Position numbers and translations under genes: made by a program
The notes under the pieces: model-generated
What the model saw: only the letters and a program-made list of their open reading frames with translations
What the model was told of the DNA's origin: nothing
Databases searched by the model: none
Part shown: positions 1 to 64,000 of the stretch, in pieces
How positions within the stretch are numbered: position 1 is the first letter of the stretch
Layout: the number at the start of each line of letters is the position of its first letter
NCBI GenBank assembly: GCA_964423265.1
Contig: CAYREF010000002.1
Span: forward strand, 16,704-80,703
Source of the DNA: an uncultured Actinomycetota bacterium
Lineage (GTDB): Bacteria > Actinomycetota > Humimicrobiia > Humimicrobiales > Humimicrobiaceae
Direction of reading: 5' to 3'
Length of the DNA: 64,000 bases

Positions 1-472
1 ACCAAAGTTGCAAATAAAAAGGTTATAATAAAAACAGTTATAATAATATAGTTACTGTAAAGCTCCTTTGCCACTGCCTTATAATTCATCAAGGTTATAA
101 CCCCTACTGCATGGTAGGTATTAAAATAATCCAGGGTATAAGCATAGAAAGCATATCCTGCGCCAATACAGAATAAAAGCCCCACTACAAGTGATACTGC
201 TTTTCCGCTATATGCTCTTCTTTTTTCCTGGCTGAAATATTGGAGCTGTTTTTCATACCCGTAATAGGCAGTAAAAACAAACAAGGATAAAATTCCCAGA
301 ATAATGGCAAACACTCCTGAGTAAAGAAATAAGGAAAAGGCAATAATAAAAATGGGCAAAATTAATAGAGAGATAAGCCTATTTTTGCCCTTTCTTACCA
401 ATACCGTAAAAAAAGAAAGGAAAACTATTAACAATAAGGTAACATACTGTAGGTATTTAATATTCTCCATAA
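1..472 (-). CDS. Partial polytopic membrane protein, NuoJ-like by position (ATG at 472, runs off window start)
   Basis: Reverse translation from 472 gives MENIKYLQYVTLLLIVFLSFFTVLV..., with several hydrophobic helices. It lies immediately downstream of the nuoI-like gene in the same orientation, matching complex I gene order. The family assignment rests on position only. Confidence 0.4.
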
Positions 473-904
473 TTATTTAGACCAAAAATCCCTGATTTTG
501 TAATCAGCTTGTTTTATCAGATCATCTTTTTCAAATTTTAAGCTTTCCCTCCCGTATTCGGCCAACTGGTACCGGTAAGACATTTCAATGGCTTCCAATT
601 TACAATATTCAACACAATTTCCACAAAAAATGCATTTTCCTATATCGATTAAAATATGTTGCAATACTTCCCTTCCCTCTCCGTCAATACCTTTCTTAAC
701 CTCTAGACAGTTTTTGGGACAGACCAGCTGACATCTTCCGCAGGCATCACAAATACACTCCAGATTGTCAAGGTCCAGCTTTAAATGGACCATCCCCTTG
801 CTTTCCTCGGGAACAATTATTTTATCTTTGGGATAATTTACTGTTTCTGGTTTCCTAAAAATATTCCCAAAGTTATAGAAAAAATTTTTAAAAATTCTTA
901 TCAT
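473..904 (-). CDS. nuoI: NuoI-like 2x[4Fe-4S] ferredoxin subunit of complex-I-like module
   Basis: Two CxxCxxCxxxCP motifs (CDACGRCQLVCP and CIFCGNCVEYC). Size about 143 aa. Overlaps the nuoH-like gene by 4 nt. Confidence 0.7.
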   Translation of the reverse strand: MIRIFKNFFYNFGNIFRKPETVNYPKDKIIVPEESKGMVHLKLDLDNLECICDACGRCQLVCPKNCLEVKKGIDGEGREVLQHILIDIGKCIFCGNCVEYCKLEAIEMSYRYQLAEYGRESLKFEKDDLIKQADYKIRDFWSK

Positions 905-1845
905 ACCAAATTAAATATATTCCTATATACTAAAAATATTAAAGTAAAAACGAAATTAAACACAGACACTGGTGCTATAAATTTCCAATTAATATCCACC
1001 AGATACTTATAATTGTCAAGCTCAGGTATGGATTTTTCAAAAATTAAAATGGCAATAAAAATAAGATAAAACTTTATTCCTAACATTATCCACCCACTTA
1101 CAAAGTGCAAGCTAAGCCAGCCTCCAAGATAGAATATGTTCAGCATAATAATAAGGTAAAATAGTAAAACATACTTTGCAATCCTATTAATTAGTCCCGG
1201 CAAACCCTGGCAAATACTTGTAAGGCTGCCCACACTGAAATTGTTGTCCCTGAATATTCCCAAAATCTTTACCTGCACAATTATGGATATAAACACTAGA
1301 ACAAAGCCTAAAGGCTGGAAAACTATATTCCAGTACTCATACTGCAAGTTTACCAGTTCTTTTAAATTTATTGCCCTGGCTAATATAATTACAGATAAAA
1401 AATTTATTAAAACAGGGATAAAAAAAGAAACTAGCACAACCGACTGCTTAAAAGAATTGGTAAACAGGAACCCATACCCTGGCTGGGAGCTAAATACCAG
1501 TAGCATTAATATTATTATATAAAATAAAATAGATATAAAAAAGTTCGAGTTAATATCTATTAAAAACAAATTTTGAGTAATTGGCAGGATAGCCCAGACT
1601 AATAAGCTAAAAACAAACAACAGTAAATGGTAAATATTTACCATGCTTTGTTTGGTGATATACTTGCCGAATTTAATTGCCGGATAGCCTAATCCCCCAA
1701 ACCTGGTATTAATAATACCCTTTTTTTGCTCAATTCTAGCCCCCAGTTTTGTTCCCAGATATGAACATATATATAAATTTATTACCAGTGCCGCAAAAAT
1801 GTATCCACATTTTTGTAAAATTAAACCCATGCTAACCCCATCCAC
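901..1845 (-). CDS. nuoH: NuoH/EchB/HyfC-family membrane subunit
   Basis: 314 aa polytopic membrane protein located between the NuoCD and NuoI homologues, the conserved position of NuoH. Confidence 0.6.
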   Translation of the reverse strand: MDGVSMGLILQKCGYIFAALVINLYICSYLGTKLGARIEQKKGIINTRFGGLGYPAIKFGKYITKQSMVNIYHLLLFVFSLLVWAILPITQNLFLIDINSNFFISILFYIIILMLLVFSSQPGYGFLFTNSFKQSVVLVSFFIPVLINFLSVIILARAINLKELVNLQYEYWNIVFQPLGFVLVFISIIVQVKILGIFRDNNFSVGSLTSICQGLPGLINRIAKYVLLFYLIIMLNIFYLGGWLSLHFVSGWIMLGIKFYLIFIAILIFEKSIPELDNYKYLVDINWKFIAPVSVFNFVFTLIFLVYRNIFNLV

Positions 1846-3331
1846 CGATTATAATTTCTCCGCAGCTAAAATCCAGGCTGGATAAAATTATATTTATATC
1901 TTCCAATTTAACTCCATTTAAAATTTTCTCCGCCAATATTAAGCTATTTATAGAAGGGCCCATAATTGCCAGACAGCCAACTTTTTTATGCTCTGTTTCC
2001 AGATATACCTCAAACTGGCCATGGGGGCATTCAACCCTTGCGGTAGCAGCTTTAAAGGGAAAATCCAGGTTATTTAAATTACTGATCTTTCTAATTATTC
2101 CTTCCGGCAAATTTTTAGTTATTTGTTTCAGTATATTTATGGATTGATAAATTTCTTTAAACCTTATTGAAAACCGGTTAAAACAATCCCCATACCTTGC
2201 CAGCGGGATTATAAAAGAAACTTTATTATAAAGCAGCAGGTCCTGGTCTTTTCTCAAATCTTTCCTTATCCCTGAAGCTCTAAGATTAGGTCCTGTAATG
2301 CCGTATTCTATGGCTTCATTTTTACTAATTATTCCTATACCGTTAAGCCTATTATATACGATAATATTTCCCAGGAGCATGTTTTCTATCCTATATACCT
2401 TTTTTTCTAAATCCGGCAGGATTTTTCTAATACTTTCAATTTTTTCCCTTTTTAAGTCCTTTTTTATTCCCCCTACCCTTATAAAGTTGGGGTTTTTCCG
2501 GGAGCCAGTTAGAAATTCAAGAAGTCTAAGAATCCTTTCATTTTCACTTTGGATTAGATTATAAACAACATCATAGCCTAGTATTTGGCTAATACCCGAA
2601 AGATTTATTAAATGGCTCGAAATCCTGGAAAGCTCTGAAAGAATCATCCTAATAAATTTTGCCCTCCTGGATATCCTCATCTGTAGAAGCCCTTCAAATG
2701 CCATACATAAGGCTAATTCAGGGAAAATGCCAGCATTATAATCAAATATGCTCACTCTGGAAATCAAATCAAGAAAACTCCTATTACCCAATATATTTTT
2801 GCCAGACATCCTACTAATGCTTATATCTATCATGGGGCTGTTTATAATATTTTCCTCCAGCTGCGCATAAATATCAAAACAGTCCATGCCCTCCAGTGGT
2901 TGGGAGTACAAATTTAAATCAAATGATTTTTGACCCCTTACCCTCTCCACATAAAAGGATAATGGCTTAAAATGCTTTTCAGCCAATTTAATTACTTTCC
3001 CGGAATCCACGGGTTCTTTTAATTTTATCTTTACCAATATTGAAAAATTATTTTCAAAAGAGTACAAGCCCAGCAAGGTGTAGCACTCATATTTCTTCCG
3101 GATAAGATTAAAACTGCTGAACCCATTTACCTTAAAATCAGGATTTTCTTTTAATTCCTTTAATAGCCTGGATAGATTCTTTAGGGAAACTTCACAGAAT
3201 ATTTGCCTGCCAAGTTTATATATGTTATCTATAGCCCCCTCCAGGCTAAATTCTAAGCTTTTTTCCAGCCTTTCTACGTACATTGAGGTGGGGGACTGGT
3301 AAGACTGTTCAAAAAAGTTTTCAATATTCAT
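1832..3331 (-). CDS. nuoCD: Fused NuoC-NuoD (30 kDa plus 49 kDa) subunit; [NiFe]-hydrogenase large-subunit fold without Ni-Fe ligand cysteines
   Basis: 499 aa. The N-terminal domain resembles NuoC and the C-terminal domain resembles NuoD. There is no RxCGxC N-motif and no DPCxxC C-motif; the protein ends ...DFSCGEIIIGGWG. It therefore looks like a quinone-reductase type subunit rather than a hydrogenase. Confidence 0.7.
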   Translation of the reverse strand: MNIENFFEQSYQSPTSMYVERLEKSLEFSLEGAIDNIYKLGRQIFCEVSLKNLSRLLKELKENPDFKVNGFSSFNLIRKKYECYTLLGLYSFENNFSILVKIKLKEPVDSGKVIKLAEKHFKPLSFYVERVRGQKSFDLNLYSQPLEGMDCFDIYAQLEENIINSPMIDISISRMSGKNILGNRSFLDLISRVSIFDYNAGIFPELALCMAFEGLLQMRISRRAKFIRMILSELSRISSHLINLSGISQILGYDVVYNLIQSENERILRLLEFLTGSRKNPNFIRVGGIKKDLKREKIESIRKILPDLEKKVYRIENMLLGNIIVYNRLNGIGIISKNEAIEYGITGPNLRASGIRKDLRKDQDLLLYNKVSFIIPLARYGDCFNRFSIRFKEIYQSINILKQITKNLPEGIIRKISNLNNLDFPFKAATARVECPHGQFEVYLETEHKKVGCLAIMGPSINSLILAEKILNGVKLEDINIILSSLDFSCGEIIIGGWG

Positions 3332-3719
3332 ATTTATCTAACAACCTTAATATAGAATAAATAAAAGCTTCCGGCCTGGGCGGGCACCCCGGTACATAAA
3401 TATCTACAGGGATTTCCTTCCTTATAATTCCGGTTGCCCTATCCTGCCCAAATATGGCTCCTTCTATGGCACAAGTTCCCATTAACGCAACCCGTTTAGG
3501 CTTTGCCATTGACTCATAGAAACTTATCACCCTTTCGGCATAATCTTCATTTATAAACCCCTGGACAATCAATAGATCAGCCATTTCAGGCAAGCATACA
3601 AAATTTACGCCCATCTTTTCTACATCATATAAAGGGGCCCTTGATGCATAGATTTCCTGTTTGCAGCAACCAAAACCTGCCACTAAAATATTTAAGTTTT
3701 TCTTAACAACCTTTTTCAT
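3321..3719 (-). CDS. nuoB: NuoB-like subunit (hydrogenase small-subunit fold, N2 cluster ligands present)
   Basis: GFGCCKQE, GTCA and PGCPPRPE match the CCxxE...C...CP cluster-N2 ligand pattern of NuoB. Confidence 0.75.
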   Translation of the reverse strand: MKKVVKKNLNILVAGFGCCKQEIYASRAPLYDVEKMGVNFVCLPEMADLLIVQGFINEDYAERVISFYESMAKPKRVALMGTCAIEGAIFGQDRATGIIRKEIPVDIYVPGCPPRPEAFIYSILRLLDKYEY

Positions 3720-3720
3720 C

Positions 3721-4071
3721 TCATAAATTACTTATAATTTTAGATTTTACTATATATATACTTGAAATTATTATAAAAAACATTATGCCAAGCAATAGAT
3801 ACATGGGAGGGCCCAGGCTAAATTGTTCTATAATATATACTACTGTTGAAATTAAAAATATGAACAGGATGGAAAATATGAACAAGATTCCTAAAACAAA
3901 AATATTTTTAAATACAAAGGGATCTTTTCTGAGAAATGGCTTGCTTGCATGGCTAGGCGTTCCTTTATTTGAAATCAAGTATAGAATGAGGAAAAGTAAA
4001 AGGATAATGCCCAAGAATATCCCAAATCTAGTCAAATTATATATATAAGAGCCAATAGATTCCTCAAGCAT
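3721..4071 (-). CDS. Small 3-TM membrane protein, tentatively NuoA-like
   Basis: 116 aa with three hydrophobic segments, lying first in the module directly upstream of nuoB. No clear YECGF motif is present, so the assignment is positional. Confidence 0.35.
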   Translation of the reverse strand: MLEESIGSYIYNLTRFGIFLGIILLLFLILYLISNKGTPSHASKPFLRKDPFVFKNIFVLGILFIFSILFIFLISTVVYIIEQFSLGPPMYLLLGIMFFIIISSIYIVKSKIISNL

Positions 4072-4201
4072 TAAATCTCCAAAAAATTAAATTTGTTGAT
4101 TTAAAACTTTATCACAATCATAAAACTACATCAATTCTATAAATTATTATTTACAGTATTTGTCGTTGTTTTAAAATATAAATATTTATATAATTTAAGA
4201 A

Positions 4202-5305
4202 ATGAGAGAAAAAAATCCTCCAAAAACTATTGAGAAAATAAAAAGAATAGGGATTTTATGCTGGTCAATTATCGGGCTGTTGTTAATAGTATCTCTCTTC
4301 TTTTATTTAATATACCTGTTAAAAATTGCAATTATTCCTGTAATAATTGCTGCAGCCATAGCTTACCTTCTTACCCCTATGGTTTTGCTTCTCCAGAGAA
4401 AGATGAGGAAAATATTTGCAGTCACCATAACCTATATAATATTTCTAGCCATCATATTTAATTTCTTTTTCTTCTTTATTCCTCTAATCGGAGATCAGTT
4501 AAAGACTTTTCTTGGCAATTTCCCCCAGTATATAGAAAATTTAGATAATATGATAAATGAATTTTTAACTGCTAGTGCATTAATTAAAAATGTTGAAAAT
4601 TTCCTGGGAAAAGATTTTGTACCCGGTAACACTGGAGCAATAACCCAATATTTTTTAAACAGGATAAATGTTGAAGAAATCAATATTTTCCAGCAGGCAA
4701 CTATTTTTACCCGAAACATAATAAATATAGTCCTTAACTTTATCATAGGGCCGATTATAGGCTTCTTTGTCCTAAAAGACACCAGCAGGCTCAGGAGCTT
4801 GTTTATAAAGGTATTTCCAGCAAAGTTCAGGCCGCAAATAGCAGTAATCCTTGACAGGATCAATATGGTTGCCGGGAGGTATATAAGGGGCCAGTTATTG
4901 ATTTCTGTGATTGTGGGTATTTTATGCACAATTGTCCTCCTGGTTCTCAGGGTCGATTTTGCTTTTCTGTTGGGAGGCATTGCCGGCATATTAAACCTGG
5001 TACCATTCCTGGGACCTATATTTGGCGCAATTCCCGCTGCCCTTACTGCCCTGTCTATATCTCCCCTTAAGGCTCTGCTGGTAATTCTTCTTTTTATAGC
5101 TGTCCAACAGATAGACAATTATTTTATAACCCCAACCATTATGAAATACCAGGTAAAAGTACATCCTGCCATAATTATATTCTCCCTTATTGCAGGTGGT
5201 GCATTATTTGGAATGTGGGGGCTTCTTCTGTCAGTGCCTACTGTGGCTATAATTCAGGAGATACTCAAATATTACTTGCTTGAAAAAAGAAATTTAGCAT
5301 CCTGA
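4202..5305 (+). CDS. AI-2E family transporter (UPF0118/PerM-like)
   Basis: 367 aa polytopic membrane protein. The C-terminal GLLLSVPTVAII region and overall topology are typical of the AI-2E family. Confidence 0.7.
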   Translation: MREKNPPKTIEKIKRIGILCWSIIGLLLIVSLFFYLIYLLKIAIIPVIIAAAIAYLLTPMVLLLQRKMRKIFAVTITYIIFLAIIFNFFFFFIPLIGDQLKTFLGNFPQYIENLDNMINEFLTASALIKNVENFLGKDFVPGNTGAITQYFLNRINVEEINIFQQATIFTRNIINIVLNFIIGPIIGFFVLKDTSRLRSLFIKVFPAKFRPQIAVILDRINMVAGRYIRGQLLISVIVGILCTIVLLVLRVDFAFLLGGIAGILNLVPFLGPIFGAIPAALTALSISPLKALLVILLFIAVQQIDNYFITPTIMKYQVKVHPAIIIFSLIAGGALFGMWGLLLSVPTVAIIQEILKYYLLEKRNLAS

Positions 5306-6450
5306 TATACTTGCTTTAAAGGCTTCCCCGTTTTTTCCGCCAATTTTTTGCATGAATCATGTTCAGGCTCGACTGTTACTGCCTCGCCTTTAAAATACCC
5401 GACTTTTATTTCCACTTGTCCATATGGCAGTTTGACTTTTTGTATCTCCCGTTTCAAACAATACCTTTCAAACTTCTGGGTTCTCATCCCAAAAGTGGTT
5501 GTTTCTCTAAATACAAGATCTGCCACCTGTTCTTCAATCCTTTCAGGACAAATAATGCATAATTTAAAGCCAGGGCGGTTCTTCTTCATTATAATGTTTT
5601 CAATCCAGGCATCATTTACCCCCAGCCTAAATAATTTACCCAGGACATAACCCATGATTTCAGGACTGCAGTCATCAATGTTGGTGGAAAGCAGTCTTAG
5701 GCTTTCTCTTCCGCAAGCTACCAGGCTTCCATAGACTAACCTTAGGATGTTAGGATCACTCTTCCCAATATTGTCACCAGTACCCATGCCAATTTTTTCT
5801 ATGCTCATTTCCGGTAAATCACAAAATTTAATTGCATATTTCTTTACAATAGCAGCACCTGTAGGGGTAGTTACTTCAAAATCAAAATCTCCCCCGTAAA
5901 CAGGAATCTCTTTTAATATTTCCAGGGTTGCAGGTGCCGGGACTGGTATTGTTCCGTGCATGCTTTTAGTAAATCCTTTTCCTGTAGGTACATTCTTTGA
6001 ATATATTTTCCTGATTTTAAGCCTATCTATGCATATAACAGTAGCCACTATATCAATTATTGAATCTACTGCTCCAATTTCATGGAAATGTACCTTGTCT
6101 ATCCCTATGCCATGAACTTTAGATTCCGCCCGGGCAATTATTTCAAAAATTTCTACAGCTTCTTTCTTTACCTCCTTCTTTAGCCTGCTTGCCCCGATCA
6201 ATTTTCTGATGCTCCCGTAGCTTCGAAGGGGTTGCCCTTCATCAATTTCAACATTGAATTTACGGGTAGCAACATTATTCCTTTTCACTTCTTTGGCTTC
6301 AACCTGGTATCCACCAATATCAAGCTTCCCCAGCTCTGCCCTTAATATCTCTATATCTATTCCCAAGTCCACAAGAGCAGCTACCATCATATCTCCGCTA
6401 ATGCCCGAAAAACAGTCTATATATAGAAATTTTCCCATATTTCTTCCCAC
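5272..6450 (-). CDS. larC: LarC, pyridinium-3,5-bisthiocarboxylic acid mononucleotide nickel insertion protein (DUF111)
   Basis: N-terminus KFLYIDCFSGISGDMMVAAL is the hallmark LarC/DUF111 start. 392 aa. Translation may start at the downstream Met, MGKFLY. Confidence 0.8.
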   Translation of the reverse strand: MGRNMGKFLYIDCFSGISGDMMVAALVDLGIDIEILRAELGKLDIGGYQVEAKEVKRNNVATRKFNVEIDEGQPLRSYGSIRKLIGASRLKKEVKKEAVEIFEIIARAESKVHGIGIDKVHFHEIGAVDSIIDIVATVICIDRLKIRKIYSKNVPTGKGFTKSMHGTIPVPAPATLEILKEIPVYGGDFDFEVTTPTGAAIVKKYAIKFCDLPEMSIEKIGMGTGDNIGKSDPNILRLVYGSLVACGRESLRLLSTNIDDCSPEIMGYVLGKLFRLGVNDAWIENIIMKKNRPGFKLCIICPERIEEQVADLVFRETTTFGMRTQKFERYCLKREIQKVKLPYGQVEIKVGYFKGEAVTVEPEHDSCKKLAEKTGKPLKQVYQDAKFLFSSK

Positions 6451-6521
6451 CTATATTGAACTATTATATATTAAATAAAATTTTGTTTAAATGAAACTGC
6501 TAAGCTGGTATATTTAGAAAA

Positions 6522-7313
6522 ATGGCCAACAAAAAAGACAAGTTAATAAAATATCTATGCAGCCTGGATTCTGCCATAATAGCTTTTTCAGGTGGGACAG
6601 ACAGCAGCTTGCTATCTTTCCTTGCCAAAAAATACTGCAAAAAATGTTTAGCTGTTACTATAAACTCTCCTCTTTTCACTAAAAGGGAACTAATAAAATC
6701 AAAAAAAATTGCAAAAAAAAGTGGGATAAGTCAATTAATATTAGATATTGACCCCCTTTGTCAAAGGGAATTTAGAAAAAATCCCAAAGACAGGTGTTAT
6801 CTGTGTAAAAAATTTATTTTTAAAGCTTTAATAAAGTTAAAACAAAGGGATGGCTTCTCCCATTTATTAGATGGCACAAATTTTAATGACCTGGGAAAGC
6901 ACAGACCCGGACTAAAAGCGTTAAGTGAACTGGAAATAAAAAGCCCTTTTGCCGAAGCAAAAATAGGCAGAAAAGATATAACTAGTTGGCTTAAACAGCT
7001 TGGCCTTGAGAATTTTATCAGTCCAAGTTCTGCTTGCCTTGCTTCCAGGATCCCTTATGGCGTAAGCATAGATAAGAAAAAGCTAGCTATGGTTGAAGAT
7101 GCAGAAGAATTACTCTTTAATCTGGGTTTCAGACAGGTTAGGGTAAGGTACCATCCCCCCCTTGCAAGAATTGAAGTAGAAAAACAGCAGATACGTAAAG
7201 CTATGCAGGAAGAAACCAGGGCTAAAATTATCCAGGGCTTGAAAAAAGCCGGGTTTAAATATGTCACCTTGGATCTGGAGGGGTTTAGGTCAGGAAGCCT
7301 GGATGAATACTAA
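6522..7313 (+). CDS. larE: LarE, ATP-dependent sacrificial sulfur transferase (PP-loop ATP pyrophosphatase)
   Basis: PP-loop motif AFSGGTDSS, conserved cysteines, 263 aa. Divergent neighbour of larC. Confidence 0.75.
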   Translation: MANKKDKLIKYLCSLDSAIIAFSGGTDSSLLSFLAKKYCKKCLAVTINSPLFTKRELIKSKKIAKKSGISQLILDIDPLCQREFRKNPKDRCYLCKKFIFKALIKLKQRDGFSHLLDGTNFNDLGKHRPGLKALSELEIKSPFAEAKIGRKDITSWLKQLGLENFISPSSACLASRIPYGVSIDKKKLAMVEDAEELLFNLGFRQVRVRYHPPLARIEVEKQQIRKAMQEETRAKIIQGLKKAGFKYVTLDLEGFRSGSLDEY

Positions 7314-8502
7314 AAGGATTTTTAACATTATCTTTTTACTGTTTGGTCTTTCTTCAATAATAATTGACCCTTTAATTCCCTATATTTCAGAACAGCTCCA
7401 AGCAGGATATGATAAGATAGGAATTGCCTTACTGATAGGCTCTATCTTTTCACTGGCCGCCGCTTTTATTTCAGGCATTCTTTGCGATAAATTCCGGATA
7501 AGAAATATAATAATTGTAGGCTTGGCAATGCTTTTTATAGGGAGTCTGGTTTTTGCCATCCACCTTAATTTTGTTTTGTTAGTTATAGTATTAATTTTTC
7601 TCAGGGCAGGATTTGGCACTATTGACTCTTCCATACATACATTTGTTGCCCAATCTTATAAACAAAGCCATAGCCCCATATTTTTAGAGCTGGACATATT
7701 CTGGTACCTGGGAGCCGTAACCGGGCCTCTCTTTATAAGCCTGGCCCTGTTTTCTGGCATGAGGCCTAACAATGTTTTCTTTATCCTGGCGCTGGCTTTC
7801 ATTATTATTTTAATCCTGTTCTATTTCCACCGTAAGAAGACAGGAACCGAGAAACTGCCTAAAGGTAGAACCATCGATTTTAAGCCTGTGCTGAAAGCAG
7901 TAAAAGATCCCGTGGTTGCAGCTGTAAGCCTCCTTCTTTTTTTCAGCATGGGAGCTATGATTGGGCTGTCTACCTGGCTTACAACTTACTTTACTTCCTT
8001 CAACGTCAGAGTTTCTTTAGGATCAATTGTCCTCTCCGGGTTCTGGCTTTTCTCTTCTGCCGGTCTTTACCTGAGCAAAAAGCTCCTTCCCAGAACAAAT
8101 GAAATAACCTTGCTCATTGCAGGCAGCCTAGCAGGAACTTTGTTTCTGGCAGCTACAAGCTTTGCATCAAATATTTTTCTAAAAATAATTTTCATACTTT
8201 TGCATGCCTTGTTCTTTTCGGTAATATTTACCTTAAGCATTTCCATAAGCGCATACCAAGGTTCTAAAATGAAGGGTACGGTAATTGGCTTCAATATTGC
8301 CATTGCCATATCCGGTGGCCTCCTTTTTAGGCCAGTGTTGGGTTTTGTGGCCGAGTATCTGGGAAAGGGAAATATTATTTATTTAACCCTGGCAGGAGCG
8401 GTAATCAGCTTTTTCTTAGCCATTATCCTGTTCAGGATACTAAAGCAAAAGAGCGGGGTTAAAATAAGGTTCTCCTTAAAAAAGAAAGAAGCAAGAGCAT
8501 AA
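7303..8502 (+). CDS. MFS transporter
   Basis: About 400 aa with 12 predicted TM helices and an MFS-like loop signature. The ORF-track start at 7261 overlaps larE, so the internal Met MNTKRIF at 7303 is the more likely start. Confidence 0.65.
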   Translation: MNTKRIFNIIFLLFGLSSIIIDPLIPYISEQLQAGYDKIGIALLIGSIFSLAAAFISGILCDKFRIRNIIIVGLAMLFIGSLVFAIHLNFVLLVIVLIFLRAGFGTIDSSIHTFVAQSYKQSHSPIFLELDIFWYLGAVTGPLFISLALFSGMRPNNVFFILALAFIIILILFYFHRKKTGTEKLPKGRTIDFKPVLKAVKDPVVAAVSLLLFFSMGAMIGLSTWLTTYFTSFNVRVSLGSIVLSGFWLFSSAGLYLSKKLLPRTNEITLLIAGSLAGTLFLAATSFASNIFLKIIFILLHALFFSVIFTLSISISAYQGSKMKGTVIGFNIAIAISGGLLFRPVLGFVAEYLGKGNIIYLTLAGAVISFFLAIILFRILKQKSGVKIRFSLKKKEARA

Positions 8503-9130
8503 CAACAGAAAATACTGCCCCTGCAGTTAGGGCAGCCAGGTATTTTTTGGTTCTGTCTATAGAATTTGTAAATTTTTTAAATATGGAAAAAAATAAAATT
8601 AAAACAATATAACTGCTAAATGCTACCAATCCAATTATGGAAAGAAATGACCACAGAACAATTATATGTCTATAGGTTAAAATAAAAAGAAGAGCGGCAA
8701 AGAATGCCGCTGCTATCCATATGGTAAATTTTTTCCTGCTTTCGAGGTAATATATATCTAAATTATTTTTTAAAATAACAATATTGGCTACAGGGACTAT
8801 GATTAAGGGTAAAAACCAGCCCGCCATAAAGCCGGTTATAAACCTTATAATATTACAGGAACCATAGATGCCTAAGCTCGAAATTGCAACCTCCAGGCCC
8901 ATCACTAAAAATGCTGCCATTGATACATACAGAAGCTTTTTTGGGGGAAGTTTGGCTTTGTCCTTCCTGTCAATTGCCAGGAGGCATAAAACCGAAAACA
9001 TAAAACCTATATAGATTCCCGTACATCTTGAACATACCGGCATATATATGCCGCTTGAATAAAAAACCCTGGCCGGCTGTTGGTGGCAGAGACTCCCCCC
9101 TAAAAAATCTAATACTTTTATTAATACCAA
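8459..9130 (-). CDS. DUF2085 family membrane protein
   Basis: CHQQPARVF...CSRCTGIY motif (CHQ...R...C.RC.GIY) followed by a polytopic membrane region. Confidence 0.6.
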   Translation of the reverse strand: MVLIKVLDFLGGSLCHQQPARVFYSSGIYMPVCSRCTGIYIGFMFSVLCLLAIDRKDKAKLPPKKLLYVSMAAFLVMGLEVAISSLGIYGSCNIIRFITGFMAGWFLPLIIVPVANIVILKNNLDIYYLESRKKFTIWIAAAFFAALLFILTYRHIIVLWSFLSIIGLVAFSSYIVLILFFSIFKKFTNSIDRTKKYLAALTAGAVFSVVMLLLLSFLRRTLF

Positions 9131-9477
9131 TTTTTATACATCTGGGGCAATCGTAATATAGAGCTAATGCCAATAGTAAATATGCTAATTATCCCCCAAA
9201 GCAGGATAATTCCTCCTAAAATTAGCCCGATTATTGCCATTACTTTGCCTTTTTCGCTTGATATGCCCTTACTGATATTCCTAAGCTCAATTATGCCTAG
9301 AACCAGGGCCGCTGCCCCCAAAACAAAATTAAAAAAAGGAATCCAGCAGCATAGAATGCTTACAATGCCTAAAACCAGAGAAACAATGGCTAAAACCCCT
9401 ATCTTGTCTTCTTTTCCCACTACTTCTGATTTTACTTCTTCCACTTCTTTTTCTTTTTCATTCATTTTTCCCTCCAT
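9121..9477 (-). CDS. Small membrane protein, DUF4190-like, with acidic N-terminus
   Basis: E/K-rich N-terminus followed by two glycine-rich TM helices (LGIVSILCCWIPFF...GLILGGIILLWG). Confidence 0.45.
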   Translation of the reverse strand: MEGKMNEKEKEVEEVKSEVVGKEDKIGVLAIVSLVLGIVSILCCWIPFFNFVLGAAALVLGIIELRNISKGISSEKGKVMAIIGLILGGIILLWGIISIFTIGISSILRLPQMYKNWY

Positions 9478-9494
9478 TGGCTAGTGATAAAAAT

Positions 9495-10157
9495 TTAGCT
9501 ATATCCTAATTTTTGCATAAATTGGCTAAAATTTTTTTTAAATATTTCTTCAATTTCTTTCTTATTTAATCCTGCCCCCAGCCCTATTTTCTCCTGCAGC
9601 TCTTCGGTCAGTAAGTTATTATGTGAATGGGCATCGCTGTTTATTAAAAATTTTACTCCTGCTTCCCTTCCTGTTTTAACCACTCTCCCATTTCCCAGGT
9701 TATGGCCGTTTCTGGCTGTTATTTCTATATAAATGTCGTTTTTGGCTGCAGCCCTGACTTCCCTTTCTGTTAGAATTCCCGGGTGAGCTAAAATATCTAC
9801 ATAGGGACAATTTACTGCCTCCCAATTAGTGTTCTCTTCTACATCTTCTGCTATACTTTCTCCATGCACCACTACCAGCCTTGTTCCCCTGTCTTTAGCA
9901 TATTTGGCCATCTCTTTTATGCTTTTTGCAGGAACATTGGTTAACTCTACTCCAGCAATAGCTTTTATATTCCAGTATTTATTGGCAAGCTCACAATCTT
10001 TTTTTACATTTTCAATAATAAAATCTAGAGTTGCATAACTTGCATGGTCAGTAATTCCTATTCCCCCATAGCCGGAGGTGGTCGCACACCTAATTAATTC
10101 AATGGGGCTATTTATTCCATCCGAAAATGTAGTATGGGTGTGAAAGTCAAATACCAT
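9495..10157 (-). CDS. PHP-domain phosphoesterase (histidinol-phosphatase family)
   Basis: N-terminal VFDFHTHTTFSDG and later HG...DAHS motifs typical of the PHP domain. Confidence 0.75.
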   Translation of the reverse strand: MVFDFHTHTTFSDGINSPIELIRCATTSGYGGIGITDHASYATLDFIIENVKKDCELANKYWNIKAIAGVELTNVPAKSIKEMAKYAKDRGTRLVVVHGESIAEDVEENTNWEAVNCPYVDILAHPGILTEREVRAAAKNDIYIEITARNGHNLGNGRVVKTGREAGVKFLINSDAHSHNNLLTEELQEKIGLGAGLNKKEIEEIFKKNFSQFMQKLGYS

Positions 10158-10275
10158 ATCTGTTTCCCTTCTATGCTGATAAAAGTTACCACTATTCTAT
10201 CAATATAAAATTAATAAACCTATAATTTTATTGAAAGTTATAGTAAAATTTCAAATAAATTAAAAAAGGCTTGGG

Positions 10276-11220
10276 ATGGATGAAAAATTTATTATAGATC
10301 TTTCTAATAATATAAGAGAGGCAGTGCTTCCCTATTTTGGAAAATCAAAATCAAAAAAGATTTCGGGAAAGTCAATAGGTGGCGACTCTACATTCTTGCT
10401 GGATGATATATCAGAAAATTTTCTAAAAACTTACCTTGAAAACAGCCTAGAAGATATTGCCTATTATTCAGAAGACAGGGGGCTGATAAAATTCGGCGAT
10501 CCTGATAACCTGCTAATAATCGACCCCATTGACGGAACCAGGGCTGCTGCTTGCGGCTTTGAATCGAGCTGTATTTCAATTGCTCTATCTAAATTCTGCA
10601 AACAGCCCAGGATAAAAGACCTTAAAATGGCTTGTATCCAGGAATTGAAGTCGGGAAAAATTTTTTTTGCTGCCAAGAATAGAGGCGTAAAAATAATTGC
10701 AAATGGCAAAAAGGCCAATCCCCGCCTGTCCAACCGCACGGAGATAGATTCGCTATTCTGGTCCATTGGCCTCAGGGGCAGGCCCATTGTCCCCCTTATT
10801 AGCGTGCTGGAAGAATTAATTGACGTGTCGAATTTCAATGGCACCCTTTTTTATATGGGCAGCGCTTCTTTTTCCATAACCAGAATTGTTACCGGCCAGC
10901 TGGACTGCTATATAGATATAGGGCACAGGATGGTAACTGATTATCCCATAATTGAAAAAAATTATCTAAAAGTAGGCCAGGGTAGCATAATCAACAATTA
11001 CCCCTATGACATTGCTGCCGGCTACCTTATACTCAAAGAGTCTGGGGGCATTATTACTGACGCTTACGGTAAGGACTTAGATGAGCACCCTCTGATGGGA
11101 ATAGGAAAAGAATACCAGTTGTCAACAGTGGCATCTTCAAACCCCAATCTCCACCGCATCCTTATCATGATGGTGGATAAGGGATTCAATAAATTGGAAG
11201 ATAACATATTAAAATATTAG
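10276..11220 (+). CDS. Inositol monophosphatase / fructose-1,6-bisphosphatase family protein
   Basis: Metal-binding motif IIDPIDGTRAAACGF and a size of 314 aa fit the IMPase/FBPase (SuhB-like) family. Confidence 0.7.
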   Translation: MDEKFIIDLSNNIREAVLPYFGKSKSKKISGKSIGGDSTFLLDDISENFLKTYLENSLEDIAYYSEDRGLIKFGDPDNLLIIDPIDGTRAAACGFESSCISIALSKFCKQPRIKDLKMACIQELKSGKIFFAAKNRGVKIIANGKKANPRLSNRTEIDSLFWSIGLRGRPIVPLISVLEELIDVSNFNGTLFYMGSASFSITRIVTGQLDCYIDIGHRMVTDYPIIEKNYLKVGQGSIINNYPYDIAAGYLILKESGGIITDAYGKDLDEHPLMGIGKEYQLSTVASSNPNLHRILIMMVDKGFNKLEDNILKY

Positions 11221-11221
11221 C

Positions 11222-11905
11222 ATGATAAATTTTTTAATTGAAAAAGTAGGATTTGCCGTATGCCATCAAATTACCAGCCGGTGCCTTACCTTTGGAAAAA
11301 TTAATTTGCCCATATGTGCAAGATGCAGCGGTATTTATTTAGGATTCTTAATTACGGCAGCAATACTATTCTCCATGTATCGGAGGAAGGAGAGCAACCT
11401 CCCTCCCCTATGGGTTAAGATAGCCCTGGTTATATTTATAATTTCTACTATTATTGACGGCTTGCTCTCTTATCTTAATTTAATTCCCACCAATAATAAT
11501 ATTAGGTTTGTAACCGGCTTTTTATGCGGTTCAGGGATTATGATTATAATTTATCCCGTATTTGTATTCCAGTATTACAGGCAAGCAAGCGAGAAAAAAA
11601 TTTTTGCCAGTTTGTTAAAATTTATTGTATATATAGTAATAATTTCTGCTTTTATGGGGCTAACGCTTACCAGGTTTTCTATATTGGGTTACCTGTACTA
11701 CTATCTCAGTGCTTTTTCTGTGGTTTTTACCTTTTATTTTATAAACCTAACCATGATTCTCCTGGTTCCCCCTTTTGCTCAAAAGGCAAACAAGCTTGCT
11801 TCCAAGTACCTGGTGCTTCCTTCAGTGGCCGCAATAGGGTTTATGGTATTTGAGCTTTTTATCTCTTATAAAATACATCAGGTTGCAGCCAGCCTGGTTA
11901 CATGA
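11222..11905 (+). CDS. DUF2085 family membrane protein (paralog of 8459..9130)
   Basis: CHQITSRCLTF...CARCSGIYLG shows the same CHQ...R...C.RC.GIY motif as the other copy. Confidence 0.6.
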   Translation: MINFLIEKVGFAVCHQITSRCLTFGKINLPICARCSGIYLGFLITAAILFSMYRRKESNLPPLWVKIALVIFIISTIIDGLLSYLNLIPTNNNIRFVTGFLCGSGIMIIIYPVFVFQYYRQASEKKIFASLLKFIVYIVIISAFMGLTLTRFSILGYLYYYLSAFSVVFTFYFINLTMILLVPPFAQKANKLASKYLVLPSVAAIGFMVFELFISYKIHQVAASLVT

Positions 11906-12530
11906 GATTCAAAAAATTATACCTGTTGAATATAAATAGGGCCACAATAGCAGAAATGGCTGCCCCCATTACAACCTGCATTATGGTATGTCTCTTTATT
12001 TTCACCCTAGCCCATCCAATTAAGAGTATAAGCAGTAGCAGCAGGAGCATCCACCGCCCGAATAAAATATAAAAGGATATAGAAGTTATAGTTATCCAGC
12101 TGGTATGAAAGCTTATCTTCCAGAAGTAGGTAATGGTGGTAAGAATTACTGCATTAATGAGGCTTAAGGCAAATATTGCCTTTAAAAAAACTGGGGCCCC
12201 CAAAACGTAAAGTACAAAAAACCCCATTACATAGCTAATTATTGCTACAATTAGCGGCTTTATCCTGTTTTCTTTCTTGGGCAAATGGATATCGTATACC
12301 AGTTTTTTGCGAAATAATATGAATATGTAAAGAAAGGGTATAATGGTGGCAAAAATCAGACAGAGTATTGCCCAGCCTAGGGCTAGAAACACATTATCCA
12401 CTATCCTCAGGCAAATAATAATAAACACAGGAATTGATATATAGGAACCGTCAAATATATATGATAATGTTCTAGCAAATTTATTCATGACTTCTATTAT
12501 AATCGAAACTCCTATACATTTTAAACACAT
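11898..12530 (-). CDS. Polytopic membrane protein, PAP2-like (tentative)
   Basis: SFHTSW and RVKIKRHTIMQV resemble PAP2 motifs 2 and 3. Motif 1 is not clear. Confidence 0.35.
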   Translation of the reverse strand: MCLKCIGVSIIIEVMNKFARTLSYIFDGSYISIPVFIIICLRIVDNVFLALGWAILCLIFATIIPFLYIFILFRKKLVYDIHLPKKENRIKPLIVAIISYVMGFFVLYVLGAPVFLKAIFALSLINAVILTTITYFWKISFHTSWITITSISFYILFGRWMLLLLLLILLIGWARVKIKRHTIMQVVMGAAISAIVALFIFNRYNFLNLM

Positions 12531-12604
12531 ATTTTTAAGCTGTTTATTGACAGCAAATTAAAAGAATGGTAGTTTTTAATCCTGTTTAGGAAATAGGGTA
12601 GAAA

Positions 12605-13771
12605 ATGGCTAAGCATCCACATTATATATATTTTGACCACAGCGCTACCACTCCCGTGCTGGATGAAGTTTCCGAACATGTAAATAAATATTTTACAAAA
12701 ATTTATGGTAATGCTTCTGAACCGCATGCTCCTGGAAGAAAAGCAAAACTGGTTCTGGAAGAATCCAGGTCTGTGGTTGCCAGTGCCCTGGGAGCAAAAC
12801 CAGGTGAAATAATTTTTACTGGCGGGGGGACTGAAAGCAATAATATTGCTATTTTCGGGACAACTGAAGCATGCAGAAAGAAGGGAAACCATATAATAAC
12901 CTCAGATATAGAACACCCTTCGGTGCAAATGCCCATAAAGTGGCTTGAGGGAAAGGGTTTTAAGATCACTTATATCCCAGTAGACAGGTATGGGATGGTG
13001 GATCCCGTAAAGGTAAAAAAAGCAATCACTGCCGAAACTGTCTTGGTTAGCATAATGCATGCTAATAATGTTTTTGGAACTATCCAGCCTATTGCAAAAA
13101 TTGCTAGCTTCTTAAAATCTGAAAGAATAATATTCCATACTGATGCGGTGCAGAGTTTTTGCAATGTCCGCTCCAAAGTAGATGAGCTGGGTGTTGATCT
13201 GCTTTCTGTTTCAGGCCATAAAATATACGGGCCAAAAGGTATAGGAGCACTATATATCAGGAAAGGGGTAAAAATTTCCCCTTTTATGTTCGGGGGTGGC
13301 CAGGAGCAAGGCATAAGACCAGGAACTGAAAACATACCTGGATTAGCAGGCCTAGCTAAAGCAACTGAAATAGCCCAAAAAAAATTAGTTGAGAAAGTGG
13401 TGAGATTGACCTTTCTAAGGGAGTACTTGATAGAAGGGATGCTTAAGAGAATAAACGGCATAAAATTATGTGGCCATCCAGTAAAAAGGCTTCCTGGTAA
13501 CTGTAACTTTACCATTAAAGGTGTTACTGGCCAGGCCATGGTTTCAGAACTGGATAAAGCAGGTATTGCAGTTTCAGGAGGCTCGGCATGTTCTTCTTCC
13601 TCCGGGCAGCCCCCAGAAGCCCTGCTTGCCATGGGATTAAGCTGCGAAGAGGCATATGGGTCAATCAGGGTAACACTGGGGTTTGAAAACACCATAGAGG
13701 AAATTGATTACTTTCTGGAAGTGTTTCCAGCAATTGTGGAAAGCATCAAGGCAGACAATACCGTTTACTGA
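12605..13771 (+). CDS. nifS: Cysteine desulfurase (NifS/IscS class V aminotransferase)
   Basis: FDHSATTPV N-terminus, PLP-lysine motif SVSGHKIYGPKGIGALY, and a catalytic cysteine loop SGGSACSS. Confidence 0.85.
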   Translation: MAKHPHYIYFDHSATTPVLDEVSEHVNKYFTKIYGNASEPHAPGRKAKLVLEESRSVVASALGAKPGEIIFTGGGTESNNIAIFGTTEACRKKGNHIITSDIEHPSVQMPIKWLEGKGFKITYIPVDRYGMVDPVKVKKAITAETVLVSIMHANNVFGTIQPIAKIASFLKSERIIFHTDAVQSFCNVRSKVDELGVDLLSVSGHKIYGPKGIGALYIRKGVKISPFMFGGGQEQGIRPGTENIPGLAGLAKATEIAQKKLVEKVVRLTFLREYLIEGMLKRINGIKLCGHPVKRLPGNCNFTIKGVTGQAMVSELDKAGIAVSGGSACSSSSGQPPEALLAMGLSCEEAYGSIRVTLGFENTIEEIDYFLEVFPAIVESIKADNTVY

Positions 13772-13846
13772 TTCCATTAATTAACCATTTTAATTTAAAT
13801 TAAAATTCTATTAGAATATAATCAACAATAAAAGCATGGAGGGAAT

Positions 13847-14164
13847 ATGGACAATAAAAAAATAACCGGTGAAGAGGTATATGAAGCCCTATCCGAAGTC
13901 TATGATCCTGAAATTCCCATAAACATTGTTGACTTGGGGTTGATATATAATGTTTCAGTGGATGAGAAAAACAATGTAGATGTTGATATGACCATGACAG
14001 TCCGGGGATGCCCGATGCATGCCATGATTACCCAACAAGCCAAAAAGAAAGTAGAAGAACTTGAAGGCGTGGGCAATGTTAATGTTAAGCTGGTATGGGA
14101 CCCCCCTTGGACTCCAGATAGGATTTCAAAAGAGGCCAAGAAAAAGCTACAAAAAAGGGGGTAA
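13847..14164 (+). CDS. DUF59/MIP18-family Fe-S assembly protein (SufT-like)
   Basis: 105 aa. VYDPEIPINIVDLGLIY and the TMT...GCPM motif typify DUF59. Confidence 0.7.
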   Translation: MDNKKITGEEVYEALSEVYDPEIPINIVDLGLIYNVSVDEKNNVDVDMTMTVRGCPMHAMITQQAKKKVEELEGVGNVNVKLVWDPPWTPDRISKEAKKKLQKRG

Positions 14165-14166
14165 GG

Positions 14167-15903
14167 ATTACATCTTTAAGGCTATATGCAGCCCAAATAA
14201 ATCCTACTGTTGGGGACTTTGAAGGCAATTACAAAATAATTAAAAACTTTATAGATGACGCCAAAAGCAAACAGGCAGACATTATTGCTTTTCCGGAGCT
14301 GTCACTGACCGGTTATCCCCCTGAAGATTTGCTTTTAAAGCCGGCTTTCATTGAGGATAACTTAAAATATTTAGAAAAGGTGAAAGAGCTCTCTGAAAAT
14401 ATTGTAGTAATATTGGGCTTTGCCAACAGGGACCAGTACTTATATAATTCAGCGGCAGTAATGCACAATGGACAAATAGTTTCTACCTATAACAAACAAT
14501 TCCTTCCAAATTATTCAGTTTTTGACGAGGAGAGGTATTTTCAGAAAGGCAGCAAAAATTTGGTTTATGCACTTGGGGATATCCTGGTAGGGGTAAACAT
14601 TTGTGAAGATATTTATTATTCTTCTGGTCCCACCAAAGCTCAGGCTATATTGGGTGGAGCAAAATTAATCATTAATATTTCTGCTTCTCCATACCATATA
14701 GGCAAAAGCTTTGAAAGGGAAAAAATACTTTTTACCAGGGCAGTGGATAATAGGGTTAATATAATGTATGTAAACATGGTTGGGGGCCAGGATGAGCTTG
14801 TGTTTGACGGCAGTAGCTTAATAATGGATGAAAAAGGCCAAATCCTAGCAAAAGCCAAATCTTTTGATCAAGATGCAGTGGTGTTTGACCTTGATACTTC
14901 CAATGTTGCAACTTCCAGGCTCCAGGATCCAAAATACAAAAATCAGCGGTCTAAAATGTCTGAAAAAGATACTCCTGTGTTCATAGTGAATATTAAACAT
15001 AGCATAAAGGATAAAAAAAAGCTGGCCATTAAAAAAGAGAGCAATCACACATATATTAAAGAACAAGAAGTGTTTAAAGCATTAATGCTGGGCACCAGGG
15101 ATTATGTTCTAAAGAATATATTCAAGAAAGTAGTACTGGGCTTAAGCGGAGGCATAGACTCGGCACTGGTCGCTACAGTTGCCGCGTTTTCCCTGGGTAA
15201 GGAAAATGTTACTGCAGCTATGATGCCTTCTTTGTTTTCTTCTGAATCCAGTATAAAGGATTCTGAAAAATTAATTAAAAACCTGGGAATAAATAAAGTA
15301 ACCATTCCTATAACTGGAATCTACAAAAGCTACCTTGAAAGCCTAAAGGGACAGCTAAAAACAGGGGAAATAAATATAACAAAGGAAAATATCCAAGCCA
15401 GGGTTAGGGGAAATATCCTGATGGCCATAGCAAATGAATATAACTGGCTAGTGCTCGCCACTGGAAACAAAAGCGAGATTAGCGTCGGGTACTGCACTCT
15501 ATATGGAGATATGGTAGGGGGATTTTCTCCCATTAAGGACGTTTATAAAACAATGGTTTACAGCATCTGTAAATATATTAACAAAAGATACAATGGATTA
15601 ATTCCTGAGAATATAATATCCAAAGCCCCTTCAGCAGAATTAAAACCTGAGCAGAAGGATGAAGACAGTCTACCAAAATACGGGCTTCTGGACTCTATCC
15701 TTAAGGCTTATATAGAAGAAGAAAAGAATTTTTCTGAGATAATAAATATGGGTTTTGAAAAAGAACTGGTAAAATCAGTAATTAATATGGTTGATTTTAA
15801 TGAATATAAGAGAAGGCAAGGTGCCCCAGGTATAAAAATTACTTCCAGGGCATTTGGAAAAGACAGGAGATATCCCATAACTAATAAATTTAAATTGCCT
15901 TAA
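14167..15903 (+). CDS. nadE: Glutamine-dependent NAD+ synthetase (N-terminal nitrilase/CN-hydrolase domain plus NAD synthetase domain); start codon unclear
   Basis: The C-terminal domain has GLSGGIDSALVA (PP-loop). The CN-hydrolase N-terminus LRLYAAQINPTVGDFEGN...AFPELSLTGYPPEDL lies upstream of the ORF-track TTG at 14329. No ATG, GTG or TTG is in frame there, only an ATT at 14167 preceded by AAGGGGG. Confidence 0.8.
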   Translation: MTSLRLYAAQINPTVGDFEGNYKIIKNFIDDAKSKQADIIAFPELSLTGYPPEDLLLKPAFIEDNLKYLEKVKELSENIVVILGFANRDQYLYNSAAVMHNGQIVSTYNKQFLPNYSVFDEERYFQKGSKNLVYALGDILVGVNICEDIYYSSGPTKAQAILGGAKLIINISASPYHIGKSFEREKILFTRAVDNRVNIMYVNMVGGQDELVFDGSSLIMDEKGQILAKAKSFDQDAVVFDLDTSNVATSRLQDPKYKNQRSKMSEKDTPVFIVNIKHSIKDKKKLAIKKESNHTYIKEQEVFKALMLGTRDYVLKNIFKKVVLGLSGGIDSALVATVAAFSLGKENVTAAMMPSLFSSESSIKDSEKLIKNLGINKVTIPITGIYKSYLESLKGQLKTGEINITKENIQARVRGNILMAIANEYNWLVLATGNKSEISVGYCTLYGDMVGGFSPIKDVYKTMVYSICKYINKRYNGLIPENIISKAPSAELKPEQKDEDSLPKYGLLDSILKAYIEEEKNFSEIINMGFEKELVKSVINMVDFNEYKRRQGAPGIKITSRAFGKDRRYPITNKFKLP

Positions 15904-15964
15904 GACACTCTATCTGGTTAAATTTTTAGCTAATTATGTTATTTTTACTTTTAAAGTTTTAGAC

Positions 15965-16618
15965 ATGGAAATATTATTACACTCAAAAAATAAAAATAAT
16001 ATTGAAAATATCCAGAAATTAATAAAAGGATCCCTAGTAGTAAATGTTGCTAAAGAAAATGAGTTAGATAATTTGAAAAAATATCAGCTGCTTCTGGTTG
16101 ATATAACTGGCAAAGACTCTGGTCCTCCTTTTCTAAAAAATTATACCACTGCCATAAACAAGGCCAAAATTCCTACTATACTAATCCTTAAAAGAAGCCA
16201 GCTTAACTTGCTTGACGGTCTCGACTTTTTGTTAGATGACTTTGTCTTAGAAAAACAGGTTACCAGTGAATTAGAGTCCAGAATAAGGCTTACCCTTTTT
16301 AACAAGAAGGGAATTTCCCTAAAGAACAGCATAGTAGTTGACAGTCTGGTATTAAACCTTGATAAATACGAGCTAATGGTTGACAAGCAGCCAATAGAGC
16401 TTACCTTCAAGGAATATGAGCTGCTAAGGCTGCTTTTAGAAAATCAGGACAAGGTCTTTTCCAGGAAAAAACTTCTCTCTATTATCTGGGAGTATGACTA
16501 TTATGGCGGCAGTAGGACTGTTGATGTCCATATTAGAAGGTTGCGCTCAAAACTTCCCTCCCCCTACCACCTTATGATAAAAACTGTAAGGAATGTCGGT
16601 TACATGTTCTCTTCTTAA
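15965..16618 (+). CDS. OmpR/PhoB-family winged-helix regulator with degenerate (pseudo-)receiver domain
   Basis: C-terminal ELTFKEYELLRLLLENQDKVFSRKKLL...RTVDVHIRRLRSKL is a classical OmpR trans_reg_C domain. The N-terminal receiver lacks the DD acidic pocket (MEILLHSKNKNN) but keeps an LLLVD aspartate. Confidence 0.7.
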   Translation: MEILLHSKNKNNIENIQKLIKGSLVVNVAKENELDNLKKYQLLLVDITGKDSGPPFLKNYTTAINKAKIPTILILKRSQLNLLDGLDFLLDDFVLEKQVTSELESRIRLTLFNKKGISLKNSIVVDSLVLNLDKYELMVDKQPIELTFKEYELLRLLLENQDKVFSRKKLLSIIWEYDYYGGSRTVDVHIRRLRSKLPSPYHLMIKTVRNVGYMFSS

Positions 16619-16705
16619 AGTTTACAAAGATTTAACCTTCCCTTAACTTTCTTGAAATAATTTAATATTAGAATGTCTCCAATTAAATAAAAACAGGAGG
16701 CGTTT

Positions 16706-17947
16706 ATGGACACGATTTGGATTCTGCTGGCTACTTTTTTAGTTTTTTTCATGCAGGCAGGGTTTGCAATGGTAGAAGTTGGCTTTACCAGGGCTAAAAA
16801 TGCAGTAAATATTTTAATGAAGAATTTAATGGATTTTTCTCTTGGAGTATTGGTATTTTTCTTTTTAGGCTACGGGCTGATGTTTGGAACAGATATTGGG
16901 GGGTTTATTGGAAGAGACGGTTTCCTGCTTTCTATTATCAACCCTGCCAATACAAGCAACTTTGCCTTATGGATTTTCCAGGCTGTTTTTGCAGCAACTG
17001 CAGCCACCATCGTTTCAGGGGCTATGGCAGAAAGAACCCGGTTTAGGAGTTATCTGGTTTATACAGTTTTCTTAACAGCGTTAATTTACCCAATAGTGGG
17101 ACACTGGATTTGGGGTGGCGGGTGGCTTTCTTCTTTAGGGATGATTGATTTTGCAGGTTCAACAGTTGTCCATTCGGTGGGAGGCTGGGCTGCCCTTGCT
17201 GGAGCTCTTATTTTAGGTCCAAGATATGGCAAATATGGACCTGATGGCACCTCGAGAGCTATTCCCGGCCACAACATATCATTGGCCGCATTAGGCGTAT
17301 TTATATTATGGTTTGGCTGGTTTGGCTTTAACTGCGGCTCCACATTATCCGGTTCCAGCCAGGCATTATCCACGGTGGCAGTTACCACAACTTTAGCTGC
17401 TGCCAGTGGGGCCACGGCTTCTATGTTTTTTGTATGGGTAAGATACAAAAAGCCAGACGTATCTATGACCTTAAACGGGGCTTTAGCGGGACTGGTAGCA
17501 ATAACTGCCGGCTGCGCAGTAGTTTCCCCGTTTAGTGCCATTATAATTGGTATTATTGCTGGAGTTATTTGCCCAGTATTTGTAGAAATATTTGACAAGA
17601 AATTAAGAATAGATGATCCTGTTGGCGCTATTTCAGTCCACGGCATTTGTGGGGCTTTTGGCACTCTTGCTGTAGGTTTATTCGCCCAGGCGGATTATGC
17701 AGAAATTGGCGGGTTTGGCAATATATCTGGTCTTTTCTTCGGCGGAGGAGCAGGTCTTCTTCTCACCCAGCTTATAGGAGTTATAAGTGTTTTTGCCTGG
17801 ACCTTCGGGAGTATGCTATTAATTTTCTTTGTTCTAAGTAAAATTATAGGCCTAAGAGTTTCTAGGGAAACTGAGTTAAAAGGGCTAGATATAGAAGAGC
17901 ATGCGATGGAAGCTTACTCAGGATTTCAAATATTTAACAATGATTAG
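16706..17947 (+). CDS. amtB: Ammonium transporter (Amt family)
   Basis: [27 protein letters not shown] and the conserved twin-His and Phe-gate regions. 413 aa. Confidence 0.9.
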
Positions 17948-17958
17948 AGGAGGAAACT

Positions 17959-18300
17959 ATGAAATTAATAATAGCAATGATTCAGCCACACCGGCTGCCA
18001 GATGTAAAAAAAGCTTTATTTGAAAACGAGATACACAAGATGACAGTAACTAATGTCCTTGGCTGCGGACAGCAAAAAGGTTTTACAGAAACTTACCGAG
18101 GAGTCATAACAGAAGTAAATTTGTTAAAGAAAGTAAGGCTTGAGATCGCAGTAAATGACAAATTTGTAGAACCAACCATTAAAGCCATAAAGAAAGGAGC
18201 TTATACAGGAAATATTGGTGATGGCAAGATTTTTATACTAGACCTACAAAGATGCATCAGGATAAGGACTGGAGAGGAAGGAAAAGAAGCAATTGGCTGA
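17959..18300 (+). CDS. glnK: P-II nitrogen regulatory protein
   Basis: 113 aa. The T-loop [14 protein letters not shown] contains Tyr and is a typical PII fold sequence. Located directly downstream of amt. Confidence 0.85.
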
Positions 18301-18376
18301 GATTTTACATAGATTTAACATAACTATGTAAAATTTTAGGGTATAATAACAATCAAATTTAATTTTAGGAGGAAAC

Positions 18377-19714
18377 ATGACAAAAAATGATGAAATGAAA
18401 GAATATGTTTTAAAGAAAGCAAAGGATAATGGCATTAAATTTATTAGGCTATGGTTTACTGACGTTCAGGGATTTTTAAAAAGTTTTGCCATCACAGTTG
18501 AGGAACTGGAAGGAGCTTTAGAGGAAGGCATGGGGTTTGATGGGTCATCCATTGAAGGTTTTTCAAGAATTGAAGAAAGTGATGTAATTGCCATGCCTGA
18601 CCCCAATACTTTCCAGATACTTCCCTGGAGCCCAAAGGAGCATGGGGTTGCCAGGATGTTTTGTGACATTTTAAATCCTGACGGGACACCCTTTGAAGGC
18701 GATCCCAGGGGAGTATTAAGAAGAATTTTAGAAAAAGCAAAAAACCTAGGTTATACATTCTATGTGGGCCCGGAACTGGAATTTTTTTATTTTAAATCCG
18801 ACGTTGGAATGCCGGAAATACTGGATAAGGGCGGTTACTTCGACTTAACCACCCTGGATGTAGCCAGCGGCTTAAGGAGGGATACTGTACTATTTCTGGA
18901 AGCTATGGGCATAGGCGTAGAATATTCCCACCACGAAGTTGCGCCATCCCAGCATGAAATTGATCTTAGGTATACTGATGCCTTAACCATGGCAGACAAT
19001 GCAATGACTTACAGGCTAATAGTAAAGGAAGTTGCAACCAGGCATGAAGTTTATGCAACCTTTATGCCCAAACCTATATTTGGGGTAAACGGAAGCGGGA
19101 TGCATACCCACCAGTCTCTATTTAAGGGAGATCAAAACTTATTTTATGACCCTAGTGACAAATACCATTTATCAAGCGAAGGAAAAAGCTATATAGCTGG
19201 AATTCTCAAGCATTCCAAGGAAATAGTTGCAATAACTAACCAGTGGGTAAATTCATACAAAAGGCTGGTCCCCGGATATGAAGCTCCTGTTTACATATCA
19301 TGGGCAAGGAGAAATAGGTCTACCCTGGTAAGGGTTCCTATGTATAAACCAGGAAAAGAAAAATCTATGAGGGTGGAATTCAGGTGTCCTGACCCTGCAT
19401 GCAATCCCTATCTTGCATTTAGCGTTATGCTTGCTGCAGGATTGGAAGGCATGGAAAAAAATCTCCCACTCCCAGACCCCATAGAGAAAAACATATTTGA
19501 AATGGATGAAATAAGAAGAGAAGAAGCTGGCATTGAAACTCTTCCCAATAACCTATTTGAAGCAGTTAGGCTTATGGAAGAAAGTAAGCTGGTTAAAGAA
19601 ACTCTGGGAGACCACATTTTCGAAAAATTCATAGATAACAAAAAAATTGAATGGGATAGGTATAGAACCCATGTTTCAAATTATGAATTAGAAAATTATC
19701 TGTCTGTACTATAG
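18377..19714 (+). CDS. glnA: Glutamine synthetase type I
   Basis: 445 aa with GS signatures (FDGSSIEGF, KPIFGVNGSGMHTHQS) and type I C-terminal regions. Confidence 0.9.
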   Translation: MTKNDEMKEYVLKKAKDNGIKFIRLWFTDVQGFLKSFAITVEELEGALEEGMGFDGSSIEGFSRIEESDVIAMPDPNTFQILPWSPKEHGVARMFCDILNPDGTPFEGDPRGVLRRILEKAKNLGYTFYVGPELEFFYFKSDVGMPEILDKGGYFDLTTLDVASGLRRDTVLFLEAMGIGVEYSHHEVAPSQHEIDLRYTDALTMADNAMTYRLIVKEVATRHEVYATFMPKPIFGVNGSGMHTHQSLFKGDQNLFYDPSDKYHLSSEGKSYIAGILKHSKEIVAITNQWVNSYKRLVPGYEAPVYISWARRNRSTLVRVPMYKPGKEKSMRVEFRCPDPACNPYLAFSVMLAAGLEGMEKNLPLPDPIEKNIFEMDEIRREEAGIETLPNNLFEAVRLMEESKLVKETLGDHIFEKFIDNKKIEWDRYRTHVSNYELENYLSVL

Positions 19715-19721
19715 GAACAGA

Positions 19722-19750
19722 AAAGCGGGCTTGCAGGCCCGCTTTTTCAT
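19722..19750. terminator. Rho-independent terminator after glnA, potentially bidirectional
   Basis: The GC-rich hairpin AAAAGCGGGCTTGCAGGCCCGCTTTTT is flanked by an A-run and a T-run. Confidence 0.6.
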
Positions 19751-20346
19751 TAATTTACAAATTTCAAAAGGAAGCTTAGTCCTGCAGTAAACCCTCCTGC
19801 TATTACCATTTTTATTCCGCTAATAATCAAGTTGCTTTTAGATATCTTGCCTAAAAACAACCCTATCCCCAGAAGCACCAAAAAAGCTAAAGCAAAGCCT
19901 GCATAAAAGCAATACTCTATTGGAATTAGAGAACCAAAAAAGAATGGAATAATAGGTATTAAGGCAGTAATGACTGGAGAAAGTCCGTTTACTGCTGACA
20001 GTACTTTAGTTGCATAGCTTTGGGCCTCTGAAATTACAGTTCTATCTAAATCATGCAATGTGTATTTTTCAAGATCGTCTATCTCTTTTTTTCTTTCAGC
20101 GCTTTCGCTATTATAGGCGCTCCAAACTCCTGATACTCCCAAAGAAATGCATACTGCTGTCCCAGTTATTATAACATTTATGTAATCCTGAGTTCCTATT
20201 ATGTAATTTCCCATAAGCACTCCAATAATAGTAATTACCCCGTCAAAACCATTAACTGCAAAATACCTCCTGACAATTTTAGAGATATTGGCGATTTTAT
20301 TATATGTTTTTACTTTTTCTAGATATTTTTTTATCCTGTTTTTCAT
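19750..20346 (-). CDS. VIT1/CCC1-family (DUF125) membrane protein, putative Fe/Mn transporter
   Basis: YFAVNGFDGVITIIGVLMG resembles the VIT-family N-terminal motif. There is an acidic central loop and C-terminal TM helices. Confidence 0.5.
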   Translation of the reverse strand: MKNRIKKYLEKVKTYNKIANISKIVRRYFAVNGFDGVITIIGVLMGNYIIGTQDYINVIITGTAVCISLGVSGVWSAYNSESAERKKEIDDLEKYTLHDLDRTVISEAQSYATKVLSAVNGLSPVITALIPIIPFFFGSLIPIEYCFYAGFALAFLVLLGIGLFLGKISKSNLIISGIKMVIAGGFTAGLSFLLKFVN

Positions 20347-20347
20347 T

Positions 20348-21163
20348 TTATTTCAGGCAGTATTTATGAAGGGCTTCTGCCACACCATTGAGATCATTGC
20401 TTGAAACAGTATAGTTAGCCGCTCTTTTAAGGCTCTCCGGTGCATTGGCCATTGCTATACCTATTCCAGCAAATTTTATAGTTTCTAGATCATTTTCGCT
20501 ATCCCCTATGGAAACAGTTTCGTCTTTTGTTATTCCCACCATTTCCATTATTTTTTTCAATGCAAACAGCTTGCCCGCCTTCTTGTTTAAAATTGTCAAA
20601 AAAATTGGACCGCCTCGCTTTATTTTTACCCGGCCGTTAAAATTATCCTTGATTATCTTGTTAAACCTATCCCCGGAATCTATAGTAAGAGTAATCAAAA
20701 GGATGTTGTCCATTATTTTCCCATCCATAAGATCGTCTACCCTTATTACCCTGTCTCCAGTGCTGGCAATATGCTCTATGCCTGGATGGCTGCTTTCATA
20801 ATAGATGTTTCCATCTGCCGAGCTTAGAGCTAGGCCTTTTTTATGCTTGCGGTTTAAATTTATTATCCCCCCTACTATATGGGGAGGAACCTTTAATGTA
20901 AATAGGGGTTCTAAATCCTTATTTATTATTGCTGCCCCTCCTGAAGCCATTTGGAGATCCACTAATCCCAGCTCTTTTATTATTTTACCTACTGAATAAA
21001 TTGTTTTACTTGTAGATAATATAACTTTAATACTCTTATCCAGGCAACTCTTTATGGCTTCCCTGTTTTCTGTGCTTATCTTTGATTTAGAGTTAAATAA
21101 AGTTCCGTCAAGATCTATTGCTATTAATTTAACCAAGTGTAACCTCCAACAGCAAGGGCGCAA
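20348..21163 (-). CDS. Cof-type HAD-IIB phosphatase
   Basis: IAIDLDGTLF (motif I) and SIGDSENDLETIKFAGIGIAMANAPESLK (motif IV). The ORF-track TTG at 21163 may be too far upstream; an alternative TTG lies at 21136. Confidence 0.75.
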   Translation of the reverse strand: MRPCCWRLHLVKLIAIDLDGTLFNSKSKISTENREAIKSCLDKSIKVILSTSKTIYSVGKIIKELGLVDLQMASGGAAIINKDLEPLFTLKVPPHIVGGIINLNRKHKKGLALSSADGNIYYESSHPGIEHIASTGDRVIRVDDLMDGKIMDNILLITLTIDSGDRFNKIIKDNFNGRVKIKRGGPIFLTILNKKAGKLFALKKIMEMVGITKDETVSIGDSENDLETIKFAGIGIAMANAPESLKRAANYTVSSNDLNGVAEALHKYCLK

Positions 21164-21200
21164 ACTAATAGTTTACGCCCAATTTCTAAATTGATTCTCT

Positions 21201-22142
21201 TTACTGGTTTACTTCTTCCTCGGGGGGTGCTTGTTCTTCTTCTGTTTCCGTCTCTGCAGGTATCTGGGTGGTTGTCTCCGGAGTTACACTTTCAATTTCT
21301 CCCTGCAAACTTCCCAAATCTACTAAAGGCACTATTCCTTCAGGCAATATTCCCCAGCTTATGTTGGGAGAAAGTTTCTGGATAAACTCGAGCTGTATAA
21401 TCTCTGGATATTCTCTTAGGGATTCACCCTTGATAGTAATTTGTTCAGCCTCTGCTTCAGACTGAATAATTACTTGCTCCTTTTTAATCTTTTCCTGCTC
21501 AAGTACATTTCTTTCAAGCTCTATCCTTTCTTCAGCAATCTGCTTTTCTTCAAGGACATTAAAGTACTCTTCAGTAAAATCAATTTTTCTTAACAGGAAT
21601 TCGTCTAAAATTATTCCATTTGATTTAAATATTGGCTCTAGCTTATTCTGCAGCTCATCCTGTACTACAAAAACCTGCTCTGAATAAAGCTGAAAAGCAG
21701 TATATTTCTTGGGTATATTTCTGGCAAGGGACCTTGCCTCTGCTTTTACCACTTTTTCCACCAATTCATCCATGGTTCCAATATTATTTAATACCCATTC
21801 TGCCTGGCTGCTGTCAATTGAGAACCTGATTGTATACTTTAATTGCACCTGCTGCCCGTCAGAGGAAGTAGTATCTACTGAATAATCAGTGTAACTTGCC
21901 CTGCTTGCTTCAGGTTGGTCACTGGTTTCATATGTTACCTGCCTGGTAGAATAATTTACTGTGTTCTGTATAAAGGGAATCTTAAAATGAGCGCCTGGCC
22001 TAAATGTTACTCCTACAGTTCTCCCGAACTGGGTCAGCACTTGCACATTTCCTGCCTGCACTATCACAACCGCGTTAATAAGAATAATTAAGGCAACTAC
22101 AAAGATAATCACCCCTATTATAATTTTAGGGATAAGTTTCAT
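21201..22142 (-). CDS. SPFH/band-7 (prohibitin-like) membrane protein with acidic C-terminal tail
   Basis: N-terminal TM helix, a PHB-domain-like core, coiled-coil region IAEERIELERNVLEQEKIKKEQ, and a tail TETEEEQAPPEEE. Confidence 0.6.
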   Translation of the reverse strand: MKLIPKIIIGVIIFVVALIILINAVVIVQAGNVQVLTQFGRTVGVTFRPGAHFKIPFIQNTVNYSTRQVTYETSDQPEASRASYTDYSVDTTSSDGQQVQLKYTIRFSIDSSQAEWVLNNIGTMDELVEKVVKAEARSLARNIPKKYTAFQLYSEQVFVVQDELQNKLEPIFKSNGIILDEFLLRKIDFTEEYFNVLEEKQIAEERIELERNVLEQEKIKKEQVIIQSEAEAEQITIKGESLREYPEIIQLEFIQKLSPNISWGILPEGIVPLVDLGSLQGEIESVTPETTTQIPAETETEEEQAPPEEEVNQ

Positions 22143-22178
22143 ACAATAATTTTCCTTTCCTATTACTTTTTCTATAAT

Positions 22179-22418
22179 TTATATAATAGGTTCTAATACA
22201 ATACAAGTCATGGTATCTTTTATTACCTTTAGATTTTGGATCCTGGAGATAACCGTTTTTCCTAATTCTTCTAAACTTTCTCCTTCTACAAATACAATAA
22301 GGTCATAAGGCCCTGTAACTGTATGGGCACTCTCTACTCCTTTGATTTTTCTAATTTTAGTAACAGCATCATTTTGCATCCCAAGCTCTGCCTTTACTAA
22401 AACATATGCTGCTGTCAT
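22179..22418 (-). CDS. Stand-alone Lrp/AsnC C-terminal (RAM) ligand-binding domain protein
   Basis: 79 aa with a beta-alpha-beta-beta-alpha-beta-like pattern: VKAELGMQNDAVTKIRKIKGVESAHTVTGPYDLIVFVEGESLEEL. Confidence 0.55.
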   Translation of the reverse strand: MTAAYVLVKAELGMQNDAVTKIRKIKGVESAHTVTGPYDLIVFVEGESLEELGKTVISRIQNLKVIKDTMTCIVLEPII

Positions 22419-22564
22419 TTTATCACTCCTTTTTTTAATTATTGCCAGGAATATAACATTTATTAAAACATTTTACCAATTTTGCATAATTATGGGTGTT
22501 GATTTAAAAAATAACACCATATATAATTTTATCCATCTATTATAAATAATTTAAAGGACTAGCT

Positions 22565-23575
22565 ATGGCTCTTATTAATTTGAAGGATTTGCTAAATCAT
22601 GCAAGGGAAAATAAATATGCAGTGGGAGCATTTAATATTACTAATTTAGATTTAATAGACACCCTGATAGACGCTGCAATTGAAGAAAATTCTCCTATAA
22701 TACTCCAAGTTGCAGAAGTTCATTTTAAATACCTGAATTTTGAAGAAATTGGCCCTGCAATTATCAATGCAGCAAAGAAAGTTAGGATACCAATATGCGT
22801 GCATTTAGACCACGGGCAAAGCTTCCAGACAATCATGAGAGCTATAAGGGCCGGTTTTACCTCAGTTATGTTTGATGGAAGCCATAACCCTTTGGAAGAA
22901 AACATAAAGCAAACCAAGGAAGTGGTTAAAGCTGCCCATAGTGTCGGGGTAAGCGTGGAAGGAGAAATTGGCGCTGTTGGCGGAGAAGCCGTGGGAGAAG
23001 AAGCTGCAACTGCCCATGAAGCAGAAAAAACCCTGTTTACTAAAGTAGAAGAAACAGTAAAATTTAAGGAAGAAACCAACCTCGACGCAATGGCTATCGC
23101 TATTGGTAATGTGCACGGATTGTATAAAGGTGAGCCACATCTAGATTTTGAAAGGCTGGTTAAGATTAGGGATGCCACAAACATACCTTTAGTTCTACAT
23201 GGGGGGTCAGGAATTTCAGATAAAGATTTTAAAAAGGCAATCAGCCTGGGAATAAATAAAATAAATTTCTATACCGGAATGTCACAAAATGCTGTTAAGA
23301 TGGTTAGGGATTATCTTGAAAAAACACCTGGCGCCATAAGTTATCCAGATATGGTCAAAAAAGCAATGCAAGCTGCAAAAGATACTGTCAAAGAAAGGTT
23401 AAGAGTTTTTGGTAGCAGCAACATGTGCGCAGCAGAAAAATCGTTATGTATATCCTGTGACGAGGAGAGCTGTGGTTTAGAGGATCCCAGGTTTAAACCT
23501 GAATCAAAAACAGTGCTTTACTCGGATCTGGTAGAAAGAATATCAAAAGAAGTGCTAAACCAGTTAAGAAACTAA
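22565..23575 (+). CDS. fba: Class II fructose/tagatose-bisphosphate aldolase with C-terminal Cys-rich extension
   Basis: Class II FBA motifs (ICVHLDHG, LVLHGGSGISD). The last 45 aa contain CAAEKSLCISCDEESC. Confidence 0.8.
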   Translation: MALINLKDLLNHARENKYAVGAFNITNLDLIDTLIDAAIEENSPIILQVAEVHFKYLNFEEIGPAIINAAKKVRIPICVHLDHGQSFQTIMRAIRAGFTSVMFDGSHNPLEENIKQTKEVVKAAHSVGVSVEGEIGAVGGEAVGEEAATAHEAEKTLFTKVEETVKFKEETNLDAMAIAIGNVHGLYKGEPHLDFERLVKIRDATNIPLVLHGGSGISDKDFKKAISLGINKINFYTGMSQNAVKMVRDYLEKTPGAISYPDMVKKAMQAAKDTVKERLRVFGSSNMCAAEKSLCISCDEESCGLEDPRFKPESKTVLYSDLVERISKEVLNQLRN

Positions 23576-23600
23576 TAAGCCTATGTCTGCCTGGAATTTT

Positions 23601-24020
23601 TTAAATTTTCCCTGGCATTATTTCAAAGCCACATCCCGTAAGGGCATCCTCTGCTATTTTTATCCTATTGTCCGGCCAGAATAACAGGTGGCTTACACAA
23701 TTGCAATCAGAAGAGCCAAACTTTTGGACAGGTTCCCCGCTTTCTCCAACCAGCTTGGCAATATTACACTCTTTTTTTGCTGATGTCTTTAAAATATATA
23801 TCCTGTTTATACCCACGTTTTTATTATCTAAAATATAGTCTATATGCCAGTATATGCTTTTATCTTTACTTAGATGCCTTGTAATCCTCTGTTCTAAGCT
23901 GTTTAAAGCAGAACCCACATAAATATAGTTTCCCTTTCTAAAAAACAATTCACCTAAGGAGCCTACCTTTATTCTGCATGGGTTCTTGCAATACAATTTC
24001 AGGCAATAGATACCTTTCAA
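23601..24020 (-). CDS. GIY-YIG nuclease-superfamily protein (DUF123-like)
   Basis: N-terminal GIYCLKLY...YVGSA...R resembles the GIY-YIG/DUF123 core. 139 aa. Confidence 0.45.
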   Translation of the reverse strand: MKGIYCLKLYCKNPCRIKVGSLGELFFRKGNYIYVGSALNSLEQRITRHLSKDKSIYWHIDYILDNKNVGINRIYILKTSAKKECNIAKLVGESGEPVQKFGSSDCNCVSHLLFWPDNRIKIAEDALTGCGFEIMPGKI

Positions 24021-24024
24021 TTTC

Positions 24025-24456
24025 CTATTTGCCTTTATTTAAATTTACAATTTTAATCAATGCTTTCAAGCAGGCAGCTTTAGCAGTTTTGGCAAATGTA
24101 ACTATGGGTACTGTTTCTCCTAAGTCCTCTTTATTATAATAGGTACTAAACACCCACTTATTGTCTATTAACTCCAGTGATATCTTTTTTAAGCTCAAAG
24201 CTTGCTCTTTAATTGACGATATTACTTGCGACAAGTTTGGTACCCATAGAAGGTCGTCTTTCTGTATTTCAAAGCTAGTTTCAAAGTTTGGAACCCATAC
24301 GGTACATTTACTGTCTTTGCCCCACCCTATTATTTTCTCTAAAAAACAAAATAACTCTTGGGATCTTATTAAAAACCTGTCTCCTGAGGTCCATCTGCAA
24401 AGGCTCTGGATGCCATCATTATTGCAAAGGCTTATATATTTTTTAGATATTTCCAT
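24025..24456 (-). CDS. Hypothetical protein
   Basis: 143 aa ORF tightly packed between lipA (3-nt gap) and the GIY-YIG gene (4-nt gap). No recognisable motif. Confidence 0.4.
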   Translation of the reverse strand: MEISKKYISLCNNDGIQSLCRWTSGDRFLIRSQELFCFLEKIIGWGKDSKCTVWVPNFETSFEIQKDDLLWVPNLSQVISSIKEQALSLKKISLELIDNKWVFSTYYNKEDLGETVPIVTFAKTAKAACLKALIKIVNLNKGK

Positions 24457-24459
24457 ACA

Positions 24460-25326
24460 TTAATCCCCTGTTTTTGCCTTAAAAACATCTGCTGCATGAT
24501 AAGAAGACCTTACAAATATTCCCGAAAAAACATATTTAAAACCTATTTGTTTTGCCATATCTTCTATTTTTTTGAATTCTTCCGGCCGGTAATATTTTTT
24601 TACCCCGGTATTTTTTTTACCGGGCCTCAGATATTGTCCAATGGTTAAAATATCACAACAGTTATCTTTTAGGTCTAGCAACAGCTTTTTAATGTCCTGT
24701 GTGCCTTCTCCAAGACCAACCATAAATCCTGATTTCGTATATATATTTTTTTTGTAACTTTTAGCATAATTTAAAATTTTTAAAGAATTATAGTAATTAG
24801 CTTGGGGCCTAACCTTTAAGTAATTATCAGCTATTGTTTCAATATTATGGTTTAATACTTCCAAGTCACAATCAAGTATTGTTTCTAGATGTTTGACCGA
24901 GCCCTTTAAGTCTGGAATAAGGCATTCAATCCTGGAGCTTGGATTCATTTCTTTTATTTCTCTGATAGTCTCAGCAAAATGCCCGGCACCCCCGTCTTTT
25001 AGGTCATCCCTGGTAACAGAGGTTAACACTACATAATTTAGCCCCATTTTTTTTACAGCTTGGGCCACTTTTTTAGGCTCTTCCTTGTCTAGCGGCTGAG
25101 GCTTTCCCGAAGTTACCCCGCAGAATGCACAATTTCTTGTACATATATTCCCCATTAGCATAAAGGTAGCAGTCTTTTTGCTAAAGCATTCATAAATATT
25201 TGGGCACTGTGCACTTTGGCATACGGTATGCAGCCTAGAATCTGTTATTAATTTTTTAACCCTTGAAACATTTATATTATCAAAGCTAAACTTCTTCTTT
25301 ACCCACGCCGGTCTTCTATTCAACAA
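24460..25326 (-). CDS. lipA: Lipoyl synthase
   Basis: Auxiliary-cluster motif CQSAQCPNIYEC (Cx4Cx5C) and radical-SAM motif CTRNCAFC. Confidence 0.85.
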   Translation of the reverse strand: MLNRRPAWVKKKFSFDNINVSRVKKLITDSRLHTVCQSAQCPNIYECFSKKTATFMLMGNICTRNCAFCGVTSGKPQPLDKEEPKKVAQAVKKMGLNYVVLTSVTRDDLKDGGAGHFAETIREIKEMNPSSRIECLIPDLKGSVKHLETILDCDLEVLNHNIETIADNYLKVRPQANYYNSLKILNYAKSYKKNIYTKSGFMVGLGEGTQDIKKLLLDLKDNCCDILTIGQYLRPGKKNTGVKKYYRPEEFKKIEDMAKQIGFKYVFSGIFVRSSYHAADVFKAKTGD

Positions 25327-26173
25327 TTTTTTTAAATATCCTCTCCAAATCTTTTATGCTACTAAAATTTATAGTCATTTTCCCTTTATTTTTGTTTATC
25401 CTAATGTTTACAGGAGCATTTAGGTAATCTGAGACCTTTTCTGATATTTTTGGTATCTTGCTAAATTGCAATACCTTACCTCTTTTTTTAGAAGATTTTT
25501 TTTCCAGCATCTTGTTAACTAGATTTTCAACATCCCTCACAGTCAGGCTTTTTGTCATTATCTGGTTAGCCAATTTCATTTGCCCTTTTTTATCTTCTAG
25601 GGTCAGTAATGCCCTTGCATGGCCAGCACTTATTTTGCGCGTGTCCACAAGTTTTTGTAATTCTACCGGCAAAGAAAGAAGACGGATAGAATTGGTTATG
25701 GCTGTCCTACTTTTCCCTACTCTTTTTGCCAATTCTTCATGGGTTACCTTAAATTCATCAATTAGCTGCTTGTAAGTAAAAGCTAACTCCATAGGGCTTA
25801 AATTATCCCGGTGGATATTCTCTATTAATGCCATTTCAACAGATACCGTATCATCAATATCTTCTGCAATAATGCCGGGGATGGTTCTCAACCCAGCAAT
25901 TCTTGAAGCCCTCACCCTTCTTTCTCCAGCCACAATTTCATATTTATTACCATTTTCCCTAACAATTATGGGCTGTATTACTCCAAACTCTTTAATAGAA
26001 TCCGCTAGTTCCCGTAATGAATTCTCATCAAAGTTTTTCCTGGGTTGATTTCTGTTAGCTTCTACGTCATCTAAGGGAATTTCAAGGACCCTATTTTTAG
26101 TATCTTTTTTCTCTTCTTTTGAAGATGGGATTAAGGCATTAAGCCCCTTACCCAAGCCTCTTCTGGCCATCAT
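25316..26173 (-). CDS. parB: Chromosome partitioning protein ParB/Spo0J
   Basis: GLGKGLNALIP N-terminal box, the ParB box region, and an HTH. Confidence 0.85.
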   Translation of the reverse strand: MMARRGLGKGLNALIPSSKEEKKDTKNRVLEIPLDDVEANRNQPRKNFDENSLRELADSIKEFGVIQPIIVRENGNKYEIVAGERRVRASRIAGLRTIPGIIAEDIDDTVSVEMALIENIHRDNLSPMELAFTYKQLIDEFKVTHEELAKRVGKSRTAITNSIRLLSLPVELQKLVDTRKISAGHARALLTLEDKKGQMKLANQIMTKSLTVRDVENLVNKMLEKKSSKKRGKVLQFSKIPKISEKVSDYLNAPVNIRINKNKGKMTINFSSIKDLERIFKKIVE

Positions 26174-26990
26174 TTATCACTTCCTTTGTCAAATTTTTAT
26201 ATGCAATTGCCCCTTTACAATTTTTATCATAAAGCATTATGGGTTTTCCATAACTGGGGGCTTCACTTAATCTAACATTCCTGGGGATTATTGTATTGTA
26301 GACTTTTTCTGAAAAATAATTTCTAACTTCTTCTATTACTTCATCAGATAACCTAATTCTTGAGTCATACATAGTCATAATCGCACCAGCAATTTTAAGG
26401 TCTTCGTTTAAATTTTCCTTTACTAAATTTATTGTATTTATAAGTTGGCCTAAACCTTCTAATGCATAGTACTCACATTGTATAGGTATTATTACTTCTT
26501 TGGCTGCAGCAAGGGCATTAATTGTTAGCAACCCTAACGCAGGAGGGCAGTCTATTATTATAAACTGATAATCATTCTCTATTTTTTTTATTGCTTCCTT
26601 CAGCCTATATTCCCTTTTCATGCTTGAAACCATTTCTACTTCAGCTCCAGCTAATTCTATTGAAGAAGGAAGCAGTCTTAAGTTTTTAAATTCTGTATCA
26701 ACAATTGCTTTGCCTATTTCTTCCTGTTTTAGTATAACATCATAGGTTGAGTTGTTGATATCTTTACTGTCTATACCTACCCCGCTTGTTGAATTACTTT
26801 GTGGGTCCAAATCTACCAGAAGTGTTTTAAAACCTTCTAAGCCCAGATATGCTGCAAGGTTTACAGCAGTGGTGCTTTTTCCCACTCCCCCTTTTTGATT
26901 TGCAATAGCAATTACCCTCGGTTCCCCTTTTTTTGGCACAGGTTTTTGATTGAGGTCATCACTTTTAAAAACTTTTCTTAAAAAACCCAT
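26148..26990 (-). CDS. parA: Chromosome partitioning ATPase ParA/Soj
   Basis: Deviant Walker A motif KGGVGKSTTAVNLAAYL. The N-terminal approximately 25 aa of the ORF track may be read-through upstream of the true start. Confidence 0.85.
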   Translation of the reverse strand: MGFLRKVFKSDDLNQKPVPKKGEPRVIAIANQKGGVGKSTTAVNLAAYLGLEGFKTLLVDLDPQSNSTSGVGIDSKDINNSTYDVILKQEEIGKAIVDTEFKNLRLLPSSIELAGAEVEMVSSMKREYRLKEAIKKIENDYQFIIIDCPPALGLLTINALAAAKEVIIPIQCEYYALEGLGQLINTINLVKENLNEDLKIAGAIMTMYDSRIRLSDEVIEEVRNYFSEKVYNTIIPRNVRLSEAPSYGKPIMLYDKNCKGAIAYKNLTKEVINDGQKRLG

Positions 26991-27002
26991 TTACACAATT
27001 AC

Positions 27003-27746
27003 CTATTTATATAAATCATCTTTTTTAATCCTAGAGAAGTTCCGGGGAAATTTATCTGGGGTATTTTTTACTTTATCTATTTCCAAAAGAACCCTAACCT
27101 CATTTAGGCAAGGAACCTTTACTTCTAAAATATCTCCTGTTTTCCCTCCCAATATGCTTATTTCCTCATTATACTTTTTTATTTCATCAAAAACTTTTTT
27201 GCTTTTATAAAATATAATTTTACCACTTATTTTACAAAATGGAATTGCTAATTCTATTAAAATCAGGAATTTGGTTACAGCCCTTGCTATTACCAAGTCA
27301 AATTGCTCCCTTTTTTTTATTTCTCTGCTTGCGTTCTCAGCCCTTTTCCTTACAACAATAATATTCTCTAGGCTAAGTTTACTAATAGAATCATTTAGAA
27401 ATTTTACTTTTTTTAAAGATTTTTCCAGTAGGTAAAATTTTTTACCGGGAAAAAATATAGCCAGGACCAACCCCGGTAATCCTGCACCTGTTCCAATATC
27501 TATAATCCTCTCAGAAGGGTAAATTAATCTGTCGGCATGCTTTAACAAAGATAATGAATCTAATATATGCCTTATAAATATTTGGTCCTTCTCTTTTGTC
27601 CCTACAAGATTTATGCTTTTATTGTAAGAATACAAGAAGTCTAGGTATAGTAATATTTTTTCTATATATTCTTTTTTATAGGATACATTATTTTCTTTAA
27701 TAAACTCTATTAGTTGATCTCTCAAGCTTGAAGTAGTTTTACTCAT
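27003..27746 (-). CDS. rsmG: 16S rRNA (guanine527-N7)-methyltransferase RsmG (GidB)
   Basis: SAM-binding motif DIGTGAGLPGLVLAI and the conserved position between gidA and parA. Confidence 0.8.
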   Translation of the reverse strand: MSKTTSSLRDQLIEFIKENNVSYKKEYIEKILLYLDFLYSYNKSINLVGTKEKDQIFIRHILDSLSLLKHADRLIYPSERIIDIGTGAGLPGLVLAIFFPGKKFYLLEKSLKKVKFLNDSISKLSLENIIVVRKRAENASREIKKREQFDLVIARAVTKFLILIELAIPFCKISGKIIFYKSKKVFDEIKKYNEEISILGGKTGDILEVKVPCLNEVRVLLEIDKVKNTPDKFPRNFSRIKKDDLYK

Positions 27747-29578
27747 TTTCTTAAATTTAACATCAATATTGAAATATCAACTGGCGAGATGCCAGCAATT
27801 CTTGAAGCTTGTCCCAGGGTGTTAGGCTTCTTTGAAGTGAGCTTTTCCTGTGCTTCATAAGTTAAGCCCTTTATATCAAAATAGTTAATGTCATTAGGTA
27901 ATTTATAATTTTCTATACCCTTCAGCTTTTTAATTTCAGACAACTGCCTATTTATATAACCTTCGTACTTAATCATTATTTCCACTTGCCTTAATATATC
28001 CCTATCAAAACCATTATTCAATAAATCAATAAATTCCTTTAAGCTGTGTATGCTAACCTCTGGCCTTTTTAGAAGCTTATAAGCGCTAACCGTTCTTCTA
28101 AGATCTGTTTCTAAAAGCGAATCTTTTTCAGGCTTAACCATTTCTTTTTTTAATTTATTTAGTAGAAAATCAATTTTTTCATTCTTCCTAATTATAGATT
28201 GATACTGGCTCTGGTTTAGTAGGCCAATCCTCTTACTGTATGCTGCCAATCTAAGATCCGCATTATCCGGCCTGAGGATTAACCTGTATTCTGCCCTCGA
28301 AGTATACATCCGGTAAGGCTCCATCAGGTCTTTTGTTACTAGATCATCTATTAAAACTCCTATATAGCTTGTATCCCTGGTAAAAATCAGGGGCTCCTTT
28401 TTTAAAATTTTTAAAGCAGCATTAACTCCTGCTAAAAACCCCTGTGCAGCAGCTTCCTCATAACCTGATGTGCCATTTATCTGTCCTGCAAAATAAAGAT
28501 TTTCAATTAATTTAGATTCGAGGGTATAATTGAGCTGGCTTGGTATTATATAATCATATTCTACAGCATATCCAGGCCTTATAATCTTGGCTCCTTCTAA
28601 CCCTTCTACGGAATTTACGATTTTCTGCTGTATATCGAAAGGCATACTGGTAGTAAGCCCCTGCAAATACATTTCGTTTGTAAATTTTCCTTCAGGCTCT
28701 ATAAAAATAGGGTGCTTCTTTTTATTTGGAAAGTTTATTACCTTCCTGTCAATTGAAGGGCAATGCCTGGGTCCATGCGTGTCAACCATTCCTGACCTGA
28801 TAGGGGAATATTTTATATTTTTTGCAATAATATCATGAGTTTTACTATTGGTATAAGTTAAATAACTGGGAATACTGTCATTAGAGATATCTGCCCCTTT
28901 TGACCAAAAAGAAAAATGCCTACCGTTACATTCTGCCTCATTTATTGAATTTTTTGTAAAATTAACGGTCCTTCTGTCTATCCGGGGTGGCGTAGCAGTT
29001 TGGAATCTATCCACCTCAAACCCTAAATCATTTAAACTTTTAGTTAATTGCATAGCAGGATACTCGCCCATTCTTCCTGCTGGATAGTCTTTTTCTCCTA
29101 TTATTATTCGTCCCCTCAGGAAGGTTCCTGATGTTACAATCACAACCCTACTTCTAAAAACAAGGCCACTTTCAGTTTGCACCCCTGAAGCTTTATTACC
29201 TTTCACCAGCAATTTTGAAACAGTTCCTTCTTTGAGAGTTAAAAACCTGGTGTTTTCTAAAACTTTTTTCATTTCTATTTCATATTCTTTCTTATCTATT
29301 TGAGCTCTCAATGCTTGTACTGCTGGTCCTTTTTTCTTATTTAATATTTTAAACTGAATTGATGTTTTATCTGCAGATTTAGCAATTTGTCCGCCCATAG
29401 CATCAACTTCCCTTACCAATTGAGTTTTCCCCACCCCGCCAATTGCAGGATTACAGGGCATTAGTGCTATCTTGTCCATGTTTATGGTCAAAGCTAATGT
29501 TTTTAATTTTAACCTTGCACAGGCCAGTGCAGCTTCACAACCTGCATGGCCAGCCCCTATTACTATTACATCATACAT
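27743..29578 (-). CDS. mnmG: tRNA uridine 5-carboxymethylaminomethyl modification enzyme MnmG (GidA)
   Basis: MYDVIVIGAGHAGCEAALACAR FAD-binding N-terminus, 611 aa, with full-length GidA architecture. Confidence 0.85.
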   Translation of the reverse strand: MYDVIVIGAGHAGCEAALACARLKLKTLALTINMDKIALMPCNPAIGGVGKTQLVREVDAMGGQIAKSADKTSIQFKILNKKKGPAVQALRAQIDKKEYEIEMKKVLENTRFLTLKEGTVSKLLVKGNKASGVQTESGLVFRSRVVIVTSGTFLRGRIIIGEKDYPAGRMGEYPAMQLTKSLNDLGFEVDRFQTATPPRIDRRTVNFTKNSINEAECNGRHFSFWSKGADISNDSIPSYLTYTNSKTHDIIAKNIKYSPIRSGMVDTHGPRHCPSIDRKVINFPNKKKHPIFIEPEGKFTNEMYLQGLTTSMPFDIQQKIVNSVEGLEGAKIIRPGYAVEYDYIIPSQLNYTLESKLIENLYFAGQINGTSGYEEAAAQGFLAGVNAALKILKKEPLIFTRDTSYIGVLIDDLVTKDLMEPYRMYTSRAEYRLILRPDNADLRLAAYSKRIGLLNQSQYQSIIRKNEKIDFLLNKLKKEMVKPEKDSLLETDLRRTVSAYKLLKRPEVSIHSLKEFIDLLNNGFDRDILRQVEIMIKYEGYINRQLSEIKKLKGIENYKLPNDINYFDIKGLTYEAQEKLTSKKPNTLGQASRIAGISPVDISILMLNLRK

Positions 29579-29584
29579 ATTTTT

Positions 29585-31366
29585 TTACTCCATTGTTTCA
29601 CGTGAAACATTTTTAATATAACACAATAGGGAAAAAATATCCGCTAAGCTTACCCCTTCTATTCTTTTAGCTTGCTCTAGCGTTTGTGGCTTCTTATTAT
29701 TTAAGCTTTTAGTAGCTTCATTTGACAAATTATGTATATCTGAGTAACAAATGTCATCAGGGATTTTTACATCCATATTTTTTGTTATAGTTCTTATTTT
29801 TTTTTCTTCTCTCTTTATGTAATCTTCATATTTTAATTTAATAACTACACTCTCCGCTTCTTCTTCGGACAAATTATATTTTGATGAAATATAGTTCAAA
29901 TCATTATCGCTCAACATATTCTTTTTAATCTTATTATAAAAAGGGGTAAATTTTAGCTTACCTTTTACTATTTCTATATTTTTATATTTTTTTAATATCT
30001 TTTCCTGCTTCTGGCTAAGGCCCATAGCAGGCAAAAATTTAGCCATCCTGTAATCAACATTATCATGCCTATGATGAAGCCTAAACTCATTTCTGGATGT
30101 TAACATCCTATATGGTTCTGTAATTCCTTTTACAACCAAGTCATCTATCAACACCCCTATATAACCATCTTCCCTTTTTATAACAATTCCCTCTTCTCCC
30201 TGGGATCTCCTTGCTGCATTTATACCTCCTACTATTCCTTGGGCAGCTGCTTCATCATAACCAGTAGTTCCGTTAATCTGCCCAGCAAAGAACAACCCGC
30301 TGTGGCTTTTGCTCTCTAATGTATTATTTATCTGAAAAGATTTCAAATAATCATACTCAACTCCATATCCATGCCTAGTAATTATTGCATCTTTTGTACC
30401 TTTTATCCGCTTTAATATTCCGTATTGTATATCTTCTGGAAGAGTGGTCATCAGGCCATGTAAATACATTTCATTGGTTTCCAGTCCTTCTGGCTGTATA
30501 AATATGAGGTGTCTCGCCCTTTCCGGAAATCTCATAACTTTCTCTTCTATTGAAGGGCAATATTTAGGACCTTCCTTTTTTTCTTTTTTCCCGTAAAATG
30601 CTGACTTTCTAATATTCTTTTTTATATAGTTTATACATTTTTTTTCCGCATAGGTTATATAATTTTCTACTTGTTTTCTTTTACCTCTTTTGCTCTCATA
30701 GGAAAATAACTTAGGTTTTTTGTCATATTCTTGAACCTTTAACTCTTTTAAATTGAGGGTTTTTTTATCAACTCGGGGCGGTGTATCTGTTTTCAACTTG
30801 CTAAATCTATAGCCAGCCTCCTCAAGGCTTTCTACTAAGCTTATAGAGCTTATTTCTCCTTTTCGACCTGCCTCCAGCCTATTTTTCCCCCAAAAAATCT
30901 CTCCCCGGAGGAATGTACCAGTGCATATAACCAGACATTTTGCCTTATACCTAAATTTATCACTAGTTTGAATAGTAAATCTATTTTTACCTATTATTAT
31001 TTTTTTAGCCAAACCTTGCTTTAAATCAAGGTTATTTTCATTTTCTAAGACATATTTCATGTTTAGAAAATACCTTTTCTTGTCTACGATTGCCCTTAGT
31101 GTTTGGACAGCAGGTCCTTTTGAAACATTTAACATCCTCATATGTATGTAGTTTCTATCGGTGTTTTTAGATATTTCTCCTCCCAATACGTCAATTTCCC
31201 TTATAAGCTGCCCCCTACCAGGTCCTCCTATAGCACTATTACAAGGCATGCTGGCTACACTATCCATATTTATTGTTATTATTAGTGTCTTTACTCCTTG
31301 TCTTGCAGCTGCTAAGCCTGCTTCACAGCCTGCATGGCCAGCTCCTATTACTATTACATCATACAT
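29585..31366 (-). CDS. Second MnmG/GidA-family paralog (593 aa), tandem with mnmG
   Basis: Same N-terminus MYDVIVIGAGHAGCEAGLAAAR and GidA-like motifs throughout, but divergent C-terminal sequence. It is not the short TrmFO type. Confidence 0.75.
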   Translation of the reverse strand: MYDVIVIGAGHAGCEAGLAAARQGVKTLIITINMDSVASMPCNSAIGGPGRGQLIREIDVLGGEISKNTDRNYIHMRMLNVSKGPAVQTLRAIVDKKRYFLNMKYVLENENNLDLKQGLAKKIIIGKNRFTIQTSDKFRYKAKCLVICTGTFLRGEIFWGKNRLEAGRKGEISSISLVESLEEAGYRFSKLKTDTPPRVDKKTLNLKELKVQEYDKKPKLFSYESKRGKRKQVENYITYAEKKCINYIKKNIRKSAFYGKKEKKEGPKYCPSIEEKVMRFPERARHLIFIQPEGLETNEMYLHGLMTTLPEDIQYGILKRIKGTKDAIITRHGYGVEYDYLKSFQINNTLESKSHSGLFFAGQINGTTGYDEAAAQGIVGGINAARRSQGEEGIVIKREDGYIGVLIDDLVVKGITEPYRMLTSRNEFRLHHRHDNVDYRMAKFLPAMGLSQKQEKILKKYKNIEIVKGKLKFTPFYNKIKKNMLSDNDLNYISSKYNLSEEEAESVVIKLKYEDYIKREEKKIRTITKNMDVKIPDDICYSDIHNLSNEATKSLNNKKPQTLEQAKRIEGVSLADIFSLLCYIKNVSRETME

Positions 31367-31432
31367 AATTTAAACCTCAATGTTTCACGTGAAACATTTC
31401 GCCAAATTTTCTAATAATATTATTTTTTGTCA

Positions 31433-32857
31433 TTATTTGCCTATGCAAAACTTACTGAAAATCTGGTCTAACATGTCTTCCCTTGCAGTATCTCCGGTAA
31501 TTTCGCCTAATAAATTTTTAGCAATTTTTAAGTCTGCTGAAGGGAATTCTTCCGACATCTTATCCTCCATTGCTAATTTAGCCTTATTAAGCAACTCTTC
31601 TGCATCCTTTAATAATTTTTTATGTCTATTGTTTATAATTATCTTTTCCTCTATATTTAACTCTTCTCCATCTAATACTATTTCTTTAATTCTGTTCTCC
31701 ATTTTTTCTATTCCAATCCTTTTAGTTGCTGATATTTTTATTACTTTATTTTCACCTAAATATTTTTTTATCTCCCCTTCGTCTAACCTTGCTTTCAAGT
31801 CTACTTTATTGATTGCAATTATTGATTTTTTTCCCTTAATTTTTTGAATTATTTCCTTATCTATGTCTTCTAGCCTTTTGCTAATGTCCATTACACATAT
31901 TACAAGCTCTGCTTCATCTATATGCGTGAGGCTTCTTTCAACCCCTATCTTTTCAATTTTATTCTTAGTCTTCCTAATCCCGGCAGTATCAATTAATATA
32001 AGGGGGATTCCCTTTACATATAGTATTTCTTCAACCGCGTCCCTCGTGGTTCCTGGAATAGGAGTTACTATTGCTTTTTCCTTTCTTGAAAGCAAATTTA
32101 GTAAACTTGACTTTCCGACATTTGGCTTCCCAATAATTGCAACTTTTACTCCGTTTTTTACTATTTCCCCTTTTCCCTCATCTTCAATTAATCTAGACAT
32201 TTCCCACCTTATATCTTGGACATCTTCGGTCAATTTATCATATGGGGTAAGCTCTAAATCTTCTTCTATAAAATCAACTGAGGCTTCTAGCTGAATAAGC
32301 ACATCTGTGATTTTTGAAGCTATTTTTTTTATTTTCCTCTTCACATCTCCTTTTACGTTTTTTGCTGCTATTTTTAAACTTTCTTCTGTTTTTGACCTGA
32401 TTATGTCAATTACAGCTTCCGCTTGTGATAAATCTATTCGTCCATTTAAAAATGCCCTTTTGGTAAACTCCCCAGGCTCTGCTATTCTTGCTCCATTTTC
32501 TATACATAGTTGAAGTATTTTAGATGTAGGTATAATTCCCCCATGGGAATTGATCTCAACTATGTCTTCTCTAGTATAGGAGTTTGGCTCTTTCATATAT
32601 GATACTATTACTTCATCTATTGCATTTCCTTTGTTATCTGTTATATATCCGTAAGTCATTGAAAATGTTTTTAACCACCCTATTTTCCGGTTATTTTTAC
32701 TCTTAAATATCTTATCCACAATTGCTGCAGCTTTACTACCGCTTAGCTTTACTATACCGATAGCCGCCTCACCAGGCCTTGTGCCTATTGCCACTATTGT
32801 ATCTTTATTTATGTTTAGCATTTTTATAGTAATTATTTTTTTTATATTTTTTGCCAC
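31433..32857 (-). CDS. mnmE: tRNA modification GTPase MnmE (TrmE)
   Basis: G-domain motifs GKPNVGKSSLLN and DTAG, with the C-terminal CIGK tetrapeptide. Confidence 0.9.
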   Translation of the reverse strand: MAKNIKKIITIKMLNINKDTIVAIGTRPGEAAIGIVKLSGSKAAAIVDKIFKSKNNRKIGWLKTFSMTYGYITDNKGNAIDEVIVSYMKEPNSYTREDIVEINSHGGIIPTSKILQLCIENGARIAEPGEFTKRAFLNGRIDLSQAEAVIDIIRSKTEESLKIAAKNVKGDVKRKIKKIASKITDVLIQLEASVDFIEEDLELTPYDKLTEDVQDIRWEMSRLIEDEGKGEIVKNGVKVAIIGKPNVGKSSLLNLLSRKEKAIVTPIPGTTRDAVEEILYVKGIPLILIDTAGIRKTKNKIEKIGVERSLTHIDEAELVICVMDISKRLEDIDKEIIQKIKGKKSIIAINKVDLKARLDEGEIKKYLGENKVIKISATKRIGIEKMENRIKEIVLDGEELNIEEKIIINNRHKKLLKDAEELLNKAKLAMEDKMSEEFPSADLKIAKNLLGEITGDTAREDMLDQIFSKFCIGK

Positions 32858-33205
32858 CTACTATAAGCTTTCAAAACCAAATTATAGTGTGACCTAAAGA
32901 TAACAATAAGAATAAAGCTAATTAAAAAATGTTTCAAGATTAAGCATTTTTCTTTAACAAGCATATTATTATACCATAGTATTTATGCATATTATTATTA
33001 GTATTGTCCCGGGGTTTACAGTTTCTAAATAACTTATTTCTATGATCTCAGGTACTCTTATTTTTTAGTGTTATGGAAGTGGTTTTAAAATATTCTAATA
33101 TCTTGCTTAATTTCTTTTTATAAAATTTTTTGATTTAATTTGTTAAGCGGTGAGGGGGTAATTATTTTTATAATTTACGGTTTTACCCTAAACGGTCCAA
33201 GAAAA

Positions 33206-33240
33206 AAAGGGCGCTACATAGCGCCCTTTTTATCCCTATT
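33206..33240. terminator. Bidirectional rho-independent terminator downstream of jag
   Basis: AAAAAAAGGGCGCTACATAGCGCCCTTTTT forms a GC hairpin flanked by an A-run and a T-run. Confidence 0.6.
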
Positions 33241-33250
33241 TAGTATATGC

Positions 33251-33853
33251 TTAATTTTTTTCCTTAAATGGATAAATTACTATTCTCCGGTGTGGCTCTT
33301 TGTTTTTACTTTCTGTTTTTACATTCTTAAAGCTGGCTAAAGCCTTGTGTATTATTTTTCTTTCAAATGAGTCCATGGGCCTTAATTTTATTTTCTTTCC
33401 TTTTCTAATTGCTTTTTTTGCCATTTTTATAGCTGTTTTTTTAATCCGCTCTGCTTTCTTTTTCCTGTAATCTTTTATATCTAGCATAACATTTCTTTCC
33501 ACCAATTTCTTTCTGGCAGCAATTTGGTTAACAATATACTCTAGGGCTTCTATATTTTTTCCATGTCTGCCTATTGCTATTGCCAAGTCATTCCCATATA
33601 CTGAAACTTTTAAATTTTCCCTGTCAACCTTCACCCTTATGTCTTCTCCCAGGCAAATTACTTCTATTGCTTTTCTTACTAGTTTGACTATTTTTTCCAA
33701 CCCTGTACAGTTTTGTTCCTTTTCTAAATCCTCTAATTTATTGTTCTCCATCAATTTGTCGTTTTCTTGCTCTTCTTTTAAAGACTCAACAAATGAATCA
33801 ATTGCCTCATTCATGCTGTTTTCACTTGCCATTTCTTCACACCTCTCAAGCAT
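33251..33853 (-). CDS. jag: Jag/KhpB (KH plus R3H RNA-binding protein)
   Basis: R3H region RKIIHKALASFKNVKTESKNKEPHRRIVIYP and the conserved position downstream of yidC. Confidence 0.75.
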   Translation of the reverse strand: MLERCEEMASENSMNEAIDSFVESLKEEQENDKLMENNKLEDLEKEQNCTGLEKIVKLVRKAIEVICLGEDIRVKVDRENLKVSVYGNDLAIAIGRHGKNIEALEYIVNQIAARKKLVERNVMLDIKDYRKKKAERIKKTAIKMAKKAIRKGKKIKLRPMDSFERKIIHKALASFKNVKTESKNKEPHRRIVIYPFKEKN

Positions 33854-33856
33854 TAA

Positions 33857-34642
33857 TTATTTCTTTCTCCTTTTTTTTCTTTTCTTTCCTGATATTTTCT
33901 TTTTTTCTTCAAGAGAAAGTTCTTTTTCTTCTCCTTTTTCTTTTTCTTCTCCTTTTTCTTCTTTTTCTTCTCCTTTTTTTACTACTTTGTTTACTATATA
34001 TTGCTGTCCCATAGTCCATACATTGGTTGTAACCCAGTATATTAATATTCCTGCTGGAAGCCTAAATGCTATAAAACCAAAAACTACCGGCATTATGTAA
34101 GTGATAATAGATTGTTTGGGATCTGTGGCAGTCATGCGGGTGCTTAAAAACATTGTTCCTACCATCAATATTACCAAAATGTAATAAGGATCGGGTTCAT
34201 TTAAGTTTAACCATAAAAAATCATAGGCGGGATTTAGCTCCCCATTTATAACGAACTTGCCCAATACATCGGTAACTATATTGGAAGGATTTCTCAGTGC
34301 CTGGAATAAGGCAAAAAATACCGGCATCTGCAACAGTAGGGGAAGACACCCAGCCAAAGGATTGACATTATGCTTCTTGTAAAATTCCATTGTTTTTTCT
34401 TGTATTTTCTGCTTGTCATCCTTATGCTTCTTCTGAATTTCTTTTATTTTTGGCTGCAATTTTTGCATTTTTGCCATTGACCTAGTCTGGCTTATGGTTA
34501 GGGGGGTTAGTATTATCCTAACTATCAATGTGAGCAATATTATTACAAGACCATAGACTGATACCACATTATTGTATAAAAAAACTATTACATACTCTAT
34601 TACATTTTGGATAGGCCTTAACAAATCAAATATAAACTCCAA
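33857..34642 (-). CDS. yidC: Membrane protein insertase YidC/Oxa1 (short form) with repetitive Glu/Lys C-terminal tail
   Basis: Conserved YidC core (LLQMPVFFALFQAL, PAGILIYWVTTNVWTMGQQ). The tail is KGEEKEEKGEEKEKGEEKE...KKRKKRRKK. Confidence 0.85.
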   Translation of the reverse strand: MEFIFDLLRPIQNVIEYVIVFLYNNVVSVYGLVIILLTLIVRIILTPLTISQTRSMAKMQKLQPKIKEIQKKHKDDKQKIQEKTMEFYKKHNVNPLAGCLPLLLQMPVFFALFQALRNPSNIVTDVLGKFVINGELNPAYDFLWLNLNEPDPYYILVILMVGTMFLSTRMTATDPKQSIITYIMPVVFGFIAFRLPAGILIYWVTTNVWTMGQQYIVNKVVKKGEEKEEKGEEKEKGEEKELSLEEKKKISGKKRKKRRKK

Positions 34643-34657
34643 TATCCTTTACCTCCT

Positions 34658-34867
34658 TCATTTTACTGGGTCGTAACCGCCTTTGTTAAAAGGATTACAT
34701 CTTAAAATTCTATATATTGCCTTAATACTACCTTTTAGTACACCATATTTATTTATTGCGTTCACTGCATATTCTGAACAAGTGGGCTGGAATCTACAGC
34801 TTTTGGGTAGTATTGGCGATATAAACTTCTTGTATAATTTTATTACAAATGTAATTGCTTGTTTCAT
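34658..34867 (-). CDS. yidD: Membrane protein insertion efficiency factor YidD
   Basis: [23 protein letters not shown] signature. 69 aa. Confidence 0.85.
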
Positions 34868-34881
34868 AGTTGTTATGGGGG

Positions 34882-35208
34882 TTAAGAGTGTAATAGGGAT
34901 TGTTCTATTATTTTTTTTAATTCCCAGTATCCTGCATTCTTTATACTTTTCTTTGCCACTATCAATATATCCAATCCTTTAAGATAGCCAGTCAAATTTC
35001 TAATAATTTCCCTTATAACTCTCTTAATTTTATTTCTCTTAACAGCTTTTCCAACACCCTTGGATACACTAATTGCATACCTTAAAACGTTTTTACCGTT
35101 TCTGGCCACATATATTTTTATGTACCTTCTGTTTATACATTTGCCTTGCTTGTAAACACGGTTAATATCTTTTCTCTTAGATAAAGTCTCCTGCTTTAAG
35201 CTGTTAAT
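34882..35208 (-). CDS. rnpA: RNase P protein component RnpA; start codon uncertain
   Basis: [15 protein letters not shown]...[25 protein letters not shown] matches the RnpA consensus. The conserved N-terminal part lies upstream of the ORF-track GTG at 35109 with no ATG, GTG or TTG in frame. The nearest candidate is ATT at 35208, overlapping the last codons of rpmH. Confidence 0.7.
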
Positions 35209-35330
35209 TTCTTCCTGCCCTTTTTCCTTCTATTTTTTATTATTCTTTTTCCGGCTTTAGTTTTCATTCTTGCCCTAAAGCCGTGATTTTTCTTCTTTTT
35301 TCTTACTTTTGGCTGATAAGTTCTTTTCAT
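35196..35330 (-). CDS. rpmH: 50S ribosomal protein L34
   Basis: [44 protein letters not shown], 44 aa, with ATG at 35330. The 117-aa ORF in the track is this gene plus upstream read-through. Confidence 0.9.
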
Positions 35331-35765
35331 ATTTGTCCTCAATAAACTATTGTTTCCAATTAGGTTAAGAATTATACATTCTAATTTACCTAATATCAAG
35401 TTTGTCAGCAAACCCAAAATTCTTTTGCCGCCCCTTATTTTCAAACAACTGTTCTTATTCCAGCAAATTATGAAAAATCTGTTTTTTATGACATACAGAA
35501 AATAGTGGGCTTTTTCACTGTTTCCGGAATTTTGCAAAAAAGTTTTCAACAGCTGTGGAAAGAATTGTTAATAACTTTAAAAATCCCGGCTTATAGGGCT
35601 TTCACAGCATGTTAAAACTTGTGTTGATGCTTAATTTTTTCCCATATTTCCGTTTAAAATCCTAAAAGTTTAGCTGTTAATAACTTACTAATATGAAAAG
35701 AATGTGAAAAGGTAATTGATAAAAATGTCTTTAATTAATATAATTTTGTTATTGTTTAAATCAAT

Positions 35766-36605
35766 ATGTTACTGTTTGAAATGGTACAGGAATCATCAAA
35801 TCCAAATCTCAGCTCTGAAAATAAAAGCAATTCTAATACTTCTATACCAGTAAGGATTGCTATTTATGACAATATGCGAAGCATACCCAGGGTAGAGGAA
35901 TACCGTTACGGTAATGTAGCAGACTTTATTAACGAAACCTCACAAAAAACTTATAGCCTTTCCCACGGGATTGGTGGAAAGATTCCCTATACTATAATAA
36001 AAGAGCTGATTGAAAACCTGATACATGCTAATTTTAATGAAATAATTATAACTATCTTAGATAATGGCAATCATATTATTATCTCAGATCAGGGCCCTGG
36101 CATTGACGATAAAAACAAGTCTTTTCTCCCTGGTTACACCTCAGCTACCCAAAGCATGAAGGAATATATAAGGGGGGTTGGTTCAGGGCTCCCTATAGTC
36201 AAAGAAACCATTACTTTTTCTGGAGGCTCCATAAATATTTCAGACAATATTAACTCTGGTACCGTGGTCTCCCTTAGAATAGATACTGCGCAAACCTCAC
36301 CCGGCGATGATGAAGAACCTAAGCCTGCCACTAAGGCAGAAAGCCCGAAAGCAGATGAAAGCTATGAAGAGATATATGATCTTAAACTTTCTGATAGACA
36401 GATAAAAATTATGTCCCTGATATTGGAATTAGAAAACGCGGGTCCTTCAATAATCTCGAATGAGCTTGGCTTCAGCCTTTCTACTTCATACAGGGAACTT
36501 ATTTATCTTGAAAATAAAGGATTTTTAACTTCAAGCAACTCTGGCAAGAGAGCTTTAACCCAAAAAGGCATAAAATATCTTGAATATTATTCGAATAATT
36601 TTTAA
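35766..36605 (+). CDS. GHKL (Bergerat-fold, anti-sigma/His-kinase-like) ATPase domain fused to C-terminal winged-helix DNA-binding domain
   Basis: N-box ELIENLIHAN, G1 box ISDQGPGID, G2 box GVGSGLPIVKE, G3 box SGTVVSLRI, then a wHTH-like segment IMSLILELENAGPSIISNELGFSLSTSYRELIYLENKGFLT. There is no HisKA/DHp domain. Confidence 0.6.
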   Translation: MLLFEMVQESSNPNLSSENKSNSNTSIPVRIAIYDNMRSIPRVEEYRYGNVADFINETSQKTYSLSHGIGGKIPYTIIKELIENLIHANFNEIIITILDNGNHIIISDQGPGIDDKNKSFLPGYTSATQSMKEYIRGVGSGLPIVKETITFSGGSINISDNINSGTVVSLRIDTAQTSPGDDEEPKPATKAESPKADESYEEIYDLKLSDRQIKIMSLILELENAGPSIISNELGFSLSTSYRELIYLENKGFLTSSNSGKRALTQKGIKYLEYYSNNF

Positions 36606-36614
36606 TATTATGAC

Positions 36615-37964
36615 ATGAACAATTTAAATGATTCTTGGGATTTAATTCTAAAAGACATAAAGAGCAGCATTAATACGCCTACCTACAAAACCTGGTTCGA
36701 ACATATTGCCCCTGTTTCTTTAAAAAAAAACTGCTTAACATTGTCTGTAAATAGCGACTTTGCCAAAGAATGGCTCGAAACAAGATATTACAATATTTTA
36801 AATGACTCAGTTAAAAAAAATATCAACCAGGATTGTGAGTTAAAAATAACAGTTGATCCTAGCAACCACAATAGCCACAAAAATAAAGAGCCTGAAACTA
36901 TAGTGGAATCTCAGAAACCTAAAAAAAATTCCAGGGCTGGCCAGTCAATGTTTAATTCCAAATATACCTTTGACACTTTTGTTATCGGCAGCGGTAACCG
37001 GTTTTCCCATGCAGCAGCCCTTGCCGTAAGCGAAAATCCAGGCAAGGCTTACAATCCCCTGTTTATATACGGGGGAGTAGGACTTGGTAAAACCCACCTG
37101 CTTCATGCTATTGGCCAATACATAGGGCAGCTTTACCCAGACATGACTGTAAAATATGTATCTGCAGAAAAGTTTTTAAATGATTTTATTAATGCATTAA
37201 GAGATAAGACAGTTCTTTCATTTAAAGAATATTATAGAAATACAGATGTCCTTCTGGTTGATGATATCCAGTTTTTGGAGGAAAAGGATGCCAGCCAGGA
37301 AGAGTTTTTTCACACTTTTAATACCCTCCATGATACTAACAGACAGATAGTGCTTTCCAGTGATAGAAAGCCCAAAGACATATCCACTCTTGAGGAGAGG
37401 CTTAGGTCCCGTTTTGAGTGGGGCTTAGTTACAGATATCCAGCCTCCCAATTTCGAAACCAGGTTTGCCATCCTTAAAAAATATTCTGAAAGGGAAAAAA
37501 TAATAGTTTCAGACGATATTTTAAATCTTATTGCCAATAGGATTACTTCAAACATAAGAGAGCTTGAAGGGGCGTTAACCAGGATTGTGGCTTTTGCTTC
37601 CTTAACCAGATCTAAACCTGATTTAGGAATAGCTAAAAATGTATTAAAAGATATTCTTCCTGAAGAGGGTGAGCAAAAAATCAACGTGCAGAAAATAATT
37701 AAAGAAGTTTCAAAATATTTTTCCATCCCTATTAGCACCATAGTTGGAAGCAAAAGGAGTAAATTTGTTTCCCATGCAAGACAGATTGCTATGTACCTTT
37801 CCCGGGAGCTAACCAATAACTCCCTGCCAAAAATAGGAAATTATTTTGGCAACAGGGATCATACCACTGTTATTTATGCTGTTTCTAAAATAGCCGATCT
37901 TTTAAATACTGACCAGAGTGTCTACAACCAGATACAGGAAATTACCAATAATTTAAAAAAGTAG
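36615..37964 (+). CDS. dnaA: Chromosomal replication initiator protein DnaA
   Basis: AAA+ Walker A GGVGLGKTHLLHAIG, Walker B LLVDDIQFL, and C-terminal DNA-binding domain (HTTVIYAVSKI). Confidence 0.95.
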   Translation: MNNLNDSWDLILKDIKSSINTPTYKTWFEHIAPVSLKKNCLTLSVNSDFAKEWLETRYYNILNDSVKKNINQDCELKITVDPSNHNSHKNKEPETIVESQKPKKNSRAGQSMFNSKYTFDTFVIGSGNRFSHAAALAVSENPGKAYNPLFIYGGVGLGKTHLLHAIGQYIGQLYPDMTVKYVSAEKFLNDFINALRDKTVLSFKEYYRNTDVLLVDDIQFLEEKDASQEEFFHTFNTLHDTNRQIVLSSDRKPKDISTLEERLRSRFEWGLVTDIQPPNFETRFAILKKYSEREKIIVSDDILNLIANRITSNIRELEGALTRIVAFASLTRSKPDLGIAKNVLKDILPEEGEQKINVQKIIKEVSKYFSIPISTIVGSKRSKFVSHARQIAMYLSRELTNNSLPKIGNYFGNRDHTTVIYAVSKIADLLNTDQSVYNQIQEITNNLKK

Positions 37965-38243
37965 TTTTTTGCCTGTTAACAATTATGTTAATAACTTCCT
38001 TTTTTATCAACAATTGCATTTTATTTCAGTTGATAAAAACACTAATTTTTTTCCCTGTTAAATATCCTTTAATTAACTAACAGGTTTCAACACCTTTATT
38101 AACAGGCAAGTCTTAGCCTTTATAGAGGTTTTGGGTGTTTTTAACAATTTACACACCCTTTATATATTACTACTATATGTTTTAATTATTAATTATATAT
38201 AATAGAATAGTTAATAATCGTATACTTATAAAAAGAGGTTAAT
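37965..38243. promoter_or_regulatory. Candidate oriC (dnaA-dnaN intergenic) with repeated TGTTAA(T/C/A)AA-type boxes and an AT-rich unwinding stretch
   Basis: Boxes in both orientations: cctgttaacaa, atgttaataac, ccctgttaaata, ctaacagg, ttattaacagg, plus ttatcaaca. They are followed by an AT-rich run (atatattactactatatgttttaattattaattatatataatag) immediately before dnaN. Confidence 0.45.
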
Positions 38244-39350
38244 ATGAAAATTCAAACAACAAAATCAAAACTCCTCGATTCAGTTTTGTTTTCTACCAGA
38301 GCTATAACTTCTAAAACTACAAATTATATCCTTGGCGGAGTTATGCTTGAAGCGGATAAAAATTTAAATATTTATAGTACAGATCTTGAAACCAGTGTAA
38401 AAACCAGCATTAATGTAAAAGTTTTAAACGAAGGTAAAATAATAATACCTTCTAAAATTATAATAAATATCCTGCGTAATTTCCCAGAATCAAAAATAGA
38501 TCTGGAGTTAGATCCTGAAACAAACCAGCTTAAAATTACCTGCCAGAACGCAATCTTTAACCTTAACACATTCCCTATAGAAGAATTCCCCCAGTTTCCA
38601 GAAATAAAAAAAGACAATAGCTTTACTATAAAGCTTAATAAATTCAAAACTTTGATAAGAAAAACCCAGAGGTCGGTGTCAGAGGATGAAGGAAGGGTAG
38701 TGCTTACTGGGGTGCGTTGTGAAATAAGCAAAGGCCTAATAAAAATGATATCCACAGATAGCTACAGGCTTTCATATATGGAAGAAAACATAAATATAGG
38801 CGATAGGCAGATAGGAGTAATAATTCCAGGCAAAGTCTTGGATAATATATTAAAAATAGAATCTGAAGACAGCAACTTAGAAATAAATATTGAAGAAAAC
38901 CAGATAAGTTTCGCTATTGTTAATAAAAATTTAAAAACTATTATTGTTTCTAGGCTTCTATCAGGAAAATTTCCGGACCACATGCAACTAGTGCCAAAAA
39001 ACCTAAAAAATTCTATACTAATAAACAAACAAAATATACTGGATGTGGTAAAAAGGATCTCTTCAATTGCCCAGGATAATATTCCTGTAAAATTTGATTT
39101 TTTGGAAGGTAAGTTAAAAGTATCCATGGATATAAAAGAAGTGGGAAGTTCCAGCGAAGAGCTAGAAATACCCTATGGGGAAGAAGAAATAAGTGTAGCA
39201 TTCAATCCCCAGTTTTTACTAGATGGAATTAATATGATAAATGGGGAAAAAATAATATTGGAGATAGATGATCCTTTAAAGCCTGTATTAATAAAATCTG
39301 AAAAAGAACCCAACCTTTTCTATTTGCTTATGCCTATTAGAGTATCTTAA
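38244..39350 (+). CDS. dnaN: DNA polymerase III beta sliding clamp
   Basis: 368 aa with three-domain clamp architecture, directly downstream of dnaA. Confidence 0.9.
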   Translation: MKIQTTKSKLLDSVLFSTRAITSKTTNYILGGVMLEADKNLNIYSTDLETSVKTSINVKVLNEGKIIIPSKIIINILRNFPESKIDLELDPETNQLKITCQNAIFNLNTFPIEEFPQFPEIKKDNSFTIKLNKFKTLIRKTQRSVSEDEGRVVLTGVRCEISKGLIKMISTDSYRLSYMEENINIGDRQIGVIIPGKVLDNILKIESEDSNLEINIEENQISFAIVNKNLKTIIVSRLLSGKFPDHMQLVPKNLKNSILINKQNILDVVKRISSIAQDNIPVKFDFLEGKLKVSMDIKEVGSSSEELEIPYGEEEISVAFNPQFLLDGINMINGEKIILEIDDPLKPVLIKSEKEPNLFYLLMPIRVS

Positions 39351-39371
39351 AAAATAAGAAAGGCAAAAAAA

Positions 39372-40265
39372 ATGAAAGATTTAAAAATAACCATAGTGGG
39401 AGCTGGTAGAGTAGGAACAACCATTGCTTATGTTTTAGCAAAAAATAGAAATACTAAGGCAAAACTCAACTGTATTGTAAGCAGGACCGAAAAGTCGCTA
39501 AAAAGGGCAAAAGATTTAGTGGGGGAGAGAGGAATAACATATAGTAAAGATATTAATGGCTTACTAAAACAATCAAACTGTATATTAATAACTACCCCAG
39601 ATGATCTAATCGAGGATATATGTAATGATATATTTACCAATAGCCCAAAAAAAGAAGGAACTTTTGTAATACATTTTAGCGGCTCAAAATCTTTAGATGT
39701 GTTAAGTGCTGCCAAACAAAAGGGAGCTGATACCGGTTGCCTACATCCTATAAAATCATTTGCTTCCATAAAAGAGGCAATATCAACTCTTAAAGGTACT
39801 GTATTCGGGATTACTTATTCTAGCCAGGAAATAAAAGAGGTCCTAGCTTATTTGGTTGATTTTTTCGGAGGCTCTTTTATAGAAGTAGAAAACGACAAAA
39901 AACCCCTGTACCATTCATCTGCATGTGTTGCTTCCAATTATCTGGTTACATTGTTAAATTTTGCAGTTGAGGTTAATGAAAAAATTGGCATAAAACCCGA
40001 GGATTCTGTAAAAGCTTTAATGGGTCTTATAGAGGGAACAATTGATAATATTAAGAAAATGGGAACAAAAAAATCACTAACTGGCCCCATAGCAAGAGGG
40101 GATGTGGGGACAATTGAAGAACATTTAAAAAATTTTAAGCAATATTTTGACAAAGGCTCTAAAACCTATAAATTTATGGGAAAAGAAACTGCAAACATAG
40201 CTTATCAAAACGGCTGGATTGACAGGGATACATTTGAAAAATTAAAAAAAATACTAGAAGGTTAG
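39372..40265 (+). CDS. Rossmann-fold plus DUF2520-like oxidoreductase, putative ketopantoate reductase (PanG-type)
   Basis: N-terminal dinucleotide-binding motif ITIVGAGRVGTTIA, 297 aa, immediately upstream of panBCD. Confidence 0.55.
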   Translation: MKDLKITIVGAGRVGTTIAYVLAKNRNTKAKLNCIVSRTEKSLKRAKDLVGERGITYSKDINGLLKQSNCILITTPDDLIEDICNDIFTNSPKKEGTFVIHFSGSKSLDVLSAAKQKGADTGCLHPIKSFASIKEAISTLKGTVFGITYSSQEIKEVLAYLVDFFGGSFIEVENDKKPLYHSSACVASNYLVTLLNFAVEVNEKIGIKPEDSVKALMGLIEGTIDNIKKMGTKKSLTGPIARGDVGTIEEHLKNFKQYFDKGSKTYKFMGKETANIAYQNGWIDRDTFEKLKKILEG

Positions 40266-40273
40266 GTGTAAAT

Positions 40274-41074
40274 ATGGCTGAAAAAATAAATATAAACAGG
40301 CTTATGGAAATGAAGTCAAACAGCGAAAAGATAACCATGCTAACTGCATATGACTACCTTATGGCTTCCCAGCTCGACGAATGTGGTATAGATTTAATAT
40401 TGGTGGGGGATTCGGTGGGAAACGTAGTTATAGGTTATGAAAACACCATCCCGGTAACCATGGATGAAATGATACACCACTGCAAGGCAGTAAAAAGAGG
40501 TGTAAAAAGAGCAATGGTAATAGGAGATATGCCTTTTATGTCTTACCAGGTCAGCAGCAAGGAAGCAGTAAAAAACGCAGGGAGGTTTCTAAAAGAGTCC
40601 GGGGTAGAAGCAATTAAGCTTGAGGGCGGAAAAGAAGTGCTTGGCACTATTAAAAAAATTGTAGATGCGGGAATACCGGTTATGGGCCATCTAGGGTTAA
40701 CCCCACAGTCTATCCATAAATTTGGCGGATATGGGGTAAGAGGTGAAAGCAACAAAGAAGCTCAAAAAATGGTAGAGGACGCAAAAGAGCTAGAGTCTGC
40801 CGGAGTTTTTTCCATAGTTTTAGAAAAAGTTCCTGCCCAATTAGCCAAAAAAATTACAGAGCAAATTAGTGTTCCCACTATTGGGATTGGGGCAGGAGTT
40901 TTTTGTGATGGGCAAGTACTTGTAACCCATGATATGCTGGGCCTGTTTGAAAAATTTAAGCCCAAGTTTTCTAAAAGGTATGCAGAATTGGGAAAAGAAA
41001 TGAAGGCATGCTATAAAAAGTACATACAAGAAGTTAAAGACAAGAAGTTTCCTGCTGAGGAGCACTCATACTAA
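40274..41074 (+). CDS. panB: 3-methyl-2-oxobutanoate hydroxymethyltransferase
   Basis: KITMLTAYDYLMASQLDECGIDLILVGDSVGNVVIGY is the classical PanB N-terminus. Confidence 0.9.
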   Translation: MAEKININRLMEMKSNSEKITMLTAYDYLMASQLDECGIDLILVGDSVGNVVIGYENTIPVTMDEMIHHCKAVKRGVKRAMVIGDMPFMSYQVSSKEAVKNAGRFLKESGVEAIKLEGGKEVLGTIKKIVDAGIPVMGHLGLTPQSIHKFGGYGVRGESNKEAQKMVEDAKELESAGVFSIVLEKVPAQLAKKITEQISVPTIGIGAGVFCDGQVLVTHDMLGLFEKFKPKFSKRYAELGKEMKACYKKYIQEVKDKKFPAEEHSY

Positions 41075-41075
41075 C

Positions 41076-41924
41076 ATGGAGACAATTGAAAAAATCAATC
41101 AGCTTCAAAAAAAGCTGCAGAAGCTAAAAAAGCAGGGCAAAACTGTAGGGTTTGTCCCCACCATGGGATACCTCCACCCAGGCCATTTAAGCTTAATGGA
41201 GCTGGCCAGCAAGGAAAACGATATAGTGGTTATAAGCATATTTGTAAACCCTACCCAGTTCGGTCCTTCGGAAGACTATGAAAAATATCCCCGGGATATG
41301 GAAAGGGACTCAAAATTAGCAGAAGAAGCGGGGGTAGATTATATTTTCCATCCCTCAAATGAGGAGATGTATAGAAAGGACCACAAGACATATGTAAATG
41401 TGGAGGATCTGGAAAGCGTTATGTGTGGGAAGTTCAGGCCCGGCCACTTCAGGGGAGTTTGTACTGTAGTCCTAAAGCTTTTAAATATAGTGTGCCCTAC
41501 CAGGGCTTATTTCGGCAAAAAGGATTACCAGCAGCTGGTGATTATAAAAAAGATGGCCGAAGATCTAAACTTGGATGTTGATATTATTGGGGGCGATATT
41601 GTTAGGGAAAAAGACAATCTGGCATTAAGCTCCCGCAACAAATACTTATCAACAGAAGAAAGAAAAAATGCTACTGTATTATATAAAAGTCTCAAGCTTG
41701 CCGAAAATTTAATAAAAGAGGGGAAAACAGCAGGCAAGGTAAAAAAAGAGGCCATAAATTATTTAAAAAGCAATAAATATGTAAAAAAAGTAGATTATTT
41801 TGACATTAGGGAAAAAGACAACCTGAAGGAAGTAAGAGGCATTCCTTCCAGGGAAGTATTAGCAGCTGCCGCCATATGGACTGGCAACACCAGGCTGATA
41901 GATAATATAATAGTAAAAAGGTGA
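41076..41924 (+). CDS. panC: Pantoate--beta-alanine ligase
   Basis: GFVPTMGYLHPGHLSLM HIGH-type motif. Confidence 0.9.
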   Translation: METIEKINQLQKKLQKLKKQGKTVGFVPTMGYLHPGHLSLMELASKENDIVVISIFVNPTQFGPSEDYEKYPRDMERDSKLAEEAGVDYIFHPSNEEMYRKDHKTYVNVEDLESVMCGKFRPGHFRGVCTVVLKLLNIVCPTRAYFGKKDYQQLVIIKKMAEDLNLDVDIIGGDIVREKDNLALSSRNKYLSTEERKNATVLYKSLKLAENLIKEGKTAGKVKKEAINYLKSNKYVKKVDYFDIREKDNLKEVRGIPSREVLAAAAIWTGNTRLIDNIIVKR

Positions 41925-42313
41925 TAGGAATGGAAGTTACTGTTTTAAAGAGCAAAATACACAGGGCCAAGGTTACTGATGCAAAAATACATTATATGGG
42001 AAGCATTACCATAGACAGAAATATTATGGACCATGCGAAAATACTGCCCTATGAGAAGGTAATGGTGGTTAGTATTGATAGCGGGGAGAGGCTTGAAACA
42101 TATGTTATAGAAGGGGAAAAAGGCAGCAGGGAAATTTGCTTAAACGGGGCAGCTGCGAGAAAAATACTTACTGGAGACAGGGTTATTATAATGGCTTTCG
42201 GACTAATGGAAGAGGAAAAGGCAAAAGAATACAAACCCAAAATTGTAACCCTGGACGAAAATAACAGCATTATTGATGAAGAATACCATGTAGAAAAAGA
42301 TGACCAGTGCTAA
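41921..42313 (+). CDS. panD: Aspartate 1-decarboxylase
   Basis: KIHRAKVTDAKIHYMGSITID and the self-processing region. 130 aa. Confidence 0.9.
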   Translation: MIGMEVTVLKSKIHRAKVTDAKIHYMGSITIDRNIMDHAKILPYEKVMVVSIDSGERLETYVIEGEKGSREICLNGAAARKILTGDRVIIMAFGLMEEEKAKEYKPKIVTLDENNSIIDEEYHVEKDDQC

Positions 42314-43055
42314 AACATTAATTATTTTTTTAATCTTTTCCCTTTTATTCATTTTCTCCTGCACCAGCACAGATCAAGCTTTGGAGCAGAAAGACATTTA
42401 TTCTGAGGAGTCATTTGCTTATTTTAATTATGATGACATAAAAATAGATACGACCTCGGTAATAGATGTAGAGATCAACAATTGCAATTTATATTTAGAC
42501 ATTTATGGCAATCTGGTCATTCTCGGAGAACTTAAAAACATTTCTAGTACAAGCAAGACAGATCTGGGAATAACCTTTGATTTTTATAACAGGGACGGCG
42601 AAAAGCTATTTTCGGATGTACGTGAAAGCAAAATAGAAAATTTGTATCCAAAAGAAAAGGCACCGTTTTACTTTTTGCTAAAGGAAAAAAGCATTTATAT
42701 AGATATTGCCAGGGTAAAAATAGGACTAAACTACAGTAACTTTTACAAAGGGTTTGAAGGTAATCCGGTGGTAAGAGAAGAGAAATATTATTATGAGGAT
42801 AATTTCTTAATTATAGAAGGGGAACTGGTTAATCTGAGCCAGAACAGAATAGAAGATATTGTTTTACTGTGCACTTTCTATGACAAATTTGGAAAAGTGG
42901 CTTTTATTAAACAATGCTATATCCCAAGGAAAGAACTGTCTTCCCTGGGCAGGGAAAAATTTAGTTTAAAGCTTATGCTGGATGAATATTTGCCTGAATT
43001 TAGTAGCTACAGCTTTAGTGTTTCATACAAGGATGTCATTAAAGTAAAAGCCTAG
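42300..43055 (+). CDS. Lipoprotein with internally duplicated domain
   Basis: Signal peptide plus lipobox (LLFIFSCTS) and two similar segments (LVILGELKNISSTSK... and LIIEGELVNLSQNRIED...). Confidence 0.5.
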   Translation: MTSAKTLIIFLIFSLLFIFSCTSTDQALEQKDIYSEESFAYFNYDDIKIDTTSVIDVEINNCNLYLDIYGNLVILGELKNISSTSKTDLGITFDFYNRDGEKLFSDVRESKIENLYPKEKAPFYFLLKEKSIYIDIARVKIGLNYSNFYKGFEGNPVVREEKYYYEDNFLIIEGELVNLSQNRIEDIVLLCTFYDKFGKVAFIKQCYIPRKELSSLGREKFSLKLMLDEYLPEFSSYSFSVSYKDVIKVKA

Positions 43056-43056
43056 C

Positions 43057-44034
43057 TTAGAGCCAGTCTTTGTATTTAAAGTATGCAAGCATGCCGATGG
43101 CAAGAAAGAACATAAATACCATGAGAATTACGAATGCATAAGGATATCCTGCAATAGGGAGACCAATGTTCATTCCGTAGATTCCGGTTATAAAGGTAAG
43201 GGGCAGGATAATTACTGAAAAAATAGTCAGGATTCTCATGATGTCATTAATCTTGTTGGAAAGGAGGGACTGGTGTGCTTCATGGATACCTTCTATTAAT
43301 TCCTTGTAGTTTTCAAGAGTATCCCAAATTTTTTCTATGTGGTCTACTAGGTCGCTAAAGTATACTTCAAGCTCGTCTATTAAAAATTCCATATCCTTAA
43401 TCTCAAGGGTCTTTAAAAGTTTACGTTGAGGGAAAACAATATTCCTAAAGGTTAAGATATTTGTCCTAATTCTTAAAATATCCCTTACATTTTTATTGCT
43501 GGCTTTTTTAAATATTTCATCTTCCACGGTTTGGATATTCCTATAAATTTTATTAAGTATAGGAAAGCTATAATCAATAAGTGAATCTATAATTCTGTGG
43601 AGAAGGTAGCCTGAGCCCGCAGTAATTCTGGATTGGTTTTCGGTTATATTATTCCAGGTATTTTGTATGGGCTTGCATACCCCTTGGTGGACAGTTACCA
43701 AAAAATTCTTTCCTATAAATATATTTACAGTAAAAGGGACCAGCTTCCTGGTTTGCTTTATAAAAAAAGGTATATGCATAACCAGAAATATATATTCATC
43801 ATATTCGTCCAGCTTAGGTCTTTCTATTACTGAAAGGCAGTCTTCAATATCCAGGGGATGGAATTTAAAATAGTCCAGCAGAAACTGCATATTTTCCCGG
43901 CTAGGGTTCTCAATGTCTATCCAGATCATGTATTGGTGGTTGTTGATATAAGGAGTAATTTGTGAGAGCTTTAAATCCTGCAGAACCGTTTTCTCTTTTT
44001 TGTCAAAAACTAATAGTTTCATATATCCATCCAT
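43057..44034 (-). CDS. corA: CorA-family magnesium/cobalt transporter
   Basis: YGMN motif (GIYGMNIGLP) ahead of two C-terminal TM helices. Confidence 0.85.
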   Translation of the reverse strand: MDGYMKLLVFDKKEKTVLQDLKLSQITPYINNHQYMIWIDIENPSRENMQFLLDYFKFHPLDIEDCLSVIERPKLDEYDEYIFLVMHIPFFIKQTRKLVPFTVNIFIGKNFLVTVHQGVCKPIQNTWNNITENQSRITAGSGYLLHRIIDSLIDYSFPILNKIYRNIQTVEDEIFKKASNKNVRDILRIRTNILTFRNIVFPQRKLLKTLEIKDMEFLIDELEVYFSDLVDHIEKIWDTLENYKELIEGIHEAHQSLLSNKINDIMRILTIFSVIILPLTFITGIYGMNIGLPIAGYPYAFVILMVFMFFLAIGMLAYFKYKDWL

Positions 44035-44298
44035 GTTGCATAATATAAGTATCCCATAAAAAAGTTAAAAAATATATATTCAAAAGGATAAGAATAAAAA
44101 TATAGTTAATTGTATCAATCTATTATCCTTGTAAGATTTCAGGTTGTCAATGAAACAAACCTCCAACCCCGTGCCGCCAAAATTTCTATTTGTTTTTAAA
44201 GCAGCCCTATGCAGCTTTTTGGCACATGCTTTCTTAAGAAATATAAAACTTAATAGGGTAAAATGCAATTTAATAAAAATAATTTTACCAGTGTTTAT

Positions 44299-47007
44299 TT
44301 ATACCTTAGAAATTTTTACTGCGCAAGCCTTATATTCAGGTATTTTTGCTTTTGGATCAAGGGCAGGATTTGTAAGCTTGTTTGCTGGAGAGTCAGCGAA
44401 ATGAAAAGGAATAAATACTACTCCTTCTTTTATGCTTGAATCAACTTTGGAAACTGCTTCTATTTCTCCTCTTCTGGTTTCAAGCTTTACTCTATCTCCA
44501 TCTTTGATATTTAATTTTTTTGCGTCAATTTCATTTATATGGGCTAAGGCCATGGGGGCGATTAAATTGAGGAAATCAGATTTCCCGCTCATTGTCCTGG
44601 TGTGAAAATGATATAGAATTCTTCCTGTAGTCATGATGTAAGGAAACTTGTTATCAGGATTTTCAGCAGGGAGGCTGAATTCTACTGCCATAAACCTTCC
44701 CTTGCCACGTGAGAAGTTTTTAGCGTGTAGGATACCGGTTCCAGGATGGTCCTCACCAGTACATGGCCACTGAAGAGGGCAATCATTAAGTCTGCTGTAA
44801 TTTATTCCAGAATATATGGGGGTAAGCTTTGCGATTTCATCCATAATTTCAGAAGCCGATTCGTATTCCATGCTATAGCCTAATTTTTCAGAGAGCATAC
44901 ATATTATTTTCCAGTCTGCCAGAGTTTTGCCAGGCGGATCTAAGGCTTTATTTATCCTTTGGATCCTCCGATCCGTATTTGTGAAGGTACCATTTTTTTC
45001 AGCAAAACATGTACTCGGTAAGATAAAATCGGCAAATTCTCCTGTTTCCGTGATAAATATGTCTTGTACCACTAGAAGCTCAAGGTTTTCCAGGGCTTCT
45101 GCCACATGTAGAATATCTGGGTCGCTAAGCATGGGGTTTTCCCCCATTATATATAAGGCTTTTATATTACCGGTCTTTGCCTCATCTATCATTTCTGTAA
45201 CAGTTAGCCCCTTTTGGGGGGGAAGTTTTTTACCCCAGACAGATTCGAACTTATGTCTGATATTTTCATCTTCAACGTACTGGTATCCGCTATAAACATT
45301 GGGGAGTGCGCCAAGGTCGCAAGCACCTTGCACATTATTTTGGCCCCTTAGTGGATTCACCCCTCCGCCACGCTTGCCAATGTTCCCTGTCATCATAGAT
45401 AGGTTGGCGATAGATATCACATTTTCAGTACCGCAGGTATGCTGGGTTATACCCATTGAATAGAAGATAGAAGCGCTTTTGGCAGAGCCGTAGACTTTGG
45501 CTGCCTCTATTAGGTCATCTTTTTTTACCCCGGAAAGCTCTTCTACTTTTTCTGGGGTATAGTCCTTAAAACTTTCTGCAAAATTACCGAAGTTTTCTGT
45601 CTTTTTTTCTATGTACTCCCTATCATGCAAGTTATTTTCATAAATTATGTTCATTAGCCCCATTAGCACTGCAATATCTGTTCCCGGCCTTTGCTGCAGA
45701 TGTATATGGGCATATTTGGTGAGGGGAATTTTTCTAGGGTCGATAACTATTAGTTTCAAATTGCCTTCCGCTGCTTGGTTTATCAGCTCATAGCTTATTA
45801 CCGGATGCGCTTCGGTGGTATTGGATCCAATAACTATAGCTGCTTTAGCATCCTTAATATCTTCAAAGGAATTAGTCATTGCGCCACTGCCAAAAGTGGG
45901 AATGAGACCGGTAATAGTAGAGGCATGGCACAATCTGGCACAGTGGTCAATATTATTTGTTCCTATCGCCGCTCTGGCAAATTTAGAGAGCAGAAAGTTT
46001 TCTTCATTGGTGCATTTTGCTGAACTCAATATGCCAATTGAATCAGGTCCATGTTTTTGGATAATGCCCTTTAGTTGTGAGGATATAGAATCTAAAGCAT
46101 CTTCCCAGGAAATGCTTTCAAACTTGCTGCCTCTTTTTTGCAGAGGTGAGGTAAGCCTTTTGTCACTGCTAACGAAATCAAGGCCAAATTTGCCTTTAAC
46201 GCATAAGCTACCCTTATTTATATTCTTACCAATATCCGAGGTAACATTAACAATTTTGTTACCCTTTATGTGAAGCTCTATCTGGCAGCCCACACCACAA
46301 TAGGGACAGGTAGTTTGAACTTTTTTTGTTTCCCAGTATCTGGCTTTCCCGAGATATTGCTTTGGCTGCAGGGCTCCTACAGGACAGGTAGAGATGCAAT
46401 TACCGCAGAATACGCATTCTGTATCTTTTAGGCTTTGTTCGAATGCAGGTATTATCTCGCATTCAAAGCCCCTGCCGGCATACCCAATGGCATTGGCTCC
46501 TATTAAGTTATCACAAATTCTTACGCATCTTCCACAAAGTATGCATTTTTCATTGTCCCTTAAGACAAAAGGGTTGTCCTGGAAAACTTTTTTTACATGG
46601 ATGCTGCCTACAAACTTTCTCTGGTCAACGTCATACAGGTAAGCAAGATCCTGCAAGGTACAATTGCCACATGATTCACAGGTCAAACAGTCAAGAGGGT
46701 GGTCAGATAATATAAGCTCTAAGTTGAGCTTAACCACTTCTTTTATATGCTTGGTATTGGTTTTAATTACCATTCCCGGAGATATTTTAGTAATGCAAGA
46801 AGGAACTGCCTCTTTTAACCCTTCTACTTCAACCAGGCACAGCCGGCAGGCTCCTTGCGCTTTAATACGGGGATCATAGCAAAGGTGGGGAATGAATATA
46901 TCATTATCTAAGGCTAATTCTAAAATGGTTTGGCCAGGCTTACCATTAATTTCCTGACCATTAATGGAAACAGTTACTAAGTCTTCTTTTTTAATTTTCT
47001 CTTTCAT
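44299..47007 (-). CDS. fdhA: Formate dehydrogenase alpha subunit, Cys-type, with N-terminal NuoG-like [2Fe-2S]/[4Fe-4S] domain and two ferredoxin-type clusters
   Basis: 2Fe-2S motif CRLCLVEV, NuoG-type motif HPLDCLTCESCGNC, motifs CILCGRCVRIC and CVFCGNCISTCP, and molybdopterin domain CPYCGVGC. The active-site residue is Cys rather than Sec (CARLCHAST). 902 aa with no internal stop. Confidence 0.8.
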   Translation of the reverse strand: MKEKIKKEDLVTVSINGQEINGKPGQTILELALDNDIFIPHLCYDPRIKAQGACRLCLVEVEGLKEAVPSCITKISPGMVIKTNTKHIKEVVKLNLELILSDHPLDCLTCESCGNCTLQDLAYLYDVDQRKFVGSIHVKKVFQDNPFVLRDNEKCILCGRCVRICDNLIGANAIGYAGRGFECEIIPAFEQSLKDTECVFCGNCISTCPVGALQPKQYLGKARYWETKKVQTTCPYCGVGCQIELHIKGNKIVNVTSDIGKNINKGSLCVKGKFGLDFVSSDKRLTSPLQKRGSKFESISWEDALDSISSQLKGIIQKHGPDSIGILSSAKCTNEENFLLSKFARAAIGTNNIDHCARLCHASTITGLIPTFGSGAMTNSFEDIKDAKAAIVIGSNTTEAHPVISYELINQAAEGNLKLIVIDPRKIPLTKYAHIHLQQRPGTDIAVLMGLMNIIYENNLHDREYIEKKTENFGNFAESFKDYTPEKVEELSGVKKDDLIEAAKVYGSAKSASIFYSMGITQHTCGTENVISIANLSMMTGNIGKRGGGVNPLRGQNNVQGACDLGALPNVYSGYQYVEDENIRHKFESVWGKKLPPQKGLTVTEMIDEAKTGNIKALYIMGENPMLSDPDILHVAEALENLELLVVQDIFITETGEFADFILPSTCFAEKNGTFTNTDRRIQRINKALDPPGKTLADWKIICMLSEKLGYSMEYESASEIMDEIAKLTPIYSGINYSRLNDCPLQWPCTGEDHPGTGILHAKNFSRGKGRFMAVEFSLPAENPDNKFPYIMTTGRILYHFHTRTMSGKSDFLNLIAPMALAHINEIDAKKLNIKDGDRVKLETRRGEIEAVSKVDSSIKEGVVFIPFHFADSPANKLTNPALDPKAKIPEYKACAVKISKV

Positions 47008-47174
47008 AAAGAGCTAATGTTTTGTAGCAATTATTGGCTTAAGATATAATAATTATTGCTTAGTGGTTAATGATAAATTATTTTATCCAAATTTACAACT
47101 TAAAATAATGGCTACTATGGGCAATAATTTCGTGGTATTATAAATAATTATATTTAAAGATTAAGAGGAAAATC

Positions 47175-48098
47175 ATGGAAATACAACAGAGATATAGTTT
47201 CGGAGGTTGGAATAATTGCATTAGAATGACTAATGGTGAGGTGGAATTAGTTACAACTACGGATGTAGGCCCAAGGGTTATCCGTTTTGGTTATGTTGGG
47301 AAACAAAATTTACTAGGTGAAATTGGGAGTGAGCAGGGAAAAAGTGGAGGAAAGGAATGGCGAAGCTATGGTGGGCACAGGCTTTGGCATGCCCCTGAAG
47401 CTATGCCACGTTCTTATAATCCAGATAACAGCAGAGTAAAACATAAAATAAAGGATGATACTTTAATATTAACCCAAGAAACTGAAGAATACACAGGCTT
47501 ACAAAAGCAAATAGAAATAACTTTAAATTCGGATGACAACCAGGTTAGAGTTTTACATAGGATTATGAATCATAACCTTTGGGGTATAAAATTTGCTCCC
47601 TGGGCCATAACTGTAATGAACCTAAAGGGAAGAGCAATAATACCACAGGAGCCTTACCAGAGCTGGAATGAAAGGCTTACCCCTGTCAGACCTCTAGCTT
47701 TATGGGGGTATACAGATATGACTGATGACCGGTGGACTTGGGGTTCAAAATACATACAATTAAGCCAAGACCCAGATGTCAAAACTAAACAAAAGATAGG
47801 GATGTTAAATACTTCGGGGTGGGTTGCATATAGTTTGGAAGACCAGATTTTTATTAAAAGATATAAGTATAGCCCTTTTGCAGAATATGCAGACTTTGGT
47901 GTAAATACAGAAATATATACAGACTCTGATATTCTTGAAATAGAGACACTAGGAGAGTATAAGCTAGTCTCTCCAGGAGGTAAAGCAGAGCATTTAGAAA
48001 GCTGGTTTTTATTTACAAAAGAAGTTAGTAAAGAAGAAAAATCAATTGACCAAAATTTATTACCATTGGTAAAAAAGACTGATAAATACATAAGCTGA
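47175..48098 (+). CDS. Hypothetical protein
   Basis: 307 aa soluble protein (GGHRLWHAPE motif). No confident family assignment. The possible mutarotase-like fold is a guess. Confidence 0.35.
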   Translation: MEIQQRYSFGGWNNCIRMTNGEVELVTTTDVGPRVIRFGYVGKQNLLGEIGSEQGKSGGKEWRSYGGHRLWHAPEAMPRSYNPDNSRVKHKIKDDTLILTQETEEYTGLQKQIEITLNSDDNQVRVLHRIMNHNLWGIKFAPWAITVMNLKGRAIIPQEPYQSWNERLTPVRPLALWGYTDMTDDRWTWGSKYIQLSQDPDVKTKQKIGMLNTSGWVAYSLEDQIFIKRYKYSPFAEYADFGVNTEIYTDSDILEIETLGEYKLVSPGGKAEHLESWFLFTKEVSKEEKSIDQNLLPLVKKTDKYIS

Positions 48099-49130
48099 TA
48101 GAACTGTAGCTTTTTATCAACTAAGTTCTTTGCTTGCCTTTTATATATATAATAAGGAAACCCGCTACATATATTCTTTTTTATGGGCAATGCTAAAATA
48201 TATGTAATTGCAACAGAAAGAGGAACCTCAATTTCAACAGCTTCAGGTTCTTTAATAAAAGGTATTTTATAAAGGAAGACACCAGAAAGAAAATTTTAGG
48301 AGTTTGTAACGCATATAACTATTAGTTTTCCAAAATAGTAATTTCTATAACTACTAAAAAACAAAGTCAATAATCCTATTGTTCCCATCTTAAAAAAACT
48401 TCTCTTATTAAGTTTGTTGATAAGATTGAGAATGTGGTTTAAAAAAATAGGTATTGCCTAACTGTGTTTAACGCAAAAACAGGATATCGAAAAACAACTA
48501 TATATAACAAATTACAATTGATAGTGTTATATTTTCAGGGCTATATAGGAGGGAAAAAGATAAAATTTTTTCACAAACGGGATGGTAAAAAGAAATATCC
48601 CCTGCATAATAGTGGAATGGGCTATACCCGATATTAACCTCTCTTATGTAGCCAGCAATAACTGTTATGGCAGAATAATTGTGGCAAAATTTGCTTTACG
48701 CAAAAGCTATAAAAAAATCGGAGGCGTAACTTATAATAATAGGGAAGTTTATATTTTTAACAAAAAGGTTGCCGATTTATTAGATAAAAAAAGCAGGATT
48801 ACGGGAAAGATATATACTGGAAGTGCCTATTAAGGTTAGCAAAGTTGAAAAAACAGTAAGAAAGCTATAAAGGAAAATTAGAAAAGAATAAAGAAAGTTT
48901 GGTTTTTGGCACTTCTGACTCTATAATAATTTTTATTATGAATCTCTGTATGGAAAATAATCTACAAATACTTAGGGATTTTATGATATGATTCATATCT
49001 AGGCTTCTTTCTCCGAACTTACTGCTATACACCATGACATGATTGGGTTAGGGGAAGTTGTAGCTAATAATATGATAAAAAAATTAGAAAAAGATAGTTG
49101 TTAAAAAAATTACAGATAGGAACTTATTAA

Positions 49131-49451
49131 TTGGATTCTAGGGATATTTTTTTAAAAATCTTCCTTGAAACCGGAATCGGACTTTATCTCATGGAAGCAA
49201 GTGCAGGGATGGATGTGGTAGCGACCAGAAAGAAATATCCCAAACTACAGATTATGGGTGGTATACCTAAATCTGATATTGAGCTAGGCAAGGAGAGAAT
49301 CGACCAGTTTTTGGAGCCGGTTAACTGGCTGCTTAAGCAGAGCGGCTATATCCCTTTCGGTGACCATTTTATACCGCCAGAAGTGCCATGGAAGGGATTT
49401 AAATATTACCGGGAAAAATTAAATAAAATGATAGATAAAACTGCTAAGTAA
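49131..49451 (+). pseudogene. C-terminal remnant of a uroporphyrinogen-decarboxylase (URO-D/MtaA-like) family gene
   Basis: LQIMGGIPKSDIELGKERIDQFLEP...GYIPFGDHFIPPEVPWKGFKYY matches the C-terminal third of URO-D-family enzymes (GN.DP...G...NLGHGI.P.tP). No N-terminal two-thirds exists in any upstream frame. Confidence 0.4.
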
Positions 49452-49479
49452 TTTAAAATTTTTAGGAGGAGAAGATATT

Positions 49480-50706
49480 ATGGCTAATAAAGTAAAAGAA
49501 TTTACCAGGAAAGCATTAGATGCCAATAACGGAGTGCTCCATCTTGCACCCACCTGGGTTCCAAGGGCTTTTTGTATTCCGGGAAGAAGGCTTAAACTGC
49601 ATACCGATGACCTATATGCCCTGGGAACAAATAGGGGCGGAATTGATGAAAGGTGGTTTTCATCAACTTGCCCTGCAGATAATGGGCCAGGTACTCCAGA
49701 AGATGAGGGTTTAAGCTATGTTGTGTCCGGAGAAGAGAAAGTTCTTCTAAGGGATATAATTGATGAGAGTGGATCTGAGATTTTAGGGGATAAAGTTATG
49801 GATAAGTGGGGAGGGCTAAAGGTTTTCTCCAAGTTTTTTGATAACATGGATGCCCTGCCGCACCACGTGCATTTAGGTGAAGAGCATGCCAAAAAGGTGG
49901 GCATGGAAGGAAAACCCGAATCATATTATTTCCCTCCGCAGGTAAATTTTTGCGAAAATAATTTCCCTTATACCTTTTTCGGCCTGGAACCCGGAACCAC
50001 TAAAGGTCAGGTTAGAAAATGCCTGGAAGATTTTGAGAAAGGGGACAACAAGATAACCAGCCTGTCAAAGGCTTACAAATTGGATGTGGGAACTGGCTGG
50101 TTGCTTCCTCCTGGTATATTGCATGCCCCAGGCTCGCTGTGCTCATTTGAAGTGCAGTGGTCTTCCGATGTTTACAGCATGTTCCAATCAGTAACTGCAA
50201 ATAAGCCTGTAGACAGGTCTCTTCTGGTTAAAGATATACCGGAAGATAAAAAAGATGACCTGGATTATTTATTGAGTGTACTGGATTGGGACTTAAATGT
50301 ATTGCCGGATTTCAAAGAGCAGTTTTACCTTAAACCGCTAAAGATAGGGGATACAAAAGATAAAGGGTACCAGGAAAAGTGGATAATATATGGAAAAATT
50401 GATGGCGAGGAGTCCTTTAGTTCCAAGGAGCTAACTGTATTTCCAGCAGGCAAAGCGCATATAAAGGATACCGGTGCCTATGGAATAATAACTATCCAGG
50501 GTAATGGGGCTATTAATGGCATGCCGCTTGAAACCCCAACCATGATCAGGTTTGGTGATATTACCCGGGACGAATACTTTATTCCTTATACTGCGGCGAG
50601 GGATGGAGTTACTATTGAAAATGTAGGGCATGAGCCCTTAGTTGTCCTTAAATTTTTCGGTCCTGATTGCAATCCAGACTTGCCGGATATTAAGGATGTA
50701 AAATAA
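49480..50706 (+). CDS. Type I phosphomannose-isomerase-like cupin sugar isomerase
   Basis: LKVFSKFFDNMDALPHHVHLGEEH aligns with the PMI-I metal-binding region LPFLFKVLSAAQPLSIQVHPNKHN. 408 aa, first gene of the sugar cluster. Confidence 0.5.
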   Translation: MANKVKEFTRKALDANNGVLHLAPTWVPRAFCIPGRRLKLHTDDLYALGTNRGGIDERWFSSTCPADNGPGTPEDEGLSYVVSGEEKVLLRDIIDESGSEILGDKVMDKWGGLKVFSKFFDNMDALPHHVHLGEEHAKKVGMEGKPESYYFPPQVNFCENNFPYTFFGLEPGTTKGQVRKCLEDFEKGDNKITSLSKAYKLDVGTGWLLPPGILHAPGSLCSFEVQWSSDVYSMFQSVTANKPVDRSLLVKDIPEDKKDDLDYLLSVLDWDLNVLPDFKEQFYLKPLKIGDTKDKGYQEKWIIYGKIDGEESFSSKELTVFPAGKAHIKDTGAYGIITIQGNGAINGMPLETPTMIRFGDITRDEYFIPYTAARDGVTIENVGHEPLVVLKFFGPDCNPDLPDIKDVK

Positions 50707-50727
50707 TTATAAGGAGGGAAAAGAGGT

Positions 50728-51678
50728 ATGAAGCCTCAAAATTACCAGATAGCAGATGAGAAAATAAGGAGCAAATTTTTAAAGCTAAAAGAGGAAAATC
50801 CCAAAAGGCTTGAAAAAAGGCTCAAACTTTCCTGGTCTAACTGGGGGTTTGGTGTTGAAGGGTTAGAAGAGTCTGCTGTAAGGCTTAACAAATATGGGAT
50901 AAAATACATCGAGCTTCACGGTAACAGGTACGGAAAAGATCTCGGCTATAAGGTTAATGAAGCAAAAAAGATACTTTCTTCCTATAAAATAGAAGTAGGG
51001 GGGGTTTGTGGGATGTTTTCTGCGGAAAATGACCTTTCTTCTAATTCCCCCTTGTGCAGGCAGAGGGCAATTGACTACATAAGGAGAAACCTGGAACTTG
51101 GAAAAGGGCTGGGAGCTAAATATTTTTTAGTAGTTCCCGGAGCAGTGGGAAGGCCGGAGGCCTATGATGATATGGAATTTTTCCGTTCAACCCAAACCTT
51201 TAAAATAGTGGCAGACCAGTTTAAGGAGGTTGAAATTAAGGGAGCTGTAGAGCCCATAAGGTCTGCAGAGGTTAGCTTTTGCCACACTTTTGCCCAGGCT
51301 AAAGAATATATAGAGGCAGTAAGCAGTCCCGGCATAAAGCATATAAACGGGGACGTATACCATATGCTGGTTGAAGAAAACCATATTGGCCAGGCAATCC
51401 TGGATGCAGAGGGTATGCTTACAAATCTCCATATGGCAGACACTAATAGAGGTGCGCTGGGAACAGGCTTTCTGGACCTGGACACTATAATTATGGCTCT
51501 TTATGTTATAGGCTACAATAATGATGACAGCTGTTTTGTGACCCCTGAGCCATTGGGGCCGGGAGGAGATCCTTATCCGGCCATGTATGGAAAGCCAGAT
51601 CCTGATGAATTGGATGATTTGGTTAGGACATCTGTTAATTATTTTAAGGAAAGGGAAGAAGAAGTATTAAATATATAA
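50728..51678 (+). CDS. Xylose-isomerase-like TIM-barrel sugar (phosphate) isomerase/epimerase
   Basis: 316 aa with an AP-endonuclease-2/XI-like TIM barrel pattern (IELHG, HINGDVYHM, HMADTNRGALGTG). Confidence 0.55.
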   Translation: MKPQNYQIADEKIRSKFLKLKEENPKRLEKRLKLSWSNWGFGVEGLEESAVRLNKYGIKYIELHGNRYGKDLGYKVNEAKKILSSYKIEVGGVCGMFSAENDLSSNSPLCRQRAIDYIRRNLELGKGLGAKYFLVVPGAVGRPEAYDDMEFFRSTQTFKIVADQFKEVEIKGAVEPIRSAEVSFCHTFAQAKEYIEAVSSPGIKHINGDVYHMLVEENHIGQAILDAEGMLTNLHMADTNRGALGTGFLDLDTIIMALYVIGYNNDDSCFVTPEPLGPGGDPYPAMYGKPDPDELDDLVRTSVNYFKEREEEVLNI

Positions 51679-51701
51679 AATAATAAGGGAAGGGAATACC
51701 C

Positions 51702-53351
51702 ATGGCTAAATACATAATAGGCATAGATTTTGGAACAGATTCAGTACGCTCAGTTGTAATAGATGCAGATTCAGGAAAAGAGGTATCTACCCATGTCTCT
51801 TATTACCCCAGATGGATGGAGGGAAAATTCTCGGACCCTTCAAAAAACCAGTTCAGGCAACACCCCTTAGACCATATTGAGGCATTGGAGGATTCGGTTA
51901 CAGGAGCCCTTAAAAAGGGGGGCAATATTGGCGGGGAGGTAATAGGCATTGGCGTAGATACTACAGGTTCAACCCCGGCACCGGTTGACAGGGAAGGAAA
52001 CGTGCTGGCCTCAAAAGATGAATTTAAGGATAACCCCAATGCTATGTTTGTGCTCTGGAAAGATCATACTGCAGTAAAAGAAGCAGAAGAGATAAACAGG
52101 TTGGCAAAAAACTGGGGAGGGGAAGATTTTACAAAGTATGAAGGCGGCGTGTATTCAAGCGAATGGTTCTGGGCAAAAATTCTCCATATAATGAGGGAGG
52201 ATAAAAAGGTAGGGGAGGCTTGCTTTTCCTGGGTAGAGCATGCCGACTGGGTTCCAGCCATACTTACCGGCATTACTGACCCTTTAGAGATTAAAAGGAG
52301 CAGGTGCGCAGCAGGACATAAGGCCATGTGGCATGCAGACTGGGGTGGGCTACCCTCGGCAGAGTTTTTAGAAAAGCTGGACCCTGCCCTAAGAGATTTA
52401 AGAGATAACCTTTACAGCAAAACCTATACTTCAGATAAGAGAGCAGGCAGCCTTTCTAGCTACTGGGCTAAAAAACTTGGCTTAAAGGAAGGGATAGCAG
52501 TGGCAGTGGGAGCTTTTGATGCCCATATGGGAGCGGTAGGAGCTCAGGTAAAAGATAAAACTTTTGTAAAGATACTGGGCACTTCATGCTGTGATGTAGC
52601 AGTAACTCCCCGCCAAAGGCTTTCCGGGAAACTTGTGGCAGGCATTTGTGGCCAGGTGGACGGCTCGGTTATACCGGAGATGATTGGGCTTGAAGCCGGG
52701 CAGTCTTCTTTCGGGGACGTGTATGCCTGGTTTAAGGACATGCTTTCATGGCCACTTGAGAATTTGCTTCCAGAAGGAACAAACAAAAAACAGATAGAGG
52801 AAAAAATTATACCTGCCTTAACAAAAGAGGCAGAGAAAATAAGGCCTGAAGAAACTGGGCTTCTAGCTCTGGACTGGCTAAACGGCAGGAGAACCCCTTA
52901 TGCAGACCAGACCCTGAAAGGGGCAATAATAGGGCTTACTTTGGGTACCACTGCTCCCAAGATATTTAGGGCTCTGGTAGAGGCTACCGCTTTCGGGGCA
53001 AAAGCAATAGTGGAAAGGTTCAGGGAAGAGAAAATAGAGATTGAAGAAGTAGTTGGAATTGGAGGAATTTCACAGAAATCATCCTTTGTGATGCAGGTTT
53101 TATCTGATGTTTTGGATATGCCGGTAAAGGTAGCCAAGTCTTCCCAGGCGGTAGCGCTGGGGGCCGCCATGTTTGGAGCTGTTGCTTCAGGGCATTACAA
53201 AAATGTCAGGGAAGCCCAGGACAGGATGGGAAGCGGATTTTCAACTGTGTATAAGCCTAACCAAGAAAATGCTAAAATTTATGCTAACCTTTATAAGGGG
53301 TACATAAAATTGGGAAAAGACTTAGAAGATCACCTAAGAAAGCTTAAATAA
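51702..53351 (+). CDS. araB: Ribulokinase (FGGY kinase family)
   Basis: N-terminus YIIGIDFGTDSVRSVVIDADSGKEVSTH closely resembles AraB ([25 protein letters not shown]). 549 aa. Confidence 0.8.
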   Translation: MAKYIIGIDFGTDSVRSVVIDADSGKEVSTHVSYYPRWMEGKFSDPSKNQFRQHPLDHIEALEDSVTGALKKGGNIGGEVIGIGVDTTGSTPAPVDREGNVLASKDEFKDNPNAMFVLWKDHTAVKEAEEINRLAKNWGGEDFTKYEGGVYSSEWFWAKILHIMREDKKVGEACFSWVEHADWVPAILTGITDPLEIKRSRCAAGHKAMWHADWGGLPSAEFLEKLDPALRDLRDNLYSKTYTSDKRAGSLSSYWAKKLGLKEGIAVAVGAFDAHMGAVGAQVKDKTFVKILGTSCCDVAVTPRQRLSGKLVAGICGQVDGSVIPEMIGLEAGQSSFGDVYAWFKDMLSWPLENLLPEGTNKKQIEEKIIPALTKEAEKIRPEETGLLALDWLNGRRTPYADQTLKGAIIGLTLGTTAPKIFRALVEATAFGAKAIVERFREEKIEIEEVVGIGGISQKSSFVMQVLSDVLDMPVKVAKSSQAVALGAAMFGAVASGHYKNVREAQDRMGSGFSTVYKPNQENAKIYANLYKGYIKLGKDLEDHLRKLK

Positions 53352-53352
53352 T

Positions 53353-54048
53353 ATGTTGGAAGAACTAAAAAGACAAGTTTATAAGGCTAATATTGATTTG
53401 GTAGAAAAGGGGCTGGTTATTTATACTTTTGGCAATGCCTCTGGAATTGACAGGGGAAAAGGTATTGTCTGTATTAAGCCAAGCGGAGTAGATTACGACA
53501 GGCTAAGGCCTAAAGATATGGTTTTGGTTGGCCTGGATGGAAAAAAGGTAGAAGGAGAGCTTAACCCTTCCTCAGATACAAAGACTCACCTGGTATTGTA
53601 TAATAGTTTTGACGGCATTGGCGGAGTGGCCCATACCCATTCCAGATATGCTACAGCCTGGGCACAGGCCAGGCGTCCGCTTGCTTGCCTGGGAACAACC
53701 CATGCCGATTATTTTAATGGAGAAGTTCCCTGCACTAAAGTAATAGAGGACAAAGATATTAAAGATGATTATGAGGAAAAAACAGGGAAGCTGATTGTAG
53801 AAACCTTCAAAAGCATGGACTACCGGCAAATGAAAGCGGTGATGGTAGCCTGCCACGGGCCTTTTACCTGGGGAAAAGATGCAGAGGAAGCTGTGTTTGT
53901 CAGTTCTATGTTAGAAGTTATAGCAGAGATGAATATATACTCAGTATTATTGAATCCGGAAATTAAAAATATTAAAAATAGTTTGCTTTTAAAGCATTAC
54001 TTAAGAAAGCATGGAAAAGAAGCCTATTACGGTCAGAAAAATAAATGA
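53353..54048 (+). CDS. araD: L-ribulose-5-phosphate 4-epimerase (class II aldolase/adducin fold)
   Basis: 231 aa, near-colinear with E. coli AraD (GVAHTHSRYATAWAQA, GTTHADYFNGEVPCT, LLKHYLRKHGKEAYYGQ). Confidence 0.85.
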   Translation: MLEELKRQVYKANIDLVEKGLVIYTFGNASGIDRGKGIVCIKPSGVDYDRLRPKDMVLVGLDGKKVEGELNPSSDTKTHLVLYNSFDGIGGVAHTHSRYATAWAQARRPLACLGTTHADYFNGEVPCTKVIEDKDIKDDYEEKTGKLIVETFKSMDYRQMKAVMVACHGPFTWGKDAEEAVFVSSMLEVIAEMNIYSVLLNPEIKNIKNSLLLKHYLRKHGKEAYYGQKNK

Positions 54049-54239
54049 GATTGCTTTTTTTAGAAGGTCGCAACTGCCGTAAATATCATAAAAAATTTTC
54101 CTTATTTCGGCTTGTATCTAATAAATGTTCACCATGGAAATAAACTTGTAATAAACTAAGTCTACAAATTTTATTTAGAGCTTTATTGTAAAATAACATA
54201 AAGATTTAATTAAAATATTATTACAACAATAGGTACCGG

Positions 54240-55514
54240 GTGATTTTAATGATAAAAGATATTGAAGCAAAGTTCAAATCCGCCAAAGAATATTATGCCG
54301 ATTATGGAGTTGATGTTGAGGAAGTCTTGGGTAAATTAAAAAAAATTCCAATTTCGGTACATTGCTGGCAGGGCGATGATTGCGGAGGTTTTGAGAGGCC
54401 AGGAGCAAAACTTGCTGGTGGAGGAATTTTATCTACTGGAGATAAGCCTGGAAAAGCTAGAAATCTGGAGGAGCTAAGATGCGATATAGAGAAAACCTTT
54501 TCTCTGATTCCGGGTAAAAAAAGGCTAGGGATCCATGCCATGTACGGGGATTTTAGCGATGGTTTTGTAGATAGGGATAAAATTGAAACTAAGCATTATG
54601 CCGGCTGGCTGGATTGGGCTAAGGCAAAGGGGGCAGCTTTAGACTTTCATCCCACCCTTTTTTCACATGAACTGGCAAGTGACGGGTTTACCCTTTCAAG
54701 CAAGGATAAAAGTAAGAGGAAGTTCTGGATAGAACATGTCAAAAGAAGCAGAGAAATTGCAAACTATATTGGCAAGGAGCAGGAAAATCCCTGTGTTATG
54801 AACCTGTGGATACCTGACGGGAGCAAAGATTTAACTGCCAGCAGGCTAGAGCACCGAAAGGTTTTAGCTGAATCATTAGATGAGATTTTTTCTGTCCAAT
54901 ACTCAGAGAATAATTTAATTGATACAGTTGAAAGCAAGCTGTTTGGCATTGGATCTGAGAGCTATGTGGTAGGCTCTTATGATTTTTATTTAAGCTATGC
55001 CTTAAAAAATGACAAATTCTTAACTTTGGATACTGGCCATTTCCATCCCCAGGAGAAGGTTTCAGATAAAATATCAGCCCTTATTCCTTTTATAAAAGGA
55101 ATTATGCTTCACTTGAGCAGGGGAGTTAGGTGGGATAGCGATCATGTTACCATCCTAACCGGGGAGCTTATAGCCATCATGCAGGAAATAATAAGGGCAG
55201 ATGCACTGGATAAGGTATATATTGGGAGCGATTTCTTTGACGGAAGCATTAACCGGATTGGGGCCTGGGTAATAGGGGAGCGGGCAATAGCAAAAGCGCT
55301 ACTTTATGCACTGCTTGAGCCTACCACTGTTTTAAAGGATTATGAGAATAAGGGCAGCTTGTTTGCAAGGCTGGGGTTTTTAGAACAACTAAAAACCATG
55401 CCTTTTGGAGATATATGGAATTACTACTGTAGGCAGATGGACACACCAGCTGAGGATGAATGGATGGATGAGGTTTTTAGATATGAGAAAGAGGTTTTGA
55501 GTAAAAGGGCTTAA
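54240..55514 (+). CDS. rhaA: L-rhamnose isomerase
   Basis: Colinear with E. coli RhaA: SVHCWQGDD, GKARN..ELR.D, DFHP, WIPDG, DTGHFHP, VRWDSDHV, WVIG.R, YE.E.L..R. Confidence 0.85.
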   Translation: MILMIKDIEAKFKSAKEYYADYGVDVEEVLGKLKKIPISVHCWQGDDCGGFERPGAKLAGGGILSTGDKPGKARNLEELRCDIEKTFSLIPGKKRLGIHAMYGDFSDGFVDRDKIETKHYAGWLDWAKAKGAALDFHPTLFSHELASDGFTLSSKDKSKRKFWIEHVKRSREIANYIGKEQENPCVMNLWIPDGSKDLTASRLEHRKVLAESLDEIFSVQYSENNLIDTVESKLFGIGSESYVVGSYDFYLSYALKNDKFLTLDTGHFHPQEKVSDKISALIPFIKGIMLHLSRGVRWDSDHVTILTGELIAIMQEIIRADALDKVYIGSDFFDGSINRIGAWVIGERAIAKALLYALLEPTTVLKDYENKGSLFARLGFLEQLKTMPFGDIWNYYCRQMDTPAEDEWMDEVFRYEKEVLSKRA

Positions 55515-55547
55515 AGGTTATCATATTTAAAAGTAAAGGAATTAAAG

Positions 55548-56987
55548 ATGTTTGGCAAAAAGAATCTAACCGTTGGCTATGCTCCAACTAGGAGAAACGT
55601 TTTTAGTGTTGAAGATGCATCAAAGTACAAAAAATTAACCTATGAAAAGTTAAAAACCTCAGGATGTAAAATTATAGACATAGAAGATATAAATGATGAG
55701 GGCCTGGTGCGCTTAGATGATGATATTGAGCCGGTTGTTAAAAAGTTTAAGGAAAATAATGTGGACTGTGTATTTTCGCCCCATTGCAATTTTGGCACAG
55801 AAAGCGCTGTAGCCAAAATAGGGGCCAGGGTGGGAAAGCCCTTCCTTCTTTGGGGACCAAGGGATGAAAGTCCGCTGCCTGATGGGTCTAGGCTAAGGGA
55901 TAGCCAATGCGGCCTTTTTGCTACCAGCAAGATTTTACAGAGGTTTAATGTACCTTTCACCTATGTAATTAATTCCAGGATTGAAAGCAAAGTATTTAGC
56001 CAGGGATTGGATAATTTTTTAAGGACAGCTAATGTAGTAAAGGCATTTGGAAATCTTAAGATAGGACAGGTAGGGGTAAGGCCAGGGGATTTCTGGTCTG
56101 TTATTTGTAATGAAGGGGAGCTTGTAAATAAGTTTGGTATTGAAATAGTTCCATTTAACTTAATAGATATAGTAGATAAGGTTAAAATGCTGCTGAATAA
56201 ACCAGATAAATCTTTTAATAAGACCTATAATTTTGTAAAAGAGAACATGGATGTAAAAATAAATGACAGTGACCTTAAAAGCATTATAGCCTTAAAAGAG
56301 GTATTAAAAAAGATTTCCATAGATCGGGACATATCTGCATTTGCCTTGCAGTGCTGGAATTCACTACAGGGGATGCTGGGGGTTGTTCCCTGCCTTGCAA
56401 ATGCTCTTCTTTTTGATGAAATGATTCCTGTTGCCTGCGAGACCGATATTTGCGGGGCAATTACAGCAGTCATGGCTCAGGCTGCAGATTATAGCCAATC
56501 TTCTGTGTTTTTTGCTGATATTACAATAAGGCATCCTGAAGATGATAATGCTGAGCTTCTGTGGCATTGCGGCCCATTTCCATATTCATTGAAGAAGGAA
56601 GGAACCGAAGCAGAAGTAACAAAACATTTTATTATAGATGGTAATCCCTCAGGGACATGCAGTTGGGAAATAAAAGGGGGAAGCTTAACTGTTTTAAGGT
56701 TTGATGGTATTGGGGGAAAATATTCTTTGTTTGCAGGGCATGCAGAAGGTACAACTGGTCCTAAAAACAAGGGGACTTATCTTTGGGTAAAAGTAAAAGA
56801 CTGGAGCAGGTGGGAAGAAAAACTTATAAATGGACCATATATACACCATGTGGCTGGGATTCATAGGAAGATAGCGCCAGTTCTGTATGAGGCATGCAAA
56901 TATATTGAAGGGTTGGAATATGACCCTGTAGAGCCAACTAGAGAGGAAATATCAGATTGGCTTGCTTGCAGAGCTGATGAGGTATAA
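55548..56987 (+). CDS. L-fucose isomerase/L-arabinose isomerase family protein (short form)
   Basis: N-terminus TVGYAPTRRNVFSVEDA resembles the FucI N-terminus IGIRPVIDGRRMGVRESLE. 479 aa. Substrate is not assignable. Confidence 0.55.
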   Translation: MFGKKNLTVGYAPTRRNVFSVEDASKYKKLTYEKLKTSGCKIIDIEDINDEGLVRLDDDIEPVVKKFKENNVDCVFSPHCNFGTESAVAKIGARVGKPFLLWGPRDESPLPDGSRLRDSQCGLFATSKILQRFNVPFTYVINSRIESKVFSQGLDNFLRTANVVKAFGNLKIGQVGVRPGDFWSVICNEGELVNKFGIEIVPFNLIDIVDKVKMLLNKPDKSFNKTYNFVKENMDVKINDSDLKSIIALKEVLKKISIDRDISAFALQCWNSLQGMLGVVPCLANALLFDEMIPVACETDICGAITAVMAQAADYSQSSVFFADITIRHPEDDNAELLWHCGPFPYSLKKEGTEAEVTKHFIIDGNPSGTCSWEIKGGSLTVLRFDGIGGKYSLFAGHAEGTTGPKNKGTYLWVKVKDWSRWEEKLINGPYIHHVAGIHRKIAPVLYEACKYIEGLEYDPVEPTREEISDWLACRADEV

Positions 56988-57630
56988 TTTATTAATTCTT
57001 ATATTAAAATTCTGTCTCTAGAATACACTATGGAAGAATTATAATTGTATTAAATATGATATTTTGAAGATATGCTCTCAGTATTTCTAATACTTCTTTT
57101 GCATGGAGGGTTCCTACATTGTGTCTATTATTGAAGGTATTGAGACCCCCTATTTATACTGAGAAGACGGTCTGTATTATATTCACTACTAAGGGTGTTT
57201 TTCAAAAGTAGGAGATAGTGCAAAGGAAAGAGCAAAATAACGGAGTTAAAAATTTTAATTTTGACAGTTTAGAATATTTAAATATGATTACAATCAATAG
57301 ATCCAAGGATGCCTCTTTACAATGCGCACCGCCCCGGGACAATTTATTTTTAAGATTTAAATGCACAAAAATAGAAAATCAACTTTTGATCTCAAACCCC
57401 TTTAACTTTTAATACACAATTGAAACTTGGTGTCTAAACGGTTAATAGCGGAACTATTTATTTAATTATTTAATCGAAAAAGTTTATTCTAAAAAAGATA
57501 TCAATTCCTAGTGGTAATGTGACCTCAAAATATTAATGATAGAAATAAATATATTACCCTTACAATTGCATTATTAGGATTGTCTATTATAGAATATTAA
57601 CACTTGGTATTTAGATTTTAAGGAAGATTA

Positions 57631-58977
57631 ATGTTTAAGAATAAATTATTGCTACTTTTTTTTATCTTATTTCTTACACTGGCATTGGGCAGCCTGCTCT
57701 CTTGCCGTTTGGTTGAAACGGGAACAGAAAACAGTGAGGAAAAAACTGTGGAAGAGAATGAAGATGTAACTGAAACAGAAGTAATAATAGAAAGTGAAAG
57801 GCAGCTTGATATAGAAATATGGGATTACATGGATGCAAAAGAAAGAATTGCCCTTATGGATTCAATTGAAAAATTCAATAATCTTAATCCTGATCTTAAT
57901 CTTGAGGCAAGACATATTAGAAGCGAGCAAGAGCTAATCGACCAGTATAAGGCGGCAAGCCTTGCTGGCTCAGGTCCGGAAATTGTTTTAGTAAATATGG
58001 TAAACATGCATGATTTAGCAGAAGCCAATGTAATAAAGGATATAGACTTCTTGGATTATGAAAACTTTATAGGTGGAATGGAAGAGGTCTCATCATATAA
58101 TGACAGATATTATATAATCCCTTTCAGGGCTACTGACTTTTTAGTTTTTTTCTATAACAGAAACCACGTCAACAATGCGCCTGAAGATTTTGAGGAAATA
58201 GTAGAATATTGCATTGAAAACAACAATGCAGAAGAGCAAACCTACGGCTTCATATTAAACGGGACTGAGCCAGACTGGGTAATTCCTTTCTTAGGGGGAT
58301 ATTCTGATTGGATAGTTGATTACAGCAATTACGCAATTTCACTGGATACCAGCTCTATGAAAAAAACCCTGAATTTTTTGGATTACCTTTATAATAGTGA
58401 AGATAATATCATGCCATCTGGCTTAAGCTATGAAGAGATTAATTCAATGTTTAAAAACGGAAACCTGCATATGGTAATAAATAGCATACAGGCAATAGAA
58501 GAATACAAGGAAGAAAATATCTACTTTAATACTTCAGCCATCCCGGAAGTTCACGGAGGAAGCAAAAACCCAACCCCTGTAATAGAAGGCATGGGGTTTA
58601 TGGTTAATGCAAATTGTTTTGGCCAGGAATTAGAAGTTTCAAAAAACTTTATCAATTTTATGCTTTCAGAAGATATCCAGCTGGAATGGAATAAGAAAAC
58701 CACTACTTTTCCTGTAAACAAAAATATTTCCGAAAATGAAGAATTCCAGAACAATAACATTTTATATAATGCTTTTGAGCAGGCCAAGTTATGCAGGGGA
58801 GATTTACCGGAAGAAGTCCTTAGGGCTATAAGGGACTCACTTCGGATTAATGTTGAAAAGTTTCTAGAAGGGGATTTGGGAATAGAGGATGCTGTCCAAA
58901 AAATAGAAGAAGATGCAATAAGGCTTAGGTCAGGAAGCACTACAACAGAAGAATTAAGGGAGGAATCTTTACAATAG
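57631..58977 (+). CDS. ABC transporter sugar-binding lipoprotein (solute-binding protein family 1)
   Basis: Signal peptide with lipobox LLSC and an approximately 420 aa periplasmic-binding fold, downstream of the sugar cluster. Confidence 0.6.
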   Translation: MFKNKLLLLFFILFLTLALGSLLSCRLVETGTENSEEKTVEENEDVTETEVIIESERQLDIEIWDYMDAKERIALMDSIEKFNNLNPDLNLEARHIRSEQELIDQYKAASLAGSGPEIVLVNMVNMHDLAEANVIKDIDFLDYENFIGGMEEVSSYNDRYYIIPFRATDFLVFFYNRNHVNNAPEDFEEIVEYCIENNNAEEQTYGFILNGTEPDWVIPFLGGYSDWIVDYSNYAISLDTSSMKKTLNFLDYLYNSEDNIMPSGLSYEEINSMFKNGNLHMVINSIQAIEEYKEENIYFNTSAIPEVHGGSKNPTPVIEGMGFMVNANCFGQELEVSKNFINFMLSEDIQLEWNKKTTTFPVNKNISENEEFQNNNILYNAFEQAKLCRGDLPEEVLRAIRDSLRINVEKFLEGDLGIEDAVQKIEEDAIRLRSGSTTTEELREESLQ

Positions 58978-58989
58978 ACAGGAGGAAGA

Positions 58990-60201
58990 ATGAAAAACTA
59001 TGATGATGAAAGCAGCGGATTGAAATCCTTTTTTATAAAGGGAATTATAATAATAGCAGTTGCTATTATTTTCTTAATTATTGGCGGGATGTTTACTTTG
59101 GGAATAATATCTGTATCAACTAATATTTCGCCAAAAGATTTACTCCAAGGAAAGATAACAAGCAAGGAAACAGCTAAAGAAGCAGAGGAGCAAGAAAAAG
59201 AGGTAAAACCAACCCCGGAGGAAGCAGAAGAAGAAATGCCCGGGCTTACAGAAGAAAAAGTAGGCGATGTTCCTTCACTTAAAGCTTTTGATGAGGCAGT
59301 TAGCCAAATTGCTAAAAAAGTTACTCCGTCCGTGGTAAATATCAGGGTAAAAGTAAAACAGGAAGATATATTTGGAAACCAGTTTTACTCAGAGGGTGTA
59401 GGCTCCGGGGTAATTTATACAGATGACGGCTATATAATTACTAATAACCATGTAGCAGGCCAGGCTGAAGAATTACTGGTTCAACTATCAGACGGTTCAG
59501 AATATAATGCTGAGCTTGCAGGAGCAGATGCAAACACCGATGTGGCAGTTATAAAGATTGATGCCCAGAATCTTCCGGAAGCGGAATTTACATCCATAGA
59601 AAACGTAGATGTGGGAGATACAGCTATTGCTATAGGCAGCCCTTTCGGGCTTGAACAGACTGTTACCCTGGGAGTTGTTAGCGCCAAGGGAAGGGATATA
59701 GATCTAGCCACAGATAAACTACCCATGGTAGATTTATTGCAAACCGATGCGGCTATTAACCAGGGAAACAGTGGAGGGCCTCTGGTTAATTCAGCTGGCC
59801 AAGTAATAGGCATAAATACAATGATACTGTCCCCATCTGGCACAAGCTCTGGCATAGGTTTTGCTATCCCCAGCAATACTGCAATAAATATTACAAAACA
59901 AATTATAAAATATGGGGAAGTCAGGATACCTTTTATGGGAATAGAGATGGGACACAACCCTACAGAGATTCTGGGAGTTTATATCAATAGTGTAATGGAT
60001 GGTTATCCAGCAGAAAAAGCTGGAATAAAAAGCGGGGATATTATTACAAAATTTGACGGGGTCAGGATTAAAACTCCTTATGAATTACTAGCACAAATCA
60101 TAAGGCATAATGTCGGAGATGTAGTAGATTTAGAGATATATAGAAATGGGGAATATATGAATATAGAATTGGAATTGGTAAAGGCACCTGAAGGGCAATA
60201 A
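58990..60201 (+). CDS. htrA: HtrA/DegP-family serine protease with N-terminal TM anchor and one PDZ domain
   Basis: Catalytic triad regions TNNHVAG (His), DVAVIKI (Asp) and GNSGGPLVN (Ser), followed by a C-terminal PDZ domain. Confidence 0.85.
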   Translation: MKNYDDESSGLKSFFIKGIIIIAVAIIFLIIGGMFTLGIISVSTNISPKDLLQGKITSKETAKEAEEQEKEVKPTPEEAEEEMPGLTEEKVGDVPSLKAFDEAVSQIAKKVTPSVVNIRVKVKQEDIFGNQFYSEGVGSGVIYTDDGYIITNNHVAGQAEELLVQLSDGSEYNAELAGADANTDVAVIKIDAQNLPEAEFTSIENVDVGDTAIAIGSPFGLEQTVTLGVVSAKGRDIDLATDKLPMVDLLQTDAAINQGNSGGPLVNSAGQVIGINTMILSPSGTSSGIGFAIPSNTAINITKQIIKYGEVRIPFMGIEMGHNPTEILGVYINSVMDGYPAEKAGIKSGDIITKFDGVRIKTPYELLAQIIRHNVGDVVDLEIYRNGEYMNIELELVKAPEGQ

Positions 60202-60202
60202 G

Positions 60203-60778
60203 TTGAAAGAAAATAAAAAAAAGGGAAAAGATAACGACAAGATACTAGTTAAAAAAACTCAGGAAGACGATAGGGCTTCTTTTGAAAAATTAGTTAAGAA
60301 GTATTCCAATTATGTATACACTACTGCTTTTTTTATGCTCAGGAATTCACATGATGCAGAAGATATAAGCCAGGAAGTGTTTGTAAAAGTTTATCTTTCA
60401 ATAAAGGGCTTCAGAGGTCTTTCAAGCTTTAAAACCTGGCTTAGAAAGCTAACTGTTAATACCTGTATTGATAAAATTAGGCTAAAATCTAAAACAAAAG
60501 GCAAAAAATTTAGTCTAGATAAGATGACAGAAGATTATGAGGTTGTCTTTGAAAGGTATGCAAAGGGTATAGAGAAAGATTACTTTACCACAGAAAAGGT
60601 AAAGAAAGTCCTGGAAATAATAGTAGATCTTGATGAAAATTACCGTATTCCTTTAATATTAAGAGATCTCCAGGACTATAGCTATAGGGAAATAGCTAAA
60701 TTGACTAAAAAGCCGATAGGAACAGTAAAAACTAATATTTACAGAGCCAGAAAAATAATAAAGGAAAAATTAAAATAA
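60203..60778 (+). CDS. ECF-type RNA polymerase sigma-70 factor
   Basis: Sigma-70 region 2 (FEKLVKKYSNYVYTTAFFMLRNSHDAEDISQEVFVKVY) and region 4 (YREIAKLTKKPIGTVKTNIYRARKIIKEKL). Confidence 0.8.
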   Translation: MKENKKKGKDNDKILVKKTQEDDRASFEKLVKKYSNYVYTTAFFMLRNSHDAEDISQEVFVKVYLSIKGFRGLSSFKTWLRKLTVNTCIDKIRLKSKTKGKKFSLDKMTEDYEVVFERYAKGIEKDYFTTEKVKKVLEIIVDLDENYRIPLILRDLQDYSYREIAKLTKKPIGTVKTNIYRARKIIKEKLK

Positions 60779-60791
60779 TATTGGAGTCAAG

Positions 60792-61106
60792 ATGGATAGA
60801 GTTAACAAATACATAAAACTGGCTAAAAATATTTTAATAAAACCGGTAGACGAGGATGTTGAGGATAAAATAATTGACAGGATTTCCAATATTGATGAGT
60901 CAGATAAAGTTTTGTTAGATGAAGAATTTCTGGAATATTTAAAGAAGAATAATTCCAGGCTTTATTTGATGGCAGAAAAGATAAAGAATAATCCTCTCCA
61001 ATTTACCCTTGTTCTGATTTTCTTTTTGTTTTTAATGTTTTTACTGGGAAATGCAGTAAAGAAATTTTGCTTATCTTCTCCTGAAGATAAAAGCCAAGAA
61101 AAATAG
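60792..61106 (+). CDS. Putative membrane-anchored anti-sigma factor (tentative)
   Basis: 104 aa with a single C-terminal TM helix, immediately downstream of the ECF sigma gene (13-nt gap). No zinc-binding HxxxCxxC motif. Confidence 0.35.
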   Translation: MDRVNKYIKLAKNILIKPVDEDVEDKIIDRISNIDESDKVLLDEEFLEYLKKNNSRLYLMAEKIKNNPLQFTLVLIFFLFLMFLLGNAVKKFCLSSPEDKSQEK

Positions 61107-61376
61107 GAATAATATAATAATCCAGAAGTATGGATTTGTAAGCAGCTCCCTTATGGGTTCATAAGTTATGTCTTTAAACCAGTTCTGGAGCAAGCCTTCC
61201 AGCCACAGGTAAAATTTATTAAAAAGTCTTTCTATATTCTCTGCTGAAAAAAAATTCTTAATTAAATCCATGTAAAAAATTTAAATTAATTGTAAAAATA
61301 TTTTAAGCTTTATTATAAAATATTATTATAATTTTTATCAAATTTGAAGGAGGAAATCTAGAAAGGGAGGTAGCTA

Positions 61377-62750
61377 TTGAGTTACTTTAAGCTCAAAGAA
61401 AGAAATAGCAACGTCAGGACTGAAATTATTGCAGGGATTACTACGTTTATGACCATGGCCTACATAATTTTCGTAAACCCTGCAATACTTTCCGCAGGGG
61501 GAGAAACTGGTGTTCCCTTCGAAGCTGTAGTTGTGGCTACTTGTTTGGGTGCCGGGCTCATGAGCATGCTAATGGGCCTTTTTACCAATACCCCATTTGC
61601 CCTTGCTTCAGGAATGGGCATAAATGCAGTAGTAGTATTTACCATTATTTTTGGTTTGGGCTTAAGCTACCAACAGGCTATGGGTATTATTGTAATTGAA
61701 GGTATCCTGGTAACCATAATGGTTCTAACTGGGATAAGAAGGATGATAATGGATGCCATACCCATGGACCTGAAGCTAGCTATAGGGGTTGGAATTGGTC
61801 TGTTTATAGCATTTATAGGCTCCCAGCAAGCAGGATTTGTAGATCCTGACCCAGCAACTCTTGTTAAGCTTGGCGATTTTACTGCTGATTATACCTTGCT
61901 TGCCACCTTTGGGCTGGTACTCACCGCAGTGCTGGTTGCATTCAGGATTAGGGGCGGCATACTACTGGGAATTCTTGGCACCACTGTAGCGGGAATGATA
62001 TTTAGGGTGGTACCGCTGCCAGACCAAATATTCAGGATACCTACCAGGGAAAGTTTTTCAACCTTTTTTAATGCAGACCTGGTGGGAGCAGTTTGGAGTA
62101 ATGGAATGCTAAATATTGCTGCGCTGGTGATGATTTTTGCCTTGTTTATGACTGACTTTTTTGACACCATGGGTACAGTTATCGGTGTTGGTGGAGAAGC
62201 AGGGCTGTTGGATAAAAAGGGAAATTTAACTAACTTAAAGAAAGTCCTGCTGGTAGATTCATTAGCTGCAGTGGCAGGAGGCTTGTTTGGGGCAAGCTCA
62301 ATAACCACTTATATTGAAAGTGCTTCCGGGGTATCTGATGGCGGGAGGACTGGTATCATGCCCACAGTTACTGGATTTCTGTTTTTAATATCAATATTTT
62401 TTGCCCCACTTATTGCAGTAGTAGGTGGAGGTATAGAAGTAAATGGGGCTTTCAAATACCCGGTAACTGCACCTGCTTTAATTGTGGTTGGGTTTTTAAT
62501 GATGCAAGTAATCTCGAGGATTGATTTTAAAAATTTTGAAGTAGGAATACCTGCATTCTTGACCATAATTATTATGCCCTTTACCTATAGTATTTCATAT
62601 GGGATTGGCTTTGGTTTTATAAGCTATACCTTGATAAAGTTATTCCGGGGAAAATTTAAGGATCTCCACCCATTGATGATTATAGTTAGCATCTTGTTTG
62701 CCGTTGCTTTTATTGCGGAAGGCATTGCAAAAGGTGTTGCTGGAAGTTAA
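61377..62750 (+). CDS. NCS2-family purine permease (AzgA/PbuG-type adenine/guanine/hypoxanthine permease)
   Basis: N-terminus RTEIIAGITTFMTMAYIIFVNPAILS is typical of the AzgA-like family. 457 aa. TTG start preceded by GAAAGGGAGG. Confidence 0.75.
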   Translation: MSYFKLKERNSNVRTEIIAGITTFMTMAYIIFVNPAILSAGGETGVPFEAVVVATCLGAGLMSMLMGLFTNTPFALASGMGINAVVVFTIIFGLGLSYQQAMGIIVIEGILVTIMVLTGIRRMIMDAIPMDLKLAIGVGIGLFIAFIGSQQAGFVDPDPATLVKLGDFTADYTLLATFGLVLTAVLVAFRIRGGILLGILGTTVAGMIFRVVPLPDQIFRIPTRESFSTFFNADLVGAVWSNGMLNIAALVMIFALFMTDFFDTMGTVIGVGGEAGLLDKKGNLTNLKKVLLVDSLAAVAGGLFGASSITTYIESASGVSDGGRTGIMPTVTGFLFLISIFFAPLIAVVGGGIEVNGAFKYPVTAPALIVVGFLMMQVISRIDFKNFEVGIPAFLTIIIMPFTYSISYGIGFGFISYTLIKLFRGKFKDLHPLMIIVSILFAVAFIAEGIAKGVAGS

Positions 62751-62807
62751 TCTATTTAGGAATTAAATATTTAGGGCAAGGTTTTACCTTGCCCTATCTG
62801 CATAACC

Positions 62808-63416
62808 ATGAAAGATATAAAACTTATCATATTTGATATAGGAAATGTAATAATAGGTTTTGACCATATGATTGCCTGCAATAAATTGGCCAAGGTTTCA
62901 GATTACAATGCAGGCGAGATTTATAATCTAATATTTGGGAATACTCTAGTCGATAAATTTGAAAGAGGAAAGCTATGCCCCAAATATTTTTACCAAAAAA
63001 TATGTGAAAAACTTAATACAGATATCAAATTCAGCCAATTTTATAATATATGGGGGGACATTTTTTACCTTAATGAAGACATTGATAAGATAATATTGAA
63101 TTTAAAAAAACAGGTTAAAATCTTTGCCCTGTCTAATACCGACCCTTTGCATTTTAAATTTTTTAGAAATAAATTTGATATATTTAATAATATAGAGAAA
63201 TTTATTCTCTCTTTTGAAGTGGGTTACAAAAAACCCGAAAAAAGAATATATAAGGAAACATTAGGTTATGCAAAATTGCCTGCAGAAAAAACATTATTAA
63301 TAGATGACCTAAAACAAAATATCGGCGCCTTTAGAGCAATGGGGGGCAATGGAATAATATTTAAAAATACTAGCAGTTTAAAAAGAGAGCTGAAAAAATA
63401 CAATATAAATCCTTAG
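62808..63416 (+). CDS. HAD-superfamily hydrolase (subfamily IA-like) with non-canonical motif I
   Basis: IIFDIGNVI (D-x-G in place of D-x-D), LSNTD (motif II), K...LLIDDL (motifs III/IV). Confidence 0.55.
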   Translation: MKDIKLIIFDIGNVIIGFDHMIACNKLAKVSDYNAGEIYNLIFGNTLVDKFERGKLCPKYFYQKICEKLNTDIKFSQFYNIWGDIFYLNEDIDKIILNLKKQVKIFALSNTDPLHFKFFRNKFDIFNNIEKFILSFEVGYKKPEKRIYKETLGYAKLPAEKTLLIDDLKQNIGAFRAMGGNGIIFKNTSSLKRELKKYNINP

Positions 63417-63418
63417 AT

Positions 63419-64000
63419 ATGAAAAAAAATGAATTAAAAAAAGGTGAAAAAGCTTCAGTAATTGTTTCTGTAGTAATATTTTTATTGGCACTTTCCAAAG
63501 GCATAGCAGGATACCTCTCGGGTAGCTCAGCATTAATTGGTGATGCAATACATAGCGGAGTTGATTTGGTAGTTATGTTTGCTTCCTGGGTGGGGTTAAG
63601 GATTTCACAAAGGGAACCAACTGAAAAGTTTCCCTACGGATTCTACAAAGCTGAATCCCTGGCTACCCTTTTCATATCGTTTGTTATACTTTATGCTTCC
63701 TATGAACTGATAAAGGAGGGATACTCCAGGCTTTTTTCTGTATCCAGGATAAATATGCCGGTTTTGGCTTTAGTAGTAGTTTTTTTAGCTGCAGTTATAA
63801 CTGTTTTTACTTCAAGGTATCTTGCTAAAATTTCAAGAGAAATAAATTCAGAATCCCTTATGGTCACTTCCAGGGAGCAGCTGATGGATGCCTTTACCTC
63901 GGTAGGGGTATTTATAGCAGTGTTTCTAAGCTATTTACAAATAAGATATGTTGAAGGAATAGCCACTATTGTAATTGCCTTATTAATTTTGCGGATAGGC
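63419..64000 (+). CDS. Cation diffusion facilitator family transporter (partial, continues beyond window)
   Basis: SALIGDAIHSGVDLVVMFASWVGL and FPYGFYKAESLATL are CDF (CzcD-like) TM2/TM3 signatures. Confidence 0.75.
   Translation, partial: MKKNELKKGEKASVIVSVVIFLLALSKGIAGYLSGSSALIGDAIHSGVDLVVMFASWVGLRISQREPTEKFPYGFYKAESLATLFISFVILYASYELIKEGYSRLFSVSRINMPVLALVVVFLAAVITVFTSRYLAKISREINSESLMVTSREQLMDAFTSVGVFIAVFLSYLQIRYVEGIATIVIALLILRIG

Follow-up and report, generated by a model that had tools for sequence, protein, structure and literature searches.

Gene content of the region

The 64-kb stretch of DNA analysed here (the window) carries a tandem pair of GidA/MnmG genes, both full-length and intact. 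They had been recognized in a first-pass annotation made from the letters of the sequence, and the open reading frames, the Pfam domains and the cut-off of the NCBIfam MnmG equivalog model TIGR00136 all agree with this. The gene order is rpmH-rnpA-yidD-yidC-jag, then mnmE-(parS)-mnmG2-(parS)-mnmG1-rsmG-parA-parB, where parS stands for the two palindromes discussed below. From mnmE to parB all genes lie on the same strand, with spacers of 0-66 nt. The features used in this paper are:

25316..26173, minus strand: parB/spo0J, with Pfam ParB_N, HTH_ParB and ParB_C; predicted binder of both palindromes
26148..26990, minus strand: parA/soj, with Pfam AAA_31/CbiA/ParA; Walker-type partition ATPase (KGGVGKS)
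27003..27746, minus strand: rsmG (gidB), with Pfam GidB; 16S rRNA methyltransferase
27743-29578, minus strand: mnmG copy 1 (G1), 611 aa, with Pfam GIDA, GIDA_C_1st and SAM_GIDA_C; slow-evolving canonical MnmG
29585-31366, minus strand: mnmG copy 2 (G2), 593 aa, with Pfam GIDA and SAM_GIDA_C; diverged, active site intact, tail coded by the predicted parS
29594..29609, no strand: predicted parS site B, perfect 16-bp palindrome, exact match, overlapping the last codons (VSRET) of mnmG copy 2
31381..31396, no strand: predicted parS site A, perfect 16-bp palindrome in the 66-nt spacer between mnmE and copy 2
31433..32857, minus strand: mnmE, with Pfam TrmE_N, MnmE_helical and MMR_HSR1; single GTPase partner with a C-terminal FCIGK motif
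33209..33226, no strand: GC-rich hairpin between A and T runs, read in the sequence just after jag; resembles a bidirectional intrinsic terminator
36615..37964, plus strand: dnaA, with Pfam DnaA_N, Bac_DnaA and Bac_DnaA_C; marker of the replication-origin region

A string search of the window finds the exact 16-mer TGTTTCACGTGAAACA at 29594-29609 and 31381-31396, and no third match in the 64 kb even at up to three mismatches (shuffled sequence yields an expectation of 0.00 matches at up to two mismatches and 0.21 at up to three). Because no further copy is present at this tolerance, no regulon can be defined within the 64 kb. Site B is located 15 nt 5′ of the ATG of copy 1 and site A 14 nt 5′ of the ATG of copy 2, with Shine-Dalgarno sequences (GGAG and GAGG) between palindrome and start codon, just as first described. 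The earlier observation that one palindrome falls inside the last codons of copy 2 also holds: site B lies within the open reading frame of copy 2, 6 nt ahead of the gene junction in this tightly packed same-strand array, and codes for its ...N-VSRET-ME tail before the stop.

The palindromes match parS and a cognate ParB is encoded nearby

The chromosomal parS consensus is TGTTNCACGTGAAACA (PMC7022226). Both palindromes show 0 mismatches to TGTTNCACGTGAAACA, with N being T, which is the fully palindromic form. The parS of Hyphomonas neptunium is listed with the identical 16-bp sequence.

The parB gene belongs to the packed same-strand array that holds the palindromes, at a distance of 3.4 kb from site B and with parA adjoining. 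Its product contains the CTP-binding motif GERRxRA, passes the cut-off of the NCBIfam model TIGR00180 and has chromosomal ParB/Spo0J proteins as its best PDB matches. The recognition region, GKSR-TAITN-S-IRLL-S...SAGHAR, places R173, S179, S184 and G201 (Caulobacter numbering, assigned by the motif register GKSR...N...GHAR) at the specificity positions. Among parS binders R173 is invariant and G201 preferred, while Noc proteins have Q-K-K-R at the same four positions (PMC7383237). The Noc model gives the top NCBIfam bit score for this ParB because ParB and Noc are closely related. An assignment of the protein to Noc and of its site to NBS was nevertheless rejected, as the score of 241.5 bits stays below the cut-off of 315 and the four residues are R/S/S/G and not Q/K/K/R. 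This is the single ParB-family gene and it directly follows parA, and the DNA site is parS and not NBS, all of which sets the system apart from Noc, the ParB paralog of Firmicutes.

The surroundings are those of a replication origin. Genes dnaA and dnaN are found at 36.6-39.4 kb, the cumulative GC-skew has its minimum at 36-38 kb, and the two palindromes are 5.2 and 7.0 kb away from the dnaA start. Thus a consensus match, a cognate ParB together with ParA, an origin-proximal location and, as shown in the next section, conservation whatever the coding context come together at these sites. We are therefore highly confident, on sequence grounds, that both palindromes are chromosomal parS, the predicted loading sites of the ParB encoded a few kb off in the same array, and we infer that this ParB binds both of them.

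If the system works like characterised ParABS systems, its ParB dimers would recognise the 16-bp palindrome through their helix-turn-helix, then bind CTP, close to a sliding clamp and spread across the origin-proximal DNA. The resulting ParB-DNA complex would be moved by ParA and recruit SMC. That the sites adjoin mnmG start codons would then follow from their place within the origin-proximal cluster.

In several respects the region resembles the chromosomal ParABS systems of Bacillus subtilis (Spo0J), Caulobacter (ParB) and Hyphomonas neptunium: the identical 16-bp palindrome is present, the sites form a small origin-proximal cluster near parAB, and the ParB of the window has the N-terminal CTPase, the HTH and the C-terminal dimerisation domain as well as residues of the R173/G201 type. 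In B. subtilis a parS lies inside the spo0J coding sequence, and site B is likewise embedded in a coding sequence, that of G2. Unlike in those systems, the sites of the window are neither in nor after parB: they lie 3.4-5.2 kb upstream of it, one on each side of an mnmG paralog. There are only two sites within the 64 kb examined, and their binding by ParB is a prediction. The sites themselves are textbook parS, unusual only in bracketing an old lineage-specific second mnmG.

Conservation of the sites in related loci and in outgroups

Nine related loci were compared, with 7-18 kb available per relative and G2 identities down to 46%. Each locus has exactly two perfect parS sites (18/18), with site B in the same place in 9 of 9 loci, although synonymous sites are saturated among these loci and the flanking bases have diverged. 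The majority fraction is 1.00 within parS and 0.52-0.65 across the 25-nt flanks. The distance from parS to the start codon is 14-59 nt, with the exception of L007, where it amounts to 2.6 kb because an IS element has inserted between site A and G2; site A still adjoins mnmE in this locus. The variable spacing and the IS insertion indicate that the exact geometry of parS and gene is not constrained. In addition, the C-terminus of 71/72 full-length G2 clusters reads VSRET, VSRGT or MFHVKH, each a tail coded by parS, and truncated G2 genes without the entire C-terminal domain still terminate at parS.

Three outgroup loci were inspected for a parS 5′ of a single mnmG (L009 does not represent an origin context). 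In the Firmicutes Anaerobranca and Desulfallas, which have a single mnmG, the identical 16-mer occurs 54 nt and 1 nt after parB, respectively, and their mnmE-mnmG spacers contain no 16-mer.

These data bear on the reading given first, in which the palindrome acts in cis as a dedicated control element shared by both mnmG genes, be it as the operator of a CACGTG-binding protein or as an mRNA hairpin. The position of both palindromes directly 5′ of the GGAG and GAGG sequences, 14-15 nt before the start codons, speaks for it, as does the presence of one site ahead of each mnmG copy in all related loci. Moreover, the leader of copy 2 folds better than its shuffles (z = -2.4), and a few weak 9/12 promoter-like matches are found at 31406-31461, just 5′ of site A. 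On the other hand, the sequence is identical to parS with a cognate ParB encoded, the spacing to the ATG varies up to the 2.6 kb of L007, and in the outgroups the 16-mer follows parB, away from mnmG. Site B is even part of the G2 coding sequence, 6 nt from the junction, in an array with spacers of 0-66 nt. The isolated RNA hairpin reaches only -3.9 kcal/mol and the leader of copy 1 gives z = -0.4. Promoter-like matches in the AT-rich window number 48 against 41.7 +/- 6.6 in shuffles; being at background level, they make the promoter scan uninformative on internal promoters. We therefore regard this co-regulatory element as very improbable, and the data do not support an operator or mRNA hairpin specific to mnmG. 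A structured cis-regulatory RNA was rejected as the main explanation: the hairpin is weak, the leader signal is inconsistent between the copies, the position is not fixed, and a permissive Rfam scan finds no family match at either palindrome.

ParB-parS complexes change local transcription in some bacteria. The sites could thus be parS whose loading with ParB has also been selected as a roadblock or silencing device, tying expression of mnmE-mnmG-rsmG-parAB to the state of segregation or replication. They are internal to the array that holds parAB and keep their placement throughout the lineage, which would fit such a role, but nothing in the sequence demands it, the spacing is variable with an IS insertion in L007, so that the geometry is unconstrained, and the outgroups have parS elsewhere. 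We consider such selection unlikely. A secondary regulatory effect of ParB may exist, the sites being just 5′ of ribosome-binding sites. With the palindromes being parS, the universal bacterial centromere, no new regulon is to be inferred from them.

The second MnmG

MnmG (GidA) is the FAD/NADH subunit of the MnmE-MnmG complex, which makes cmnm5U34/nm5U34 in tRNA. G1 and G2 both begin with MYDVIVIGAGHAGCEA and are 44% identical over their full length. Both exceed the cut-off of TIGR00136 (524.85 bits), G1 with 795.8 and G2 with 669.9 bits. Identity to outgroup MnmGs is 52% for G1 and 44% for G2. G1 has a dN/dS of 0.085; G2 is the faster-evolving copy and is under purifying selection as well. 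The view that G2 is a distinct paralog is borne out by this rate and by the tree, in which G2 branches inside MnmG as sister of G1.

That G2 might carry disabling substitutions, in its FAD motif or at the catalytic cysteines, had been named as a possible objection; the alignments reveal none. The FAD motif GxGxxG is present as VIVIGAGHAGCEA within a PF01134 match of 1.4e-135 over residues 3-392, and G8, G10 and G13 are invariant in the alignment (A2). C42 (MPCNSAIGG) and C270 (GPKYCPSIEEK) align to C47 and C277 of E. coli and are both invariant in a 48-sequence alignment. In E. coli MnmG these two are the catalytic cysteines (PMC12397908).

The region of contact with MnmE, for which a comparison had been proposed, is also kept. 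SAM_GIDA_C matches at 528-581, and K512-D532 and S573-N586 align to the MnmE-contact helices K547-N567 and T608-Q622 of E. coli; the structure model predicts helices at 514-529 and 574-592 with a pLDDT of ~90. A clade-specific deletion of ~20 residues follows residue 477 of G2 and falls in the early part of the helical domain; Pfam finds no PF21680 match in this protein. Eleven clade-specific substitutions in otherwise conserved motifs come in addition (e.g. PCNP->PCNS, FIEPEG->FIQPEG, SRAEYR->SRNEFR). In Foldseek the model has a TMq of 0.84 to 2ZXH and 0.83 to 9HIP chain C (TM range 0.82-0.84). G2 thus shares the FAD motif, both cysteines, the MnmG-specific motif 1, the MnmE-contact helices and the full fold with the MnmGs of E. 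coli, Aquifex aeolicus and Chlorobium tepidum, and differs from them as a second copy beside a canonical MnmG, 44% identical to it, with the ~20-residue deletion and the parS-coded tail. It is a selectively maintained MnmG paralog and probably still dependent on MnmE.

A different tRNA-modifying enzyme had been considered as well. TrmFO (Gid) is a small GidA-family folate/FAD tRNA m5U54 methyltransferase of ~440 aa with two domains and shares its superfamily with G2. However, G2 reaches 60.7 bits where the TrmFO model requires 428.65, matches the TrmFO fold with a TM of only 0.35 and consists of 593 aa with a C-terminal helical domain, so a TrmFO identity was rejected in favour of MnmG. In Humimicrobia-type relatives G2 is without Cys1 and without the whole C-terminal domain. 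The truncated G2 proteins of relatives (449-484 aa) superficially resemble the architecture of TrmFO, both being without the C-terminal helical domain.

Since G2 is distinct and evolves faster, neofunctionalisation, suggested early on, is a fair hypothesis. It is possible, though less likely than not, that G2 is a neofunctionalised MnmG subfamily rather than a redundant isozyme, confined to a deep uncultured Actinomycetota lineage. G2 would then form a heterodimer with G1 in the MnmE-MnmG complex, or a complex of its own with MnmE acting on a different tRNA set or amine substrate. On this reading the Humimicrobia-type G2 would be a Cys-less pseudo-enzyme without the C-terminal domain that is still under purifying selection, and its retention would imply a non-catalytic role as scaffold, regulator or tRNA binder. 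The two parS around G2 would mark the original duplication unit if it is true.

Duplication history

In a tree with 11 outgroups, G1 and G2 each form a monophyletic group, the two groups are sisters, and the branching within one mirrors that within the other (200/200 bootstraps). The pair is real and old: mnmG was duplicated once, at the root of an uncultured Actinomycetota lineage to which Humimicrobiia-type MAGs belong. As the most parsimonious history, inferred by parsimony and not by observation, a unit of parS plus mnmG would have been tandemly duplicated once in the ancestor of this lineage, which would have left one parS before each copy. The upstream copy G2 reads through into the second parS, which is why it has the VSRET tail.

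In the window the two copies share ~88% identity over ~82 nt, counted from parS to codon 16, and their DNA diverges beyond. A 45-nt motif is identical at 42/45 positions between the copies of the window against a background of 34.8 +/- 2.7. The same comparison gives 41/45 in L001 and mildly raised values of 38 in L004 and L005, and no raised identity in L003 and L006-L008, where parS is perfect. Concerted evolution of the 5′ ends as a general feature of the paralogs was therefore rejected, and the raised identity reflects at most a lineage-specific short conversion tract.

The same similarity over parS and the first 16 codons, together with the 45-nt value, could be taken to mean that the palindromes have no function and simply persist, as leftovers of the duplication or as a short dispersed repeat. 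This appears hardly credible: all 18 sites are perfect where synonymous sites are saturated and flanks have diverged, the loci without extended 5′ similarity have perfect parS all the same, and a dispersed repeat would be represented by just two copies in 64 kb.

Annotation of parS, MnmG and the array

The main value of the analysis is corrective, in that an apparent new operator very probably is parS; the remaining interest lies in the conserved second MnmG. The two sites, within 7 kb of dnaA, would place the centromere in a low-GC lineage of uncultured Actinomycetota, which is useful for annotating origin and segregation functions in these MAGs. Reading parS in different frames also explains the recurrent VSRET/MFHVKH tails and spurious ORFs such as 31380-31847. 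The public annotation names both copies simply MnmG, and the literature searched gave no description of tandem MnmG paralogs. Judged from its sequences, the mnmG paralog subfamily thus seems modestly new, the parS sites being of an already known kind. The series from intact G2 to the Cys-less truncated G2 of one sublineage serves as a natural test of which MnmG parts are dispensable while the gene is retained.

Two details concern the array itself. The true start of mnmE is probably the internal ATG at 32821, giving 462 aa as in the relatives (460-462 aa). The hairpin at 33209-33226 suggests that the array from mnmE to parB is a separate transcription unit. It is absent from the output of the promoter/terminator scan, and sub-threshold Rfam sRNA matches fall there, consistent with a terminator-like hairpin.

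Predicted parS sites at the two mnmG genes

The two mnmG genes, termed G1 (611 aa) and G2 (593 aa), lie head-to-tail on the minus strand and share the start MYDVIVIGAGHAGCEA. The palindrome TGTTTCACGTGAAACA is found at 29594-29609, at the G2/G1 junction 15 nt 5' of G1, and at 31381-31396, in the spacer between mnmE and G2, 14 nt 5' of the latter. These are the only matches in the 64-kb window even with three mismatches, the expectation from shuffled sequences being 0.00 at up to two and 0.21 at up to three mismatches. The first-pass annotation, which had described two palindromes at two head-to-tail mnmG genes, is therefore correct in all of these elements and their positions.

The palindrome matches the chromosomal parS consensus TGTTNCACGTGAAACA in its fully symmetric form. 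This consensus is in use from Firmicutes to Actinobacteria and Proteobacteria (PMC7022226), and a Hyphomonas parS is listed with the identical sequence. Directly after a ParA, the ORF at 25316-26173 encodes a protein with ParB_N, HTH_ParB and ParB_C domains, the closest structural relatives of which are chromosomal ParB/Spo0J proteins. Specificity for parS or for NBS, the site bound by the ParB paralog Noc, is set by four positions, which are R173, T179, A184 and G201 in the ParB of Caulobacter, whereas Noc has Q, K, K and R; among parS binders R173 is invariant and G is the preferred residue at 201 (Jalal et al., PMC7383237). The register GKSR-x4-N...G-H-A-R gives R173, S179, S184 and G201 for the ParB of the window, a set which we read as parS type. 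Its identity as Noc was rejected, as the NCBIfam Noc model scores 241.5 against a cut-off of 315. Judged from sequence, the two palindromes are a textbook parS pair and predicted ParB sites; directly seen are the canonical parS sequence, a cognate ParB, the proximity to the origin and the strict conservation of the element.

Following established ParABS biology (PMC7022226, PMC7053999), ParB dimers would nucleate at both sites and bind CTP, then slide and spread along the ori-proximal DNA, and the resulting partition complex would serve ParA and SMC.

The site at 29594-29609 codes for VSRET in the G2 tail (...NVSRETME, stop). A 155-aa ORF (31380-31847, plus strand) which begins with MFHVKHF and runs antisense to mnmE is spurious, namely parS (ATG-TTT-CAC-GTG-AAA-CA) read from the opposite strand. 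Both peptides, VSRET and MFHVKH, are parS signatures at gene ends.

Gene array at the replication origin

The window is the replication-origin region, with dnaA and dnaN as markers and the minimum of the cumulative GC skew at 36-38 kb.

Features of the origin region and of related loci (L004, L005, L007)
24460-25326, minus strand: radical-SAM, lipoyl-synthase-like gene, 11-nt overlap with the parB stop
27743-29578, minus strand: G1
29585-31366, minus strand: G2
33209-33226: hairpin GGGCGCT-ACAT-AGCGCCC directly past the jag/khpB stop, with A7 and T5 runs at its flanks
35766-36605, plus strand: 279-aa ORF, sole Pfam match HATPase_c, stop 10 nt 5' of dnaA
36615-37964: dnaA
38244-39350: dnaN
L007 4731-5914: IS element (rve integrase and HTH_Tnp_1) between the intact upstream site and G2
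L004 5523-6956 and L005 5511-6860: truncated G2 (449-484 aa)

On the minus strand the conserved order is rpmH-(rnpA, yidD)-yidC-jag, followed by mnmE-G2-G1-rsmG-parA-parB, with successive spacings of +66, +6, -4, +12, -26 and -11 nt from mnmE onward. The hairpin at 33209-33226, not listed by the consensus promoter/terminator scan, looks like a bidirectional intrinsic terminator between the rpmH-jag and mnmE-parB units; the DNA between it and the likely mnmE start (32822-33208, about 380 nt) is non-coding. Because of the tight mnmE-parB spacings and this terminator-like hairpin after jag, the palindromes appear to be internal to one transcription unit and outside classical promoter regions. The radical-SAM gene is found at the same position in L001 and L003-L007 and appears to belong to the mnmE-parB array.

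Conservation of the sites and the question of mnmG control

Eight further loci with G2 relatives were compared, three from genomes (L001-L003) and five obtained by exact-protein look-up (L004-L008). In every locus examined the gene array is the same and the perfect 16-mer occurs exactly twice, first between mnmE and G2 and again at the G2/G1 junction. In the nine loci all 16 bp are invariant, whereas the 25-nt flanks reach a majority fraction of only 0.52-0.65; synonymous sites are saturated between most of these genomes. Among 72 clusters of full-length G2 proteins the C-terminus is VSRET in 66, VSRGT in two and MFHVKH in three, the last being the same parS DNA in another frame. Even where G2 is short and its whole C-terminal domain is gone, as in Humimicrobia-type genomes, the gene still ends at parS. 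In two single-mnmG Firmicutes loci (Anaerobranca and Desulfallas) the mnmE-mnmG spacer has no 16-mer; the identical 16-mer lies 3' of parB, at 54 and 1 nt, respectively. From its placement in related and Firmicutes loci, the element tracks par system and origin rather than mnmG.

The palindrome had first been taken for an operator or mRNA hairpin governing both mnmG paralogs, a view which the parS identity, the variable spacing to the start codons and the weak folding do not support. The sites lie 14 to 56 nt before the start codon of G2 and 14 to 59 nt before that of G1, and in L007 the IS element puts 2.6 kb between the upstream site and G2, this site still lying 38 nt past mnmE. Such changing geometry is an argument against an element dedicated to mnmG control. 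Folded as RNA, the palindrome yields a 6-bp hairpin only (-3.9 kcal/mol), and compared with shuffled sequence the leader of G1 folds no better (z = -0.4) and that of G2 moderately better (z = -2.4). An Rfam scan gave no family match at either site, and in a consensus scan promoter-like matches in the window were no commoner than background. ParB bound at the two sites may affect transcription of the array to some extent, but nothing requires such an effect.

The mnmG pair

Both proteins pass the MnmG equivalog cut-off of 524.85 bits (G1 795.8, G2 669.9), and a full-length comparison of the two gives 44% identity; TrmFO identity was rejected, since both score far under its threshold. The closest relatives of G2 form about 80 clusters at 53-71% identity, most of which come from uncultured "Actinomycetota" MAGs and all of which lack a match to PF21680 (GIDA_C_1st); ordinary Firmicutes MnmGs come next, at about 45%. 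Relatives of G1 are very numerous at 67-71%, with Candidatus Humimicrobia and Hydromicrobia among the names they carry. In a neighbour-joining tree (585 columns, 200 bootstraps) G1 forms one clade and G2 another, the two being sisters relative to 11 outgroups, limited to the best non-clade matches, and their internal branching is mirrored, which indicates a single duplication in the common ancestor and co-divergence thereafter. The tandem duplication is real; it is ancient and specific to this lineage, and no description of it was found in the searched literature. We do not see a new kind of system in the pair, which is a modest curiosity of interest to specialists in tRNA modification.

The most parsimonious history would be a single tandem duplication of a "parS + mnmG" unit; this would explain the site before each copy, and the upstream copy, G2, would later have been read through into the second parS site. 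A stretch of about 82 nt, which runs from parS up to and including codon 16 (29531-29612 and 31319-31399), is ~88% identical between the copies, and in the FAD-motif DNA 42 of 45 nt agree against a background of 34.8 +/- 2.7. This excess 5' similarity, found in the window and L001 only and weak in L004/L005, may be a recent short gene-conversion tract.

G2 evolves faster than G1, as seen from the identity of orthologs to the window (46-59% versus 62-73%) and to outgroup MnmGs (44% versus 52%). Despite this, purifying selection acts on it: dN/dS is 0.14 versus 0.085 for G1 in the closest pair and 0.11 versus 0.076 in L007/L008. Disabling substitutions of the catalytic cysteines were looked for, and both residues are kept: C42 and C270 align with E. 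coli C47 and C277 and are invariant in an alignment of 48 sequences. The helices contacting MnmE in a 2025 cryo-EM structure (K547-N567 and T608-Q622; PMC12397908) have counterparts in K512-D532 and S573-N586. The AlphaFold model (pLDDT 89.8, pTM 0.90) has a complete MnmG fold; it matches A. aeolicus GidA with a TMq of 0.84, MnmE-bound E. coli MnmG with 0.83 and TrmFO with 0.35. Three features mark the G2 clade. About 20 residues are missing after position 477, early in the helical domain; eleven clade-specific substitutions fall within otherwise conserved motifs (e.g. PCNP to PCNS, FIEPEG to FIQPEG, SRAEYR to SRNEFR); and the parS-coded tail lengthens the last, MnmE-contacting helix. With catalytic and MnmE-contact features intact, our best guess for G2 is a putative MnmE-dependent enzyme; it could act as heterodimer partner of G1 or have an altered specificity.

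The truncated G2 forms, found in Humimicrobia-type genomes (L004, L005), belong to abundant clusters (P0084 with 80 and P0098 with 46 members). They lack the C-terminal MnmE-binding domain and have the first Cys changed to Tyr, and in L005 the second Cys is missing too. The reading frame nevertheless stays open, dN/dS is about 0.15, a value obtained at saturated dS, and the gene is not obviously a pseudogene.

The HATPase_c gene at dnaA

The same HATPase_c gene also stands immediately 5' of dnaA in L001, L004, L005, L006 and L008, and is absent from this position in the two Firmicutes outgroup loci (L010/L011). An ATPase at the origin that is specific to the lineage and runs in the direction of dnaA could be an accessory factor of replication initiation. 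By eye, the last ~70 aa of the ORF at 35766-36605 resemble a winged helix-turn-helix.

Follow-up and report, generated by a model that had tools for sequence, protein, structure and literature searches.

The locus around dnaA in the window, by which we mean the whole 64,000-nucleotide stretch of DNA that was analysed, is very probably the oriC of an uncultured actinobacterium of the Candidatus Humimicrobiia type with AT-rich DNA, in which the TGTTAATAAC repeats would be DnaA boxes with A at position 6 in roughly four cases out of five. On sequence grounds these repeats are a known kind of element, unusual only in that A mostly replaces C at position 6. The original prediction, that the repeated words are DnaA boxes and the locus an origin, draws support from the enrichment of the whole word family, from a constraint pattern like that of a DnaA box and from interchange with canonical boxes. 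The oriC reading gains further from conservation relative to the closest relative, locus L161, from a module of boxes, DnaA-trios and AT-rich DNA next to dnaN, and from a skew switch. For a class of Actinomycetota known from metagenomes only, this yields a well-supported origin map that covers the boxes and their spacing rules as well as the promoters and the unwinding module.

The flanking genes (Pfam) are L34, RNase P protein, YidD, YidC and Jag on the - strand and an HATPase_c protein, DnaA and DnaN on the + strand. The skew inflection anticipated at this locus is present: within the 64-kb window the cumulative GC skew has its minimum at 37-39 kb, and the shift persists in both gene-strand classes, from 0.087 to 0.196 in + strand genes and from -0.211 to -0.006 in - strand genes. 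GC3 skew shifts in the same way and gene orientation also flips at the locus, so that within the 64 kb nucleotide skew and gene orientation switch together, as expected of an oriC.

Repeat words and the DnaA-box family

An exact search of the window returns the three copies claimed for the 12-mer TGTTAATAACTT, all on the + strand, at 35566-35577, 35675-35686 and 37986-37997, each 1-5 nt from where it had been placed approximately (35567, 35670 and 37984). While the repeat is real, the 12-mer does not stand as the conserved unit, which is instead a 9-10-mer; in L161 the third copy reads TGTTAATAACCT. The 10-mer TGTTAATAAC occurs three times in 64 kb, in every case inside the 714 nt (1.1% of the window) made up of the rpmH-side spacer (IGR1) and the dnaA-dnaN spacer (IGR2). 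Read on the opposite strand these repeats give TTATTAACA, which has one mismatch to TTWTNCACA and two to TTATCCACA. The words TGTTAATAA/TTATTAACA are found five times in the window, four times in the two spacers and once within dnaN at 38918, and the single perfect TTATCCACA lies at 32712, inside mnmE. Eight of the 16 position weight matrix (PWM) hits of at least 11 bits fall in the 714 nt of spacer DNA. Rfam gave no structural RNA match in the spacers at E <= 1.

The comparison set consisted of 80 related metagenome loci (Actinomycetota, Ca. Humimicrobiia-like), in which both spacers carry a 9-mer family, TTWT[C/T/A][A>C]ACA. The predicted enrichment near dnaA is pronounced, with 9.35 family members per kb in the two spacers against 0.62 in other intergenic and 0.42 in coding DNA (Fisher p = 5e-61), i.e., 15-fold over the remaining intergenic DNA of the same genomes. 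Across 55 IGR1 and 40 IGR2 sequences, positions 1, 2, 4, 7, 8 and 9 are essentially fixed (TT.T..ACA), while position 3 admits A or T and position 5 admits C, T or A; at position 6, A accounts for 83% and C for 17%. The fixed positions match the DnaA box, and the family reads as TTWTNCACA with position 6 relaxed. Canonical TTTTCCACA and TTATCCACA are also enriched in the same spacers (27-fold and 17.5-fold), and at orthologous positions TTATTAACA alternates with TTTTCCACA and with perfect TTATCCACA; locus L146 has TGTGGATAAC-TTTAAAAT where the window has TGTTAATAAC-TTTAAAAAT, with an identical flank.

Between the window and L161, differences affect 1 of 108 box nucleotides against 47 of 606 non-box nucleotides (p = 0.003), and the single box change goes toward the consensus. 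Box positions are conserved over about 60 loci, with clade medians of 4 boxes in IGR1 and 5.5 in IGR2. Neighbouring boxes in the clade follow recurrent spacings, namely 3 bp (n=45), 13 bp (n=19) or 0 bp (n=7) in the same orientation and 2 bp (n=41) head-to-head. The words thus combine the features expected of DnaA boxes: a 9-mer close to TTWTNCACA, clustering by dnaA, and sites that are conserved and interchangeable with canonical boxes.

Two other explanations of the repeats can be weighed against these data. That an AT-rich word should recur by chance in non-coding DNA of similar composition has a negligible probability, despite spacers of 72-77% AT in a window of 64% AT and despite the unremarkable behaviour of the 12-mer when one mismatch is allowed (13 of 100 shuffles reach three copies). 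The exact 10-mer was observed three times against 0.29 +/- 0.59 expected, and none of the 100 dinucleotide-preserving shuffles reached three; this test and the clade-wide, 15-fold enrichment over other intergenic DNA refute it, and the conservation of positions across about 60 loci also counts against it. That the repeats are instead operators of a GHKL-wHTH protein encoded at the same locus would fit the presence of this winged-helix gene between the two clusters in every relative, and the CTT shared by all three copies, three bases beyond what a 9-mer box needs. We rejected this as very improbable: the CTT flank is lost even in L161, the constraint pattern is that of a DnaA box, canonical DnaA boxes substitute at orthologous positions, and the upstream module and TGTTAATAA are also found in genomes without a GHKL-wHTH gene beside dnaA. 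The asymmetry of the 9-mers, their DnaA-typical arrays and their place within a box and trio module likewise speak against an operator of this kind.

Anatomy of the two spacers and a predicted unwinding module

IGR1 contains two strong divergent promoters, with the box cluster between them. The rpmH promoter (TTGATA-17-TATAAT, 35371..35399, - strand) matches the consensus at 11 of 12 positions and forms a conserved alignment block, and its core ATTATACATT is found in 39 related IGR1 sequences and at no site in 620 kb of background. The promoter of the GHKL-wHTH/dnaA operon (TTGATA-17-TATAAT, 35716..35744, + strand) is an equally close match (11 of 12), and just upstream of its -35 lies a direct repeat, TGAAAAG-N4-TGAAAAG (35694..35711, + strand), with the consensus gAAAGaaa.TGAAAAg in 24 IGR1 sequences. 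The IGR1 alignment also revealed an element CAAACA-NN-TGTTC (TTTCAAACA AC TGTTCTTAT, 35439..35458), which 40 of 58 IGR1 sequences carry and which was met 8 times in 634 kb of other DNA. Its geometry, head-to-head with a 2-bp gap, is that of boxes 1 and 2, and two weak DnaA boxes are its probable identity. The idea of an operator accompanying the GHKL gene was discarded, as distant GHKL-bearing loci lack the element and only the close clade has it.

Between these promoters, box 1 (TTTTCAACA, 35543..35551, + strand), the top PWM hit of the window at 19.5 bits, opens a triple-box module. Box 2 (CTTTCCACA, 35554..35562, - strand), noticed earlier as the near-match ctgtggaaa and located at 35553, stands head-to-head with box 1 across a 2-bp gap, and box 3 (TTATTAACA, 35566..35574, - strand), which is the first TGTTAATAAC copy, follows in the orientation of box 2 after a 3-bp gap. 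Box 4 (TTATTAACA, 35675..35683, - strand; 16.3 bits), the second copy, is situated 33 nt upstream of the -35 of the GHKL-dnaA promoter. Orthologous positions carry 9 TTTTCAACA, 9 TTTTCCACA, 3 TTATTAACA and 2 TTATCAACA for box 1, 11 TTTTCAACA, 6 TTTTCCACA and 3 perfect TTATCCACA for box 2, 12 TTTTCAACA and 10 TTATTAACA for box 3, and 15 TTTTCAACA and 3 TTATCAACA among others for box 4, where the canonical C form never occurs.

In IGR2, box b1 (TTGTTAACA, 37974..37982, - strand; the quoted word CCTGTTAACAA was found at 37972) is followed at 3 bp, in the same orientation, by box b2 (TTATTAACA, 37986..37994, - strand), the third copy. The single box substitution of L161 converts b1 into TTATTAACA; its b2 is unchanged, with the flank altered from CTT to CCT. 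Box b3 (TTATCAACA, 38004..38012, + strand; 11.0 bits), the near-match ttatcaaca found at 38004, has mostly TTTTTAACA or TTATTAACA at orthologous positions. Box b4 (AGTTGATAA, i.e. TTATCAACT, 38028..38036, - strand) is degenerate, in a column whose consensus is ttGTT.A.AA and where relatives have TGTTAATAA or TGTTTAAAA, and box b5 (TATTTAACA, 38056..38064, - strand; quoted as CCCTGTTAAATA, found at 38053) is weak, its counterparts often being TTTTAAACA or TTATTAACA. The quoted word CTAACAGG is present at 38076. A pair with a 3-bp gap at 38084..38104 on the + strand comprises b6 (GTTTCAACA, 11.2 bits) and b7 (TTATTAACA, 12.8 bits; quoted as TTATTAACAGG, found at 38096), and the position of b7 is occupied by 12 TTATTAACA, 5 TTATCAACA and 2 TTATCCACA in orthologues.

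Next to dnaN (38244..39350, + strand; three Pfam beta-clamp domains), IGR2 ends in a predicted module of the Bacillus type. Two abutting boxes, bA (TTTTTAACA) and bB (ATTTACACA), at 38138..38155 on the + strand would provide the platform of an unwinding module and are conserved in 30/30 aligned IGR2 sequences, with the consensus TTATTAACA followed directly by TTATCAACA; arrangement and strand are as in Bacillaceae, where TTATCCACA abuts TATCCACA. bB, like several other IGR2 boxes, is degenerate in this particular genome. A G/C cluster, CCC (38156..38158; GGCA, GGTA or ACCC in relatives, AGAC or GCCC in Bacillaceae), separates the boxes from DnaA-trios at 38164..38175, which lie on the - strand (3'-TAT AAT GAT GAT-5') opposite ATA TTA CTA CTA on the + strand. 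The trio run is short in the window, with four in-frame trios 8 nt after bB and 17 nt after bA; the trio block AtTAtTACTa.CTATTT is the most conserved of IGR2, and the clade consensus (boxes, GGCA, TTA TTA TTA CTA CTA) has a 13-bp spacer from the first box. The AT-rich stretch that had been noted before dnaN is likewise present, with 89% AT over 38160-38230; the predicted unwinding element spans 38165..38230, with 30-nt windows of 87-97% AT at 38165-38224. It overlaps the dnaN promoter-like TATATAAT and contains a conserved block, TATA-TAATAaAATA; as the dnaN promoter region occupies the same DNA, conservation here does not argue specifically for unwinding.

The order of two abutting boxes, G/C cluster, TTA/CTA repeats, AT-rich stretch and dnaN is conserved in 30/30 aligned IGR2 sequences, it recurs with the same strand in Bacillaceae loci L002 and L006, and the module is also found in distant GHKL-bearing loci. 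Alignments of both spacers place it in IGR2 only. The published rule for the basal unwinding system (BUS; Richardson 2016/2019, Pelliciari 2021) asks for at least three DnaA-trios (3'-NAN-5', typically GAT) within 16 bp of a DnaA box (PMC8287927), with which the box and trio arrangement of the window agrees. The strand of the boxes is also fixed relative to the trios, with DNA of 90-97% AT beyond them at 38165-38214, and reversal of the orientation of boxes 6/7 inactivates B. subtilis incC (PMC6669920). TAGTAG repeats in the IGR1 of relatives were considered as a second set of trios and rejected, since the closest box in the right orientation is ~36 nt away and the window has no such repeats; they probably indicate where transcripts from an upstream promoter begin.

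From the anatomy, conservation, enrichment and skew, which are observed directly, we infer the following mode of DnaA binding, unwinding and regulation. DnaA would bind pairs of boxes that abut, that stand head-to-head across 2 bp, or that share an orientation at a distance of 3 bp. The abutting boxes at 38138-38155 could nucleate a DnaA-ATP oligomer, which would extend across the G/C cluster onto the trios at 38164-38175 (- strand 3'-AAT GAT GAT-5') and open the AT-rich stretch just upstream of dnaN, as in the 'basal unwinding system' of Bacillus subtilis. The upstream cluster (triple-box module at 35543-35574 plus box 4 at 35675), sitting between the divergent rpmH and GHKL-dnaA promoters, would most probably mediate DnaA autoregulation of the operon, and may also assist origin firing by looping.

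The upstream cluster and the GHKL-wHTH gene

The origin had been described as bipartite, and in part this holds: two conserved DnaA-box clusters do lie on either side of dnaA and flank the GHKL-dnaA operon. Beyond this architectural resemblance, the upstream cluster may be a dnaA operator only. In mycobacteria, the origin is not known to extend beyond the dnaA-dnaN spacer. A triple-box module of the same layout (box, 2 bp, inverted box, 3 bp, box) is found in 22/80 unrelated GTDB loci, in most of these 90-300 nt upstream of dnaA. Because the carriers include Mycobacterium (L079), Pseudonocardiaceae and Gaiellales, the presence of the cluster does not by itself establish membership of a bipartite origin, and because the module is shared with Mycobacterium, the cluster may be nothing but an autoregulatory operator of the dnaA promoter.

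It is therefore a serious possibility, if a little short of an even chance, that oriC is the dnaA-dnaN spacer and that the rpmH-side cluster, including 35540-35700, is an operator of the (GHKL-)dnaA promoter with no role in firing; this differs from the mechanism proposed above only in the role of the upstream cluster. To our knowledge, characterised actinobacterial origins are confined to the dnaA-dnaN spacer. The position of the cluster between two strong divergent promoters, with box 4 at 33 nt from a -35, and the restriction of the unwinding module to IGR2 point the same way as the widespread triple-box module. A role in firing is favoured by the conserved boxes that IGR1 retains throughout the clade (median 4), together with the weak CAAACA-NN-TGTTC pair, and by the origins of B. 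subtilis, H. pylori and C. difficile, which have clusters on both sides of dnaA (PMC6669920, PMC8235120, PMC7561715).

In B. subtilis, incA and incB lie upstream of dnaA and incC between dnaA and dnaN, and the basal unwinding system consists of DnaA-boxes 6/7, DnaA-trios and an AT-rich 27-mer (PMC6669920, PMC8287927). The present locus, compared by way of Bacillaceae L002 and L006, shares the clusters on both sides of dnaA and the order and strand of the dnaN-proximal module. It differs in its host, which belongs to the Actinomycetota rather than the Bacillota, in the A at position 6 of about 80% of boxes, in being known here from sequence, and in an extra GHKL-wHTH gene between the upstream cluster and dnaA, as a consequence of which the clusters are about 2.3 kb apart. 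A Bacillus-type box and trio module and an upstream triple-box operator would be common to Bacillota and deep Actinomycetota. The bipartite origin of H. pylori, in which oriC1 and oriC2 flank dnaA and the box is the species-specific TCATTCACN (PMC5043019, PMC8235120), offers a further parallel in its two clusters split by dnaA, its shifted box consensus and its box and trio unwinding module. In H. pylori, unlike here, the shift affects positions 2 and 5 with the TTCAC core kept, and both sub-origins were tested experimentally; variation in DnaA helix 5 has been discussed as the cause of that shift (PMC5043019, PMC8235120).

The GHKL-wHTH gene (35766..36605, + strand; Pfam HATPase_c, E = 9e-13, with sub-threshold wHTH hits) is a more unusual feature of the locus than the boxes, and the larger question concerns this gene, which is wedged into the dnaA transcription unit throughout the clade. 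As had been noted, it lies within the origin arrangement, directly preceding dnaA in 63/63 testable loci. Its true start is probably the ATG at 35781, where relatives begin (M6 position). The gap from its stop to the dnaA start is 9 nt in the window (median 12 nt in the 63 loci), and no promoter comparable to that at 35716..35744 was found between the two genes. NCBIfam and PDB sequence searches with the protein gave generic histidine-kinase and MutL ATPase-domain matches only, and an AF2 model (mean pLDDT 58.8) is confident only in the C-terminal wHTH. Exact look-ups of the GHKL and DnaA proteins of the window returned no record.

Adenine at position 6 of the box

The dnaA gene (36615..37964, + strand; TIGR00362, 567 bits; Pfam DnaA_N, Bac_DnaA and Bac_DnaA_C) encodes a protein that aligns end to end with B. 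subtilis DnaA (8BTG). A scan of genome contigs for DnaA gave, among the matches listed, no relative above 58% identity, and those loci served as outgroups. Domain IV keeps five of the six residues that contact bases in E. coli, R399, P423, D433, H434 and T435 (list from PMC2533591, PMC7561715), and the sixth is changed from His to Tyr, a residue also found in Mycobacterium and Nocardioides loci with C-type boxes. All DnaA proteins of the clade have RDH[T/S/A]TV[I/L]YA and [S/A]HAR, and distant GHKL-bearing loci have His and FPR.

The suggestion that the boxes are lineage-specific found no support in comparison. TGTTAATAA occupies box positions of the orthologous triple-box module ahead of dnaA in one Clostridia MAG, Anaerovibrio (Negativicutes) and Ca. 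Geothermincola, and words with A at position 6 are 5.5-fold enriched around dnaA in low-GC Bacillota. The boxes of Thermoanaerobacter tengcongensis were published as TTATCNACA, with binding on TGTTGATAA (PMC1888806). The same words are thus boxes in other lineages, including beside trios where DnaA has His, and the hallmark of the clade appears to be the proportion of A-type boxes (about 80%) rather than the kind of box.

A stronger reading would be that domain IV changes, namely Tyr at the position of E. coli His439 and His-Ala at Arg405-Pro406, have given the clade DnaA a genuine, evolved preference for A at position 6, which would make the boxes strongly lineage-specific. We regard this as unlikely, although several observations fit it. 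The A-type fraction is ~80% across clade members at 27-45% GC (L083, at 45% GC, has 9 A-type boxes and 1 C-type), distant GHKL-bearing loci at 44-45% GC (L152, L153) are mostly C-type with DnaA motifs (His, FPR) that differ from those of the clade (Tyr, HAR), and C-type forms are all but absent at box 3, box 4 and bA but make up about half at boxes 1 and 2. Against it, the same Tyr is found in high-GC actinobacterial loci with C-type boxes, Mycobacterium and Nocardioides among them, and Epsilonproteobacteria vary at H439 (K/H/Y) yet retain C at position 6 (PMC5043019). Conversely, DnaA proteins with His use TGTTAATAA in Clostridia L013, Anaerovibrio L067 and Geothermincola L028, and TTTTCAACA adjoins the trios in L152 and L156, whose DnaA has His. 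The enrichment of A-type words in low-GC Bacillota and the T. tengcongensis boxes count against it too, canonical boxes are still enriched and interchangeable within the clade, and the correlation between protein and DNA comes from very few independent lineages.

The exchange of His439 for Tyr was rejected as a sufficient cause of A-type boxes, given Tyr loci with C-type boxes and His proteins with A-type boxes. AT-richness alone was also rejected, for the A-type fraction stays at ~0.8 from 27 to 45% GC (Spearman rho = -0.19, p = 0.13) and the AT-rich L146 keeps canonical boxes. The A-type pattern looks like a habit of the clade, held by inheritance or by a modest preference. More speculatively, a joint reading would combine an evolved preference for A at position 6, with the C-type boxes 1 and 2 as a distinct affinity class, with a GHKL-wHTH protein that is an undescribed regulator of initiation. 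Its gene would have entered the space separating dnaA from the ancestral operator/promoter, to share a transcript with dnaA in all relatives, and the protein might act at the origin, for instance via the TGAAAAG direct repeat or the CAAACA-NN-TGTTC element; we consider this combination unlikely. Origin finders restricted to TTATCCACA-like words with C in the sixth position will under-score these origins, and TTWTHMACA could be added for the class.

The classical actinobacterial oriC, as in Streptomyces and Mycobacterium, occupies the dnaA-dnaN spacer with TTGTCCACA-type boxes, and further boxes lie in the dnaA promoter region. The actinobacterial box consensus has been given as YWRTCCACA (PMC5043019). 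The present locus belongs to the same phylum and resembles these origins in its place by dnaA-dnaN, in the triple-box module upstream (L079 Mycobacterium, L022, L050, L070) and, in Mycobacterium and Nocardioides, in the Tyr at the His439 position of DnaA. It is unlike them in its AT-rich boxes with A at position 6, where theirs are GC-rich with C, and in the gene between upstream boxes and dnaA, which classical actinobacterial genomes do not have.

The oriC of T. tengcongensis, with the box consensus TTATCNACA (Pei et al. 2007, PMC1888806), is similar in that position 6 is not fixed as C, boxes are paired at 3 bp and the genome is low in GC. That origin, with unwinding in an AT-cluster, lies in the rpmH-dnaA spacer, in contrast to the dnaA-dnaN module described here; it also belongs to another phylum, and in our clade position 5 may be T or A as well. 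The T. tengcongensis DnaA needs two neighbouring boxes, as assayed by EMSA on a pair with a 3-bp gap (PMC1888806), and the TGTTGATAA boxes of that species have a CTT/AAC-type flank, CCTGTTGATAACTTAAA (PMC2887958).

A DnaA-box pattern in the two spacers

The 435-nt rpmH-side spacer (IGR1, 35331-35765) and the 279-nt dnaA-dnaN spacer (IGR2, 37965-38243) share a repeat whose exact 12-mer, TGTTAATAACTT, lies at 35566, 35675 and 37986, and all other words quoted in the original prediction were likewise found where it had placed them. TGTTAATAAC is present in three copies against 0.29 expected from shuffles, none of which reached three, and four of the five copies of TGTTAATAA/TTATTAACA in 64 kb fall inside the two spacers. 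K-mer enrichment, run unsupervised on 55 IGR1 and 40 IGR2 sequences, returned TTTTCAACA as the top word (100 copies, 38-fold), together with TTATTAACA (84 copies, 29-fold), TTTTCCACA (50, 27-fold), TTTTAAACA (44, 29-fold) and TTATCAACA (41, 22-fold); the canonical DnaA box TTATCCACA is also enriched within these spacers (17.5-fold). In a single-substitution scan of the box word, positions 1, 2, 4, 7, 8 and 9 proved nearly invariant, with A/T at position 3, C/T/A at position 5 and A/C at position 6, and the refined matrix reads (G/T)TTWT[CTA][A 0.83/C 0.17]ACA(G). Judged by its sequence, the repeat family corresponds to the DnaA-box pattern TTWTNCACA except that position 6 is relaxed. The enrichment in the two spacers is pronounced, at 9.35 matches per kb compared with 0.62 in other intergenic DNA and 0.42 in genes.

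Boxes with A at position 6 (A-type) and canonical boxes with C (C-type) swap at orthologous alignment positions. The position of box 1 holds nine TTTTCAACA, nine TTTTCCACA and three TTATTAACA, that of box 2 includes three perfect TTATCCACA among its forms, and the first predicted copy, TGTTAATAAC-TTTAAAAAT in the window, corresponds to TGTGGATAAC-TTTAAAAT in the relative L146. Compared with the closest genome, GCA_051744245.1 (L161; ~93% identity over IGR1 and IGR2), only 1 of 108 box nucleotides has changed, against 47 of the 606 other spacer nucleotides (p = 0.003), the sole box change being TTGTTAACA to TTATTAACA. Because L161 does not keep the 12-mer's CTT flank, the conserved unit is a 9-10-mer. 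Box spacing is sharply non-random, with gaps of 3 bp (45 cases), 13 bp (19) and 0 bp (7) in the same orientation and of 2 bp (41) head to head.

Several matches lie inside genes. Three isolated good boxes occur within genes close to the origin, in dnaN (TTATTAACA, 38918), in panC (TTATCAACAG, 14.9 bits, 41646) and in mnmE (the only perfect TTATCCACA of the window, 32712). Four box-pattern words (4317, 4591, 4653 and 4800) fall within a 490-nt stretch inside an AI-2E family transporter gene (4202-5305). Their density is above that of other coding DNA and might be an artefact of codon usage, since the gene encodes a membrane protein, or mark a secondary cluster of DnaA-binding sites.

Box form within and beyond the clade

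The proposal that these boxes are lineage-specific went further than the evidence allows, as A-type boxes are found in T. tengcongensis, a Clostridia MAG, Anaerovibrio, Ca. Geothermincola and Bacillota. The T. tengcongensis consensus is TTATCNACA and its EMSA probe carried TGTTGATAA-GCC-TGTGGATAA (Pei et al., PMC1888806), and CCTGTTGATAACTTAAA is present in its origin (PMC2887958). In 14 Bacillota loci, mostly of low GC, the surroundings of dnaA show a 5.5-fold enrichment of A-type words. The peculiarity of the clade is quantitative: A-type boxes make up ~80% of the total across 27-45% GC, and C-type boxes never occur at some positions and account for about half at boxes 1 and 2.

Among the DnaA contact residues (PMC2533591, PMC7561715), R399, P423, D433, H434 and T435 are kept in the clade and His439 is replaced by Tyr. 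This replacement does not explain the A-type shift, because Mycobacterium and Nocardioides loci, whose boxes are C-type, also have Tyr. The excess may have been inherited, or it may come from affinity classes or a modestly changed preference. Domain IV carries further clade-specific changes (DnaA residues ~385-432): the motif [S/A]-H-A-R takes the place of A-R-P-R in E. coli and A-F-P-R in B. subtilis, and many members have Ser or Ala instead of Thr435.

Predicted unwinding module, skew and a probable upstream operator

IGR2 contains about ten boxes, and its terminal block is kept in 30 of 30 aligned relatives. Two abutting boxes in the same orientation come first, then a G/C cluster and TTA/CTA repeats; a TATA-rich stretch follows, and the block closes with the ribosome-binding site and the start of dnaN. 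The abutting boxes, TTATTAACA|TTATCAACA in the clade consensus, are TTTTTAACA|ATTTACACA in the window (38138-38155) and precede trio-like repeats ATA TTA CTA CTA (38164-38175; 3'-TAT AAT GAT GAT-5' on the other strand), after which 50 nt are 90-97% AT. This arrangement follows the published rule for the basal unwinding system, in which no more than 16 bp (most often 13 bp) separate a box from three or more 3'-NAN-5' trios, the commonest being GAT (PMC8287927). The module is also present in distant GHKL-bearing loci, GC-rich ones included, and in Bacillaceae outgroup loci it recurs with its strand unchanged (cTTATCCACA|TATCCACA|AGAC|CTACTACTATTACTACTA|T-rich|dnaN). In L098 and L099, ~200 extra nt are inserted at the start of the spacer.

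The cumulative GC skew has its minimum within the 64-kb window at 37-39 kb. Since gene orientation flips at the same place, same-strand genes were compared across the locus: the skew moves from 0.087 to 0.196 in + strand genes and from -0.211 to -0.006 in - strand genes, and third-codon-position skew shifts in the same direction. Transcription strand alone therefore does not account for the switch within these 64 kb. Box enrichment, interchange with canonical boxes, the unwinding module and the skew all support the original naming of DnaA boxes at the replication origin (oriC), and the element itself belongs to this well-known kind.

IGR1 contains a predicted rpmH promoter (35399-35371, - strand) and a conserved CAAACA-NN-TGTTC element (35439-35458), found in 40 of 58 IGR1 sequences against 8 occurrences in 634 kb elsewhere. 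The element has the ACA-NN-TGT geometry of a head-to-head box pair with poor box matches, and may represent a weak pair of DnaA boxes or else be bound by some other factor. It is followed by a triple-box module (35543-35574; + box, 2 bp, - box, 3 bp, - box), box 4 (35675-35683) and a direct repeat TGAAAAG-N4-TGAAAAG of period 11 (35694-35711), conserved in all aligned relatives, which lies directly upstream of the -35 of the strong predicted GHKL-dnaA operon promoter (35716-35744, + strand). Another promoter-like element of the + strand, ATGTCA-N17-TATAAT then TAGTAGCTTTTT, aligns to ~35600-35650 in most relatives (e.g., L088, L103, L084) and is absent from the window and the L097 group. It lies upstream of box 4, which in most relatives is therefore placed between two promoters, an arrangement also seen at E. 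coli dnaA. G/C-rich inverted repeats (CCCCTCCCC...GGGGAGGGG) inserted in IGR1 of L137 and L139 look like a small mobile element.

Is the origin then bipartite, as originally proposed? There are indeed conserved clusters on both sides of the operon, but the term exceeds the evidence, as the upstream module also occurs in Mycobacterium, Pseudonocardiaceae and Gaiellales. Of 80 unrelated GTDB loci, 22 carry the module, mostly 90-300 nt upstream of dnaA; in L005, L009, L013, L018-L023, L028, L030, L067, L079 and others the distance is ~100-300 nt. Its fixed geometry is common to Humimicrobiia-like loci, these three groups, Clostridia, a Negativicute and Geothermincola, and one of its boxes is exactly TGTTAATAA in the Clostridia MAG (L013), Anaerovibrio (L067) and Ca. 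Geothermincola (L028). The module seems to be an ancient operator upstream of dnaA, shared by Actinomycetota and Bacillota. Mycobacterium and Streptomyces use only the dnaA-dnaN spacer as their origin, with the upstream boxes serving autoregulation. The simplest interpretation places the firing site in IGR2 and takes IGR1 as the ancestral dnaA operator and promoter. An auxiliary looping role for the IGR1 cluster is possible by analogy with that proposed for B. subtilis (PMC6669920).

The GHKL-wHTH gene

It is the HATPase_c (GHKL-wHTH) gene, rather than the boxes, that makes this locus worth pursuing. Between the - strand genes mnmE, jag, yidC, yidD, rnpA and rpmH, which end at 35330, and dnaA (36615-37964, + strand), it occupies 35766/35781-36605 on the + strand, with a probable start at 35781. 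Its product (274-279 aa across the window and the relatives L081-L161) has an N-terminal beta/alpha region, a GHKL ATPase domain with the N, G1 and G2 boxes kept, and a C-terminal winged helix, without specific family assignment. More than 1500 homologues were found, those named being from Actinomycetota MAGs, Ca. Hydromicrobium and Ca. Humimicrobiaceae (class Ca. Humimicrobiia).

Among 80 relatives' loci from a metagenome scan, dnaA lies directly 3' of the gene in all 63 testable cases (median gap 12 nt) and rpmH is divergent upstream in 53 of 55; none of the 80 GTDB outgroup loci has a homologue beside dnaA. The gene appears to be co-transcribed with dnaA and to belong to its transcription unit throughout the clade. 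In the window and L081-L161 it sits between the dnaA operator/promoter and dnaA, and on the simplest interpretation it was inserted into the leader of this ancestral control region. Downstream of dnaN, which follows IGR2 on the + strand, lies the interval 39372-41924, where a DUF2520/Rossmann-like protein, panB and panC stand in place of the usual recF-gyrB neighbourhood.
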